A stretch of DNA of 64,000 nucleotides from Lama glama. Its lineage: Eukaryota. Below the pieces are notes generated by a model, which ran no database searches, was not told the DNA's origin, and saw only the letters and a list, made by a program, of their open reading frames with translations. Shown here piece by piece: positions 1 through 64,000 of the stretch (its first letter is position 1; each line of letters starts with the position of its first letter). The stretch is from assembly GCA_028534125.1 (NCBI GenBank), contig CM052851.1, forward strand, positions 2,790,001 to 2,854,000, in the 5' to 3' direction. The position numbers and the translations under genes are program-made.

Positions 1-1063
1 TGCTCTCCCAGCCATGAGCCCCGCCTGAGGGATCAATAGGGAGTAGGGGCCCTTCTCCTGCCTCCGGTGCTTGGGCACTTCCCAGGATGTCCCCCATCTC
101 CTTCCACTGGGGTGGGTTCTGATCCCTCCACCAAGAGTAGGAAGAAGCCAGAAAAGGATGTTACAGGTGACTCAGGCTTACCCACAGGGCAGTGGCGGCC
201 TCAGGCCAGGGCTGTGCTTAGCAGACCAGGGGCCTGGGGGCCCCCACTCCAAACTGACTTGCCCCAGTCACTGCAATTTGGTGACGGGTCTTGCCCGCAA
301 GTAGCCTGGGCCCACTGTGGACAGAGGGCCAGCTTACCCACCCTCCTTCCCAAGGGAGGTCACAGCTGGGGGACACTGGCGCTGAGGGAGGCCTGCAGAA
401 GGGAGCCGGGAGCAGGCCAAAGGCACCTGGGGCAAGATGAAGGCTGGAGTACCAAGTTAGCACTTCCAGCATTTCTCAAGGACAAGTGCACGCCCCTCTC
501 CCACCCACCCTGCCAGGAGCCTTCAGCCCTGGAGACAGCAGTCAGCACAGCCAGGGAGGACTGCCTGGAGGAGGGGGGCTGAGATGTGGGAGGGGAGGGC
601 TGCAGTGTGAGGGTGTGGAGAGAAGGGGAAGTAAAGCCACTGCAACTGGGAGAACCCCGTCCTGCTGCAGCTGCTGGAATCTCCTGTCCCCGTTAGTCAC
701 CAGCAGGCCTACAGAGAGCTGGACCAGACTCTCTTCTGCAGACCTCTGCTGCACCTCACACTGGGCCCTGGCCCTACAGACGGGAGGGACCCCAAGTGTG
801 AGGTGCGCTTGGGGGCCGAGTACAGAGAGGCAGGGCGGCCTCCCGATGAGGGCTTGTCCTGGTTCCTCAGGGAGCCTGCAGACTCATCCAGGCTCATGAC
901 TCTGCAGGGTGACCACTGCCAGCTTCCCCACCCTGGGGGACACTGCCTCAGTTTTCCCAGCAGGCTCCGGGTCCCCTCCTCCCGGCTGCTCTGTAAGGTG
1001 GGGGTGGGGTGGGCGGCACTGTGGCCAGATTCTCACCTCCGTCTCTCCTTCCTGCCCCTCAAG

Positions 1064-1144
1064 CTCCTCCACCTCCAAAGCGCGCTCCGACCACGGCCCT
1101 CACCCTGCGCTCCAAGTCCATGACCTCGGAGCTGGAGGAGCTCG
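1064..1144 (+). CDS. SHANK2: SHANK2 coding exon just after the PDZ domain (APPPPKRAPTTALTLRSKSMTSELEEL)
   Basis: Pyrimidine tract plus AAG acceptor ending at 1063; GTAAG donor at 1145; 81 nt, phase 1-1; peptide matches SHANK2 as recalled. Confidence 0.96.
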
Positions 1145-1428
1145 GTAAGAGCCGCGTCCGGCCCGCCCCAGCACTGCGCGGCTGCCAGCTCCCAGCACAC
1201 CGGCCGGGCCAGCCTTGGCCAAGCCCCAGCCTGCGCATGGCCCTCTGCTTGCCTGCCTGCCCCTCTCCTGGCCCCCAGGCCCCAGAATGGTGTCAGGAGA
1301 TGCCCCCGGATGCAGGGCTCCCATGCTGGCCCGCTGGGGTCCTGCTGGCTTCAGGGGTGGTTACTAGTCTTAAACTCTTTCAGTTCGTCTAACATTGTTT
1401 TGTTTTGAATTTTTGGGCCTCTCACTAG

Positions 1429-1437
1429 TGGATAAAG
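1429..1437 (+). CDS. SHANK2: SHANK2 9-nt microexon (VDK)
   Basis: ctcactAG|TGGATAAAG|GTAAG; CTAAC branch-like motif at 1389-1393 and T-rich tract; supplies VDK of the known ...ELEELVDKASVRKKKDKPEE... sequence. Confidence 0.9.
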
Positions 1438-2804
1438 GTAAGCAGCCCTCTGCTGTCTAGGGAGCCCCCCCTGAAACCCGCCCTGCTGGTCCTCTCGTGC
1501 ACAGCTAGGACCAGGAAGCTCTGGCCCTTGGGTCTGGCATAGATAGCAGTGGGGCTGCAGACCTGGTGGGCTGCAGGCCAGGTCGAGGGAGCTCCTGGTG
1601 CCTTCAGGAAAGCTCTACAAGAACAGAGGGCTGTGGCCACTGGATGCCACCTGGCCCAGGGGAGGATGCGCAGAGCAAGGTGGGCCCTGGGTCTAGCGGC
1701 CGTGTGGCTGTTGAAGAGGGATGACTCGAGCTGGTGGTGTGAGCCTCCCAGGTGCTGGTTAAGTGCCACACTGCGAGTCACCACGGAGGCCAGGGACACC
1801 TCCCGGAGGAAGTGGGCTCTGATCACACAGGAGTGGCGAGTGGGCTGAAGGCCTACTCCACTGGGAGGCCCTGGTGGGCGTCTCTGAGCTCTGCCCAGGG
1901 TAGGTTATGGGGGCACAAAACAAACCCTGCGCCCATGGCCACAGCCCCATCAGCCCCAGCTGGTCGGGGTGGGGCGGGTAGTCTGAGCGTCCTTGCCGGT
2001 CTCTGACTTGCCATCACTCCTATCTGGTCCCAGCCTTCAGGAGGAGACCTTCTGGCCCTGGCCTCCCCTCCAAAAACAGTACAGAGAGGCCCTTTCCCCC
2101 TCACGGCTCCTCTGGGAGGGTCTCCGGGCCCAGGCCATCTCCCAGCGAGCACCCCCTCGCTTGCCACCCTGTCCCAGGGCTGGAGTCTTTGTTTCAGGCT
2201 GAAGCCTAAGTTCTCGAGATGAGAGCATCCCTGCTGTGGTCCTGCCCATCCCCGCCCAGAACAACTAGTTTCCGCAAAGCCCCTTTCCTTTCGTCCCTCC
2301 ATAACCACACCGCATCCATCCAAACAAGACTCACCAGGAAAACCCCTCTGAACCCTGGGCCTGGCCCCGGCGGGGACCACAGTGTGAGTTTCTGCACATG
2401 CTTTTCTAAACCCAGACAGCATGTGCTGCTCTGGCTCCTCCAAGGGGCCTGTGGGCTGTGGGCAGGACACCTTTAATAAGGGCTCCAGGGGTGTCAGCCT
2501 AGGGCACTGTGAGGGTCCCCCTAAGAGATGCCTGGGCTCACACGGTCTCCTCTGGCAGGGTGCAGGGAGGGCGGGGGCTGAGGGAGAGGAAAGGCCCCCG
2601 TCCCTGAGGGAAGCAGGTTTGCTGGAGGATGTGATCAGAAAGGGCGTCCAGCTCTTTCTTCAGCTGCTGCACCCACCAGCGTCCGCCCCGAGCTGCAGTC
2701 AGTGCAGGGCGGGGGGAGCCCAGGGCAGCAGCCCAGCCCGGGCCCTGGGGGAGCGCTGCCGGCGCACCGGCCACAGGACTCACGCTCCCCTTTCTGTTTG
2801 CAAG

Positions 2805-2825
2805 CCTCCGTCCGGAAGAAGAAGG
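2805..2825 (+). CDS. SHANK2: SHANK2 21-nt microexon (ASVRKKK)
   Basis: tttctgtttgcaAG|CCTCCGTCCGGAAGAAGAAGG|GTAAG; phase 1-1; TGC immediately upstream of the acceptor. Confidence 0.92.
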
Positions 2826-5800
2826 GTAAGGGGCGAGCCCAGTGTCCGTCTCAGCCCCCAACCCGCACGCCCTGTGTGGCCATCGGCGTGGCGTCTGGAA
2901 TGTGCTGTGACCCTGTGCTGTCTTCTCCCTGCTCGGGGTCCTGGGGTGGGGGGGGAGGGTCGGCCCCAGGATGCGTCCCGTCTCAGTCTGTCACGTCTGC
3001 CTTCTCCCGTCTGTGGTCCCCAGCGTGTTCTGCACTTGCCCCATGAGTTGTGTCCACGTGGCCATGTCTGATGCCTGGGCCCTCTTGGGCCCAGGGTTGG
3101 CAGGCAGCCGCCATGGCCATGGCTTGGGGTGCAGGCCAGCAGGGCCCCTGGCAAATGGGGCCCTGACTGCTGGCCCCCCTTCAACTACTAAAAAACCCCT
3201 TGAGGCTTGCTCGGCTCCTGCCAGGGGACTGCCCTTGAACTCAGGGAAGAGAGGGCTGTGAGGCCGGGCTGCTCCCTGCCCCTCCCCAGGCTGGCAATGG
3301 TGGTGGTGGGGGGGGGACCCAGCCTCCGCGCTGTGAGCAGCTAAGACACCAGCCGCACGGGTGCCCAGCAGCCGGGCCCCGATGGAGCTTGCCCCTCCGC
3401 AGCAGCTCCCACACTTGGGGTGCCTCTCCCACGTGCTGGAGGTGAGCAGCAGCCTGTCAGTTTAGGGCCAGGAGGGGACTTGCCCACAGGCCCAGGCCCT
3501 GCCACTGAGATGTGCCTCAGCCGAGATGGTGGGGGGAGTCTGGGAATCCCGCTGGGCAGTATCTGAGGGCAGGGCCGGGGGTCCTGGAGCACCAGGACAG
3601 GAGCTCCTTTCTCACCCACCATCCGCCGCCCTGAGAGGCAGGCCAGCCCTGGCAGCCTTCCTCTGGAGCAATGCTGGGTCTCCCCCAACAACCAGGGGCT
3701 GCTCGGGAGCCCCCCCCCATGGGCTTTCCAGGACCAGTGACCGTGTCACCGCATGGTGTGTGCCTGGGGCACAGGAAGCTTCCTGAGATTACATTACCCT
3801 CTGAACGCCCTTCAACCCAAGGCCAAACCCAGCTGGCAGGAACAACCCCTCTGTCCACCACACTTCCCAGGAAAGGCACTACACCGCGGGTTCCAGAAGG
3901 CCCACGGCCCTGACAGGGCTAGCGGGAGAGCCTGTCCTCAGGGAGCAGCTGCTGGCCGGCTCCACCCTCCTCCCCAGGGCCCAGCAGCCAGAGACCCGGG
4001 GCTGTGACGGAGGGAGAGAGGACAGAGGTCGTGTTCCGCGGGGCCAGCCTGGGGAGTGCAGCCCTGCCTGCCTTTGGCCAGCGAACACCGAACACTGGAT
4101 GTGATTTGGAGCTAACACGCCCACATTTAGTCCTTGAGTGTTCCCTGAGGACCTGCGCTAGTCCCCAGACACCAAGCCACTGGTGTCAGTGTGAGCAGCG
4201 GTGGGGGCCGGCCCGAGGCAGAATCTGGGCAAGGGTGGTGGGGCCAGCTGCACCGTGGCCTCCCAGCCCGCGGGCCCCTCTGGCTGCACCCCACCCCCTT
4301 CCCTTCGAAGCTGTGTGACTCATCAGAGCCTGCAGGCCAGGAACAGTGTGCTGGGGTCAGAGCACGGGCCCCTAGGCCTTTGCTGCCTCCACCAGAGACG
4401 GGTGGCTGGCAGTAGCTGCTGCTTCCACTGCATGTAGCTCGTCTTTGACATCTGGCGCTGTCGACACCTTGCTTTCCTTCTTGGAAGCGGTTTACGGAGG
4501 AAATCCTGCACTGTGGCCTCTCACCCTGAGACGGGGCATGGGTGGCCCTGCCCCTCCCGAGAGTTGGCGGAACAACTGGTTCGAGGTCACGAGGAGCGAC
4601 AAGGTGCCTGGGCATCTCCGCAGCCAGGAGGCACTTCACAAACCAACTGCCTGAGAGGCTGAAGAACTGGAGAGTCTTAGTCCCAGTGTTGCGGGACGTT
4701 CCTGGAGCATCTAGGACGCTCTCCCGAGGGGTCCAAGGAGCAGCTGGGGCCTGGATACAGCCTGGCATGCGGCCACGGCAAAGGGGGGCACAGGACACAG
4801 AAGCCAGAGTCCCTGAGATGGCGCCCCCTTCCCCCCGGAGAAAGAGGGCCCCTTGGCCAGATGCGCCCGTGTCATCCTGGCCTCGGCCTCCCCACAGTTC
4901 AGAGGGTCGTTCCACTCCACAATTTGAGGCCTCCCTACTACAAAGCCAGCAACACCTGCTGGATGAGCGGGAGGGCTCGGGCCACAGGTGACTCTGCCTG
5001 TGGTGGGGGCAGAGCTCACAGGTGGGGGACTCAGGTGACAGGCAGGACACCAGCTCTGCTCTGGTTCCCAGAGACACATGGCTACATGCGACCCTGACAT
5101 CTACCACTTCTTCCCTGCGTGAGGAAGCGTGCAGCCTGCGGACGGTGGGTACCACATCTGTCTTCTAAGCAGACTGTAGGTCTGCTTAGAAAATTAAAAT
5201 ACAGGTCATTGCCGGAGCATTTTCATCAATTCATTACTAAGATTTGACAGTTTTCAAATCTGTCTGCAGGACTGCTTTTCAGTCACAGAGCACTTCATTT
5301 TAAGGCGCAGGGGCTGGACTCACTAATCCTCTTCCTCTGGAGCCCCTGAATAGAGACCCAATTCCAGGCTTTTATAAATTGAGCATAATAATCCTTATGA
5401 GCTTAGAATGAGAAGCAGGAACCCACAGTCTCACAGCTTTCCTTAAAAACCTTCATGTTCCAGTAAACAAGCCCTTCAACACGGGGGCTGAGCAGAGTCT
5501 TGAGTCAGGCCACCGGCCTCCCTGCGAGACAAAGGCCAGGAGGGGACTCAGGGCCCCATGGGGAAGCGATGCAGGGCTTCCCTGTGCATTTGCACCACAC
5601 AGACCACGCTAACCAGCTCTCACTGTGAACAGAACAGCCGTGGACACGACCCCCCAAACCAAGATGCTCTCCTGTGTTCTGGATCAAAGAACATTTGGGT
5701 GGCGTGGAGGCCGAAGGGCAAAGGTTTGACACAAAGACCATGGTATCCACGTTCAGGGTCACCATAGCTCCAGGGGGTTCCCCTTCAATCACACCCCAAG

Positions 5801-8625
5801 CCACCCATCTCAACACAGCATGACCATGGTGAGCACAGTGCCCTGACCTTTCTGTTGGCCAGACCACGCAGACCAATCTGACGGCAACCCTAGACTTCGC
5901 TGTCTGCCAGGGCTCGGCACCCCTGTTGGCCCCAGTGGAGCCCAAGCCTCCCTCTGGTCCCAGAATTCCAGCTGCAAGACCTTAAGCAACTCAGAGCCTC
6001 ATGGTTCTCTCTGCAAAATAGGAATGATGCTCCCCTATGACCAAGTTCTTTTTAGGATGAGAAACGGGATAAAGGTGCTTATTTAGCATTTCCACCAAAG
6101 TTGGGGACCGTCATCACTAGCAGTGGTGCCTTTGCCTCACCTGCATACACCCGCCATCGAGCTGTGTTTTGGGAGTGCCTGCCATGCGCCTGGGCCCCAC
6201 GATCACAGTCTGCTGCCCGCTCATTCCAGGAGCGTGGGAGCTCCGGGCTGCAGAGGGTGGGCCAGCCCCCTCAGCTCAGGGGGCTAACACCAAAGAAACG
6301 GACTCGCAGGGCCCAGCTAGGCAGGAGCCTCTGGAAGCCGCAGCCAGTTTAGCCGTCCTTCCCAGGAGCCCCCCGCCCGCCCTGCTGGGCCTGGCACGGC
6401 CCGCTGCGCTGCGGACAGGGCTCTCCCCACGGTGGCCCCACAGGGCGCCGTGCCAGGCCACAGTCGCGCTCCCTAACTCAGCGGCCTCCGCTCCAGGCCC
6501 GTGTTCCTGGAGGCTCCCGGGAGAGCCCAGCTGAGTTGCACACGCTGTAGCCGAGACTGGGCCTGCGAAGACACCGCACCTGCGGGCCATGCGGGAGATG
6601 GCTGACTCCCTGCCACCGCTGGCAAAACAGCGGCACCTTAGCCAAAGCAAAGCCAGCTGCGAGGGACCAAGCTTCCAGGGACGGGCCAAGAGGTCCCTCG
6701 GGCTGCCGTGGGCTCGCCAAGGAGGTCAACCAAGGACCCTGAGCCCTGCAGCCAGCGGGGCGGGGAGTAGAGGAGATCAGCACAGAAACAAGTTAAACCC
6801 TCACCATGACCGGAATCCTGGCCCAGACCTGAGGGGGAGGGCTTCCTGTAGGAGGCACACTTCTTGGGGCAGGGAATCTGGCAAAGGCAAGGAGGTGAGC
6901 AGAGAAAGCAGAACAGGCAGAGAGGCTGGCAGGGCTGGGGGCTGGGCAGTGAGCAACTTGGAAAGCACTTGAGGACGGATGCCCGGGGGCATCAAGGAGG
7001 AAGGCGGGGTGGGGGACACAGGGACACAGCTGGAGCGTCCCTGCAGCCACACAGAGAGGCAGGTGTTTCCCACTAACTCCCTGAAGGGCAGAAACTCACC
7101 AGTGTCCCCCGACACCAACCGGGAAGGAAATGGCCCCGAGGAGGAGGCCGGAGCTGGGAGAGCTGTGGGTCCCAGAACCAGGGGAGGGTGCTGAGAGGAG
7201 GAACTGAGAGGTCCCAAGCAAAGTGGCCTGTCGGGGCAGCGCCCCGGGATGCCGTCTCCGCCTTAGTCTTCTGCTGGCAGGTGGACACAGTGGGCATTTC
7301 CATAAAGGGCCAGAGCACGGGTGTCTACGGCTCTGCGGGCCTCTCCCCACCGCACACTCTCTCTCTCAACCCCTTTAAAAGTGTGGACACCGGCCTTAGG
7401 TCAAGGGCCAAACCAGAACAGGCGTGGACAGGGTTTGACCCACAGGCCGTGGTTTGCCCACCCAGGGCCAGGACACACTGGAGTCGGGTGCCCAGCTGGA
7501 GCCTAAGCAGGGAGGGGCCCCCTGCGGTTCCTCTTGTTGGAGCCCCTGTCTGGGCGGCTCAGAGGGCAGGTGGCTCAGGGGGCCCTCACAGGGGCTGAGC
7601 TCCTCCTAGGAAGCCGCCATCACAAGTGGCTGCGGCGCCTTGACCTTGACACTGGAGCTCCCGGCCTCTGACTCTCATGCTGGCCTCGGCTTGAGAGGCC
7701 TGGGTGTTTCTGACAGCACAATCTTCATGGGGAGTCACAAGAGCCCAGAGCAGGGTGGGGTCACCCAGGAGAAGGCCTCAGCTTGCAGACAGAATGTTCT
7801 GGGGGGCCAGGAGAGCGCTGTGCCTCACTGGGTCCAAACAGGACACTCTGCCAGGCCGGCCTCTCTCTGCCTTCCTGCTGTCCTGGTGGCTTCCCCGACC
7901 AAGCACTCATCTGTGTCCCTGACCCAGGCTCCTTGCTGTGACGGCCCTACTTGGACACTGGGGTCTGGACCCGGCCTGCAGAGGGAAGCTAGGCATCTGG
8001 CAGGTCCAGAGTCAGCTCCAGTTTTCAAGTTTCCCCAAAAATGTAATGTTTTAAATTTCAATTTGTTAGTAATTTTTTAATTTGTAAAGGTCACTAACCA
8101 TCGGCTTTTTCACAAGGAACTAGGAATGCTCAGCTGTTGGGGGCCTGGGGGCTCCTCCCCAGAGCAGACTGGCTCCTGAGCCAGGGGGCTGTCCCCCTCG
8201 CCCCCACGCAGCTCGGTGGCCTCCAGCCTTGGGTGCTGGGTCCTCAGACCCTGGCAACTGCATGTGGTTGTAAAAGAGCCACACCTCTGAGCTCTTAAAA
8301 GGAAAAACACTCCAAGCACTGCCCAGCTCCCACCACCAAGACTAAATCACACTGGTGTGAATAAAGCGCCTCCCTGAGTGCCGGGTGCTCAGGGGCGGAG
8401 GTCTCCCTCCCCTCTCATCCATGTGCACCTTTCCGGTGCGGCTCGGGGTCGGGTCCTGCGCTATGAATGCTTGTGGCCGAGGCATGCGTGCCCCTCACCT
8501 GAGTGACAAAGCCCTTGCACGACAAAAGCTGTTAAACTGCAGGCGGCACTTGGGCATTTTTCTAACTAAGCCCCTCCCTGACTGGGTCACTGACGCCTGT
8601 CCTGATGGTCATGTTCACACTGCAG

Positions 8626-8756
8626 ATAAACCTGAGGAGGTAGTCCCAGCCCCTAAGCCATCGCGAACCGCTGAGAGTGTGGCCGTGGAGTCCAGGGTGG
8701 CCACCATCAAGCAGCGGCCCACGAGCCGGTGCTTCCCGCCCGTCTCTGACATGAAC
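8626..8756 (+). CDS. SHANK2: SHANK2 coding exon (DKPEEVVPAPKPSR...SRCFPPVSDMN)
   Basis: TGCAG acceptor ending at 8625; GTGAGT donor at 8757; 131 nt, phase 1-0; peptide embedded in ORF 8385..9179. Confidence 0.96.
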
Positions 8757-10028
8757 GTGAGTGGCTGGGGCCAGGGGAGTGGGCGGCAGGTGGGCAGGGG
8801 TGGAGATGGCCGTCCCCGTGGCTACAGTTCACACCCTCCCCGTGCGGTCCAGACCCGGAGCCCTGGTCCCAGAGGCACCCGCGGGAGACGGAGCGGGCTG
8901 GGGCCCGGGTCTGGCACTCGCTCACCCTGTCACTTCCGCTCAGTCCCTCGACCCGGAGGGTCTTCCTGCAGCCCACCTCTGACTCCTGAGGCGGCGAGGC
9001 CTCCGCAAACAGCCGGTGCCTGCGCAGAGCCGCTGCCCAGGCCGTGCCCCCATCCCTACGTGGTGAGCAGAGACCCCAGGCCAAGGGCTGGCAGAGCCGC
9101 CCAGTCCCTGTGTCAGCTGCTCCTCAGTTTTCCAGAGGCAGCTGCCTGCACCCCAGCTTTGTACCTCAAGTGGACCTGAGCACACCTATTACCATTACTG
9201 ACTTAGTGTGTTTTCTGAAGCCACTTCACACTGGCTGTTTAACCTCACCTTTTCTTAAACAATAACCCCCATAAGTGCCATCAATTTGACATGACAGTTT
9301 TTTAAACATGTGTTAAAACAAACACAGCTGCTGCTGATAACAATTAGAGCGTTCATCCTGCCCCTCCTCCTCATCTCCGGAACTCCCGGGGCGGCTTCCC
9401 TCCCCCGGTCCCTGCCCCTCACTGCGCCCTGTGCCCTCCTGTCCCAGACGCCTTGTCCCCAAGCCCAGCACCAGGCTGCAGAGCAAAAAGCCAGGCCCGG
9501 TGAGACTGGGCCACACAGGAACAGCCTGAGGCGTGCGCACCAGACCCCTAAAGCGTGCACACGTCTCCTCTGGGCTCCACAGCCGACATTGCTCCCAAGT
9601 CACCGTTCAGTGTGGGGGGTGGGGCGGCCAGCAATCTCCGTTTTCCAGTCAAGGAAGCAGCAGGGGCCGCACAGGGCATCTATTTCACCACCAGAGGTGG
9701 GCGCTGGGCTCCTTCTGGACCAGGCAGAGGAGGCAGGGCTGGGACAGCCCGCCTGGGCTGCTGCCGTCAGCCCACTGTGTGGAGGAGGACGTGGCCAAGG
9801 GCGGACCCCACTCCCACCAGCGGGTACTCTCTCCTAGGACACCTCATTCTCAGTCGGTCAAGTCAGGCGGGCCACGGCTCCACCGGGCAGGGCTTACGGG
9901 CATTTGGAGGGCGGGGAGGGCCCTTTTTGGTGTGCTCTGTCATCAGCCTCCGCTGGACAGTTCAGCGCCCCCTGCCTGGGGTTCCCGTGTCTGGTCCAGC
10001 ACATCTCACCTGGCCCCCTGGTTTGCAG

Positions 10029-10140
10029 TCCGTGTACGAGCGCCAGGGGATCGCTGTGATGACGCCCACTGTTCCTGGGAGCCCGAAAGGCCCGTTTCTG
10101 GGCCTCCCTCGAGGTACGATGCGAAGGCAGAAATCAATAG
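10029..10140 (+). CDS. SHANK2: SHANK2 coding exon (SVYERQGIAVMTPTVPGSPKGPFLGLPRGTMRRQKSI)
   Basis: TTTGCAG acceptor ending at 10028; GTAAGC donor at 10141; 112 nt, phase 0-1. Confidence 0.96.
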
Positions 10141-11030
10141 GTAAGCAGCACGGCCACACCCACGAAGGTGCCCCCTGGCTCTCAGCACCCCGGCAGTGCC
10201 CCCTGAGCAGCCCCCAGGCCTGCCCACCAGAGGGCGGGCACTCAACCTCACCCCCGGGAGCCCTTGGAACCCTGAGCCATCTGAAACTTTTCTATCCTCT
10301 GGATACCGACCTGGGGTGGCTTCCCCAGCCTCGCAATCCCAGTACCTGTGACAGTCCCAGCAGGGGGAGGGGCCGTGTGGCAGGAGGGAGGCAAAGGTGG
10401 GCAGGCGAGGTCCCGAAGCCCCCAGCCCCCCCATGCGCGTCAGAGTGGGCCGGCAGCGTGGGCCCCTGTCCTGTGTTCCCTGCAGCCCTATGGTGACGGC
10501 CACTGCCAGGCTTTGCCGATGAGCTCAGCGGGCACACTTGTGAGGGTGGCGGGTCAGGTCCCTGAATTCTAAGAATACAACGTGTTGTGTGTTGTGGAAA
10601 CTGCCACCTTCCTGTTAAGGCCACCAGGATTTCCACTGACTGTCCGGGCAAGGTAATGTGACCCTTCAGACAGTCCCTCTGTGAGGTCACCCGGCACTGT
10701 CTGTACCGTGTAAATTCTCCAGGAAGCCAAGGCCACCGCCGGACAGTTGTGGCCCCTTGTTAAAGAGGACAGTGTGTGCGGCAGCCACCCCGGGACACTG
10801 CTCTGTGTCCGGGAAAGGCCCCCAGCACCGCGGCCTGAGATGTGGTCTCTGTCACTAGTCCGAGGTGGACTGCAGCAGGCAGGAGCTAAGCCATGAGGGA
10901 TGGTGGAGGTGGTATCTGCCGTCCCTCAGAGTCACCCCCCAGAGCTCAGGGCCACTGCAGAGCAGCGCACGCGCCGCGCCGCGTCACTGGCTCTGTGCCT
11001 GGGTAATAACACCTGATTTCCTCCTGTCAG

Positions 11031-11051
11031 ACAGCAGAATCTTTCTATCAG
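11031..11051 (+). CDS. SHANK2: SHANK2 21-nt microexon (DSRIFLS)
   Basis: ttcctcctgtcAG|ACAGCAGAATCTTTCTATCAG|GTTAGT; phase 1-1; supplies the known ...QKSIDSRIFLSGITEEE... sequence. Confidence 0.92.
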
Positions 11052-12475
11052 GTTAGTAGACCTTACAGCTTGGAATCTGTAATATGAATGTAACCCAGTT
11101 TACTGTATAAGGTGTATTCTTAAATTATTACTCCTTGGGAACTAATCGTCAGGCAACCACCACGTACAAATGGTCCACAAGGAAGGCCTTTTAGCAACCA
11201 TCTTTGAGATGCCAAAATGTCTTCCCACAAGGAGTATGTGAAATTTGGAATACCCTTATCGAACGAACTTTTCATCGGGATAAATTATTGTAGTTTGTCC
11301 CAGGAGTTTTTTTGATTTCAAGTAACTCACTTTGTAACCTCTTTGGAAGACCTGCATGCCCCCAACGTGAGGCGTCTGTCCGTGTCTGTGTGTTTCGCCT
11401 CTTGTCTCCCAGAGTGCCTTCTGTTGATGTTTTTATGTATCAGACTGTCTCGAGGAGAGTCTGAGGTCCTACCCAGTCCACACACGCAGGGCTCTCGGCC
11501 CTATGAGGCAGGGTGCCACCATCACCATCGCAGGCACGTACTGTGCACTCACACCCAACACCCATGCGCTCCGTTAGGTCAAGTCACCCAACATGGACCC
11601 TGGTCAATCGTGATTGCGGGAAACTGCTACGCCCCTTGTCCCAGCCCAGAGGGTCTTAAGGTGAGACCCAGAAGGGGCTCACTGGGGCCAGCGGCCAAGT
11701 GTCTGCTCAGGATCCTGCTGCTGGCTTGGGCTGGCGTCTTGGGTTAGAGGGTCCAGGCTCCCTTCCCTCGGGCCTGTTGCAGGTCAGAGCAGCCTGCTCC
11801 TGCCGGCTGCCTCTCAGCCATCCTCCTGAGGGCCCGGGGAGCGTCAGACCCTCAGGTGGCCCAGAGACGTCGGGCAACAACAAAAAATTTGGGTTCCTGC
11901 AGTGTGGGCAAGGCTATCCCAGGGTCACCGCTTGCCTAGGGCACTGCCCAAAGGCAGCGGGCATCCCTGCACCACTGCAGAACATCAGCACTGATGCCCC
12001 CATCAGCCAGCGCAGGTTCACCCTCAACCCGTGTGCCCTTTGCCCTCGTTTCCAGTGGGCAGCAGGACAGCCTCAGTCCTAGACCCTGAAAACACCCTCG
12101 GGGGCTCAGGCCAAGGCTGAAAGGATGGATGCCCCGATCCAGCCCCGCCCCCAACAAGCTCACACGTGCGCCCTCACCACCCTGGGCTCCATCCCTCCCG
12201 CTTGCTGCTCCGGACACCAGCAGAACATCTCAACAGCACGCACTCAGTACCTCCCGGTGCCTTTCTCTTCTTTTTCTTTTTAATTTTTTGTTTTTGGCTC
12301 AGAATGGGCCACATGATCTCTTGGCATTGTGGCTTGTGCTGTGCTGTTCTGTGAACAAGTGTGCATCGTGATTCTTTGTAAGTTTGCAGAGACATAGCGT
12401 GTCACACCATCTTAAGAGCTTAGTAGGGGTTTGTTACTGTCATCATTTAAATTTAAGCCTATCTTCTACCTGTAG

Positions 12476-14882
12476 GAATAACGGAGGAAGAGCGACAGTT
12501 TCTGGCCCCTCCAATGCTGAAGTTCACCAGAAGCCTGTCCATGCCGGACACCTCCGAGGACATCCCGCCCCCACCGCAGTCAGTGCCCCCCTCTCCGCCA
12601 CCACCCTCCCCCACCACCTACAACTGCCCAAAGTCCCCAACCCCAAGAGTCTACGGGACAATCAAGCCTGCGTTCACACAGAACTCCGCCACCAAGGTGT
12701 CCCCAGCGGCCCGCTCCGACACGGTGGCCGCCGTGGTGCGGGAGAAGGGGCTGCACTACCGGAGGGAGCTGGACCGCTACTCCCTGGACTCTGAGGACCT
12801 CTACAGCCGCAATGCCGCCGCCCAGGCCAACTTCCGCGGCAAGAGGGGCCAGATGCCCGAAAACCCGTACTCCGAGGTGGGGAAGATCGCCAGCAAAGCG
12901 GTCTACGTCCCCGCCAAGCCAGCCAGGCGGAAGGGCGTGCTGGTGAAGCAGTCCAACGTGGAGGACAGCCCCGAGAAGACCTGCTCCATCCCCATCCCCA
13001 CCATCATCGTCAAGGAGCCTTCCACCAGCAGCAGCGGCAAGAGCAGCCAGGGCAGCAGCATGGAGATCGACCCCCAGGCCTCCGAGCCGCCCGGCCAGCT
13101 GCGGCCCGACGACAGCCTGACCGTCAGCAGCCCCTTCGCTGCCGCCATCGCTGGGGCCGTCCGCGACCGGGAGAAGCGGCTGGAGGCCAGGAGGAACTCG
13201 CCCGCCTTCCTGTCCACAGACCTGGGGGACGAGGACGTGGGTCTGGGGCCGCCCGCCCCCCGGGCGCGGCCCTCCAAATTCCCCGAGGAGGGTGGGTTTG
13301 GTGAGGAGGATGGCACGGAGCAGCTGCCGTCACCCACGCCAGGGGCAGCGCCCAGGGAGCCCGAGAACCACTTTGCGGGCAGTGGCGAGGTCGGAGCTCA
13401 GGGTGAGGCCAGCAGGCCACTCAATTCTACATCCAAAGCCAAGGGGCCCGAGAGCAGCCCTGTGGTGCCCCCCAAGAGCAGCCCGGCGGCCGGCCCCGAG
13501 AATTACGTCCACCCGCTCACAGGGAGGCTGCTAGACCCCAGCTCCCCACTGGCCCTGGCGCTCTCTGCGAGGGACCGAGCCATGAAGGAGTCTCAGCAGG
13601 GTCCCAAGGGGGAGGCCCCCAAGGCCGACCTCAACAAACCTCTCTACATCGATACCAAAATGCGGCCCAGCACAGACACAGGCTTCCCTGCGGTCACCAG
13701 GCAGAACACGCGGGGGCCCCTGAGGCGGCAGGAGACAGAAAACAAGTATGAGAGCGAGCTGGGCCGGGAGCGGCGGGATGACAAGAAAAGCCTGCTCATC
13801 AGCGTCATGGACGCGGCCCAGCACAAGGCGGCCGGGCTGCTGATGGTCCACACTGTGGATGCAGCCCAGCCAGACGACTTCCTGGAGGAAGAGGACGAGA
13901 AAGCTGACGTGGAGACGAAGCCAGACAACTCGCCGCTCGAGGTGCCAGAAGGTGTTCCCGAAACCGAAGGTGCTTTACCAATCCCCGCTGGCCCCGAGCC
14001 CGCAGCCGCCGCAGCCGGCAGGACCATCGTGGCGGCGGGCTCCGTGGAGGAGGCGGTGATCCTGCCGTTCCGCATCCCTCCCCCACCTCTGGCATCCGTG
14101 GATCTGGATGAGGATTTTATTTTTACAGAGCCATTGCCTCCTCCCCTGGAATTTGCAAATAGTTTTGATATCCCCGATGACCGCGTTGCTTCTGTCCCTG
14201 CTCTCACAGATGCGGTCAAGCAGAAAAAAAACGATGCCTCCCAGCCCCCTTCGTTGAACTCCAGCCAGCCAACCAACTCTGCAGACAGCAAGAAGCCGGC
14301 CAGTCTTTCAAACTGTCTGCCCGCCTCATTCCTGCCACCCCCCGAAAGCTTTGACACCGTCACGGACTCTGGGATCGAGGAGGTGGACAGCCGGAGCAGC
14401 AGCGACCACCACCTCGAGACGACCAGCACCATCTCCACGGTGTCCAGCATTTCCACCCTGTCCTCTGAAGGCGGGGAGAACGTGGACACCTGTACAGTCT
14501 ATGCAGACGGGCAAGCATTTCTGGTTGACAAACCCCCAGTACCTCCTAAGCCAAAAATGAAGCCCATAATCCACAAAGGCAACGCACTTTATCATGACGC
14601 GCTGCTGGAGGAGGACGTGGACAGCTTCGTGATCCCCCCGCCAGCACCCCCGCCGCCGCCCGGCGGGGCCCAGCCCGGGGCCACCAAGCTTATCCAGCCA
14701 AGGACCTCCAGGCTGTGGGGGGACGTCTCGGAGGTCAAAAGCCCGATTCTCTCAGGCCCGAAGGCAAACGTGATTAGTGAGTTGAACTCAATCCTGCAGC
14801 AAATGAACCGAGAGAAATCGGCAAAGCCGGGGGAAGGACTGGACTCGCCGACGGGAGCCAAGCCAGCCAGCCTCACTCCAAG
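12476..14882 (+). CDS. SHANK2: SHANK2 large proline-rich exon, including Homer ligand LPPPLEF (14134-14154) and cortactin-SH3 ligand KPPVPPKP (14530-14553)
   Basis: TGTAG acceptor ending at 12475 gives GITEEERQFLAPPMLKF..., in frame with the 790-aa ORF; GTAAGT donor at 14883; 2407 nt, phase 1-2. Confidence 0.98.
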
Positions 14883-16109
14883 GTAAGTGCCGCGGGCGGC
14901 ATGCGCACCGCCCTAGGCCGGGCTCTCCTCGGTCTTGTCCAGCACTGGCCAGGAAGCGCCCTTGGGAGCACCCGAAGTGGACAGAGGGGAGACCCGGAGC
15001 CTCGCGCTGACCGCCCGTGTCATGCAATAACCTGTTCCTTTTCTCGCTCCCTGGACTCTGGCGTCTGGCCTGGCAGGACGTGGATCTCCCACGACGTGGC
15101 CACACGGGCCATCGCACCTTAGCTTCCAAAGAGGAGCCCTGCTCTCTCCTCCTGAGTCCTCCTGGTCTTTGCCAGGACCCCTCAAAGGCCATTCTGCGGC
15201 CTCGTAGAAGCCGAAACCCAGCCCCGCTCAGCAGCTGGGGGAGGTGGGGCAGTGTGTCATCACCTTTGCGGGCTGGCTTCCCCCTCCCCGCCGCCTCCGT
15301 CACTAACTGGTCCGGGGCTGGGGAGGGGCCGGGCTGCAGACCCACTAGGGAGCGCAGGGTGAAAAAGCCTCCCCCTGGAGCTCATCCCATCCATGCCACC
15401 ACCCACCACGTCAGCAGAGTGTAAGGCACTGCCCTGGAACCAGGGGTCGCACATGGGGGCTATTCCTAAACCCAGTCCGAGGGCTCTACTGAGGCCCTGG
15501 CCAGCTGCCAGGAGCCGGTGGATGAGCTGGCCACTGCTCACAGGTCTTGTCTTTCTTGGCCAGAGATACCTCTGGTCCCCAGAAGGCAACGCGCTTCCGT
15601 TTCTCCCACTGATGTTCGGTCTCAGGTTCGTCATTTCAACTAATGAAGTCAGTCTTCATACTCCTGCCAGTCAGGCATCTGATTCAAGCATCTGAGTCCA
15701 TTAATCAGCAATATCACACCACAGCTGGGTCCTGAGATGCAGGCTAAGAGCCACAATTTTCCCAGTTACCTTTCGGCTCAAGTGTAAATAGTTACGTGCG
15801 GCCCCCGCCACCTCTTGACAGGCCAGCCTCGCAGGCTGCCACCACCACGGTTACATTCAGAGAGTATTCGAGCTGAGGGGCCTTCTTGACAAAGTCCTCG
15901 TTTCCGGTGGCTGTTCGTACACAAATGCCTACAAATCTCCCACATACTCGGAAGTCTCAAAGACGACTTAAAAACCAGCTAGTTTTGCCCTTTCTCGTCA
16001 GGTAACAGTACGGGCCTTTAGTTGCCAGGTTACGTCAAAGCACGACAATCAACATGCCTCACTGCAGCGTGTTACACTGTACAAAACACTTGGACGTGGG
16101 TGAATAACA

Positions 16110-16225
16110 GCTGCTGGGGAGCAGGTATTACACCCGTTTTTCAGAAGGAGAAACGGAGACTCAGAGAGGCCAAGTGGCTCGTCCCTGTGCACAGCCAGGG
16201 GGAGGTGGAGCCAGGACTGGGCCAG
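16110..16225 (+). mobile_element. MIR core remnant
   Basis: 'cccgtttttcagaaggagaaacggagactcagagaggccaagtggctcg...cacagc'. Confidence 0.65.
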
Positions 16226-19200
16226 GCTTCCTGGCTGGCCCTTCCTCTCCTCAGCAGTGTCTGAAGCACAGAAGATGCAGGAGGGGGGTCATCCTAGGGC
16301 TGATCAGGCCAGCGGGGCAGCCTGCACAGCACCCGGCTCCCCAGGGCCTCTCTGAGCAGAGTCCGGATTGCTGGCCAGCCCTGCTCCTTCCCTGGCCAGG
16401 CGAGCCCCTTGGAGCTGCAGATGTCTCCAGGGCTTCCCTGTCCTGCGTGTCCCTGGGTGGGAGGGGCCTCAGAGCAGACGGCCCAGGCAGAATCCCACTG
16501 GGTTTGAGGGCAGCTGCAGGACCGCCTCTGTGCGACCCACGCTCAGGGCAGGAACAGCCCCTCCAGCCTGTTGTTTACAGCCCAGTCCACGTATGGTTGG
16601 TGCATCAGGTGACATCTGTTAGACTCTAAGCAAATGCTGGGCACCAGGCGGCGTGGGTACACCGAGGCAGGGCCTGAACCTGCTCCCACGGTGCCCCGAG
16701 CAAAGCGGAGGTCAGGGAGGTGGAGGGCTCAGCCTCAGTACCCGGCTGGGTGGCACAGAAGCCGCCCGCCAACCCCGGGAGCTCTCTAGGGCTTGGCTCC
16801 TCCCCTCTCTCTGGAGCCAGTGAGCAGCCTGGAAGGAATAGGCAGCTGCTTGACTTACTCGTCTGTAGGGCCGAGCTCCCCAAGGGCAGGGCTGTTCTCA
16901 GGCTTTCAGAACTCCCCTAAGCCCAGCTGAGGGCCCAGGGTCCTATCCACTGACTGATGATACACAGGAGCAGTTACCACCCGGGGGCAGAGCCCTGAGT
17001 GGACCTGAGCTGCGGCCACGAGGCACAGCCCCAGGGTGAGTGAGGGTGACAGCTCCTGGCAGAGGACCCGAAGGTGCCACCGAGCCCTGAGTACCGTGTC
17101 TGTCTCCTCTCAGATGCAGCCCTGGCACAGGCCTCTGCTTTGCTGGCTCGGGCCTTCACTGAGAGGCCCGGGTGCTTAGCCTTTCAGGGGCCAGACAAAG
17201 CCAGGATGCTCTCAGCCAGGGCACCCCTGCCAGGGTGTCTCATCGAGACTTTTAAGCACATCTGAAAATTAAGAGCTGTGAACGGCCCTGGGCAGAATGA
17301 GGCACGAGACTGGATGAGGGAGTTCCTCGTGAGGGGAAAGGAGCGAGTCTTCTAGGGAAAATTAAAACCAACTGTGCTCTTTGAGTTGGCAGACAAGGTG
17401 CAAAGGTCTCAATTCCGGAGAAACAAGTCTGACGGCGTGAGACACGGCCAGTCCCTCGGGCTGCCCCGCAGCCGCCTGCCCACTGCAAGGGCGGGCGCCT
17501 TGGGGGCCGGCCCCCTCTAAGGTGCTCTCACCCTCGGGCTCTTTCTTAACTCTGGGGGACTGGGCGCGGGGCAGGGGCAGGGCCAGGGCAGGAAGAGAGG
17601 ACCGAGCAACGAGGCCCCTCCTTGGGTGCGCTGGCTCTCACCTGGGTCGCAGACGAGTTCCTGCTGCTAGCGCAGGTTCCCCGAAATCAGGGGTGACCTG
17701 GGCTCTGGCAGTGTCCTGATTACAAGTATTTAGGCAAAGAGGAGAAGGTCAGTTCGTTCCTTTAGGACGCAGCAGTAGAGCATCTCCTCTGGCCTCAGCT
17801 GAGAACAGCCACTAAGCACAGCGCCGGCAGGCAGTTCTGGGGAAAGTGCTCCCTTGGCCTCGGGGCCTGGTTTTCCCAGGAAGTACCTCATCTTTGAAGA
17901 GTGTCCAACAAGATCAAAGCACAGTGTGGTTTCAGGGCTGGAGTGAGTCGGCTGGTTCTCCTACTCAGCACCACCCCAAAGCTGACCACGGGCCCCCATG
18001 CTCAGCACCGTGGGTCCCAGAGCCCTGCAGGCCCACCCTTCCATTCCCTGTGGAGCTCAGAGCTCAAGAGGATGATGGCAGGTGGTGGCGACCAGCTCAG
18101 CCTCACGTCTGAGCAGGCCCTCGGCACCACCCCCAGCCCCGCTCAGAGCCCCTTGGAGGCGCTGGGCACGAGGAGACCCCTCACTTTGGGCATGTGTCGT
18201 TTCCCTTAGAGCCACAGGGCCAGGGGCAGGCACCCCAGGTGCACAGCTGGGAAGCCAACTGGATGCTCAGCCCCAGGCCTCCTGAGTCCGCGGGTCAGGG
18301 AGGCTCTTCGTAGGAAGACGGTGCCAGGCCCAAGCGAGGACGGTAACAGAAGGGCTCACTGCTGAGGAGGCCTGGGCCTTTGGAAGCTGGGCAGTCGGTT
18401 TAGGTATTAACCATTCCCTTGACCGGTAGTTACCGATGGCGTCTTGGGTGCCAGGCCCCGTGCTGGGCCCAGGATGTACCATTGAACAAGAAAACAGTCA
18501 ACGTCTCTCCCCCCGTGAAACACTACACCTCAAGGAGGAAGGGGGAAGAAATAACAAGCAAGACAACCCCCAAATGCGCCAAGCACTGCACAGGGATGAG
18601 GATGTGCTGACACCAGTGGCTGTGGGCAGGAAGGAGACGACTGTTCTTAAGAAAGGGACAGCTAAGCGACCTGAAACCCAAACAGGAGCCAGCTGTGCAA
18701 AGCCCAGGACCAGGCACCCAGGCACGGGGGCCAGCAAGCACACAGCCCAAAGCCAGGAAGTACTCTCCGTGCGGAAGCAACTGGCCAGGCGGGGAGGGGG
18801 TGGGGAGCTGGTGGGCCAGGTCCCGCAGGGCCTTGCGTGCAGAGGGGAGAACTGGGTGGTGTCCGAGTGGCGGCAGCCACCGAGGGCTTAAACAAAGGCT
18901 TGGTGTAAACTGATTTTCGTTTGATGAAGCTGGCCCCGCAGCTACTGGGTCAGGCGGGTCCCAGGGACACCGGGAGCCTGTGCACAGACTGCTGAGGGGT
19001 CCGGGGGCCTCTGCTCTGCAGACAGCAGGTGGGTGTTGACTGACACACAGGCTTTGACCCAAAACAGAGGGGCCTGACCCACAGAACGCAGCATTGTTTT
19101 TTAAACCAAGATAATTCTGTTCTTTGTCAGCACTTCCACACAAGCAGTCAGTCTGGCTTTCCCCCTCGGGCTGCTGGGAGGCTCAAAAGCAGTGAACAGT

Positions 19201-22200
19201 TGCCTGGGGAGGGGGGCCTCCGGCTTCCACCCAGGGGGTGCGGCCTCGGCTCCATCCCCCAGAGTCCCTCCGGGTCCCCTCGCACTTTTCATTGGTCCAG
19301 AGGAATCCAAGACTGGCCTTCACCTCTCGGAGGCCCCAGTGGAGCCCCAGGTCCCCTGAGGGGCTTAGACCGCCTGTGGGGGAGCACGGGCCACTTCTTG
19401 GGGGTCACCCTCAAGCCCCCCCACAGCCATCGCACCCGGGGGCTCGCAGCACCTGCCGTCGCCGGCCGGTGCCTCCTCCCTGGCTCGCTGCAGCTTAGCC
19501 TGAGAGCCTCTTGGTTTTAAAATAAATTAATTCACGTTGTTAAAAAATTATCCCTGCCCAGACGACCCCAGAGCCTCCCAGACGTCAAACCCAACTAGAT
19601 AACAGAAGCGGCTTAATGGCGTGTGCGCACCCTCTGTGCGTCATGGAGGTTTTACCACTTCACGGCAGCAACTGACACGTTAAGGTGACGTCTGCGACTG
19701 AGGCTGTGGGTGAGGTGCGTGCGAGCGAGGGGTCCGTGTCTCTGCTCATACACGGTGTTTGAGGGGCTGTTCTCGTCCAGCTGCAGCATTTCATCCTCGA
19801 CATCAGAGCCGTTTTCAAGTCCGAGTCTTATATTCGTGCCATTCGGCCTTAGTGTACCGGGGGTGAATCCCTCCCCTTGAAGACTGGGTGCCTTCTTAGT
19901 CTGCTAAGACCTGACCTCCTGCAGGAAGCCTTTCCCGACAGAGGGACTACCGGCTCTGCTCCAACAGCTCGGCCGAGTCCTGGAACTTCCAATCTGGGAA
20001 ACGAGCTTCGTAATATGCATCCCCGTTCACGCCAACAGTCCCTGAGCCAACCCCTGCTGCGGGCCAGGCCTGGGGACCACGGACATATGGCTCTCGCAGT
20101 GCTCACGGCTGGGGCACTGCTGCTGCCCCCCGCGCCAGCGCTCGGGCCGCGGGCCACCTTCCCTGTCTCTTCACGGCCCCACCTGCGGCACCACCATTCA
20201 GACAGAACAACTCCACAGGAGGGCAGCTGGAGAAAGGCGCTATCTGATAGGTGACAGCCCCCAGCAGGTCAAGTGCAGAGGTCGCCGGGGCGTGTGCTGG
20301 AGGTTCAGAACCCCAGCGCCAGCGCCAGAGGCCAGGGGAACACGCCCCACTGTCACCACCAAGCAGCCCCCGTCCACAGTCAGTTATTGTTTGAGAGCCG
20401 AACTTGTCAACATGATGAAAAGCTACTCAAATACTGACTTCCCCCACCCCAGTGAACCTGTGCTGACTGACAAAAAACTGCATCTCAATGTGGCATTAAC
20501 TCTCCACTTTTATTTTAATGCTCATGTTTCCATGTGGATTTGCTTTAAAAGGCAGGAGAGAGAGAAATCCAAGAGAGGGCATGTGTGCACGTCTGTGCTC
20601 AGCCAGGGCCTCGGAACTCTGCGCACTCCAGCCGGGAACCCAGGGGTTGCTTAGCAACATAATGATCCCTGCAAGCAGGAGATCCAACGAGTAAGATGAG
20701 TGTGACAGAGTAAATCCAGCTACGGAGGGCAGGCCGGGCCAGCCCTGGCAGGCCTTCGCCCGCTGCTCAGACGCTCTGGTTATTTCCTCCAGAGCGGCCT
20801 TCAGCAGGGCCGCGGGCAGGCCCCGCACACACAGCCAGCTCTGACGCCCCCGTTGTTAGCTGCCCAGCTCTCGTCTTTCAGTGTAGACATGAAGCAAAGC
20901 ACACGTGTCGGCGGGCCGGCCTTCCCCCACCAGGAAGGCTGCTGCATCCTCTCTGCGCTGTGGCGACAGGGGACAGCTCAGGAGCCAGGCTGGGGTCTGA
21001 GCGAGGGGCCGTCCTTGGGGGCTCCCAGCAGAGGCCATTATTCCCATGTTGCTGTCTTCTCCTCCTTCACGTTCTCCTGGATCTTCTGTACACTCACATG
21101 ACCCCACGCCAAAGAAGGCAGGGCTGTGAACTTTCTGTTCCAGGCCGTGCTGAGGGCTGCCCACTCTGCCTGCGCCCCGGCCAGAAGGGCCCAGCAGGGA
21201 CAGGTCCTCAGCTGGAGCCTGTGCCACTGCTTCCACTTCATCCACCAAAAGGAGCTTCTTGTTTAATTTTAATTATGCTGCAGTATTGTCTCAACCCATT
21301 CGCTTTTGCCATTTTCACTTGCTCCCATGACGGGTGTCAGCAGAAGGGGGCCGTGCTGAACAGCAGTAAGTGCCACTGGAGGAAGCCTGTGGGCGGGTGT
21401 GCTCCTCTGCCCCTGCCCCCTGCCCGCTGGCGGGCAGGGAGCCTTCTCTTGCTTCTGACGAGTGCAGCTGCCTACAGAGCCTCCCTTTAAAAACAATCCC
21501 AATGGCCTGGGTACCACAGGGGTCCTACTTCCAAAGGGAGGGCGGTGCTGACCCGGCCCCCGGCTCAGAGACGCCCACTGTTGAACGCTGCCCAGGTTTA
21601 AAGCAGTTGCCATCACCTTGGGGGACCAACTCACCTCCAGTCACATAGCCCAACGAACAACAAGGTCACTTCCCCACTGCACTGCCAGGGAGGGTGGGCC
21701 TGGAGCTGGGGTCACAGGCACGGCACCACGCAAGGGCGCCTTGGAGAAAGCACATCTAAACTCCCACCCTGGGCACCACTCCCTTGAGCAGATGTGCCCC
21801 TGTAAGATGTTCACCCTCCTCCCAAAAGCCTTCTCTCTTCCCGGAACGTCCTAATGAACACCTCAGATCACTTCCTCGTGGCCTGACGCCACTATCTTAG
21901 CCTGCCTGTTGCATCAGGTGGCCTGACGGCGAGACTCCAGTGGGGGCAGGCACAGAGGGGGACAGGCAGCCCGAGGATGCTCACAGCATGCCCTGCAAGC
22001 TGTAGCCGCTGCCCAGGCTGGAACCAGAGTGATCTCCTGGGCCCACTGGAGCACCAGAGCTCGCGGGTTTCTCCTTGGAGACTCGCCGTGTCCACGGCCA
22101 AGCTCCCTCTCACGAGCCTGTCTAGGGTCCTGGGAGCAGAAGGGTGCCTCCCTCTCCCCTGTGTGTGAAGCCCTGGAGCCCAGGGAGACTCCTGTTTCTT

Positions 22201-24141
22201 GATTTTGAGTAATGAGCCTGGGAGTAGTGGAGGGTCGTCCTCAGAGTCTCACCTGGGCTGCCTTTACCTATTGGTGTGTCCAGCACACCAGTTCAACCAG
22301 TAACCAATGCCCCTGGAGGTTCTTGACAGGAGTCTCCTGCATGTAACATGTCCCGCCCGGCAACAACTGGCCCTCCAGGAAAGTGCATGTGAGCTCCCTG
22401 TGGGCGAGTGGGTGTCCCCGCCATGTGCACCCCCCTGTCCCACCCCCTGAAAGGCATCCCCTTAGGACGAGACCAAAGCCTGAGTCCAGCACGGGCCCCT
22501 CAGACCTGCTGCTGCTTCCTCACGTGGGAGGGTCCAGACTCGGAGCAGCAACTGCCGTCAAGTGGGGGAGCGTCACAAGGCTGAGGGGCCTCTCGGTACG
22601 CAACTGGTGCCTTTACCCAAATGCACGCCAGCGGCAGAGAGGACAAACAGCAGCAAAAGACCAGGCAGCCCAGTGTGTGGGTGGGCCGGGCCGGGCCCCA
22701 GCTCACTTCCCACAGTTGAGGAAGCCTCTCCCCTCTCCTGGACGCTCAGACCCCACAGCCATCCACCTCCCTGCCGGCCGTAACAGCAGCTGCTGCACAG
22801 CCCCCGTGCTCGCCAGGGCACGTCCACCTGGCTGTCTCGCCTCTTAGAAGGGAGAGGAGCCCCCCCCCTTACATATGGAGACTCCTAGGCTAGGGATGTG
22901 CCCACGCTGGTACCAGCAGGGCCTGGGCTCAGGCGGACACCCCAGGCCCAGACCCTGGGGGGGACCCATAATAGGACAGGTGCCTCCAGAATGGGGCAGG
23001 TGGTCTGCCTGTATTCACACAAACAAGCCCAGAAAGCAGGGGACACACACATACTCTGCCACCTCCTCGGTGGCTGTGGTTTCCCCGGGGCAGTGGGACA
23101 GACATGCCCTCAGTTTAGGGACAGCAGCAAAGAGCAAGAACCAGGCCCAAAGGAGTGGACGTCTTTCTCCAGATGTGGCTGGAAAGCCCGCTGTGGGCCT
23201 CGGCCACAACCAGGGGGGGCACTGTCAGTGGAAAGACCCTCTCCCAGTAGGTGAGCGAGAACCTCCCCTCCACCCCCAGTGCCGGGACCCGGGGCTGCAC
23301 TCACCTGGCCAGAGCAGGGAGGGCACCCCTGGGAGAAGGGAACTCCTTTCAGATTTCTGCTCTTTGGTGAGGACCACGTGCCCTATCAGTGAGCCTCGCA
23401 CGCTGCCTTCACATGGAGCGAATGAAAATTCGGAGGCGCACCCACTTCGTTCTCCAACAAGACAGCCCCTCAGTGCCACTGTGAGGCATGCCCTTCTGCT
23501 GGGCGGGACTCGTGCAGAAGCAACTCTGGCAAATGACCGCGGGTTCTCTGGCTTTGTGGACAATTTCTTCAAACCCCGAGCATCCCTGGGTAGCTGCGGG
23601 GTTTCCCACTTACTGACACAGGGCCAGCCGGTGAGCTGCCCTTCCCTGCACTCGTCCTCTTAAGCCAACAAGACAAAGGCCTGATGGCAGCTAAGAGGGA
23701 GGGTGTCTCCTCGGGTGCCCGTCCCTCGACTTGCTGAAACAGGCAAAGCTGTCCCTTCTCCCAGTGGTCCTGGTGATGTCACAGATACGCCCCCGCCCAG
23801 GAGCAAGACATAGTTTCGGCCATGTCTCCCTAGCATCCTTGCCCCCCTCACCATGTACCCGAGCGCGCGCACACACACGCGGTACAGGCGCGTTCCCTGA
23901 CCCTGCCGGGCTCAGGTGAGTGGCTGCCAGGTGTGATCTGGTGCCTCCCCAGAACTCTGCCTCCCGCTCCTCTCCTCCCGACCAGCCCTGGCATGGCAAA
24001 GCACCTGCTCACGGCCAGCACACTGGCCGTGAGCCGCTCTGCTGTGGTCTGGGTGTGCCCGCCCCTCCTTGGCCACCTGCATCCTGCTCGTCCGCTCAGT
24101 GGCCAGGCCTCTGATGGTTTTCTCTGTTGTTGCCGTTTCAG

Positions 24142-24706
24142 AGGCCCAGAGGTCACGGGCACCGTCTCAGGTACCCGGAGCACGACGGTCACCTTCACCG
24201 TCCGCCCCGGTACCTCCCAGCCCATCACCCTGCAGAGCCGGCCCCCGGACTACGAGAGCAGGACCTCAGGACCCAGACGTGCCCCAAGCCCAGTGGTCTC
24301 GCCCACAGAGCTGAACAAAGAGATCCTGCCCGCCCCACTGTCCGCGGCCGCAGCCTCTCCCAGCCTCTCCGAGGTCTTTGGCCTTCCCAGCCAGCCCGCT
24401 CCCGGGGACCTGTTTGGCCTAAACCCGGTGGGACGCAGCAGGTCGCCGTCTCCCTCCATCTTGCAACAGCCAGTCTCAAATAAGCCTTTTACAACTAAGC
24501 CTGTGCACCTGTGGACCAAACCAGACGTGGCCGACTGGCTGGAAAGTCTAAACTTGGGTGAACATAAAGAGGCCTTCATGGACAACGAGATTGACGGCAG
24601 CCACCTCCCAAACCTTCAGAAAGAAGACCTAATAGACCTGGGCGTGACACGCGTCGGCCACAGAATGAACATAGAAAGGGCTCTGAAGCAGCTGCTGGAC
24701 AGATAA
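24142..24706 (+). CDS. SHANK2: SHANK2 last coding exon with SAM domain (...WTKPDVADWLESLNLGEHKEAFMDNEIDGSHLPNLQKEDLIDLGVTRVGHRMNIERALKQLLDR*)
   Basis: TTTCAG acceptor ending at 24141; phase 2 matches the upstream donor; Shank SAM domain; TAA at 24704-24706. Confidence 0.98.
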
Positions 24707-26389
24707 GGGCGGCTGCTCTTCTCCCCACAGACTCCCTGTTATAACTAGAGATGGGCTGACACCGAGACATTTGGACGGCGAGCGCCAACCCGTCCACGGG
24801 TCTGTTTCCTGGTCCCCAGAGAAATGCCATGTGTGTCCGTGGTGTGGCTAAGCCGAGGCCTTCAACTCCCAGCTCTCCGGGTGGGCTCTTTGGGCTGTTT
24901 CTGTCAAAGAGGGGACAAGGGACGGGGTCCCTGATCGTGGAAGGAGGCTCGCAGCTCGCCTCCCAACATGCGGGTCCTGGAGACCCCAGCAGACACAGCT
25001 CAGTCCGCGCTCTGCAGGCAGACACCACCGCACTAACCCTAATCTGTCGAGATACCTCCCGGGGCCTCCCTCTGCCGCCACCGGCTCGCCCACCCAGCCC
25101 GGCGGCACACAGCCTCCCCGCCATCCAGAGCCTCTTGGGGGCGCGCAGGGCACACGGGCTCTTTCCGTCCTGCGCGCGGCTCCGCTTGCAGCCAGACGCC
25201 CGCAGACACGCTTACCGGTGCCCCTTCTTGAGCCTGGAAGGCAGAGGAACTTTCTTTCCTCCGGATCCTCCCCCGCCGCCTCCTGCGACGTGCGCCCACG
25301 GTGCTGCGGCCCGGAGGCTCTTGGCAGTGGTGGGGGCTGGAATGGGATCGTGCCAGCTTTGCTTAGCTTGCTTTCTTTATTTCTGCAAACCTATTGGCAT
25401 AATTCCAAAGTGGCCAAACAGATGTCACCTGGAGTTAGTCAAAGCACAAAGTCACGATTCCCAGGAGGGGAGACCCGGCCGTGGGATCCAGCCAGTGGGC
25501 AGCTGCCTGGGTCCGAAATCTCCTCAAGGGAAAGGTGGCTGTCTGCCAGGAGCGTCCATCCAGGAGCATGAGAAGGGGGTTCTGCCTTTCAGAATTTTTT
25601 AAATTGAAAGTGTGTTGAATTCTGCAGAGAGCAGAGCATCCGCTCTGACACGCAGGACAAGACGCAAGGCTAACGGCGGGCGCGGCGGCGGGGGAGGTGG
25701 GTGGGGCGCGGCGCCCGTGGCCTGAACCCGGCCGGGGCAAGCATCTCTGCTGAGACAACCCTTTGTCCTCGGAGGCCAGGGAAGATGGCACCTGGGGGCT
25801 TTTTCCCTCTCCCTCTGAGCGTCCAGGAATCCCACCAGTTTGTCTTAATAGTGCAACAAGCTTTTTGAAAACCCAGTGGGTCTGGCGTGTAGACAGAACC
25901 CGGGGCTCAGAACAGAAGGGGCTGCAGGGAGAGGGTGCGAAGCACGCACAGACAGCAAAGAGCAGGGAGGTCTCCTGCCCTGCCAGTCCTGCCTCTCTGG
26001 CCAGGCTTTCTTGAGCCCTGCCCCACTGTCTCCCCCGCAGCCCCTCCCCTGTAACAATACCTCTGATTCCCAAGGGAGGCCACCAACCGCGCACGGGCCA
26101 CAGAGCACGCAGCCAGGCATCCAGCACCTTCTCCTGCGTCCGGAAGCAACTCGAGTGTCAGGCTTTTGGCTTTTATTATGATTTCAGAACTAGCCTAGCC
26201 CATCTCTAATTATAAAAACATGATTTTTTTCTTTTTTTCTTTATGCTCAGAATCAAGTGTCTGATTAGGTCTGGAACAGCTCTAGAATGAACATGTAAAA
26301 TTTAGCAATTCAACCCTTTCTTTACTGCAAGTTTAAATAGTTGTACAGATAGTTTATAAGCACAATATTTTAAGAAAAAAAAAAAGTGG

Positions 26390-26592
26390 NNNNNNNNNNN
26401 NNNNNNNNNNNNNNNNNNNNNNNNNNNNNNNNNNNNNNNNNNNNNNNNNNNNNNNNNNNNNNNNNNNNNNNNNNNNNNNNNNNNNNNNNNNNNNNNNNNN
26501 NNNNNNNNNNNNNNNNNNNNNNNNNNNNNNNNNNNNNNNNNNNNNNNNNNNNNNNNNNNNNNNNNNNNNNNNNNNNNNNNNNNNNNNNNNNN
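26390..26592. other. Assembly gap (203 N) inside the SHANK2 3'UTR
   Basis: Run of N. Confidence 1.
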
Positions 26593-29235
26593 TTCTTCAA
26601 AAATGGTTGTAATTCACAATGCAGCAGTTTCTCCAAAAACAAAGACACTCACCCCATACACACAGTTTTTCCAGCCACTCGCCCTGAATTGGAAACCGAG
26701 TTTTGGACCTTCTGTTCCAAAACCTTTTGCAGGTCACTCTTTGTATCTCAACGACCCTTTCCAACCTGAAATCAGCATAACACGAAGGCGCTTACTTCTT
26801 TGTACTTTCAGTTTTCCATTGTGAGATGAACGAACATCACCCTCGAGAAATTTCAAGCCAAGATGCTACAGGTGGCCTGTCAAGGCCACCCAATCTTCCA
26901 GAAAATGTAAAAATGGTGATCTGGCCAGTATTTGTCTTCCATCTGGTGATGTTGCCAAGTCCAAGTCCGCCACTTCACCACAGCCCCTCCCCTGTGCCCG
27001 CTGTTGGGGTTACCCCTCCGCTCAGTGCCAGGCAAAACGCTAGACAGGCTGACAGGAAAGGAAGCCGTGGGTAGACCGTAGCCAGTGGCAACTCGGCGGC
27101 GTTAGGGTTACTGCACTTTGGTGGCCGAAAGGTGAGAGCCGGTCCTTAGAGACTTCGAGGCGCATGAACTGAGCAGAAGCGAGCAGGCTGAAAGTCGAAA
27201 GAGCTGACGACATGGTCTATTTTCACACCACCTTACTACAGAAAAGGCGCAGGACCTATCAGAACCTGCACTGACCACAAAATAAACACGTTGCCAAAAT
27301 GAATCGGGCTCTAGCTCCATTTGATGGTTTTGCCACCGGAAGCAATAGTTCCTCCTTCAGGTCCCCGCCCACTGCCCTCCCCCGTGGGACACGCCAGGAC
27401 CAGGCCCTCCTCCACGACCCTCTTTACTGGTGAAACAGATGTTAGACTGCTCAAATAAAGATCATGTTAATACTATCCCAGGTTTTAAAAAGATCAGCTT
27501 TTTTTGTTATATACTGTAATTTAAATAAATTGCATTTACACGCCTAGTTTCTGTAATATTGTGTATACAAAATCAAAACCTCTCAAGATGTAAATTATGT
27601 CCACCTGCCAAGATACCTTCTCCAGGGTGTCTGTGCGCATTTTAAGTTAATTCATATAATATAAAAATGACTCAATGTGACTGTTGATTTGCTGAACCTT
27701 ACATATCACAAGTGAATTATTTGTGGTACTTTAGTTAATAAAATGGTGGGTTTTTTCCTGAGTTACTGAACAAGCAAGCATCACCCAGGGTGACCTGGCT
27801 ATGACTTTTTGTGTGTGGGGGGCCACAAATATTGATTTTTCCCGTTAACAAATTTTTCATTTGTTTTTTAGAAGCTACTGTTTCACACTACAGTTTGTGT
27901 AACATGTGTTCACATTATCTACGTTTCTGTTACTTTTGTGCTTTTATTCTTTTTAGACCTCATTAAAAACAGAAAGAAAAAACAAGCTCCTGTAATTTGC
28001 ACTTTCTCCCAACCCTCAATCTCTTGTATGGCAACCAAAATTACCGTAAAAAAATAAATACACTATTGCACTACGGTGGTGGTTCTGATTGCAAACAGTG
28101 AGAACTGTCTGAATTAAACAGAGTGGCCAAGCTCACAGTGCCACATAGGTTACCTGAACATCACAGCCACTCAAGCAGATAACATCCTTCATCAAGGAGT
28201 GAAAATTCTCCTTGCACTGAGCTCATCCACCTTGGTTCCATTTCCTTACAGTTTTCTCAGTGACTAGATGGACACGTGTTGATCTCAGAACTGTGTAAAA
28301 CGTCGCCGCGGACGTCTGTGAACCCTGCGGGGAGGGGTGGCTGAGATCTGGCTGGCCTTCTGCGGGGTGGAAGCGGAGGAGGCATGGATGCTGAGCCCTG
28401 AGTGAGGGCCCCCCACGCCCACGCAATGCAGAGCCAACGCGTATGCGTGCTCTGAGGCCTGGGGCAAGAGAACGAGTCTCCTGGCAGAAAAATGTGCCAG
28501 GAAGACACGGGCTGTCCCTCCCAGGGTAGGGAAGCAGAGTCTGACCTTAACTACTGAACCCCTCCTCTGGCCTCATCAGAGAACACTCGCCGTCCAGCTC
28601 CTGGACAGTCTCTGTTGTGGCGCGTCCTCCATCCAAACGGCAGCCACTGTGTCTCATGTCCGTCAGAAGGTCCCATCCTCTGACCTGCTGTAGTTTATGC
28701 TCCCTGGAGCGCCCCCACTTCACATCCCTTGGTTTCTCCCAGACCGTACCCCCACCCCCTATCCACTGTCCAATGGTTTCTTCCAGACAAAGGTATCAGT
28801 TTGTCTTGTTAAGGAAAATACATACACTGGAGGGCTGTTTCTTTGACTTCTACTTGATCTGAGGCATTTTAATAACCAGTGAACTAGAACGTCTCTCTGT
28901 GTTTGTAGATCTGCACACGCGAGCAGGGGACGGTTCCCCGGTGGCAGGGTGAGCACGCTGGACTGCCCTGCTTGGTGGGGAATCGGGTCATTTCCAGACT
29001 TGTTTCTCAGACTTCAGCAGATTGATCCCTTCAATTTTGAATCCATGCTGTATCAGTGACTTTGTTTCTTTACTGTTGCTGTAACACATTTCCACATTTC
29101 AGTCTTTTACTGTTTTATGTTTAAAATTACAATCACTGTCCATTGCTTCTACTCTGGAACTCTTTGTTTATAACAATTCTGAAACTTCAATGTGAGCCTT
29201 CAAATAAATATAGAGATGAAAAAAAATGAAAACAA

Positions 29236-29241
29236 AATAAA
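29236..29241 (+). terminator. SHANK2: Candidate distal SHANK2 polyadenylation signal
   Basis: AATAAA followed by GTGTGTG and TCAGTGTT; a second AATAAA lies at 29203. Confidence 0.5.
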
Positions 29242-30749
29242 GTGTGTGCCTTCAGTGTTCTGAATCTGACCTGCATAAAATCATGCTGTGCTCAAATGCT
29301 GTGTATTTAATGAGGATAAATATACCTCCAATGTACAATGTAGCTGATGAAACAGTCCTAGTGCCTTGGTTTCTGAACTGAGAAGCCCTCTCAATGCACG
29401 AGAAGTCAAAGGTGACTCGAGGAATGAAATGTCAAGGAGCCCTGCAGCCTTTCTCACCGAGACTGGCGCATACATAGTCATTTCAGTTAAAAAATAAAAA
29501 GAAAATTGAAATAAGATTGTGTTATCAATTAATTTTCCATTCAAGATGCTCTCTAGTGTGTCACTTTCAGTATTTTCATTCAGTTAAAATACCAAACATG
29601 TCTGAGAATTTCAAAGAACAGAAGATGACATCTCGACCAAGAGGCTGGGGCTTCCAGGGCGCCTTCCCCTGCGCTGCGTCGCCCCCCAGTGGTTCTCGGC
29701 AGTAACGCTTGTCCAAGTCAGCAGTACCATCCTCTCCACGTTTTGTTAAAAATCAACCAAATGTTTGCTTTTAGTGACAGAGGCCACTCATCACAAAAGA
29801 ATTATCCCCATTTCCCATGAGCTACAGGCATGGCGATCCACGGTCTGTCTGTTTCCAAGAGACAGACGACGTGAGAACACCAGTCTAACCCTCGTCTCCA
29901 GCCACCGCGCTCCATTTACCCAAAGCTAAATTCACGCTCCCCTGAGCAGCCCCTGTCACCTTGGAAGATGAGCCCGAGGTGTGCAAAGCGGGTCAGAAGC
30001 CGCTCTGCCTGGGACTGGAGTCATCTCAGCAGCAGCAAGCCTGCAGGACGGTGCGGTCCCGGCGGAGCCGCTGCCACCCGCCTTCTCAGGGCCCTGGGTG
30101 GGCAGGTGCCCCTGGCTGCGTCCACTGGCACGTCCTGGGTTGGTCTGCGCGGTGAGCAAGCAGCCACACGCTGGGCCTGCTCACCGCACATGACCACCAG
30201 CAGGGCTGCCGTTTACCTGGCCAAGCCATTTGGATATGCAGACTTCTTCATTTCAGCTCATGCAGCCAACATCTGAGCGTCCAAAGTGGATGGTGCCGGA
30301 GAGACGGCCAGGTCTTTTAGGGGGCCCCATTCCACATGCTGCTGCCGCCTCTACTGGAAATACGTACGTGTCCAGGAGTCAGAGGATGAGCCAGGGCACT
30401 GACCACAGCCGCTGGGCCAGACAGGCAGCTGAGCCCGGGGCCCTGTGTGACATGGGCCCAGGGAAACGGCTGGGCCAGTTTCAGTACAGCCAGGTGAGCA
30501 GGACCGAGCGTGGAGACAGCCAAGCACTCACCACGTATGGTGGCCTGCACACCTGTCCTGCCACCAACCTCGCAGTCCTCCTTGCCAAGGAACTTAAAAG
30601 GAATTAAAGATGTCCCTCAAACCCCAGAACCCAGAGAGCAGGAGAGCATGGTCCTTGAAGGTCCAGAAAAGTGCCTAGAGCACCAGGCAGAAATCACCTG
30701 TTTCTGTGCATGGTCCTGAGAGGTAGTCGAGGCTGGAAATAACTAAATA

Positions 30750-30885
30750 TCTTCGTGCCAGGCACCACTCAGAGCACCACACCCTGAGTATCTAACACAA
30801 TGTGAGGTGGGGACAAACAGCCCCATTTTACAGATGAGGAGGCTAAGTCTTGCCAAGGTCCACAAGAGTGCAGAACCAGGCTCTG
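30750..30885 (+). mobile_element. MIR remnant
   Basis: 'gtgccaggcac...ccccattttacagatgagga...cttgccaaggtccaca'. Confidence 0.65.
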
Positions 30886-32929
30886 CTGTAGGGCTTCCGT
30901 TGCTAAGTCAACTTGTAGGAAAGAGAACCCGAGAAGGGCTGCTGGGGTCAGGGCCCATCACTGACAACAAGGACACCCCAGTCTGCTCCCCTCCAAATGC
31001 ATCTGTACAGGGCCAGGGGTCCAAGAGGCTGGGCAAGTTGGCGGCTCCTCCCAGGTGAACCCTTTCAGGGCTGTGAAAAAGAGATTTAATTCAGAGGCAA
31101 CCTGGCTACCTCACTTCCCCAACTAGAATCAGGGAGGCCTGGACCTCAGGATGCCGGGTTTTCTCAGAGCCAAGACGTGATACATGTAAAAGGACCCACA
31201 GCTTAGAGATGTGTGACACATGGCACCTGCCTTCATTCCCACAAGAACTCCATGAGGTAGTATCGCGAAGCTGAGGAACCCAAGGCACAGAGAAACCAGA
31301 TACCACTGCCAGAGGTGAACAGACCGCCGGAAGACCTGAGTCCTCGCCAAGGGAGTGGCCCTCCCACTAGACTCTTCCTCCCCAGCCTAGGTGACCCCAA
31401 CTCCTCCCAGCGCACTCCTCTGTGCCCTAGTCACCCAGAACACACTTCTGCTGCTTGCAACTGCCGATCCCAGGTGATGCAGTGCCTGACTCCAGTGCCA
31501 GTGTTTCTCCCACCCCGCAGCCTACAGCCAGGACCAGGGCAGCCCCTTCCCCTCCCTTCACCAGCACCTTCAGGGCAGACACAAAGGCCAGCCGAATGAA
31601 AGATGAGGTGAGGAGTCACACAGCTGCAGAATGAGTCTGAAAAGGAGGCTGACAGGCCCCCACAGCTTTGAGCTCCACGTGACGCCAAAGGCTCGGAGCT
31701 GGGGGCCCTCCCTCGGCCTGGAGCCTGCCATCTGGGCAAGCTGAAAATAAAGGCTCCATTTCCCAGCAAGAGTGTATAAATGTAGCTTCGAAGGCCCTGA
31801 TAGAGACATCGAGGCCCTGGGGAGAACCGCTCGGCCTGAGACCTCAGCGCCCCACGGGCTGCCAAGAGAACCCAGCCCTCCCTCTCCCACACAGGCACCA
31901 GCCACCAGCTTCCCTGGCAGCAGCCTGGAGAACGGAGTGGACAGAGCGATGGCTCTCTTCGGTGAGGGGAAGAGACCATAAAAAGAGAAGATCGGATGTC
32001 GCACAAAACGCACGCAGGCCACCGCGTATGCACAGCAGCAACACAGAAAGGGCCACGCAGGTCCCAGCTCGGCCATCGAGGCCGGCGCCCACCTGGCCCT
32101 GACCCCCCACCTCTCCAAGCATGTCCTCCTTGTTCACCTAGCTCCAGTCACCTTTTCCCCCTTGAGTTCTCCTTTGTACCTGCTGCTCCTGGCACCCCCA
32201 TCTCTGCATGGCTTCCTGCACCACCAGATGAGAGTAGAACCATCCCAGTCACACGCTCCCATCTCCCCAGTTCCCTTCTTCGTGGCATTTATTACTATTA
32301 TTACCTCAAGGTGGCTTATTAATTTGCTTATTGATTATCTGCCACCCCTACCACCCCACACACACTTCTAGAAGGTAAGCCCCAGCAGGACCCGAGCTCC
32401 GCCTACCTCAGCACTGCTGTTTCCCTGGCACAGGCAATGTCTGCAGAGGCAGCCTATCCTTCTCCAAGAGGCCCCTGGTCGCCCCTCAACACTCAGCCCT
32501 CTGCAGCTGCAGCCACTCCAGCGCTGGAAGCTTCCATCTGGTCCCCAGAGACCTAGTAAGGACAGAGACTTCTCTAGTGCCTCGAGGGACCCGTCCCGAG
32601 CACTGCCTGCCTCTGCGCGGACCTTCCCTGTTCCCTGGCCTGGAAAGTTACTGGGACTCTCCCCTTAACTCACCCATTTACCTGCAGCTCTTGTCCTAAC
32701 CACCTGCTGCAGGAGCACCCCTGCAAAACCAGGCACTTCCTCTATCTGGAGCTACATACCTATCAGGCCCTGCCCCAGTAGAGGCTATCAGGGCAGAAAT
32801 CAGAGCTATTCCCAGGTGCAGGGGGTGGGTCACCAGGTAGGGAGAGAGGCACTTACCAAATCCCTCATCAGCGGCTACACAGTCGGCCCTGGGCAGACGC
32901 CTGGGCTCAGTCGCCTCCTGCCTCTCCCT

Positions 32930-34000
32930 TGCCCACCACGGACCTGCCACACGTGCTAGGCCGCACCAGGGACGGCCACCTCCGTTCCCGCAAGTGGAAA
33001 GCACCAGCACCACGGGGCCACCCGCGGGACTGCTGGGAGGACGGAGACCCCATTGGGCCGGGGCTGGGAGCGCAGTGATTCTCCCAGAACCGGGTGTTTG
33101 GGATAGTTACCTCGATTCCAGCTTCCGGAAACAGGCGCCCCTTCCGCCCTGTGCTCGCCTGAGCGCGGCTCCGCGGAGCACAAGGGCGGGCGCGTGGGCG
33201 ACGCCTTCGCCCTCCTGTGGGCCCCAGCTGGCCCCGGGCGCCTCTGCCGGGGCTCTGGGTGGAAAACGGCCAGAAAGCGGGGCGCACAGGGGTCCCACGG
33301 CCCGGCCGGGCGTCGAGGGGCCTCACGCGCCACTCTCGCGGCGGCCCCCACCCTGCCCGCCCTGGGCACGGCCGACAGCGGAGCCGCCTCCAGGCCGGGG
33401 GCCCTGCGCCAGCACCCCAGGCCCCAGCGGCCCCACAGACCCGAGGCAGCCGCGCGGACGCTCCTCCAGGCCCCGCGCGCCCGCCTGGAGCAGGCGCGGG
33501 AGGAGGGCGCAGAGGACGCCGGGCTCGCTGGCCACGTGCCGCCCGTGGGCCAATCATAACCGTAAAGAGACCGTTGGGCTCGTGCCCCTCGCGGACCAAT
33601 CAAGACTGGCAAAGGGACTGGTGGTCACGTGCCCCAAGTGAACCAATCACGATTGGCAAACGAGTGTGGCTCCATGATTGGCCCAACTGAAGTAAGCTTG
33701 CAGCTTCTGACCAATCCGGAGGCCAGGAGGCAGCCGTGGACGAGGCGGCCCCGCCCACCAGGAACGGTGGCTGGCGCGGTGGCGGCCGTCGAGGGCACCG
33801 TGGGGCGCGGGGTCTGCAGGTGCTCCCCGGGAGCTGGCCCTGGAGAAGCGGAGAGCTGTGCCCGGCTCCCTTTCCGCACGGAACCGAGGCCTCGGCGTGG
33901 GCTGCGGGGAATGGGACCCCCCCCCCGTCCCCACACCCACTCTCAGCTGTCGGCCGGGCAGGGGCCCGGGCAGCCTTGCGAGCCCTGCAGTTCCGTCGGG
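32930..34000. promoter_or_regulatory. Orphan CpG island with promoter architecture (6 CCAAT/ATTGG boxes, E-boxes, GC boxes, ETS motif)
   Basis: Much higher CpG density than the flanks; CCAAT at 33550, 33596, 33643, 33711; ATTGG at 33652, 33677; CACGTG at 33533, 33626; TTCCGGAA near 33123. Confidence 0.8.
33533..33672 (+). repeat. Degenerate tandem repeat, three units of ~46-47 bp, each C(A/T)CGTG-N11-CCAATCA
   Basis: Units start at 33533, 33579 and 33626 and align by eye. Confidence 0.8.
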
Positions 34001-35214
34001 AGCACACTGTTGAGGGTCATTAATCTTAATTAACAGATTCGTTGTTTTGAGTTTCTAGGCCGCACAGGCACAGTGGATCCACATTGAGAAATAGAAAATT
34101 CCCGCAGTCCTGCCGCCAGACTGTGGGAGCATCTAGGCAAACATCGCTCTCTGTCTCTTAACGCCCACCCCCTTACCTTCTTTTGAATCACAATGTGCTC
34201 GCACTTCTCCGCTTTCCTTTACCGCAAGCCTTTGTCCCCAGCTCTTCGTGGTAATGGTGACTGGTATCCCAGTGAGCAGGTACCCCGTAATTTCTTTGAC
34301 GAGCCTCTTGTAGTTGGACATTAGGGTAATTTACATTGTTACAGCATTGTCTTACATCCAGCTCTCTTCAGGCGTGGTCTTCAGATCACTGCCACTCATG
34401 CCTCAGCCCTCAAGGACAGGTTCTTGCAGACAGGTCGGGGCAGATGTCAGTAAGATGATGACAGAGTATCTGGGGTCCAGTCTCAAGAAATGCATGTCCA
34501 CGTCCCAGGTCAGGGGATTGATAGCTACACAGCCAGGGCGGCTTAACACAGCTTGGAACATCTTCACTTTTATCCCTGGAAGCAGATCACTTTTAATAAT
34601 AGTTGTATCAATTGATACCATGTTTATCTGCCAGTAAAAGAAACCCCATTTAAAAGTGGCTGAAACAAATCATACTTTCTTCTTTTCATGTGACAAAAAA
34701 TGTAAGCTCCAGGAGGGCAGGGGTTCTGCCTTGTTCACTGCCCCAGCATCTAGAACAGAAGGTTCCCAAGTAGGGATGCTGGAGGACTGCATGAATGACA
34801 CGATGCTAGGTGGGCAGTTGCTGGCTTTCGTCTGACAGCTCGACATTGTCAAGTCTGAGATTCAGCCTTTCCCTCAAACTTATCAGCATCAGCCTCACAG
34901 CAACGGAAGGCTGCTGCCACTCCACACATCACATTCTCTTCCAAGGCAGGAAGAAGAGGAGAAGGCCACTTCAGCTGTGTCTGTCTTCCTTGAACAGGGA
35001 AGCCAGTGCTTTCCCAGAAGTGTCCACTAACATGCCATCAACCACAACAGTGTCTAGAGCAACCTAGGGGCAAGGAACGGACGGGAGCAGCTGGCTTGGC
35101 ACAGTGCTGCCAGGAACAAAACTGGGGCTGTGTGAAGAGGAGAAGATGAATGGAGAATGGGTGGGCAAGCGGCAGACACTGTCACAAGAGTGTATGGGTA
35201 GAGCGTCCTCACTA

Positions 35215-35754
35215 AGCATTTTTTTTATACAGTTGACTTACAATATCATATTAATTCGAAGTGTACAATATAGTGGTTTGATATTTTTATAGATTTTACT
35301 CCATGGAGCAACTATAAAATATTGGCTGTCTTCCCTGCACTGCACATTACACCCCTGTAACTTGTTTATTTTATACCTGGTAGTTTGAGCCTCCTAATCC
35401 CCTTTGCCGTCTTGCTACCCCCCAGCCCCTCACCAAGCGTTTTTAAGTGTCCAGTCCTGCCGCATTAAGTACAGTCACAGCGTCACACAACCATCACTGC
35501 TAGTGTCACCACTCCAGACAGAAACCCCCTCCCATTACCAGTCACTTCCCCTTCCCCCCGACTTTCCTCAACCCCTGGAAACCACTTACCATTTAATCTC
35601 CGTCTCTGTGGGTTTGCCGTATGAGTGGAGTCATACACTGCATAGCCTTTTGTGTCTGGGGTTCTTCACTTAGCATATTTTCGAGGTTTTATGGCTGAAT
35701 AATATCCTGTTACGTGGTTAGACACGTTTTGCTTACTCATCTGTCAGTTGATGG
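35215..35754 (-). mobile_element. L1 3'-end fragments
   Basis: T-run followed by 'cagttgacttacaatatcatattaatt...gtgtacaatatagtg' and typical L1M 3'UTR text; boundaries approximate. Confidence 0.7.
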
Positions 35755-36435
35755 TGTTGACATAAATAATAAACAATAATTATAGGCAAGAGGTTTTTTT
35801 TAGAACATATTTTGATTGACTTTTTTCTTTTTTTTATTCTTTTTTTTATAGTTTTGGGGGGGTAATTAGGGTTTTTTTAATTTTATTTTTTGTGGAGGTA
35901 CTGGGGATGGAACGCAGGACCCCGTGCATGCTGAACACGCCCTCCACCACTGAGCTCTGCCCTCCCCCAGGAAAGAGTTTTATCAGAGCCAAACTGAGGA
36001 CTAGCCTGGAGGCCCGCTTCCCCGTGACTGTGAGAAAGCGCCCCGGAGAAGCGGGGCTTCCAGCACAGCTTCATATCTTGTCAGAACAAAGAAACGTTAA
36101 CAAGGCAGGGATACATTTCTTCACAGTTTCCAAAAAAAGAAGAGACCAGCAGGTACATGGTGAATCAGCACAGCCTTGGCACCTGCGAAGGCAGTCTTAC
36201 CATCAGCGGAGGACCAGCACTGGCGTCCCAGGAGGAGGGGCATCAATCTTTATTTGTATTTGTAATAGGGACATCTTTGCTTTCAGCCAGTGTGCCCATG
36301 TCTTTAATGAGTGAAGCAGATGAACAATGTATGTTTGACGGGCCACAAACAGGCTATTGCAGTTAGCATCAAGCTCAAGCTCACTCGCGTATAAGCCAGA
36401 ACATCTTCCCTGCATCTCAAGATGTGAACATTTCT
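35755..36435. mobile_element. Probable ERV LTR inserted into an L1 fragment and itself interrupted by a SINE
   Basis: Starts TGTTG where the L1 text breaks after 'cagttgatgg'; L1 resumes at ~36445 with 'ggacacttggg'; resembles the segment at 41965-42380. Confidence 0.5.
35815..35968 (-). mobile_element. tRNA-derived SINE (camelid Vic-1-like)
   Basis: Reverse complement reads GGGGGAGGGCAGAGCTCAGTGGTGGAG...GTCCTGCGTTCCATCCCCAGTACCTCCA followed by an A-rich tail. Confidence 0.85.
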
Positions 36436-37129
36436 TTCATCAAGGGACACTTGGGTGATGTCCACCTTCTGGCTATTGTGACTAGAGCTGCTGTGTACAC
36501 AGGTTTTCAAGTATCAGAGTAGCCATTCTCAGCTCTTTCGGGCACATACCTGGAAGAGGAACCCTGGGTCATCTGGTAACTCTCTACGCTGGCCTTGGTG
36601 AGGAGCCGCCAGACTGTTTTCCACCGCAGTGGCTGCACCATTTGGCAGTCCCTCCAGTAGTGGGTGAGGGCGCCACCCTGGAGAATTTTAAGGGTGACTT
36701 CAAACCCCAATGTGGTGTGAAGCTCAGGGGTTACAGGATGGCTTATAAAGCAAAATGGAGGAAGATGGTTAACCTTTACAATGAGTGATTATTACAGGGG
36801 GAGAGGGGGCGTCCAGACCACAGAGGGTTGGTTATCTACCATTTTGGGGAGAAAACTTAGGTTTTGTGTAAGATTATCAGCGGCATTCACAATAAATAAC
36901 CCAAGTTCCGCTTATGTTCCTGAAATAAGCGAGATTAAGTGTTGCTTAACTGGCTTTGCTTGGGGCTCTTCGAGCCTTGTCTCCATTGTACTTTAAACAC
37001 AAGGAAGCCTGGGAGTGGCTGGCACTCTCCTGGGTGGGTCTTAAGGGAAGTCTGAGAAATGGCCCCCATCTGTGGTCAAACGGGGCAGGCCATGTGATTC
37101 CATGTGCGTGACACGTGCGGGACAGGCAG

Positions 37130-37630
37130 CCCCACAGAGGCAGTGGGCGAGCGGCTTCTCGGGGCTGGGGAGGAGAGGACGGGGCTGATAACAGTATGGG
37201 GTTTCTTTTGGGGGTGATGAAAATGTTCTGCAATCGGAGAGTGGGAATATTTCCAAAACTTTGTGAATACGCTAAAAGCTATGCAATTGTACACTCTAAA
37301 TAGGTGAGTTATATGGTAGGCAAATTATATCTCCATAAATCTGTTCTTTAAGGGGGAAGAAACGCTTTTCTAAATGTCGTGTGGCATCCAAGAGTGGACC
37401 TTGAAACAGAGAAAGGACATTCATGAGAAATTGTATGAAATCCAAATAAAGTCTGTCCTTTAGTTAACAGTGTGGCCCCAACGCTAATTTCTTAGCTTTA
37501 ACAAATGGTCCGTGGCTAAGTAAGAGGTTAATTCTAGGGGAAACTGGTAAACAATACGCAGAAATTCTCCATTTAAGTTTACAATCTTTCTGTAAATCTA
37601 AAATTATTCCAAAATTCAAAGTTTATTCAA
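37130..37630 (+). mobile_element. Old L1M 3'-end fragments
   Basis: 'ggggtttcttttgggggtgatgaaaatgttct...gtgaatacgctaaaa...ttatatctccataaa' typical of L1M 3' ends. Confidence 0.7.
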
Positions 37631-38659
37631 TTGAAACACAAAAGGCAGCGCTGCTGTGAATGGCCATGTGCCGGCGTGAGGGTCCAGGCGTCCACCCCAG
37701 GAGAATCGCGTGCTGGAAGCTTCCCCGGCCCCACCCACACACGACCACGCAGGTGCCCCTGGACACCTTGGTGACAGGGTGGCTCTGGCAGTGCCCATCC
37801 CCCTGCACAGCTGTTCCACACCATGTCCTACGGCCCCTGTGCTGTGAGACTGAAGTCGTCTCCTGAATGTACACGGGCTAGGGCATCCCCAATTCATCCT
37901 TAAGAGAGCTGTGGGACTAAAGCGCATCTTACACATTTTGACTAATATTTGAAGGGCCCAAACGCTGGTCCCTCTCGGGTGGTGACAGGGTACACGCATC
38001 CGCACAGCTACATTCTGCGCGAGGGAGCCCAGGCCCGCTCTTCGTTGGATTCAAATGAGAAATTCAAACATAAATAATTAACATACATGCCTTATAAATT
38101 ATGCTAAACTTGGTGAAAGCTGCAGTAAGCACTGATTATCTCCCACTGGTTCTGAAAGTCAGGAACTGGTGAGCAGGTCAGCTGGGTGGTTCTTGGCTCA
38201 GGGGCTCTCGGGAGGTTTCAGTCCAGGTATTGGCCAGGACTGGCTGGGGATGGAGGACTCGTTTCCAAGGTGACACACTCACACCTCAGCTCCTTGCCAC
38301 CTTGACCTCTGCAAAGGGCTGTGTGAACTTCCTTCTGACGAGGGCTGGCTTGTCTCAGAGCAGACGCTGACGTGTCCCCCGTGCCCCGTGTCTGGAAGAG
38401 ACACCTGCTGTTTTCACAATGCCCTCCCCTTCTGCAGGTCAGCCCAGCTCCCTGCAGGAGGGGCCGCACAGGGCCGTGGTGCTCGGAGGAGAGGCCCACC
38501 CACTGGAAGCCATCAAGGAGGCTGGCTCTGGAAGCATCCTTGCACAGTTTCAGGTGAAGGTAGGACTGGAGAAAATGTCCCCATCAACACTACTACAAAG
38601 CAAGGGGGCAAAGGGACGTGAGAGGAGGCAACAGGAGGGGCTGGCTTCCTCAGTTTAAT

Positions 38660-39470
38660 GAAGCACATCTACACAAAGCCTACACTAACGTCACACTTCA
38701 TGGTGAACTGAATGCTTTCCTCCTAAGACTGGGAACAAGGATGTCCATTATTGTCCGTTGACACTGTTTCAACATAGTGTCGGAAATCCTAGCCAGTGCA
38801 ATAAAGCAAGCAAAGGAAATAAAAGGCATACGGAATGGAAAGGAGAAATAAAACTGTCCAGTTTTGCAGATGCTATGATTGTCTATGTAGGAAATCCCAA
38901 AGAATCTATGAAAAAAATCTTTCTAGAATGTATAAGGGAGCTCAGCAAGGTTGCCCAATACAAGATCAGCATACAAAAATCAACCGCACTTCTATAAACC
39001 AGTGATGAGCAGGTGTACGATGAAATTAAAACTACAATGCTGTTTATAATTGCTAATAAATAAATAAAATACTTTAAGGTGTGGAGCTAATGAAACACAC
39101 TGAAGACTTGTATGCTGAAAACCACAAAGTGCTGATAAAATAGATGAGGGGATATCTAAGTAAATGGAGAGAAATACTGTGTTCTTGTACTGGAAGATGT
39201 CAGTTCTCCCCAAAATGACATACAGGTTTAAAGTATTTTCTATCAAAAGTCCCAGCAAGAGTTTTTTTGTAGATATAAACAAGATTATTTTTAAATAGGT
39301 ACAGGAAAGCAAATGAACTATAACAGCTACAAAAATTTTGAAAAAGAGCAATAAAGTGAGAGGAATCAGTCTACCCAGTTTCAAGACTTATTATCTGGCC
39401 ACAGTAATCAGGACTGTGTGGCACTGATGGAAAGATAGGTAAGAAGACCATTGGAACAGAGTGGTGAAGC
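38660..39470 (+). mobile_element. Decayed L1 ORF2 (reverse transcriptase) fragment
   Basis: ORF 38758..38997 contains [21 protein letters not shown]...[15 protein letters not shown], the L1 RT FADD region with the motif mutated; frameshifts and stops around it. Confidence 0.9.
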
Positions 39471-40335
39471 CAGTATCAATTCCAACCCCACATTCTCACC
39501 AATTGGAAAAGGATGTTTTGTTCTGGATTTTTTAGAAATACTGTATTTTCTTTTGTTTTCAGTCATTTAAATACGAGGGCTTTTTTTCCCTTGAGGGCAC
39601 ACATGGAAAAGGGAAACCCCAAAATACAGAGGGTTACATTCCAAAAACTTAGTTTCATTTACAACATTCATCTGTAAGGTCACCAGTGCTGAGAATTAAG
39701 TATCAAGTAATGTCTGGTGCCTGAATGGTCCTCTCGAAAACGGGAGGCCCTTTATGACCTGGCCCTGCCTCTGTCTCCAGCTTCATTGTCTCCCATCCTC
39801 TGTGAGGGCCTGAGCTTTCAGCAATATTGAAGCCTGTTCACCCACAGTCTCTGCCCTGCGTATCCTGTTTGGAACACCCTCTTCTCTGTTCTTTTGGTTT
39901 CCCTTGGCTTTTCCCCCAAGATGCAGCCCCAGCTTGACCTCATCCCAGAATCTTTCCCTGACTCCATCCACCTGCCGTCCTCTGGATGCCCAGGGATCCT
40001 GTGGCTTCCATGTGGTACAAGGATCATCTGTCCGTCCCCACACCCAAGCTCAGGACTGAGACACTCTCTCTCTCCTTTATTTAAACCATTCACCATGTTA
40101 GTGCACAATTCTGCCATTAAGTACCTTCTCAGCGTTGGGCAGCCACCACCTCTAACTAGTTTTGGAGCATCTTCATGGCCCCGAAAGGAAACCGCACACC
40201 CATGAGTGGTCACTCCCCACCCCCCTCACCCCCCAGCCCTTGTCAACCACTAATCTGCTTTCTGTCTGTGGACTTACTGAGAATGTTTCTTTCATCTCTA
40301 CTTCACCAATTCTTATGCAAAAAGGCAAAAATATG

Positions 40336-40741
40336 CAGTCAGCCCTCTGTATTCATGGGTTGTGCACCCTCAGATTCAACCAACCACAGACTGAAAACAT
40401 TTGGTGGAAAAAGTTTCAGTAAGTCCCCAAAAGCAAAGCTTGAATTTGCCGTGCACCCGGCAACTGCTGACGTAGCATTTACATTGCGTTAGCTCTTGTA
40501 CGTAATCTAAGCCGATTTAAAGTATCCGGGACACAGTACCCAACAGCGCAGGAAAACAAATGGTTTATAAGGATGACTTGGGGTGTGAAATAAAGCTTTT
40601 GAAAAACCAAGTATATGGGAGGGTGTACACAGCTTATATGCAAATACTATGCCATCTTATACAAGGGGCTTGAGCATCCGCAGAGTTTGGTGTCCGCGGG
40701 GGGCCTGGAACCAACCCACCTCGGATACTGTGTCTGGACTG
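40336..40741. mobile_element. TcMar-Tigger non-autonomous DNA transposon (MER2/Tigger3-like)
   Basis: Left end CAGTCAGCCCTCTGTATTC...GATTCAACCAACC; right end ...TTGAGCATCCGCAGAGTTTGGTGTCCGCGGGGGGCCTGGAACCAACC...GGATACTG. Confidence 0.75.
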
Positions 40742-41439
40742 CAGTAGGAAATCACCGCTTTGCTCAGGGGGCAACCAAGCTATGCTGAGTTACCGGCACC
40801 ACTTAGTGGCCGGATGGGGAACTGTCTTGCTTAATTAACCTCCTCGGTCTCCGTTCTACCCACGCCCCTTGGAGGAGCCTGCCCGAGCCAGTTCCCTGCA
40901 TCAGTCATTCATCTCCTTTAGGTACCATCTTGGCCAGGTATTGTACTTTCTCCCCACCCACACCGATGGCCTCGAGGTCAGGACGTCAGGGCTAGCGCTC
41001 TGCCCTGCTTCCTGCTCTCTGTCTCTTCCCCTGAAGATGTCCTCTACCTTCTTACAAGCTCGACTCTCCACCTGAACGATGCTTCTTAAAGTTTATCTTA
41101 CACTTCCGGTGTTGTGTGGCAAAAGCATTTTCATAATGTCTAGTCCCAAATATTTCCAGAGTGGAAAGTCCTTGTTTGAATCTTACCGTGAGCCTGTAGA
41201 GGATCACTTGTGTGTGCGTAAGAAAGGACACAAACAAACAGAAGAGAAAAAGGAGGGAAGGGAAGGAAGAAGCAGGCCGCTCACCAGAAGTGAAAGGTAA
41301 ATATATGCAACCAAAATAATACGTGTTTTCACTTATTCAATTGTCAGCGATTTAAAATTTCTTACAACGCTCATTATTTGGCAAAAGTAAGAAGAAATGT
41401 GTTCCCATGTGTAAGCTAGGACAAACATTTTAAACTTTA

Positions 41440-41770
41440 CTTTTCTTAAATTGAAGTGTAGTCAGCTTACAATGTTGTATCAATTGCCGGTGTAGAGCAC
41501 AATGCTTCAGTCACACATAAATAAACATATATCCGTTTTCATGTTCTCTTTCACCGTAAGCTACTGCAGGATATCGAATATAGTTCCCTGTGCTATAAAG
41601 TATAAGCTTGTTTATCTATTTTATATATACCAGTTGGTATCTGCAAATCTCAGATTCCCAATTTATCCCTTCCCACCCCCTTCCCCTCTGTAACCGTAAG
41701 TTTGTTTTCTATGTCTGTGAGTCTGTTTCTGTTTTATAAATAAGTTCATTTGTCTTTTTTTTTAGATAAG
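41440..41770 (-). mobile_element. L1 3'UTR fragment (cetartiodactyl type)
   Basis: 'ttgaagtgtagtcagcttacaatgttg...atagttccctgtgctata...ctatgtctgtgagtctgtttctgttttataaataagttcatttg'. Confidence 0.8.
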
Positions 41771-41899
41771 GTGAAACCTTTTTAGAAGATGAAATTTCAT
41801 ATTCATTGACCCAGAGAATTGGTTGGGAATTGTTTGCAGTTACAGCAGATACTGGAAATAACAATGGTTTAGATAGAATAAAAATTTTGTTGACTGAAA

Positions 41900-41949
41900 A
41901 CACACACACACACGCATGGACACGTGCACACACATACACACACACACAC
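41900..41949. repeat. Interrupted (CA)n microsatellite
   Basis: Direct inspection. Confidence 0.85.
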
Positions 41950-41964
41950 TGTAAGAGCTGTGAG

Positions 41965-42380
41965 TTGACTTTGATCCGGGTTCTTACTGAATTATAGCCT
42001 GAAAAAGCATCTCAGAAAGCCCTGAGGAACAGCATGAAAGAGAAAGGGGGAGAGGCCAGGATATCCGTGACTGGGGCTAGGAAGCATGTGCAGTCAAGTG
42101 CACATATCAATAAAAGGTTACTGCTAATCATGAGGAAGACGTATCTAGTTAATGACTTTAGAGCTTTTTTCTTTTTCTATGAAATGTGCAAGAATCTGGG
42201 TTCATTAAAATTCTTCTTGAGATACCCAGCTATCTCAGGGGCCTCTTTTTTTCCAAAGCATGAAGTGCCTCACCCTGTTTTGTCCTGAACTCTCAGGGTG
42301 CAGTGTCAGTGCGACTACAATGACTAATGACTAATCCTTGTAGAACTGGATGGTGGGCAACATTCTTTGTTTTAGTTTAT
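41965..42380. mobile_element. Probable ERV solo LTR fragment
   Basis: Resembles 35970-36430 (ctga..a.tagcctg.a...); internal AATAAA near 42109. Confidence 0.4.
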
Positions 42381-42559
42381 TTACCTGCCTCATTAAAAAA
42401 AAAAAAGTACTGAAGCAGGCAAGATGGCATCATGAACCCAAGCTCTTTCTGTATTTCTGCTCCACCCCACCCTCAGAAGGTGCCTTCAAAGAGCCTCACA
42501 GTCCAAAAGAGCTGGCAGAGCTCCAGCCCTCAAACCTACATTCCAGGCTACAGAAAGGA

Positions 42560-42750
42560 GAAACAGGGGAATGAGGACTGGCTGTTGATGGGCATGGGGC
42601 TTCTTTCCAGAGTGATGAAAATGTTCTTAAATTGATTGTGGTGATAGTTGGACAACTCTGTGAATATACTAAAGAAAAAAAAAAACACTGAATGGTATGC
42701 TTTAAATAAGTAACATGTGATTTGTGAACTATATCTCAATAAAGCTATTT
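42560..42750 (+). mobile_element. Old L1M 3' end
   Basis: 'gtgatgaaaatgttcttaaattgattgtggtgatagttggacaactctgtgaatatactaaa...tatatctcaataaagctatt'. Confidence 0.75.
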
Positions 42751-43699
42751 TAAGAATCACGTAATGTGATACTAAGTGACAGAAAAGAACAAGATTCTTC
42801 CAAAAAAAAATTGTCACCATAAACAAAGTAAAAAGACAAACAGAAAACCTGGGGGAAGATTGAGCACCTAGAAAATACAAATCGTACACAACATTGTAAG
42901 TCAACTAAAGTTCAGTTTAAAAAACTAATAAACCAACATTGGTAATGACTATTAAAAAAATACAAACCATCCCTGAACAATGCAAAGCAGCGGCTCTCAC
43001 TCACAGGGGACGGGCAGGCTGGAAACACGGCTCAGATACAACATTGCAAACTCACTATACTTCAGTTACAAGAACAAAGAAAAAGAAAACCCACAGCTCA
43101 ATACCATTTCCATTGACTGGCAAAGGGTTCTAACCCAGGACTGCACGGCGTGGCTGCAGGAATGGGGGTTCCACGCCTGTAGAAGGCGATGAACTGGTTC
43201 TCCCTGCTCGGGCAGTGGTCAGCGCCCACCAAACACAAAAGACCCAAGAATGGAGCCACGGCCTAGGGTCCCAGAGCCAGGAAGGGCGGGGCCAGGCTGA
43301 CTCGGATGGGCCATGGGTCCTGATACAAAGTCCTGGCCAGGGCGCTGCGCTGACAGGAACCCCTCCTATCGCCAGGGCACAAAGGTCAGGGCCTCACCTC
43401 CGAGAATCACTGGCCCAGGGGCCGGACTCTGATTTGAAGCCCCTTCTCACACTTGCGTCACCACAGCCTGGGTCACCCGTTCAATCGCCACATCAGCTGT
43501 GGATCACTGATCCAGCACCTTCCGGTACTGGGTACCGGCGGTGCCAGGGAGGGGCAGGAAACGGACCCAGCTCTCCAAACGCAGACTTCACCCCACGCCC
43601 CCTAAGGAGGGGCAGCTCCCCGTGGCTGCTGGAACCAATCACCCCCGAGCCACTGGCCCAGAACCACAGAAGCATATGGCCCTGCAGCTCTGCAGGTTA

Positions 43700-44040
43700 G
43701 GCTCCGACGGCTCTCGGGGCTCCAGCCGCGGTGTGGGCGGGGCTCGCGCCGGCGGAGGCTCCGGGGGAGTCTGCTCCTTCTCCAGCTAGATTCCTGGCCC
43801 CTCCCCCGCCGCCCAGGCCAGCAACGACGGGTGGAGTCCTTTTCTACGCCTAGTCCCCCTCTTCTGCCCCTCTACTCCACTTTTAAAGGCCCTTGGGATG
43901 ACACGGGCCCACTCGGATAACCCACAACCAAGGCCGATTAGAGCCCTCCCTTGCCCTCTGCCACGTGGGGTGACGTATGTTCAGGGTTCGGGGGTTGGCA
44001 CGTGGACGTCCTGGGGAGGCCACTACTCTGCCTGTCTGAG
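43700..44040. mobile_element. MaLR LTR (MLT1-like) remnant
   Basis: 'tccacttttaaaggccctt...gggcccactcggataa...ggtgacgtatgttcagggttcgggggtt...tggacgtcctgggg...actctgcct'. Confidence 0.55.
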
Positions 44041-44443
44041 GGCGTCAGGCCCACGGGACATCCACACGCATCACCTCACACCGCCCCCTCGGGAGGTGGT
44101 GTTGCCGAATCAGACAGGAGGTTTAATCAACAGAGAAGATACTGACGTGAAGCCGAGATGGCCGGTGCCCGCGGGAATCTCCACAGCTCACACGCGACAC
44201 TGGAGCGCTTCCAGACAGTTTTGAACATAATTGAATAAACAGTATTTTAACTCTGAGAGAGTTTAGAAGAAAAAGCAGCTCATCACTCAATTTATTTCTA
44301 TTTGCCTAAGCTCCCCTCCACGTGTCATTTTCACAATCATAATCCAATGTAGAGTTGACTTCCCAGGGGAGAACAAGTCAGGTCAGAAGAAATATCCAGA
44401 GGGCCAGTGAAAACAAAACTCAGAATTTAAAACATGGGACTGA

Positions 44444-44601
44444 GGGGAGGACTGGGGGTGGCTCAGTGGCAGAGTGAGTGCCTAGTATGCATGAGGTGCT
44501 GGGTTCAATCCCCGGTACCTCCATTAAGAATAAATAAAGAAACTTAATAACCTCGCTGCCCAACCAAAAAAATAAAATTAAATTAAAAATTTAAAAAACC
44601 C
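44444..44601 (+). mobile_element. tRNA-derived SINE (Vic-1-like) with 12-bp target-site duplication
   Basis: A box GGCTCAGTGG, B box GGTTCAATCC, A-rich tail; TSD ACATGGGACTGA at 44432-44443 and 44602-44613. Confidence 0.92.
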
Positions 44602-46869
44602 ACATGGGACTGACATTGTAAGATTAGGGCATCCTAATGTTTCAAGAAAACAAATTCCTAAAATGCATTGCTATGTCTTATTACGAAGATACATACACAT
44701 CCCACCGAATCCTTGAGGTGCACCCAGCAAAAGGCTTCAAACTCAAGTAGGGAGAAGGACCCCGGAAGTACCTGTCTGGGAAGGAAGAGCATGGAATTTG
44801 TGTCCCCTTTTCCAGGGGCGCAGAGCAGCAGAGCAGGGAGCCCCTTCCTGAAAGCCCCGAGCTGCCCGCCCCCCCCCACACCCTCGGGGCTCTGGCGGGG
44901 CAGCTCGCCTGGGAACCGCATCTCCTCTGTACCCTGACCGCCATGATGCAACCGCCACTTCCTGCATCAGCCCTGGGACCCACACCGAGGAGCACTGCGC
45001 TCTCCGTGGACGTCGTGCTGCCCCCCGGCCAGCACACCCTGCCGGGGAGAAATCCCAGCCGCACGGCGTGCCCACGGTGACTCCAGGGTGCTTGGAGGTG
45101 CCTGCCTCCGCGGCTGGGCTGTCCGCACAGAGAGGCCGTCCCTGGTCGCACCTCATGACAAAGTGGGCCCGGGGACAATTATGACCTTGAGACAGAAGGT
45201 GGCGGTGGGCTGTTTAAAAGAGGAGGGGGAAGATGATGACGTGATGACTGCAGGTGAGCAGACCTCTGGCCAGGTTCTGCCGTCAGCACACACACACAGA
45301 ATGCCAAGACACACCCGTGCCTGCTGGGCCACCACGGGCACAGGCAGAGCAGCACTGGGCGGACACTGGGCTGGTGGGGCCTCTCCGCCCCTGCCCTAGT
45401 CACATTCTGTCCCCACCCCTTCGCAGAGAAGCTTTCCTGCCTTTTCTTTAGGACCAGTGTCCCCGCAGGCAGCTGCGACCTCACCTGGTGGTCAGAGCCC
45501 TGCCTCCTGTAACCACGTGCAGGGTGGGCCTGGCTTCCAGCCCCGGGCCTCCCGTCCAGCCCCACACAGTCACGGAAGGAGAGCGGGGGCCCCTCAGGCT
45601 GGGATCCCATGAGCAGAGCTGGCAAAGGGACAGCACACGCATCTACTGCCCTCTGGCTTGAAGGGGCTCAAAGGGGAAACAGCACAGCCAGAGGCTCTGT
45701 AGGGACGCCTGGCGGGGAGGGAGCAGGCCCACGCCCCAGCACTGCTCCCAGCTCCCAGGTGACCCAGCTGAGCTCCAGGGCAGGTACACAGTGGCAGACA
45801 GACCCGGAAAGGCAGATGGGGGCCAGCGCCAACTTCCTAATTCTTGAATTTTAAGAGTACGCCACTCTAACCACAGACCAAGCCTGCCTGCCTCACTGGT
45901 GACAGTCCTTAAGTTAAAGATCACCACCACACACAACTAAGGTAGAGTCAAGGCAGCCTGCCAGGAAAGGTCCTTGGAGGGGCTGGCGGCTGGCCTGGGA
46001 CACACCTGGCCTGCGAGGAGTACGGCCCCGGGGAATTGGGAGACCAGCCACAACACAGGATCCCGGGCTGCAGGGGACCCGTGGGACACAAGCCAGAGGG
46101 TGTTGAGAAGGACCCGGCGAGAGCAGAGAGAGGGAAGGGGCTGCAGCAGGGACTCGGGGCTCTGCGCCCGTCCCCACAGTTGCCTGCAGCGGCCGTGGAC
46201 AACACCCAAGTCCTACCGTGGGGAGAGCGGGCTGGTTTGGGAGTCTGATCTGCACCACCTGCCCAAGCCTCCGAGGGACCTCCCAGGTCCTCCAGGGGCC
46301 TCTGAGCTCCCCTGCTGTACACGAGCCCCTGCAAGGAGAGGCCTGTCCACACCTGGGATCTGGGGGGCTGGGTCTGCAGACAGCACACAGCCCTCCCACC
46401 ACCGGGGCGGACCACCGCTCAGCCGGGTGACCTGGAGGTGTTTATCTGAGCTGCCGGTCCCCTCGTGTCCCCTCAGCCTCCCCACACCCCAAGTTCTCTG
46501 GAGCTCACCTGGCGGTGGTCAGCCTGGGAGCCCGGAGCCAGCCCTCCGAGCCTGCTAGCCCCTCTGCTCAGCGCCCCGACCCCTCAGACGCGGCTTCACT
46601 GCCGCGCCCCTGAGCAGAGCAACGCCTGCAGCCACACTGCCACCGCCTCAGGGCCTGCTGTGAGAACTGTACTCGGGAGCATCTTCTGTTTTACTTTCTG
46701 TCCACGTAGTTGAGGATTCGAGAGTTCAAACGTTTCACCTCCTAAAAAGTACCCTCTGAGGAATGCGCCTGGCTGGAAGGGAGCCGGCCGGCCCGGAGCC
46801 GGCGAGGGAGGCGCTGCCAGCCGAGCGGCCCCGCCCAGAACCAAGGGGCCAACACACAGCGCATCAGCA

Positions 46870-47866
46870 GCAAGTGGGTCAAAAAAAGTTTATTGTGAAT
46901 ATTTAATTTAAAAAAATCATACCTATGAGGTGTGCTACAGAAATTTAGATACAGTAATTGCATATAAAACCCAACCTAATTGTGGTAAAGCAAATGCACT
47001 TCGGGAAAGAAAACGTGTCCCTCGGGGCCACAGACGTCCCCACACGCGCGTCCCCACGTGAGCATCTGGGGTCCGCCACCCTGACCACGCAGGGCTGAGC
47101 GGGCCTCCTGGTCCCTCAGGATGGGTCCCTCAAGTCCCCGCAGAGCTGGCACGGGGCGCCGTGGGCCAGAGCACCCACGTGCTCGCTTGTGCTTCTCAGC
47201 CAAGTCGATCGATCAAACTTCGCTATCACTGAGCATGAGGTTTGCCCCCTTGGCGGCAGGTGTTTCCAGCAGTTTACAACCGGGGAGGGACCTGCCCCCC
47301 ACAGCAGGGTGGCTGTTCGCCCCCAGGGCGGCCACAGCCCCGCTGCCCGGGGAAGCTGACCACAGGCCTTTGGGCCGGGAGCCGGAGACAAGCGGGGAGG
47401 ACCTTGCAGGGGCCGGGGGACGCTGCATCGCGGGGCAGGGCCGCGGCTCAGCAGCCCTCCTGGGTGGCCGGGAACGGCCAGAGAACCAGGACAAGACGCG
47501 GGGCAGGAGGTAGGCCAGGGTCAAAAGCTGCGGGACCTCACAGTGCCAGGCGCTTTCCCACATAACCTCAAAGCTCAGGTTCTTTCTAGCCACTTCCCTC
47601 CCTGCAAACGCTGGGACCTCAGAGACGCTGCTGAGACAGCGACTCCTAACACCACGGCGGTGAGGTGCACTCGGGACAACCGAAGTGGCTCCACGCGACA
47701 GTCGATTTGGCAAAAAAAGAAAATACCTTAAATGCATAAAAATAATTACCGAGTCCCCCCAGGAGCATAATCACAATATTTCAGCAAATCCTGTGGCGCA
47801 AACATTTCCAAAAGCATCAGCAGAAGCATTAAATACGAAAGCGGCACGCCTGCTGCCTGGCCCGCG
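46870..47866 (-). other. CTTN: CTTN 3'UTR
   Basis: Runs from the stop codon to just past the AATAAA at 46889-46894; AU-rich terminal block. Confidence 0.8.
46889..46894 (-). terminator. CTTN: CTTN polyadenylation signal AATAAA
   Basis: TTTATT on the + strand, ~1 kb after the stop; TGTGTG/T-rich sequence downstream on the - strand. Confidence 0.85.
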
Positions 47867-48003
47867 CTACGGCCGCAGCTCCACGTAGTTGGCGGGGAAG
47901 AGCCCGTAGCGGCCCTTGCACAGCCCGCGCCACCAGCCGTCGTCAATCATCTCGATGTTGGTGATGATGTCATCGGGGTCGAAGGAGATCTCGTCGTCAC
48001 CCG
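47867..48003 (-). CDS. CTTN: Cortactin last coding exon, SH3 domain ([45 protein letters not shown])
   Basis: C-rich tract plus CAG acceptor at 48006-48004; TAG at 47869-47867; SH3 consensus. Confidence 0.98.
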
Positions 48004-48847
48004 CTGGGGGGGGGCACAGAGAGGGACATGAGTGCATGAATGACCCGCCGGACTGCGCTCCCCTACAGCCTCCCACTGAGGCTCGCAGCAGGCAGGGGGC
48101 ACCATCTCTGCTAAATGAGGGCAGGTCTGCTCCCACACCCTGGCTACAGCTGCCAGAATAACTGGGAGCAAGAAAGCAAATGTGCCGGGGCTCCGAAGCC
48201 AGGCTGCTGGGCAGGTTAGGGAAGCCGGGGCAGGGCTGGGAGGGGCTGGGGCAGGACAAAGGAAGGAGCAAGCACTCCTCCCAGGGAAGCAGAAGTGGGA
48301 AACCACAGCCCCAAAGGCTGGCTGGGGGCTGGGAGTGTGAGGAGGATGAACAGGACCTTGGGGGGGACCCACGAAACACTCAGAGCTGCAAAGGGCGGAA
48401 CGGGGACTTTGCGGTGGAGAACCTGACTGACACCAACAGGCCGGGAGACAGCAGTGACAACCACGGCGTGGACCCGGGGAAGAGAGCGGCCGTGGGCCCA
48501 ACATGATGCAGGGTTTGGAGCCGGGCAGGGCTGAGGGTCGTCCTGACGTGAAAGGCGCCCATGACCTGAGGGGCTGGCGGAGGCTGTGGGGCTGCTCCGG
48601 ATCGGAGGCGACAAGAGAGGTGCCAGGGGAACCCAGGGACAGGCCCGACCAGGACTAGAGGCGCCCCCGGGCGGCGGGTAAACGGGGACCAGCTCTGCAG
48701 GCCTTGCAGTCTTTCAACGGCAACTTTTCACTCCAGGAGGAGTGTGCTTGTGATGGGCGGTGTCCTTGGCTTGGGGTCTCTAGGGGCCCAGGGCACCCCT
48801 GCAGCTGCAGAGCTCAGTGGTTCAGAGACTAAAGGGAACAGGGAGCA

Positions 48848-48899
48848 TGTGAGTGTGTGAGTGTGTGCACGTGTGTGTGTGCGTGAGTGTGCGTGCGCG
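48848..48899. repeat. Degenerate (TG)n microsatellite
   Basis: Direct inspection. Confidence 0.75.
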
Positions 48900-49116
48900 C
48901 CCTCACAGGCAGAGATGGAGAGGTGGAATCTGGTTGAGGGAGATACAGCAATTCCCTGTACTACATTTGCAACTTTTCTGTAACTTTAAAATTGTTTCAA
49001 AATAAATTACTTTTTAAAATCGTAAACGGAGCTCTGAGAGTCAGACTCTTAGTCAAGAGACGCGACGTGAGCTGCGGAAGCCCCCCCCCCCCGCCGTTGG
49101 CGGGGTGGCTGCTCAC

Positions 49117-49188
49117 CGGCCTGGTAGTCGTAGAGGGCGGTGGCCGTGACTCCGAGGTCGTTCTCATACTCGTCGTAGGCCCCCTCCT
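49117..49188 (-). CDS. CTTN: Cortactin exon (EEGAYDEYENDLGVTATALYDYQA)
   Basis: TTTCAG acceptor, GTGAGC donor; 72 nt, phase 1-1; ALYDY start of the SH3 domain. Confidence 0.96.
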
Positions 49189-50053
49189 CTGAAATGAACC
49201 GGCACAAGCTCTGAGAGGCCGCCCCGTCCCATTGTGCCCCGTCCACCGACCCTCCCAAGGCTGGGCAGGGAGCCAGGCGGGCAGAGACGGCACCGCCCTG
49301 CCGCCCACCCATCCCGAGAGAATCGGAGGCGGAGCTGGGGGACACAGGACCTCCCACCCCCCTCGCAGGAGCAAATCCTCCGTCCCCAACTCCGTCTCCG
49401 ACTCCGTCTCCAACTCCGACACCACCCGGTGAACGCAATTAACTCCATGGACACTGTGACAAAGTACAATTTTTAAAATTTCAGATATTTAGCCCCAATT
49501 TGAGAGAAAGCCTTGTCACAGGTAAATGGCAACTGGGAGACGGGGGACCAGATGCCCCACGTTGTGCTCGGGGAGGTAAGGGCTCTGCCCTGGTGTCGAT
49601 TCTGATGCTGATTCTCATGTCACTCCAAGTGGGGGAAGGGGCGTGTGTTAAACCTGTCCAAATACATTAAAGGTAACTTCATTCTAAAAGCAAGAGACCA
49701 ATTTGAGCGTTCCTCCACCTGTGCAACTTCCAGAGTGCGCGGGAACCTTCATCTTTAGGGACCTCAGGAGGCGCAGGCCCCCTGGAGCTGGCTCCCCACG
49801 CCTGGAAGGCACTCAAGCTTCTACTCTGATCAGACAACAGCAGAAGCCCCTTCTTCATGCCCACCCCTGTTCAGTGCCCCGCCCCACACCAGCAGGGATC
49901 TTCCTGGAAACCCCACAGGAGGCCAAGCCCCCTGGGGACTGTGGCCCATCCCAGACGGGATGAACCCTGCAGGTGAGAAGGGGCAGCGCGGGTCAGCCAA
50001 TGGGGAAACAGAAGTGATCCCAGGGGAACAGAAGCAGAGGGAGACCCCCATAC

Positions 50054-50210
50054 CCGCTGCATAGTGGCCGGGGGCCTCTGTGGTCTCGTAGACGGCCTCC
50101 GGGGCGTAGGCCTCCCGGGAGTCGGAGACGTCTGAGCTGTACACTGGCTCCGGCTCACCGGTGCTCACGGGGCCTCCGTAGCTCGACTCAGCCTCGAATG
50201 GAGCCGCGTC
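50054..50210 (-). CDS. CTTN: Cortactin proline/tyrosine-rich exon ([11 protein letters not shown]...[14 protein letters not shown])
   Basis: CCCCCAG acceptor, GTATGG donor; 157 nt, phase 0-1. Confidence 0.95.
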
Positions 50211-51452
50211 CTGGGGGAGAGGCAAGGAGACAGTCCGCGGGGCCCATGCTGGCTCACAGTGCCACCAACAGAAGCACACGTGTGGGCCACTTTCAGTCCC
50301 AGCTGAGACCAAGAAAACAGACACGGGGATGAGGGAGTTGTTCTGAGAAGGCCTGGATCCCTGCAAGGTGATGCAGCACTGAGGGCACCTGGCGCCGCCG
50401 CCTCCTGACAGCCCTCGCCCTGACACCCCTGAGCCCCATGGCCACTAAACCTGCACGGCCAGTCAGGACGGCTGGCCTGCCCGCGCCCCCATTACAGCCG
50501 CTCTTCCTGGGGCAGGTCTGGCCTGTTTCCTACCCAGGCCCTGACCCCGAGGCCAGCAGCCCTCCCACAGCTCTGCCAAGAGCTCCACCCATCCCACTGG
50601 CGGAGCAGCCAAGCCTGTGGGTGGCGGACACCGTCCTAACCACAGCCTCTGTGGGGGGCGAGGAGAGGGCGGGACCCACAGTCACCCACTATCACGGCAA
50701 GAGGAAATCCCCAGCACTGGGCTTACAGCCACCAAGCCGCTCCCCACTACGGACCGACCGCGGCTGTCGTCGGCGTTTCCGACCAGGGTCCACCTGAAGG
50801 CAGCCTCCAAGGTCAGGGAAGGGAAGGCACATGGAGAAGCTCCAGGAAGAGCCAGCAGTCAGGCACCAGCTTTCATCAGACAGTGGCCAGAGGGGTGGGG
50901 GCCGAGCAGCTGGGAGAGCTACTCCTGAGGCCCAGCGAGGGGACTCCACTTGGGCCTGGCCCCGGGAGCCACTCCAGGACGAGACCAGGGAGCCACAGGG
51001 TCCTGCTGGCAAGTTTCCCCAGGATGTGCGGTGAGCAGATCGGAGGGCGGACACGAGGCTGTGGCATGGGGGCGTCCTGAGGTCGGCGGTGTGGGGACGG
51101 TGAGTAGGGCTGCCCGGCTGTACCCGGTCCTCCCATGTGCTCACAGCACCCGCTCCCCCACCCCACTGCACGGTTTGGCAGGACTGCCCACCCCACTAGG
51201 GACACGATAGCACTCCGGCCTTCTCCTAGGACCAGCTTCTCAGTGGCCCCTTCCAGTGGGACGTTCCAAGGTGGGGAGGCTTGGGGGCCCCCTACCGCTG
51301 GACTACAAATTACAAAGCCACACTGGCATGCGGGAGGGCTGCTCTCCGGATGACAGGCCCCAAGCAGAGCGGTGTGGGGCCCACCCCCACCATCCGCAGA
51401 AGGGTGGCTCTGGAGAATCAGACTCGTGGGCAAACTGCGTCAAGACACCAAC

Positions 51453-51542
51453 CTCGTATACGGGGCTTTGTGGAGGCCTCTCCTGAGCTGGATGGGGCGT
51501 GGGGGACGCGGGGGGCGTCGGCTTCTGGGCTCTGGCCTGCTC
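51453..51542 (-). CDS. CTTN: Cortactin exon (EQARAQKPTPPASPTPHPAQERPPQSPVYE)
   Basis: CTTCAG acceptor, GTTGGT donor; 90 nt, phase 0-0; ERK-type SP sites and the SPVYE Src site. Confidence 0.95.
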
Positions 51543-51899
51543 CTGAAGTGGGGAGACAGCGGTAGGCAGCCCATCAGTGACCGGGCCCCTCACGGCCTTG
51601 CAGAAGGTTGCGCACAAGCTGGGGGCACGTTCCTGCCCCAGGGCAGCACAGACAACGCCAAGCAGAGACGGGGGCCCGAGACAGTCCAGGGCACATCTGC
51701 TCTGAAGCAAAGGTCAGTCACGTCTTCCCAAGACACAGGCCCCTGCTGCCACCTCAGGACCACGGGGTTTCTGGAACCCGAGTTGGCAGCCACGCCACCA
51801 CAGAGAGTCTCCGCACACCTGATCTGGATGCTGAGATCTGGGCTCAGGGCTGACGCTGAACGGACTGAGACACTCGCAGACCTCAAAATGGAGTGAGTA

Positions 51900-52230
51900 T
51901 ATTTTGCACGTAGGAGGGACGTGAATCTCTGGGGGCCAGAGAATGGACATCCTGATCCCCGGGCCTGTGACTGTGTGACCTCACAGGGCCAGAGACTGCA
52001 GACATGACAAAGGCAAGGACCCGAGATGGTAGAGGATCCTGGACTTCCCGGCTGGGCCTGATGGCATCATAGGTCTTCATGAAAGGGAGGGAAGGAGGCA
52101 GTTGTGACAAATGTGACGACAAAGGCAGAAGCTGGATGGGGCCACAAGCTTGGGGGACAGGATTTTCTCCGGGCCACAGACAAGGAAGCCGAGGCTCACC
52201 CAGGGGCCCACTGGGAGCAGCAGGAGCTGG
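51900..52230. mobile_element. MaLR LTR (MLT1-like) remnant in a CTTN intron
   Basis: 'catcctgatcccc...cctgtgactgtgtgacct...gagatgg...gatcctgga...gggcctgatg..atcataggtctt...gggccacaagc'. Confidence 0.55.
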
Positions 52231-54008
52231 GGCTGCACCTCCCTGTCTGCTCTGCCAGGCTCCCAACAGGGTGACGTCGGAACTGCCCCGTGGGAAACCA
52301 GCCTCTCCGGAGACCCAAGCACAGCTCTCAACACCAGTGTGGCTCAGCCTGACCCGCACCAGCAGCACAGTCGGTCACATGCCCACGAGTTAAATGCCCA
52401 AGGCAAGCATGTTTCCTTGAAGGGGCTGGGCTAAGCCTCAGCTTCCAGAGAGACCCGGACCTGCCGCTCACAGCACAGAGGCACCAGGCCGCTGAATTCC
52501 ATCTGAATCAGTTTTACAAGGACCTGCGACAGCCTCTCCCAAATCCGGCTGGGAACAGAGAAGTTCCTTCTCAGGCAGACACTCCCAAGACCGGAGAACC
52601 AAGCATCCACGGGCTCCCCCACCTGCTGGAGGGAACCAGACACCTGCTGCTCGTCTTCTGCCTCTGAGAGCTCCTCACAGCCCAGAGGGCTGCCTGGGCG
52701 GCAGGGCTGTGAGGACAGAGTCACTCACAGGGAGAGGGGACGAGGATGAGGTGGCAGGGGCGGGACACAGCAAGGACAACACAGCAAAAGCAACAGCAAG
52801 AGAACCTCAGAAGCAGAGAGGCTGGAGAACAGCGACTGAAAGCCTCCTCTCACCCTCACCCGCACCCTGCTGCATCTCCCAGGCCGCAGGGGCTGAATTC
52901 CCAGTCATACAACGAGGAAGGTGTTATTGGAAAAGACCAAGTTAGCAGGAAAAATGCTTTGTAGTGTATGAGTATGTGTGTGTCTGTAACAAGGAAAACT
53001 TACAAACATCTCACTAAAACCTTAACAGAGAGAGACCTTTAAAGGTTTCTAGCAACAAGGAATGGCGCGCGGTGATAAGACACACCCGCCATCACTCCGA
53101 CTCTGCCTCCGCCGCGCGGGATGGTGCCTGTCCCAGGGCTTGCTCGGTTCACGTCTCCAGCACCCAGCACTCCCTGCGGAGGGCACGCTGACCTTCTCAA
53201 CCTCCCATTCTCCCTCAGTGGGGTTTTCAGAGCCCTAACCACCCATCTAGGGGAGGAAATGTCCACAGATTTAAACGAAGCCTTTTTAAGTCTATAAAAT
53301 TAGTTACTAACCACCCCAGAGTCGTGGGGTTTCCACATCCGTCCCGTGGGTGAGAACACGGGCCTTGGGATGGTGAGCTGATTTGCCACAGGCAGCCCAG
53401 CAGGCAGGGGATAAAGTGGGATCAGGGAAACCGGACATCAGTCCACCTGGGACAGTTTTAGGAAGGAGAAAGTCCACACCCTCCTGCTCACTCTCAGCTC
53501 CCACCTCTACTTCCTCTGGTGGAAAAGCGGCACAAACACAAAGACCCAGGCCACTGAAGCAAGAGGTGCAGAAGCAAGCAGACCTGCCTCCTCACGGGGA
53601 TCCTTCTGGATTCTCAGCCCTCCACTCAGGAAGAGAGCAGGTTCTGGAGGGTGAGGGGTGAGAGCAGTGACCGCCGGGGAAACACCCGGACGGGAGCTCG
53701 GCACAGGGCCTGTGGGCTGACGGCCGGGCAGAGGGAGGACCGGCCTGCAGTCGCCCTGGCACTCCTGACAACCAGACACTGGACACAGCTGACTGGCCCC
53801 GGGATCAGGGCACATCATCTGTCTAGTACCTGTGGTCAAAAGACTCGATGGTCCATGCGGCTGAAGTGAAGCTCCCAAGAGCACAGCCTAGGTGCCGGTT
53901 CAAGATGTTTTTCACTGAGAACTCTCTGGGCCACAGAGGAAGGAACAAGCCAAACCCGCGGCCCCTGCACTCGCGATTCACATGCAGAGGAGCACGGCCC
54001 GCACTCAC

Positions 54009-54157
54009 GTCCAGCTGCCGCCGGGCCTCCTCCTGCTCCCGCCGCTCCTTCGCCATCCTCTGCGCCCGCTCGGCCTCTGCCCTCCGCCGGTCCTCCTGCT
54101 CCTGCTCCTTCGCGAGGTTTTCGAAGTTGGCTCTGATGTTGCTCGTCTTGCTGCTCA
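54009..54157 (-). CDS. CTTN: Cortactin helical-region exon ([18 protein letters not shown]...EEARRQLD)
   Basis: CCCCGCAG acceptor, GTGAGT donor; 149 nt, phase 1-0. Confidence 0.97.
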
Positions 54158-54942
54158 CTGCGGGGAGGGGAGGCTCACGTCACGCCTGGAGCACCGCTGT
54201 CCCCCGGCGCCTTGGGCCCGGTGGCCCGACAGGCCCCCACCCGGATGGGCCCCCGCCACCCTGTCTGCTGCACTCGCAGCAGGACGGTGACCAGCAGAGC
54301 CTTGCATCTGGAATCGTCCTGCATTCCACACGTCCCGGTATTCTTTACCACCGGACACTCACGAGGGGAAAAAATCCCCCTGAGGATGCCCCTGATAAAA
54401 CAGTAAAAAGTACTGATTTTTAGTAAATCTCAACCCTTTTGTTAATTAATGTGACAAAATGTGCCCCTGGCGCGCACCACCACTGCCGCCTGGGGGCGCC
54501 CAGGGCTGCCTCCGGGTAACCATCTGAGCTGCAGGCTGAACTGACCCCTCCTGGAGCATCACTTTCCCTGAAATAGCAACTGACCAACTACAATCGAGAC
54601 GTCCGGGTTCGGGGAGACCCTCTCTCCCAAAGGACGCGCTGAGTCTACTGCGCAAAATGCAAGTGTATGTTATCGCTGGGAAAACTCAAGCTTTTAAGCA
54701 AAAGCAGAATTCTGGAAAACCCGAGTCCACTACCATAAGGACAACACCCCGATTTTACTCAAAGACTGCGATAAGACTGATGACAACATTAACGAGTGCA
54801 GTTTGGGGGTTTTGTATAATGAAATGTGTCGCTGCGTGGAGGACCAGTGAAACTCGGAGATGAAGACCTTCCCATGACCCTTATGTGGTGTCACAAAGTC
54901 ACGCTGTGCAAAGCAGACTCACCTTTAAGAAAACCACTGACC

Positions 54943-55196
54943 GGGGGGGTGGGGGTGGGTACAGCCCAGCGGCAGAGCACGTGCTCAGCACACTTACGGT
55001 CCTGGGTTCCATCCCCAGTGCCGCCAGTAAAATAAATACATAAACCTCAAAAAAAACTTCCTTGTGATGAGCTGTAATTAAAAAGACTCTGAAAAAATAT
55101 ATATCTACGCACATGTGTAACTGAGTCAGTTTGCTGTAAACCTGAAACTCATATTGTAAATAGACTACACCTCAATAAAAAATAATTAAAAAGAAA
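54943..55196 (+). mobile_element. tRNA-derived SINE (54943-55056) joined to an L1 3' end (55061-55196) inside one TSD
   Basis: SINE body with B-box-like GGTTCCATCC; L1 tail 'aactgagtcagtttgctgtaaacctgaaact...ttgtaaatagactacacctcaataaaa'; AAAACCACTGACC on both sides. Confidence 0.8.
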
Positions 55197-55539
55197 AAAA
55201 CCACTGACCAGCTGACTGCTGGACTCGGGCACCAACAAATATCCACAGTGATTGGAAACAGCCATTAAAATATTCTTCACTTTTCTAACGGCATATCTGG
55301 GCAAGTCCAGCTTTTCTTCATCAATCTGACTTGTCACAAGAGGCCGACGGAGCGCAGAAGCAGGGAGGAGAGCTGCGCCGCCTGACAGCGGGAGACGCGC
55401 GGAAACGCGAAACAGCGCTGCCTGGAATGCAGCAGGTGTTCTACACTGACTGTGCCTGGAGTGTAATCTAGAAAGATTCAGAAGCAGTATGTTGTGCACC
55501 TGAAACTAACATAATACTGTACAACCACCCTTCAATTAA

Positions 55540-55780
55540 AAAGAGCTACTCTTCTGCATTTTTTGGTTTGGAAAACATAGTTATTTTTTCATAGTATTAT
55601 TATGTCAACATGTGCCAATTTTATTACTTTAAAATGTTAAACAAATTGATAAAAATGTTAAATTTTTCTGTTTTATTCTAACACAGTAAAGATCAAAAGA
55701 TATAATCCATATACACCAAAGTCCTCTGGGGCCTCAGTAACGTCTACAAGTGTCCCGAGACCACAGTCTGTGCACTGCTG
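55540..55780. mobile_element. hAT-Charlie-like DNA transposon remnant
   Basis: 'aaaacatagttatttttcata...gatataatccatatacaccaaagtcctctggggcctcagtaa...cccgagacca' resembles Charlie1 ends as recalled. Confidence 0.45.
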
Positions 55781-56444
55781 ACCCACGAGCATCTACAGGA
55801 AACAAACGGTCACCTCCGCTTCCTGCGTCCGACTGACCCCTTCAATCACGTGTAGTATATTCCCCAACAGAACGACACTGCCTCTGGGCGTGGCCCACAT
55901 TTGAACAGTCCGCCAGGAGACACACGGCAGGCGCCGGGAGGGCAGACTTCATGCAGCGCGTCCCGGCGGGAGAGTGAGCAGAGGAGGGGTCTGCTTTAGC
56001 TCAGGCACAGACGGCTCAGACCTGTCACAGCCACGGTGACTGAGCATCTCAAACGTCTGGCCAGGTGAGCAGTGCGGCATCTGAGCTGCAGGTACCGCAG
56101 AAGCCTCCCCGAACCTGGGAGTGAGGAGGCCCTCTGGGACGTGCAGTGAACCCACCTATGCTTTGGGAAGCCCCCTCAGAGCAGACCCCCACTTCCAGGG
56201 AGCTGCAACACGCTGTGTCTGAAAGGGGCCCCGAACTTCTGCAGGGACAAACAGGACTTTCCATCAAAAGGGAACCAACAGCTGTCCCAACACACGCAGG
56301 ACAGCCCCGCTCTCCACGAGCTCCACCTGCTCCTGCCCACACTCTGCCAACTGTCCGCCCCCAGCGCTGCCCAGGGCCCCACACACAGCAGGGCATCCTC
56401 CCAGGAAAGCCCACAGTGCTGTTCGGAGGGCTGCTGGGACTCAC

Positions 56445-56514
56445 CTGCTTCGACAGGGACAGTCTTCTGGTAACTGGAGGCCACCGTGGCGACGTCCTCA
56501 AAGGTGGAAGCGTT
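56445..56514 (-). CDS. CTTN: Cortactin exon (NASTFEDVATVASSYQKTVPVEA)
   Basis: TAG acceptor at 56517-56515, GTGAGT donor; 70 nt, phase 0-1. Confidence 0.95.
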
Positions 56515-59500
56515 CTACCAGGACAGGAAAGGCAAGATCAGGACAGCACCCTTGTTTCCTTCTGGGCCTGTGATGGCTTCTACCTACACAAACGCTGGAG
56601 CCTGCCTACATCTTCCAAAAAAACCAACCAGAGAGCCCGAGGGTTTCACATCTACCCATCCTGCAATTTAACAGAGGCCCGAAGCATGATGGTACACATC
56701 TGCGGGTGATGGCTCGGGTCGGTGCCAGAGGAGAAATGCACACACGGGGGCGAGCCCGTAGGGCACAGGGGTCTGAGGTGAAACCACTCTGCGGGAAGCG
56801 ACGCCGGAGGGCACAAGTCATCGCACGCCTGGCCAAAGCCACAGGGCGCCCGACCTCGGGTGAGCCCCGAGGCCTGCCTCTGCTCCGGGGGTTACGACGC
56901 AGGCTCACAGGCTGTGACAGTGGACAACTCGGGTGGGGTGTGCGTGGTGGGGCTGTGTGTGAGTGGAGGGAGGCAGTGTAGAGAAAATCTCTGCACCGTC
57001 CCCTCAAATTTGAGAAAACTGCTCAAAAAAAGCAAAAGAAAAGAAAGAGAAAAGAAAAAGCAAAGATAAACCAACCATGGGTTCTTCCCAAGCTATCACC
57101 ACCGAGAGAGGCCCCCAGGGGCCTCTGCTCTGTCAGGAGGGGGCTCTCGGGGACACACGAAAGCCTCCCCGATCCTCCGCTTTTCCCAATAAGCACGATC
57201 GATCGTAGTTTTGTTCTGCAGGGGACCCACTCTGTCACGTTAAAGGGACAGCGACAACTGTCCATGTAAAGGCTGGCGAGGACGCAGACAGGCTCCCAGA
57301 ACCACAGGCCAGCCTGGTCACCGAGGGCAAACACTTCCCAGAGAAGCATAGGGGCTCAGGGTAGTTGCTGCTTTTCTGATGCCCACGACTCGGAGAAAGA
57401 AAACGGGAACTAGGACTGAAGCTCGGCTGGTTGACATCTGGAGCTGTGGGCAGCAGCCCCGAGGAGTGCACACCTTCCCCAAGTTCAGGTACAGGCAGCT
57501 CCGCGACAGTGCCAGTGCCGCAGGGAGGTCTGGTCTGCACAGCTGACCCTCTCCCCAAAGCGCCCCCTCTTCCACCGCCACCCGCCTGCCCTTCCAGGCC
57601 CAGCCGCATCCAGCGGGGTGCCCACAGCACCAGGGCTCAGGGCCGTCCTGCCTCCCCTCCAGGCCTCCACCCTGACCACGCCCTCTCCGCCTTCCCAGGC
57701 ACGCCCCCACTCCCGCCCAGCTCCCGCACTGCCCAGTGTCTGCCAGCGTCTGCCATCTCTTTCTGGAACCACCTCTAAGCCCCGCTCCCACCAGCTGTCC
57801 ACGGGACCACCTCGCATTCCTTCCTGCTGCTTCCAGAGGGAGTCCTGTGCTCCCAAGACACCACAGCACCCCACCCCAGCCCCCGGCTGCCCACTACCTG
57901 CCATGTCTGGCCAGCTCTCCACTGAGATGTTCACAGCCATCTCTGCCATCACCCTGGGGGCTTCCAACAAACCCCACAACCCCAAAGCCTCTCATTCCCA
58001 GCTGTGTGGTCCCCACCACGCTGCGCACTGCCTCGTCCGTACCATGTCCCATCACGCCCCATCACCAAGACCTGCTTGCCAACTAGAACCTTTCTCTCCC
58101 CACTGGCCACCCTCCTCCACAGGGACCCCGCTCCCTGCGGTCCAGCCTGGCAAACCCAAGGTCTCAACCTCTCCTAGGACCTGCCTGCCAGGAACCCCTC
58201 ACCTGGTTCCACTATCCACAGGGACGACTGCAGACCTGAGTCCCAGCAGCACCCCTCCCCTCGAGGGACGACCTCATACCAGTACTGGGGTCCAAAATCC
58301 CCCGCACACAGTTCACTGAGACCCGAGCAGTCACCTCACACTTCTAACCTCGGGCTTCCCAAGTGCACCACACAGATGGCTAACATCACCACTGACAGGA
58401 AGCACACTCACCCCCAGACAGAAACCTGCATGCGCTCCCGCAGGAAGCTACCGCTCCGGCTCAGCCACAGCGGGGACCCTGCCCTCCAAACACAGCCCAG
58501 GGTCTCCCCACCTCCCTCTCTATGGTCTGGGTTCTCTTCTGCCTTGAACAGAATCACCCTCTCAGCTGACCACTGACCAGCTCATCCCAACCATGGCGGG
58601 GGGGTGGTGAGGGGGAGCAGGTCCAAACCTGCCAACTCTGGGGTTCCCCTACCCACATAGCCAGCTGGCCTCCCCCAACTCCCCCAACCTCAAAAAAATG
58701 CCCCCACCAGGACATCAAAGATGGCCACACCACTCACCCCAACAGGACCCCCACCAGCAGCACCCCTGAGCACAGGTGACCCTCCCTCTTCCTCCTTGAA
58801 ACTCTCCACCCTCAGACCGGCAGGACTAGACGTGTGGCCCTTGCTCATCTCCCAACACAGGGCAGGCTCCCCTGGTTCCACCTGCACCTGTGGGCAGGGG
58901 CCAACCCCCGCCCCCACAGCACAGCCCAGACTCGCCCACAGACGACTCACCTTACCCACACGGCCTTTCCAAGTCCCTCAGCTCGGCGGACAGCCCTAGC
59001 ACCCACCTGGGATGGTCCTGCCTCTTCCCTCCTCCTCACCCCTCAGACCGGGGGGCTCCACCGCCCACACTCACTGAGGTCAGTGTTTCTCTCCCTCTGC
59101 CACTAGCCCAGCCCACCCGAGCCTGCACCACACCCCGATCACTCCACTGAAGCTGCAGCTCACTGATGAAATGCAAAACCTTACAGGGTCTGTGGGGCTC
59201 CCTGAGATGGGGGCCCTGACGAGCTTCTCTCAGATCTCCAGTGTCTGCAATAAGGCCCATCCCTACACGTGCAGTCGGCAGCGACCCTGTCCCCACACCC
59301 GCACACACACAGCGCCTACTCTCCAGTCTCCCCGCCCCTTTTCTGGCCAACTGAGCTCAGACCTGACCCCCTCAGGACACCTCCCGGCCCCTCGGTCAGA
59401 GCCCTGTGCCCGGTCACCCGCTCCCAGGCCCACACGGCCACGCGCTGGAGCCCCATCTGGGCAGCCTGAGGGAAATATCTCCACGAGGACCAGGCTTGAG

Positions 59501-60271
59501 GCCCAGGACCTCATGCCAGGCACATGGCCGGACAGGGCAGCCTCCATCCTGTTGAGCTGAACTGAGCAGAGACAAAAGCCACAGCCAGGTCCAGTGTGGA
59601 CCGCCCCACACCGCCTGTGAGTCTGGTCCTCTGAGACGGCTGGACTTCAGACTACAGAGACAGTCACCAGGCCTGTGGCCGACTGGTTGGCTGAGACTCG
59701 GAAACCAATCAAGAGTGACTGGCTGGGGGAGGGCGTCCCCGGGGGAGAACGACTGCGAGGAGGCTCGGGGGTCTGGCTCTGGCTCTGGGTGGGTGCTGTC
59801 CGGACCCCCTGCAGGGACACACACGTCCTACACCTGCGATCTCCAGGATGGTGGCCACCACCGCCTGGCCGGCGTGACCAACAAACTCAGTTTCCACTCT
59901 GGTTTCCTGCTAAGAAATTTAATGCAAACAGCCACAAGTCCCAGTGGCATTCGTGTTGGCCGTGGACTCTAAACATGCAGGTGGTGGTGGTGGCCCAGCT
60001 CTAGGCCTGCCTAGCCAGGGACACCTCCACTATAAAATGTACCCGCCTTGCAGCCTGGCCTCGAGGGGCCCAGGACACTGAGGACTCAGCAGATGGAGCC
60101 CAGCACACGTTAGCTACTGGCACCCCCACAGTGACAACACACCACAGACTGAGACGGCCGCGCTTCGGAAAACAGAGACCATCCGCAGAACAGTGATCCC
60201 CCCGCCGAGAGCAGCACAGACACCCGGCCTTAGCCGCAGAAGACACGGGGCCCTGGCTGTGGTACACTCAC

Positions 60272-60327
60272 CTTATCCATCCGATCCCTCTGCACCCCGT
60301 ATTTCCCGCCGAATCCTTTGGAGTAGT
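60272..60327 (-). CDS. CTTN: Cortactin half-repeat exon ([19 protein letters not shown])
   Basis: TTTCAG acceptor, GTGAGT donor; 56 nt, phase 1-0. Confidence 0.96.
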
Positions 60328-61572
60328 CTGAAATGCAACATGACACGGCACTTACTCTCAGGCCCAGGTCGAGGCCCGGCGTGGTGCTGACGGCAGAGGC
60401 GTGCACACAGACCCAGAGACGGCCCGAGAAAACGTGCCCGAGTGACGGACGACAACATCAAACCAAGAGCCCTTGCTTGCGAGGCGGGCTTGGTTTCGGC
60501 CCGCGGTGCTCGGCAGGCAAGCAGGTGAGAGGCGGGAGAGAGGCGTGGGCGAGCCGTGCGCATTCTCCCGGGGGCAGAGGGTGCGGCCGGGTGCAGGGTG
60601 GGGCGCCCCTCCTAGCACAGTCTTCCCCAGCGACAGCCCACTCGGCTCCTCCTCCGCTCCTGCTTACTGGGCTCTAAAAAGAGGCCCAACTGCAGGCTTT
60701 CTCTCGCTTTTTAAAAGAAAACAGCTCCTAGGAAACTCTACCAGTGAGATACTTCTGTCAACACAGATCTACATGACAGTCACACTGCCAGGCAGCATCA
60801 GTGACACACAGAGCCAAGGCCACGTCCCTGCCGTCCGCGGGTCAGTCCAAGGGGACCCTTCCCCAGCCCCTGACGGGGACCGGGAAGCCTAGACTCGGGC
60901 CTGTAACATCAGGAAAAGTGCGGGCACGGCTCCTTCCCCAGTTCCGTGTCCTCGGCTCTGACGGTCATTAAATAGCCGCTCTGAGGAAAAGCGTGTCTGT
61001 CCCTCGGGCTCCCAGCACCCACACCTAGAAACGTCCCGTCCAGTTTCAGCTTTGTGTAGGTACTGTTCGGTTCTGTGTGAAGAAGTTATATGTAGATGGT
61101 GCTCTCAAGACAAAAGGAAAACCAAAACTAAACCCCAAAAATACCTCCCACCCTGGGCCAAAAAAAAACACCACCACAGAGGAGACACAGAACACACCTG
61201 CCCCAGGCCCCTCGTGGCCACCAAATCTCTGGCCGCAGGCCCGTGATCTGGCCGAACCAGACACGCTCTCCTGGTCTCAGAGTCAGGAAGGCGGCTCTCG
61301 ATGAGAGCGGAGAACTAGTCCGGTCACAGGGCCAGGGTGACATGTCCTGCAAACTGAGGCCACCTTTTACCAAACACACATCCCAAAGTTATGGGAGAGA
61401 AGAAACTGAACGGGAAGAAAGGGTGCAGGTTAATACTGCTCCCAGCTAACCCTGGGGTGGAAACACCCGAGTGCCCTGCAGGTGGCAGCGGGTGACTCGG
61501 AGGCCGAGCCCAGAAGTCTGTGCTAGAAGTGCGGCACTGGAAGGGGAGGGCGGGGGGTGGGGAGCACTGTGC

Positions 61573-61683
61573 CTTGCTGGGACTCGTGCTTGGCCAGTCT
61601 CTCCTTGTAATCAAACCCCACAGCACAGGCGTCCTGCCTCTCGGACTGAACACCAAATCTGCCTCCGAAACCAGCCTTATAAT
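61573..61683 (-). CDS. CTTN: Cortactin repeat-6 exon ([37 protein letters not shown]), GC donor
   Basis: TTTTCAG acceptor; 111 nt like its sister repeat exons; ends CAAG|GCACAG; hand-translated, not shown in this frame in the ORF track. Confidence 0.94.
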
Positions 61684-62441
61684 CTGAAAATCCACAAGTG
61701 ACAGGGAAATAGAAGTTTGGTTAGCAGCGTGCAAGCACGGGCAGGAATCAAACCCCTCACTTAAGAGAAGACAAGAGCTCCTGCCAAGCTCGGGGGCTGA
61801 AGGCCCAGCTCCCGTCTCCCCAGTGGGCAAAAGGGGCTCAAAGGTCAAATAACAAACCTAAAATCTGAACACGCCAACCAAGACCTGAAAGCAGGTTAGG
61901 AATTGTGTTTGAGCTGATTTAGACAGCCTCTCCACGCTCTGAGACTTCTTTCTAGGGTTTGACCCACGCTGCAGACAAGAGCACGCATCTCCGTGCACGT
62001 GACGAAAGTGACACGTTATACACACACCCCACTTCCAACCTGCTGGCGGCAAGAGTGGGTGGGAGCTGGGTACCCTCAAAGGTCCTCCCTCCCCACATCT
62101 ACTCTCCGAGGGACGGGGTTCTGGCAGAGAGGAAGCATCTTTCGCAAACTGGCAGGCGTCTGGGGCTGCACCGCAAGGGAGGGAAACAGCCTTAGGAGCA
62201 CGGCAGTGGCGGCTGGGGCTTCAGGACACACTGGGCACGGGCGGCTTCTCACCGCAGCTCCGGGGGGGGCTATCACTCCACGGGCGGTGGGGTGCTTTCA
62301 AAACCGTGGGAGGCAGAGGACAACCTCCAACGGGGACGACACAACAACACACCACAGAAGGACAGCGAGACCAGGCGTGAGTGGACTGGAAATGAGAACT
62401 TCTCCAAGGCCCTCGATGGCGAGCAGCCCAGGTGAGTGTAC

Positions 62442-62552
62442 CTTTCTGGGATTCGTGCAGCTGCAGTTTCTCCTGGTGGTCCCAGCCGAGGGCACACTTG
62501 TCTTGTCTGTCGGTCTGCACACCAAACTTTCCTCCAAACCCTTTCACATAGT
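62442..62552 (-). CDS. CTTN: Cortactin repeat-5 exon ([37 protein letters not shown])
   Basis: TAG acceptor, GTACAC donor; 111 nt, phase 1-1. Confidence 0.97.
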
Positions 62553-63067
62553 CTACGTGCACAACAAAAGGCCACAATCTAGTATTAACGGGCAGCCTGA
62601 GTAATAGGGAGAAGGCAAGTTTTCACCAAAGTTATATCTACATGATTCACTAAACCCACCCTTTCTTGGGTAACATTAAGACGACCTCCTCACAGTGTGT
62701 CCAGGAAATAACCTCATCTACAGTCTCAGGGCCACGGATAAACGCAGACAGGGCCCCACAGGAGAGGCTCCAAGACCTGCAGCGCAACCAGCACTAAGAG
62801 CCATCCCGGTCTCACCACCTACAACACAGACATGGGGCGCGTGGCCCCGGCTACAAGCAATCTGGCCATGCTGTTAGAGCTGAAAACCGTATGAAGGTCT
62901 GGTTTCTTATTTGACAGCTCTGTTTGGGGGTTTGCTGTTTAAAGCCCCATGTTTAACAGAGACTCTCCTCTAAGGGCTGCTGGTTATGGCTGCTTCCCCC
63001 TTTCGTCCTGGTGAACAGCCAGCACGTGAACAGCTGCTGGCTGGGGAGCAAGAGAAAGCTGAGACAC

Positions 63068-63178
63068 CTTTCTGGGACTCGTGCTTCTCCGTTTTGCCTT
63101 GGTACTCGAAGCCGACAGCGCTTTTATCCACCTTGTCCTTGTCGATACCATACTTGCCCCCGAAACCTTTGGAGTAAT
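63068..63178 (-). CDS. CTTN: Cortactin repeat-4 exon ([37 protein letters not shown]); the gene continues beyond the window
   Basis: TTTCAG acceptor, GTGTCT donor; 111 nt, phase 1-1. Confidence 0.97.
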
Positions 63179-63502
63179 CTGAAATGAGAGAAGTACTGGT
63201 CGTACGCCAGCAGCAAGACCAGCGAGCAGGCTGCGGATTTCGGCAGTCTTTAAGGAAGCACTCTTACCACTCAACTTAAAAAAAAAAATGTTTGCAGCTC
63301 ACTATAAGATCACTAATGTGGAAAACACTTAAAAGTATTATTTATGTATAATAATAGAATCACAAAGAACAGTAAATATAGTGGATTAATAATTGTAGCA
63401 TCTTTCCTTCATTCCAAATGACAGCATGGAACCATAATTCACATAAAGTTTCTGAGATCAGGATGAGCCCCAGGAGCAAGCTTTTAAAAGGACACTTGTG
63501 GT

Positions 63503-63620
63503 GGGTGGGAGGGTATAGCTCAGGGGTAGAGGGCGTGCTCAGCACGTGGGAGGTCCTTGGTCCAATACCCAGCACCTCCACTAAAAAAGAAAAAAAGAAT
63601 TTTTTTAATATTAAAAAAAA
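63503..63620 (+). mobile_element. tRNA-derived SINE (Vic-1-like)
   Basis: GGGAGGGTATAGCTCAGGGGTAGAG...GGTCCAATACCCAGCACCTCCA followed by an A-rich tail. Confidence 0.88.
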
Positions 63621-64000
63621 TAGTCACTTCCTTCACAAACTCAAGCAGCAGAGTGCATCAGGGACTGCCCCAAGGAGACAGGACCATCACCAAGCACCTT
63701 CCATAAACGTTGAGTTCTCCTGAAACCTGAGTCACTGTTACACTGAACAGTCACCTTCTCAGTGGCCTCCAGTTTGGGCAAAGACTGAATCCCGCCCCAG
63801 AGGGCCTGGGCTGCCCAGGAACCTGAGGCCACACCAGGAACTTTGGCCTCTTCTCCCAGATTCCCAGAGGCGTCTGAATTCCTCCTCAGGGGCATCGCAG
63901 GGAGAAAAATCTGGCAAAAATGAACAGGATCCAACAGCAGGTCCTGATTAGCAGAAGGCACACTGGGCAAAGGAGCACAGGTTTGTCCCCAGTAGGGAGA

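Follow-up and report, generated by a model that had tools for sequence, protein, structure and literature searches.

We analysed a 64-kb stretch of DNA (hereafter the window), with an overall GC content of 57% and a CpG observed/expected ratio (o/e) of 0.46, in which the 3′ ends of two genes face one another across an intergenic CpG island (Table 1). The left neighbour is SHANK2, identified by a SAM domain with 70/70 residues identical to a PDB SHANK2 chain. Its stop codon lies at 24705–24707 and its 3′ UTR cluster closes with a final AATAAA (29493); near this signal, ~4.0 kb to the left of the island core, we infer the transcript to end. The right neighbour is CTTN on the opposite strand, with a last-exon SH3 domain that matches cortactin (E = 7e-28), an HS1 repeat farther right, and a poly(A) signal (46889) that is ~13.2 kb to the right of the core. 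Both genes thus end towards the island and no gene start occurs at the site, in agreement with the initial annotation. The SHANK2 3′ UTR is interrupted by a 203-N assembly gap at 26390–26592. Four copies of a tRNA-derived SINE, which we take to be camelid-type, are scattered through the window, and a search for structured RNA gave only a tRNA-like match at 44454, within one of these copies, in an Rfam scan of the 64 kb and 0 predictions with ARAGORN.

Between the two 3′ ends, the CpG island is genuine, as had been proposed, and contains the kilobase with the highest CpG count in the window (102 CpG, compared to 79 in the best kilobase elsewhere), with 200-bp windows above island thresholds running from 32928 to 34151. 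It is longer than 500 bp, has a GC content of at least 55% and a CpG o/e of at least 0.65, and lies away from known gene starts, as expected of an orphan island. Its intergenic position, length, GC content (>55%), o/e (>0.65) and clustered factor sites are also shared with the orphan islands described in PMC8286816, from which it differs in that a transposable element (TE)-derived core is suggested for it. The island is centred on a triplicated module of E-boxes and CCAAT boxes (the core). Three G-quadruplex-type motifs, all on the minus strand, were observed in its flanks, at 33345–33362, 33415–33442 and 33917–33938.

Table 1 Features of the island and its surroundings, with positions counted from the first letter of the window
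Feature	Position	Strand	Description
SHANK2 last exon and 3′ UTR	24143–29500	+	Left neighbour
5′ splice sites, consensus-like	32673–33110	−	Six on minus vs. one on plus in 32500–33530
Orphan CpG island	32900–34000	.	GC 72%, CpG o/e 0.76, 1101 bp
Repeat unit 1	33518–33563	+	E-box 33533, CCAAT 33550; most diverged, 62% identical to unit 2
Repeat unit 2	33564–33610	+	Variant E-box CTCGTG 33579, CCAAT 33596
Repeat unit 3	33611–33657	+	CCAAT 33643, inverted box 33652; 77% identical to unit 2
MLT1M-like U3 stretch	33571–33631	−	E-box/ATTGG/E-box, compared with MLT1M consensus positions 114–177 as printed
Three further CCAAT boxes	33652–33715	.	33652 and 33677 inverted; 33711 forward
GC box (SP/KLF type)	33749–33756	+	38 bp right of last CCAAT
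Neighbouring MLT1-type solo LTR	34604–35186	−	TG...CA ends, 5-bp flanks matching at 4/5, CpG o/e 0.19
tRNA-derived SINE, four copies	35828–35955, 44445–44600, 54964–55045, 63518–63599		73% to the 44445 copy
Second LTR-like element	38090–38540		CpG o/e 0.27
CTTN last exon and 3′ UTR	46889–48004	−	Right neighbour

Every motif position given in the initial annotation was exact: E-boxes at 33533 (CACGTG), 33579 (CTCGTG) and 33626 (CACGTG), CCAAT at 33550, 33596, 33643 and 33711, ATTGG at 33652 and 33677, and the MYB-type motif YAACNG at 33557 and 33684 on the plus strand and at 33571 on the minus strand. The composite of an E-box, 11 bp and CCAAT was found three times in the 64 kb, always in the core. 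Across 5000 dinucleotide-shuffled versions of the island, it averaged 0.0002 occurrences and never exceeded 1. The density of CCAAT/ATTGG boxes (6 in 183 bp) also exceeded the highest value among 5000 shuffles (3). Scored with a flank rule that we take to describe NF-Y-type boxes, the six core boxes had better flanks than the 38 boxes outside the island (Mann–Whitney p = 0.0013), and unit 3 additionally contains an extended USF-type site, GTCACGTG, at 33624. Neither blastn nor nhmmer detected a second copy of the core within the window. The boxes at 33643–33656 form a near-palindromic CCAAT pair, 4 bp apart, that is probably too tight to be occupied by two NF-Y trimers simultaneously. A looser E-box/CCAAT match at 63543 falls inside a SINE and is incidental.

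An E-box positioned 10–12 bp 5′ of a CCAAT box in the same orientation, which is the arrangement of the core, is an established NF-Y/USF composite, as the initial annotation had stated; distances of 10–12 bp (PMC4889920) and an E-box at −12/−11 (PMC3730095) have been reported. The core shares with NF-Y/USF promoters the motif pair, its spacing and plus orientation, the lack of a TATA box, CpG richness and a downstream GC box, but lacks an annotated gene and has the module tripled at intervals of 46–47 bp. In the Miwi promoter, which is driven by NF-Y and USF, the arrangement differs in that the functional E-box is located 3′ of CCAAT (PMC3355075). The 46–47 bp period is outside the preferred double-CCAAT distances of 24–28 and 35–37 bp (PMC4889920), while the 25 bp that separate the inverted boxes at 33652 and 33677 are inside them.

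The three units are a decayed tandem triplication and are homologous throughout. They are 46–47 bp long with pairwise identities of 62–77%, and outside the motifs 19, 18 and 25 of 36 positions are identical between units, compared to ~9.5 expected. With the motif flanks masked as well, 11, 11 and 16 of 24 positions are identical (p = 0.02, 0.006 and <0.0001). Tandem Repeats Finder (score 30) missed the triplication, which was detected by a separate repeat search. The fixed distance of 11 bp between the motifs, reported initially together with diverged spacers, holds in 3/3 units, but the divergence had been overstated, as the 11-bp spacers are identical at 7, 6 and 7 positions between units. 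Because the units are tandem duplicates, the equal spacing is largely inherited, and its use as evidence of selection is not supported. Columns within motifs were more often invariant than other columns (10/11 vs. 15/36, p = 0.004, although these motifs had first pointed to the units), and the excess was retained when only the better-aligned part of the repeat was considered (12/25 other columns invariant, p = 0.016). These results suggest some selection on the motif columns, in units that were noticed by way of the same motifs.

We also assessed the likeness of the core to MLT1 LTRs, which the initial annotation had missed. MLT1K, L and M are classed under MaLR (PMC5753468), and among repeats, spaced NF-Y/USF pairs are “nearly all” in MLT1 (PMC3431495), with USF1/2 precisely aligned, at constant spacing, to CCAAT in MLT1K (PMC12065363) and NFYA/B and USF1/2 enriched at MaLR-derived start sites (PMC12963367). 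The minus strand of the core was aligned by eye to a single consensus, MLT1M, from the RepBase class III LTRs printed in PMC3601003 supplement 2; the names MLT1K, L and J gave 0 matches in the printed set. Identical bases occupied 44 of 64 columns (69%), with three gaps of one base each. Outside the E-boxes ±3 and TGATTGG ±2, 18 of 32 columns matched (binomial p ~0.002 at a 30% background and 0.0005–0.006 for 27–33%, hand-placed gaps not being allowed for), and the three copies matched the same MLT1M module at 27, 30 and 26 of 44 columns. The spacer before TGATTGG in unit 2, a comparison chosen post hoc, matched MLT1M at 9 of 11 positions at the same offset. TGATTGG itself occurred once in the 313,197 characters of that supplement (PMC3601003), in MLT1M, though line breaks may hide others.

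The order of motifs is likewise similar. Read on the minus strand from 33631, the window has an E-box, 23 nt, TGATTGG, 11 nt and an E-box, and MLT1M has an E-box, 24 nt, TGATTGG, 12 nt, an E-box, 12 nt and CCAAT, so that the E-box period is 47 in the core vs. 49 in MLT1M. From E-box to CCAAT, the spacing is 11 bp in all three core units, compared to 12 bp in MLT1M and 16/18 bp, centre to centre, in MLT1K. MLT1K and MLT1L may also have an inverted CCAAT pair like that at 33677–33715. The core differs from the MLT1 LTR, which has one module, in having three near-equivalent copies, in the shorter spacer, in lacking recognisable ends, R and U5, and in being placed in a CpG island. Its descent from an MLT1 LTR (K/L/M-like, ERVL-MaLR) is probable on the strength of this alignment, with the caveat that much of the identity is in or beside the motifs and possibly convergent. 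Since the core resembles the MLT1 U3 module, the check for an LTR origin that had been proposed earlier would probably be positive.

The core is at most an eroded fragment and not an intact LTR. The island flanks showed no by-eye resemblance to MLT1M, and the core has no counterpart of the CCAAT found after the E-box in MLT1M/K. None of 21 TGT...ACA pairs had a target-site duplication, even with one mismatch, and TG...CA pairs with such a duplication were about as numerous as expected by chance (3 of 1015 vs. 1.7). No TATA box or poly(A) signal occurred on either strand in 32500–34590. The absence of LTR ends, target-site duplication, TATA box and poly(A) signal indicates that the core is not a young repeat. 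A young repeat copy was the outcome that the initial annotation had set as contradicting its interpretation, and the likeness found here is instead to an old, eroded element without termini, in which the repeat units have diverged to 62–77% identity.

Two LTR-like elements in the window provided further comparisons. The solo LTR at 34604–35186 is ~900 bp from the core and served as a local control that is not part of the element; the element at 38090–38540 is one we take to be MLT1-type. The island did not align convincingly with the two (p = 0.035–0.30 over four tests), but the test is a weak one, as even the pair of LTRs gave no significant alignment to one another. The solo LTR seems to be without an intact E-box/CCAAT module and to have an insertion near 34695–34800 that we take to be an L2-like 3′ tail. 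Among public plasmid records, the island had 25 short hits no stronger than chance would give (best E 0.02) and the neighbouring LTR none, and phage records matched neither.

Sequence clues on methylation of the island point both ways. CpG o/e was 0.79 in the core vs. 0.19 and 0.27 in the solo LTR and the second LTR-like element, and the E-box CpG was retained in 3/3 core E-boxes. The TpG/CpA o/e of the island (1.21) was no lower than that of its flanks (1.21–1.28). The region is generally rich in CpG, with o/e reaching 0.59 and 0.70 in 3′ UTR stretches of SHANK2 (24708–26300) and CTTN (46900–47870), respectively. Such values are unusual for 3′ UTRs, which makes CpG richness by itself a poor indicator of methylation here.

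Strand cues were evaluated on both sides of the core. Leftward transcription, which would be in the LTR’s own sense, is hinted at by the excess of minus-strand 5′ splice sites (6 vs. 1, p = 0.06), which were balanced in flanking intergenic DNA (8 vs. 7 and 27 vs. 26); the first minus-strand poly(A) signal in that direction is at 32288. Rightward cues comprise the forward CCAAT boxes, the GC box at 33749, which would fit a start near 33790, and a G-rich skew (p = 0.057). The GC skew changes sign at the core, though not significantly (left p = 0.19–0.32, right p = 0.057). A putative bidirectional element would be the simplest reading of these cues, each of which is weak (p = 0.06). A plus-strand splice acceptor at 34057–34058 that was seen by eye failed the pyrimidine filter.

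Considering origin and function together, the best explanation is that of an old LTR-derived NF-Y/USF module that was tripled locally and acts as a putative bidirectional orphan promoter or enhancer, to which we assign an even chance. Under this model, the core would be what erosion has left of the U3 enhancer/promoter module in an old MLT1 LTR on the minus strand, and one module would have been tandem-duplicated twice to give three copies of 46–47 bp, a length that has room for approximately one NF-Y trimer and one USF dimer. NF-Y and USF1/2, or related bHLH factors, would bind each copy cooperatively. Together with the three extra CCAAT boxes, the bound modules would hold the site open and unmethylated, such that CpGs in the E-boxes persisted and the flanks either turned into a CpG island or remained one. 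Broad TATA-less initiation could then produce non-coding transcripts to the left, in antisense direction towards the 3′ UTR of SHANK2, to the right from ~33790, or both. NF-Y and USF1 belong to the small set of factors able to bind their motifs in unmodified or repressed chromatin (PMC3730095), and methylation of the E-box CpG blocks USF (PMC3355075). An LTR-derived lncRNA gene has been described elsewhere (PMC6562477). The promoter or enhancer interpretation in the initial annotation is supported with respect to composite geometry, the island, the lack of a gene start and the better-kept motif columns, but not with respect to selection on the 11-bp spacing or the MYB/germline reading.

Some observations count against the model, among them that TpG/CpA is not reduced in the island. 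We take the human interval orthologous to the SHANK2–CTTN site to be on chr11 under the coordinate prefixes 7044–7048. The available part of a human atlas of TE-derived start sites had no chr11 row beginning with these prefixes (PMC12963367 supplement file 4), and more than 93% of TE-derived start sites are without CpG islands (PMC12963367). The literature searched, bioRxiv supplements aside, contained no description of the SHANK2–CTTN intergenic locus.

The alternative closest to the initial view is a host-born orphan CpG-island promoter or enhancer, in which the composite arose in unique sequence and was then duplicated, with the likeness to MLT1M due to convergence. This would account for the location of most matched columns in or beside the motifs, with only 18/32 outside them, and for flanks that are unlike an LTR and lack LTR ends; moreover, about half of all CpG islands are orphans (PMC8286816). 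We nevertheless consider it unlikely, given that the E-box period matches, that the spacer before TGATTGG matches at the same offset (9/11 in unit 2, post hoc), and that MLT1 is the main repeat source of the NF-Y/USF pair (PMC3431495).

The core could also be a non-functional relic, in which a degraded LTR fragment was triplicated by chance in an island generated by GC-biased gene conversion and is methylated or inert; NF-Y and USF may bind there without transcription, as at most LTR sites. The GC and CpG richness of the entire window, the undepleted TpG/CpA and the lack of a human TE start site at the presumed position are consistent with such a relic. Gene-conversion islands and pseudo-islands are described classes (PMC8286816), and NF-Y binds only 2–6% of MLT1 copies, with most bound TE sites unmarked (PMC12065363). 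However, the motif columns and the three E-box CpGs were kept while the copies diverged by 23–38%, and the island is centred on the module next to an LTR that lost its CpGs, such that we give this explanation a low probability.

A germline promoter driven by A-MYB, such as one for a testis lncRNA or for the precursor of pachytene piRNAs, is very unlikely. The initial annotation had suggested possible germline activity based in part on the MYB-type sites, which are correctly placed but at background across the island (3 observed vs. 2.9 expected, p = 0.55; window average 1.9 per kb) and only marginally enriched in the core (p = 0.04). Because these sites are not enriched, the germline reading has little support, despite the three YAACNG motifs in the core, the control of Miwi by NF-Y and USF (PMC3355075) and the MaLR-initiated transcripts observed in testis (PMC3836709). 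In piRNA tables (PMC7782496 supplements), no locus named after SHANK2 or CTTN and none at the chr11 prefixes was present among the matches listed, which included 26 of 82 for ‘chr11’, all from mouse; a prefix search may miss a locus that spans the interval.

A young solo LTR of an endogenous retrovirus, with undecayed CpGs and LTR12-like tandem repeats in U3, is highly improbable. Tandem units that each have an NF-Y site are common to the core and the U3 of LTR12/ERV-9, of which tandem CCAAT repeats are typical (PMC3730095, PMC12065363), but LTR12 combines CCAAT with MAF/GATA and keeps its LTR structure, whereas the core combines CCAAT with E-boxes and has no such structure. The missing termini and target-site pair, TATA box and poly(A) signal, the lack of a second copy in the window and the 62–77% identity of the units also argue against recent insertion.

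Two antiparallel low-stop frames were observed at 34055–34634, with one stop in ~166 codons on the plus strand; they are probably due to chance. Frames beside the island had no match in Pfam (8 frames or ORFs) or PDB (3 frames), 0 of 10 ORFs were found by exact look-up in a collection of 15 billion, and three further homology searches of island-side frames gave no homologue. With one frame, phmmer retrieved only two unnamed singleton ORFs from 1.84 billion proteins, with 90–94% identity and ending at the same residues, which cover parts of 34136–34696 but not the core and which we interpret as non-coding DNA at the orthologous site of a closely related organism. The low-stop frames would favour an island-side protein-coding gene or retrocopy, so far unannotated, that is served by the promoter; the empty protein searches largely refute this reading, leaving a negligible probability.

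NF-Y/USF pairs from MLT1, LTR promoters and orphan islands are all known, and the core would work in the manner of an established class of element, which makes it only moderately surprising. What is new is a tandem-amplified module inside a CpG island beside the 3′ end of SHANK2, an instance that is undescribed in the literature searched. If the LTR-derived model is right, orphan islands could originate by local amplification of a transposon factor-binding module that shields its surroundings from methylation. A more far-reaching version, which we regard as quite unlikely, is that an ancient MaLR LTR was reduced to its NF-Y/USF module, that this module, once amplified, nucleated the 1.1-kb island and that a spliced RNA from the island, antisense to the SHANK2 3′ UTR, tunes SHANK2, a synaptic and autism-linked gene, in a lineage-specific manner; if true, the birth of a CpG island around a module amplified from a transposon could here be dated. 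Because the core is only 4 kb past the 3′ end of SHANK2, antisense or enhancer effects on this gene can be tested, and the three copies and the CpG-depleted adjacent LTR constitute a built-in test of module dose against methylation and promoter strength.

Within unit 1, positions 33544–33554 on the minus strand are the sole match in the 64-kb window to the pattern that we take to represent ERSE-II (ATTGG-N-CCACG). This match could provide an ER-stress input through ATF6/XBP1, or could be a by-product of the GC-rich spacer.
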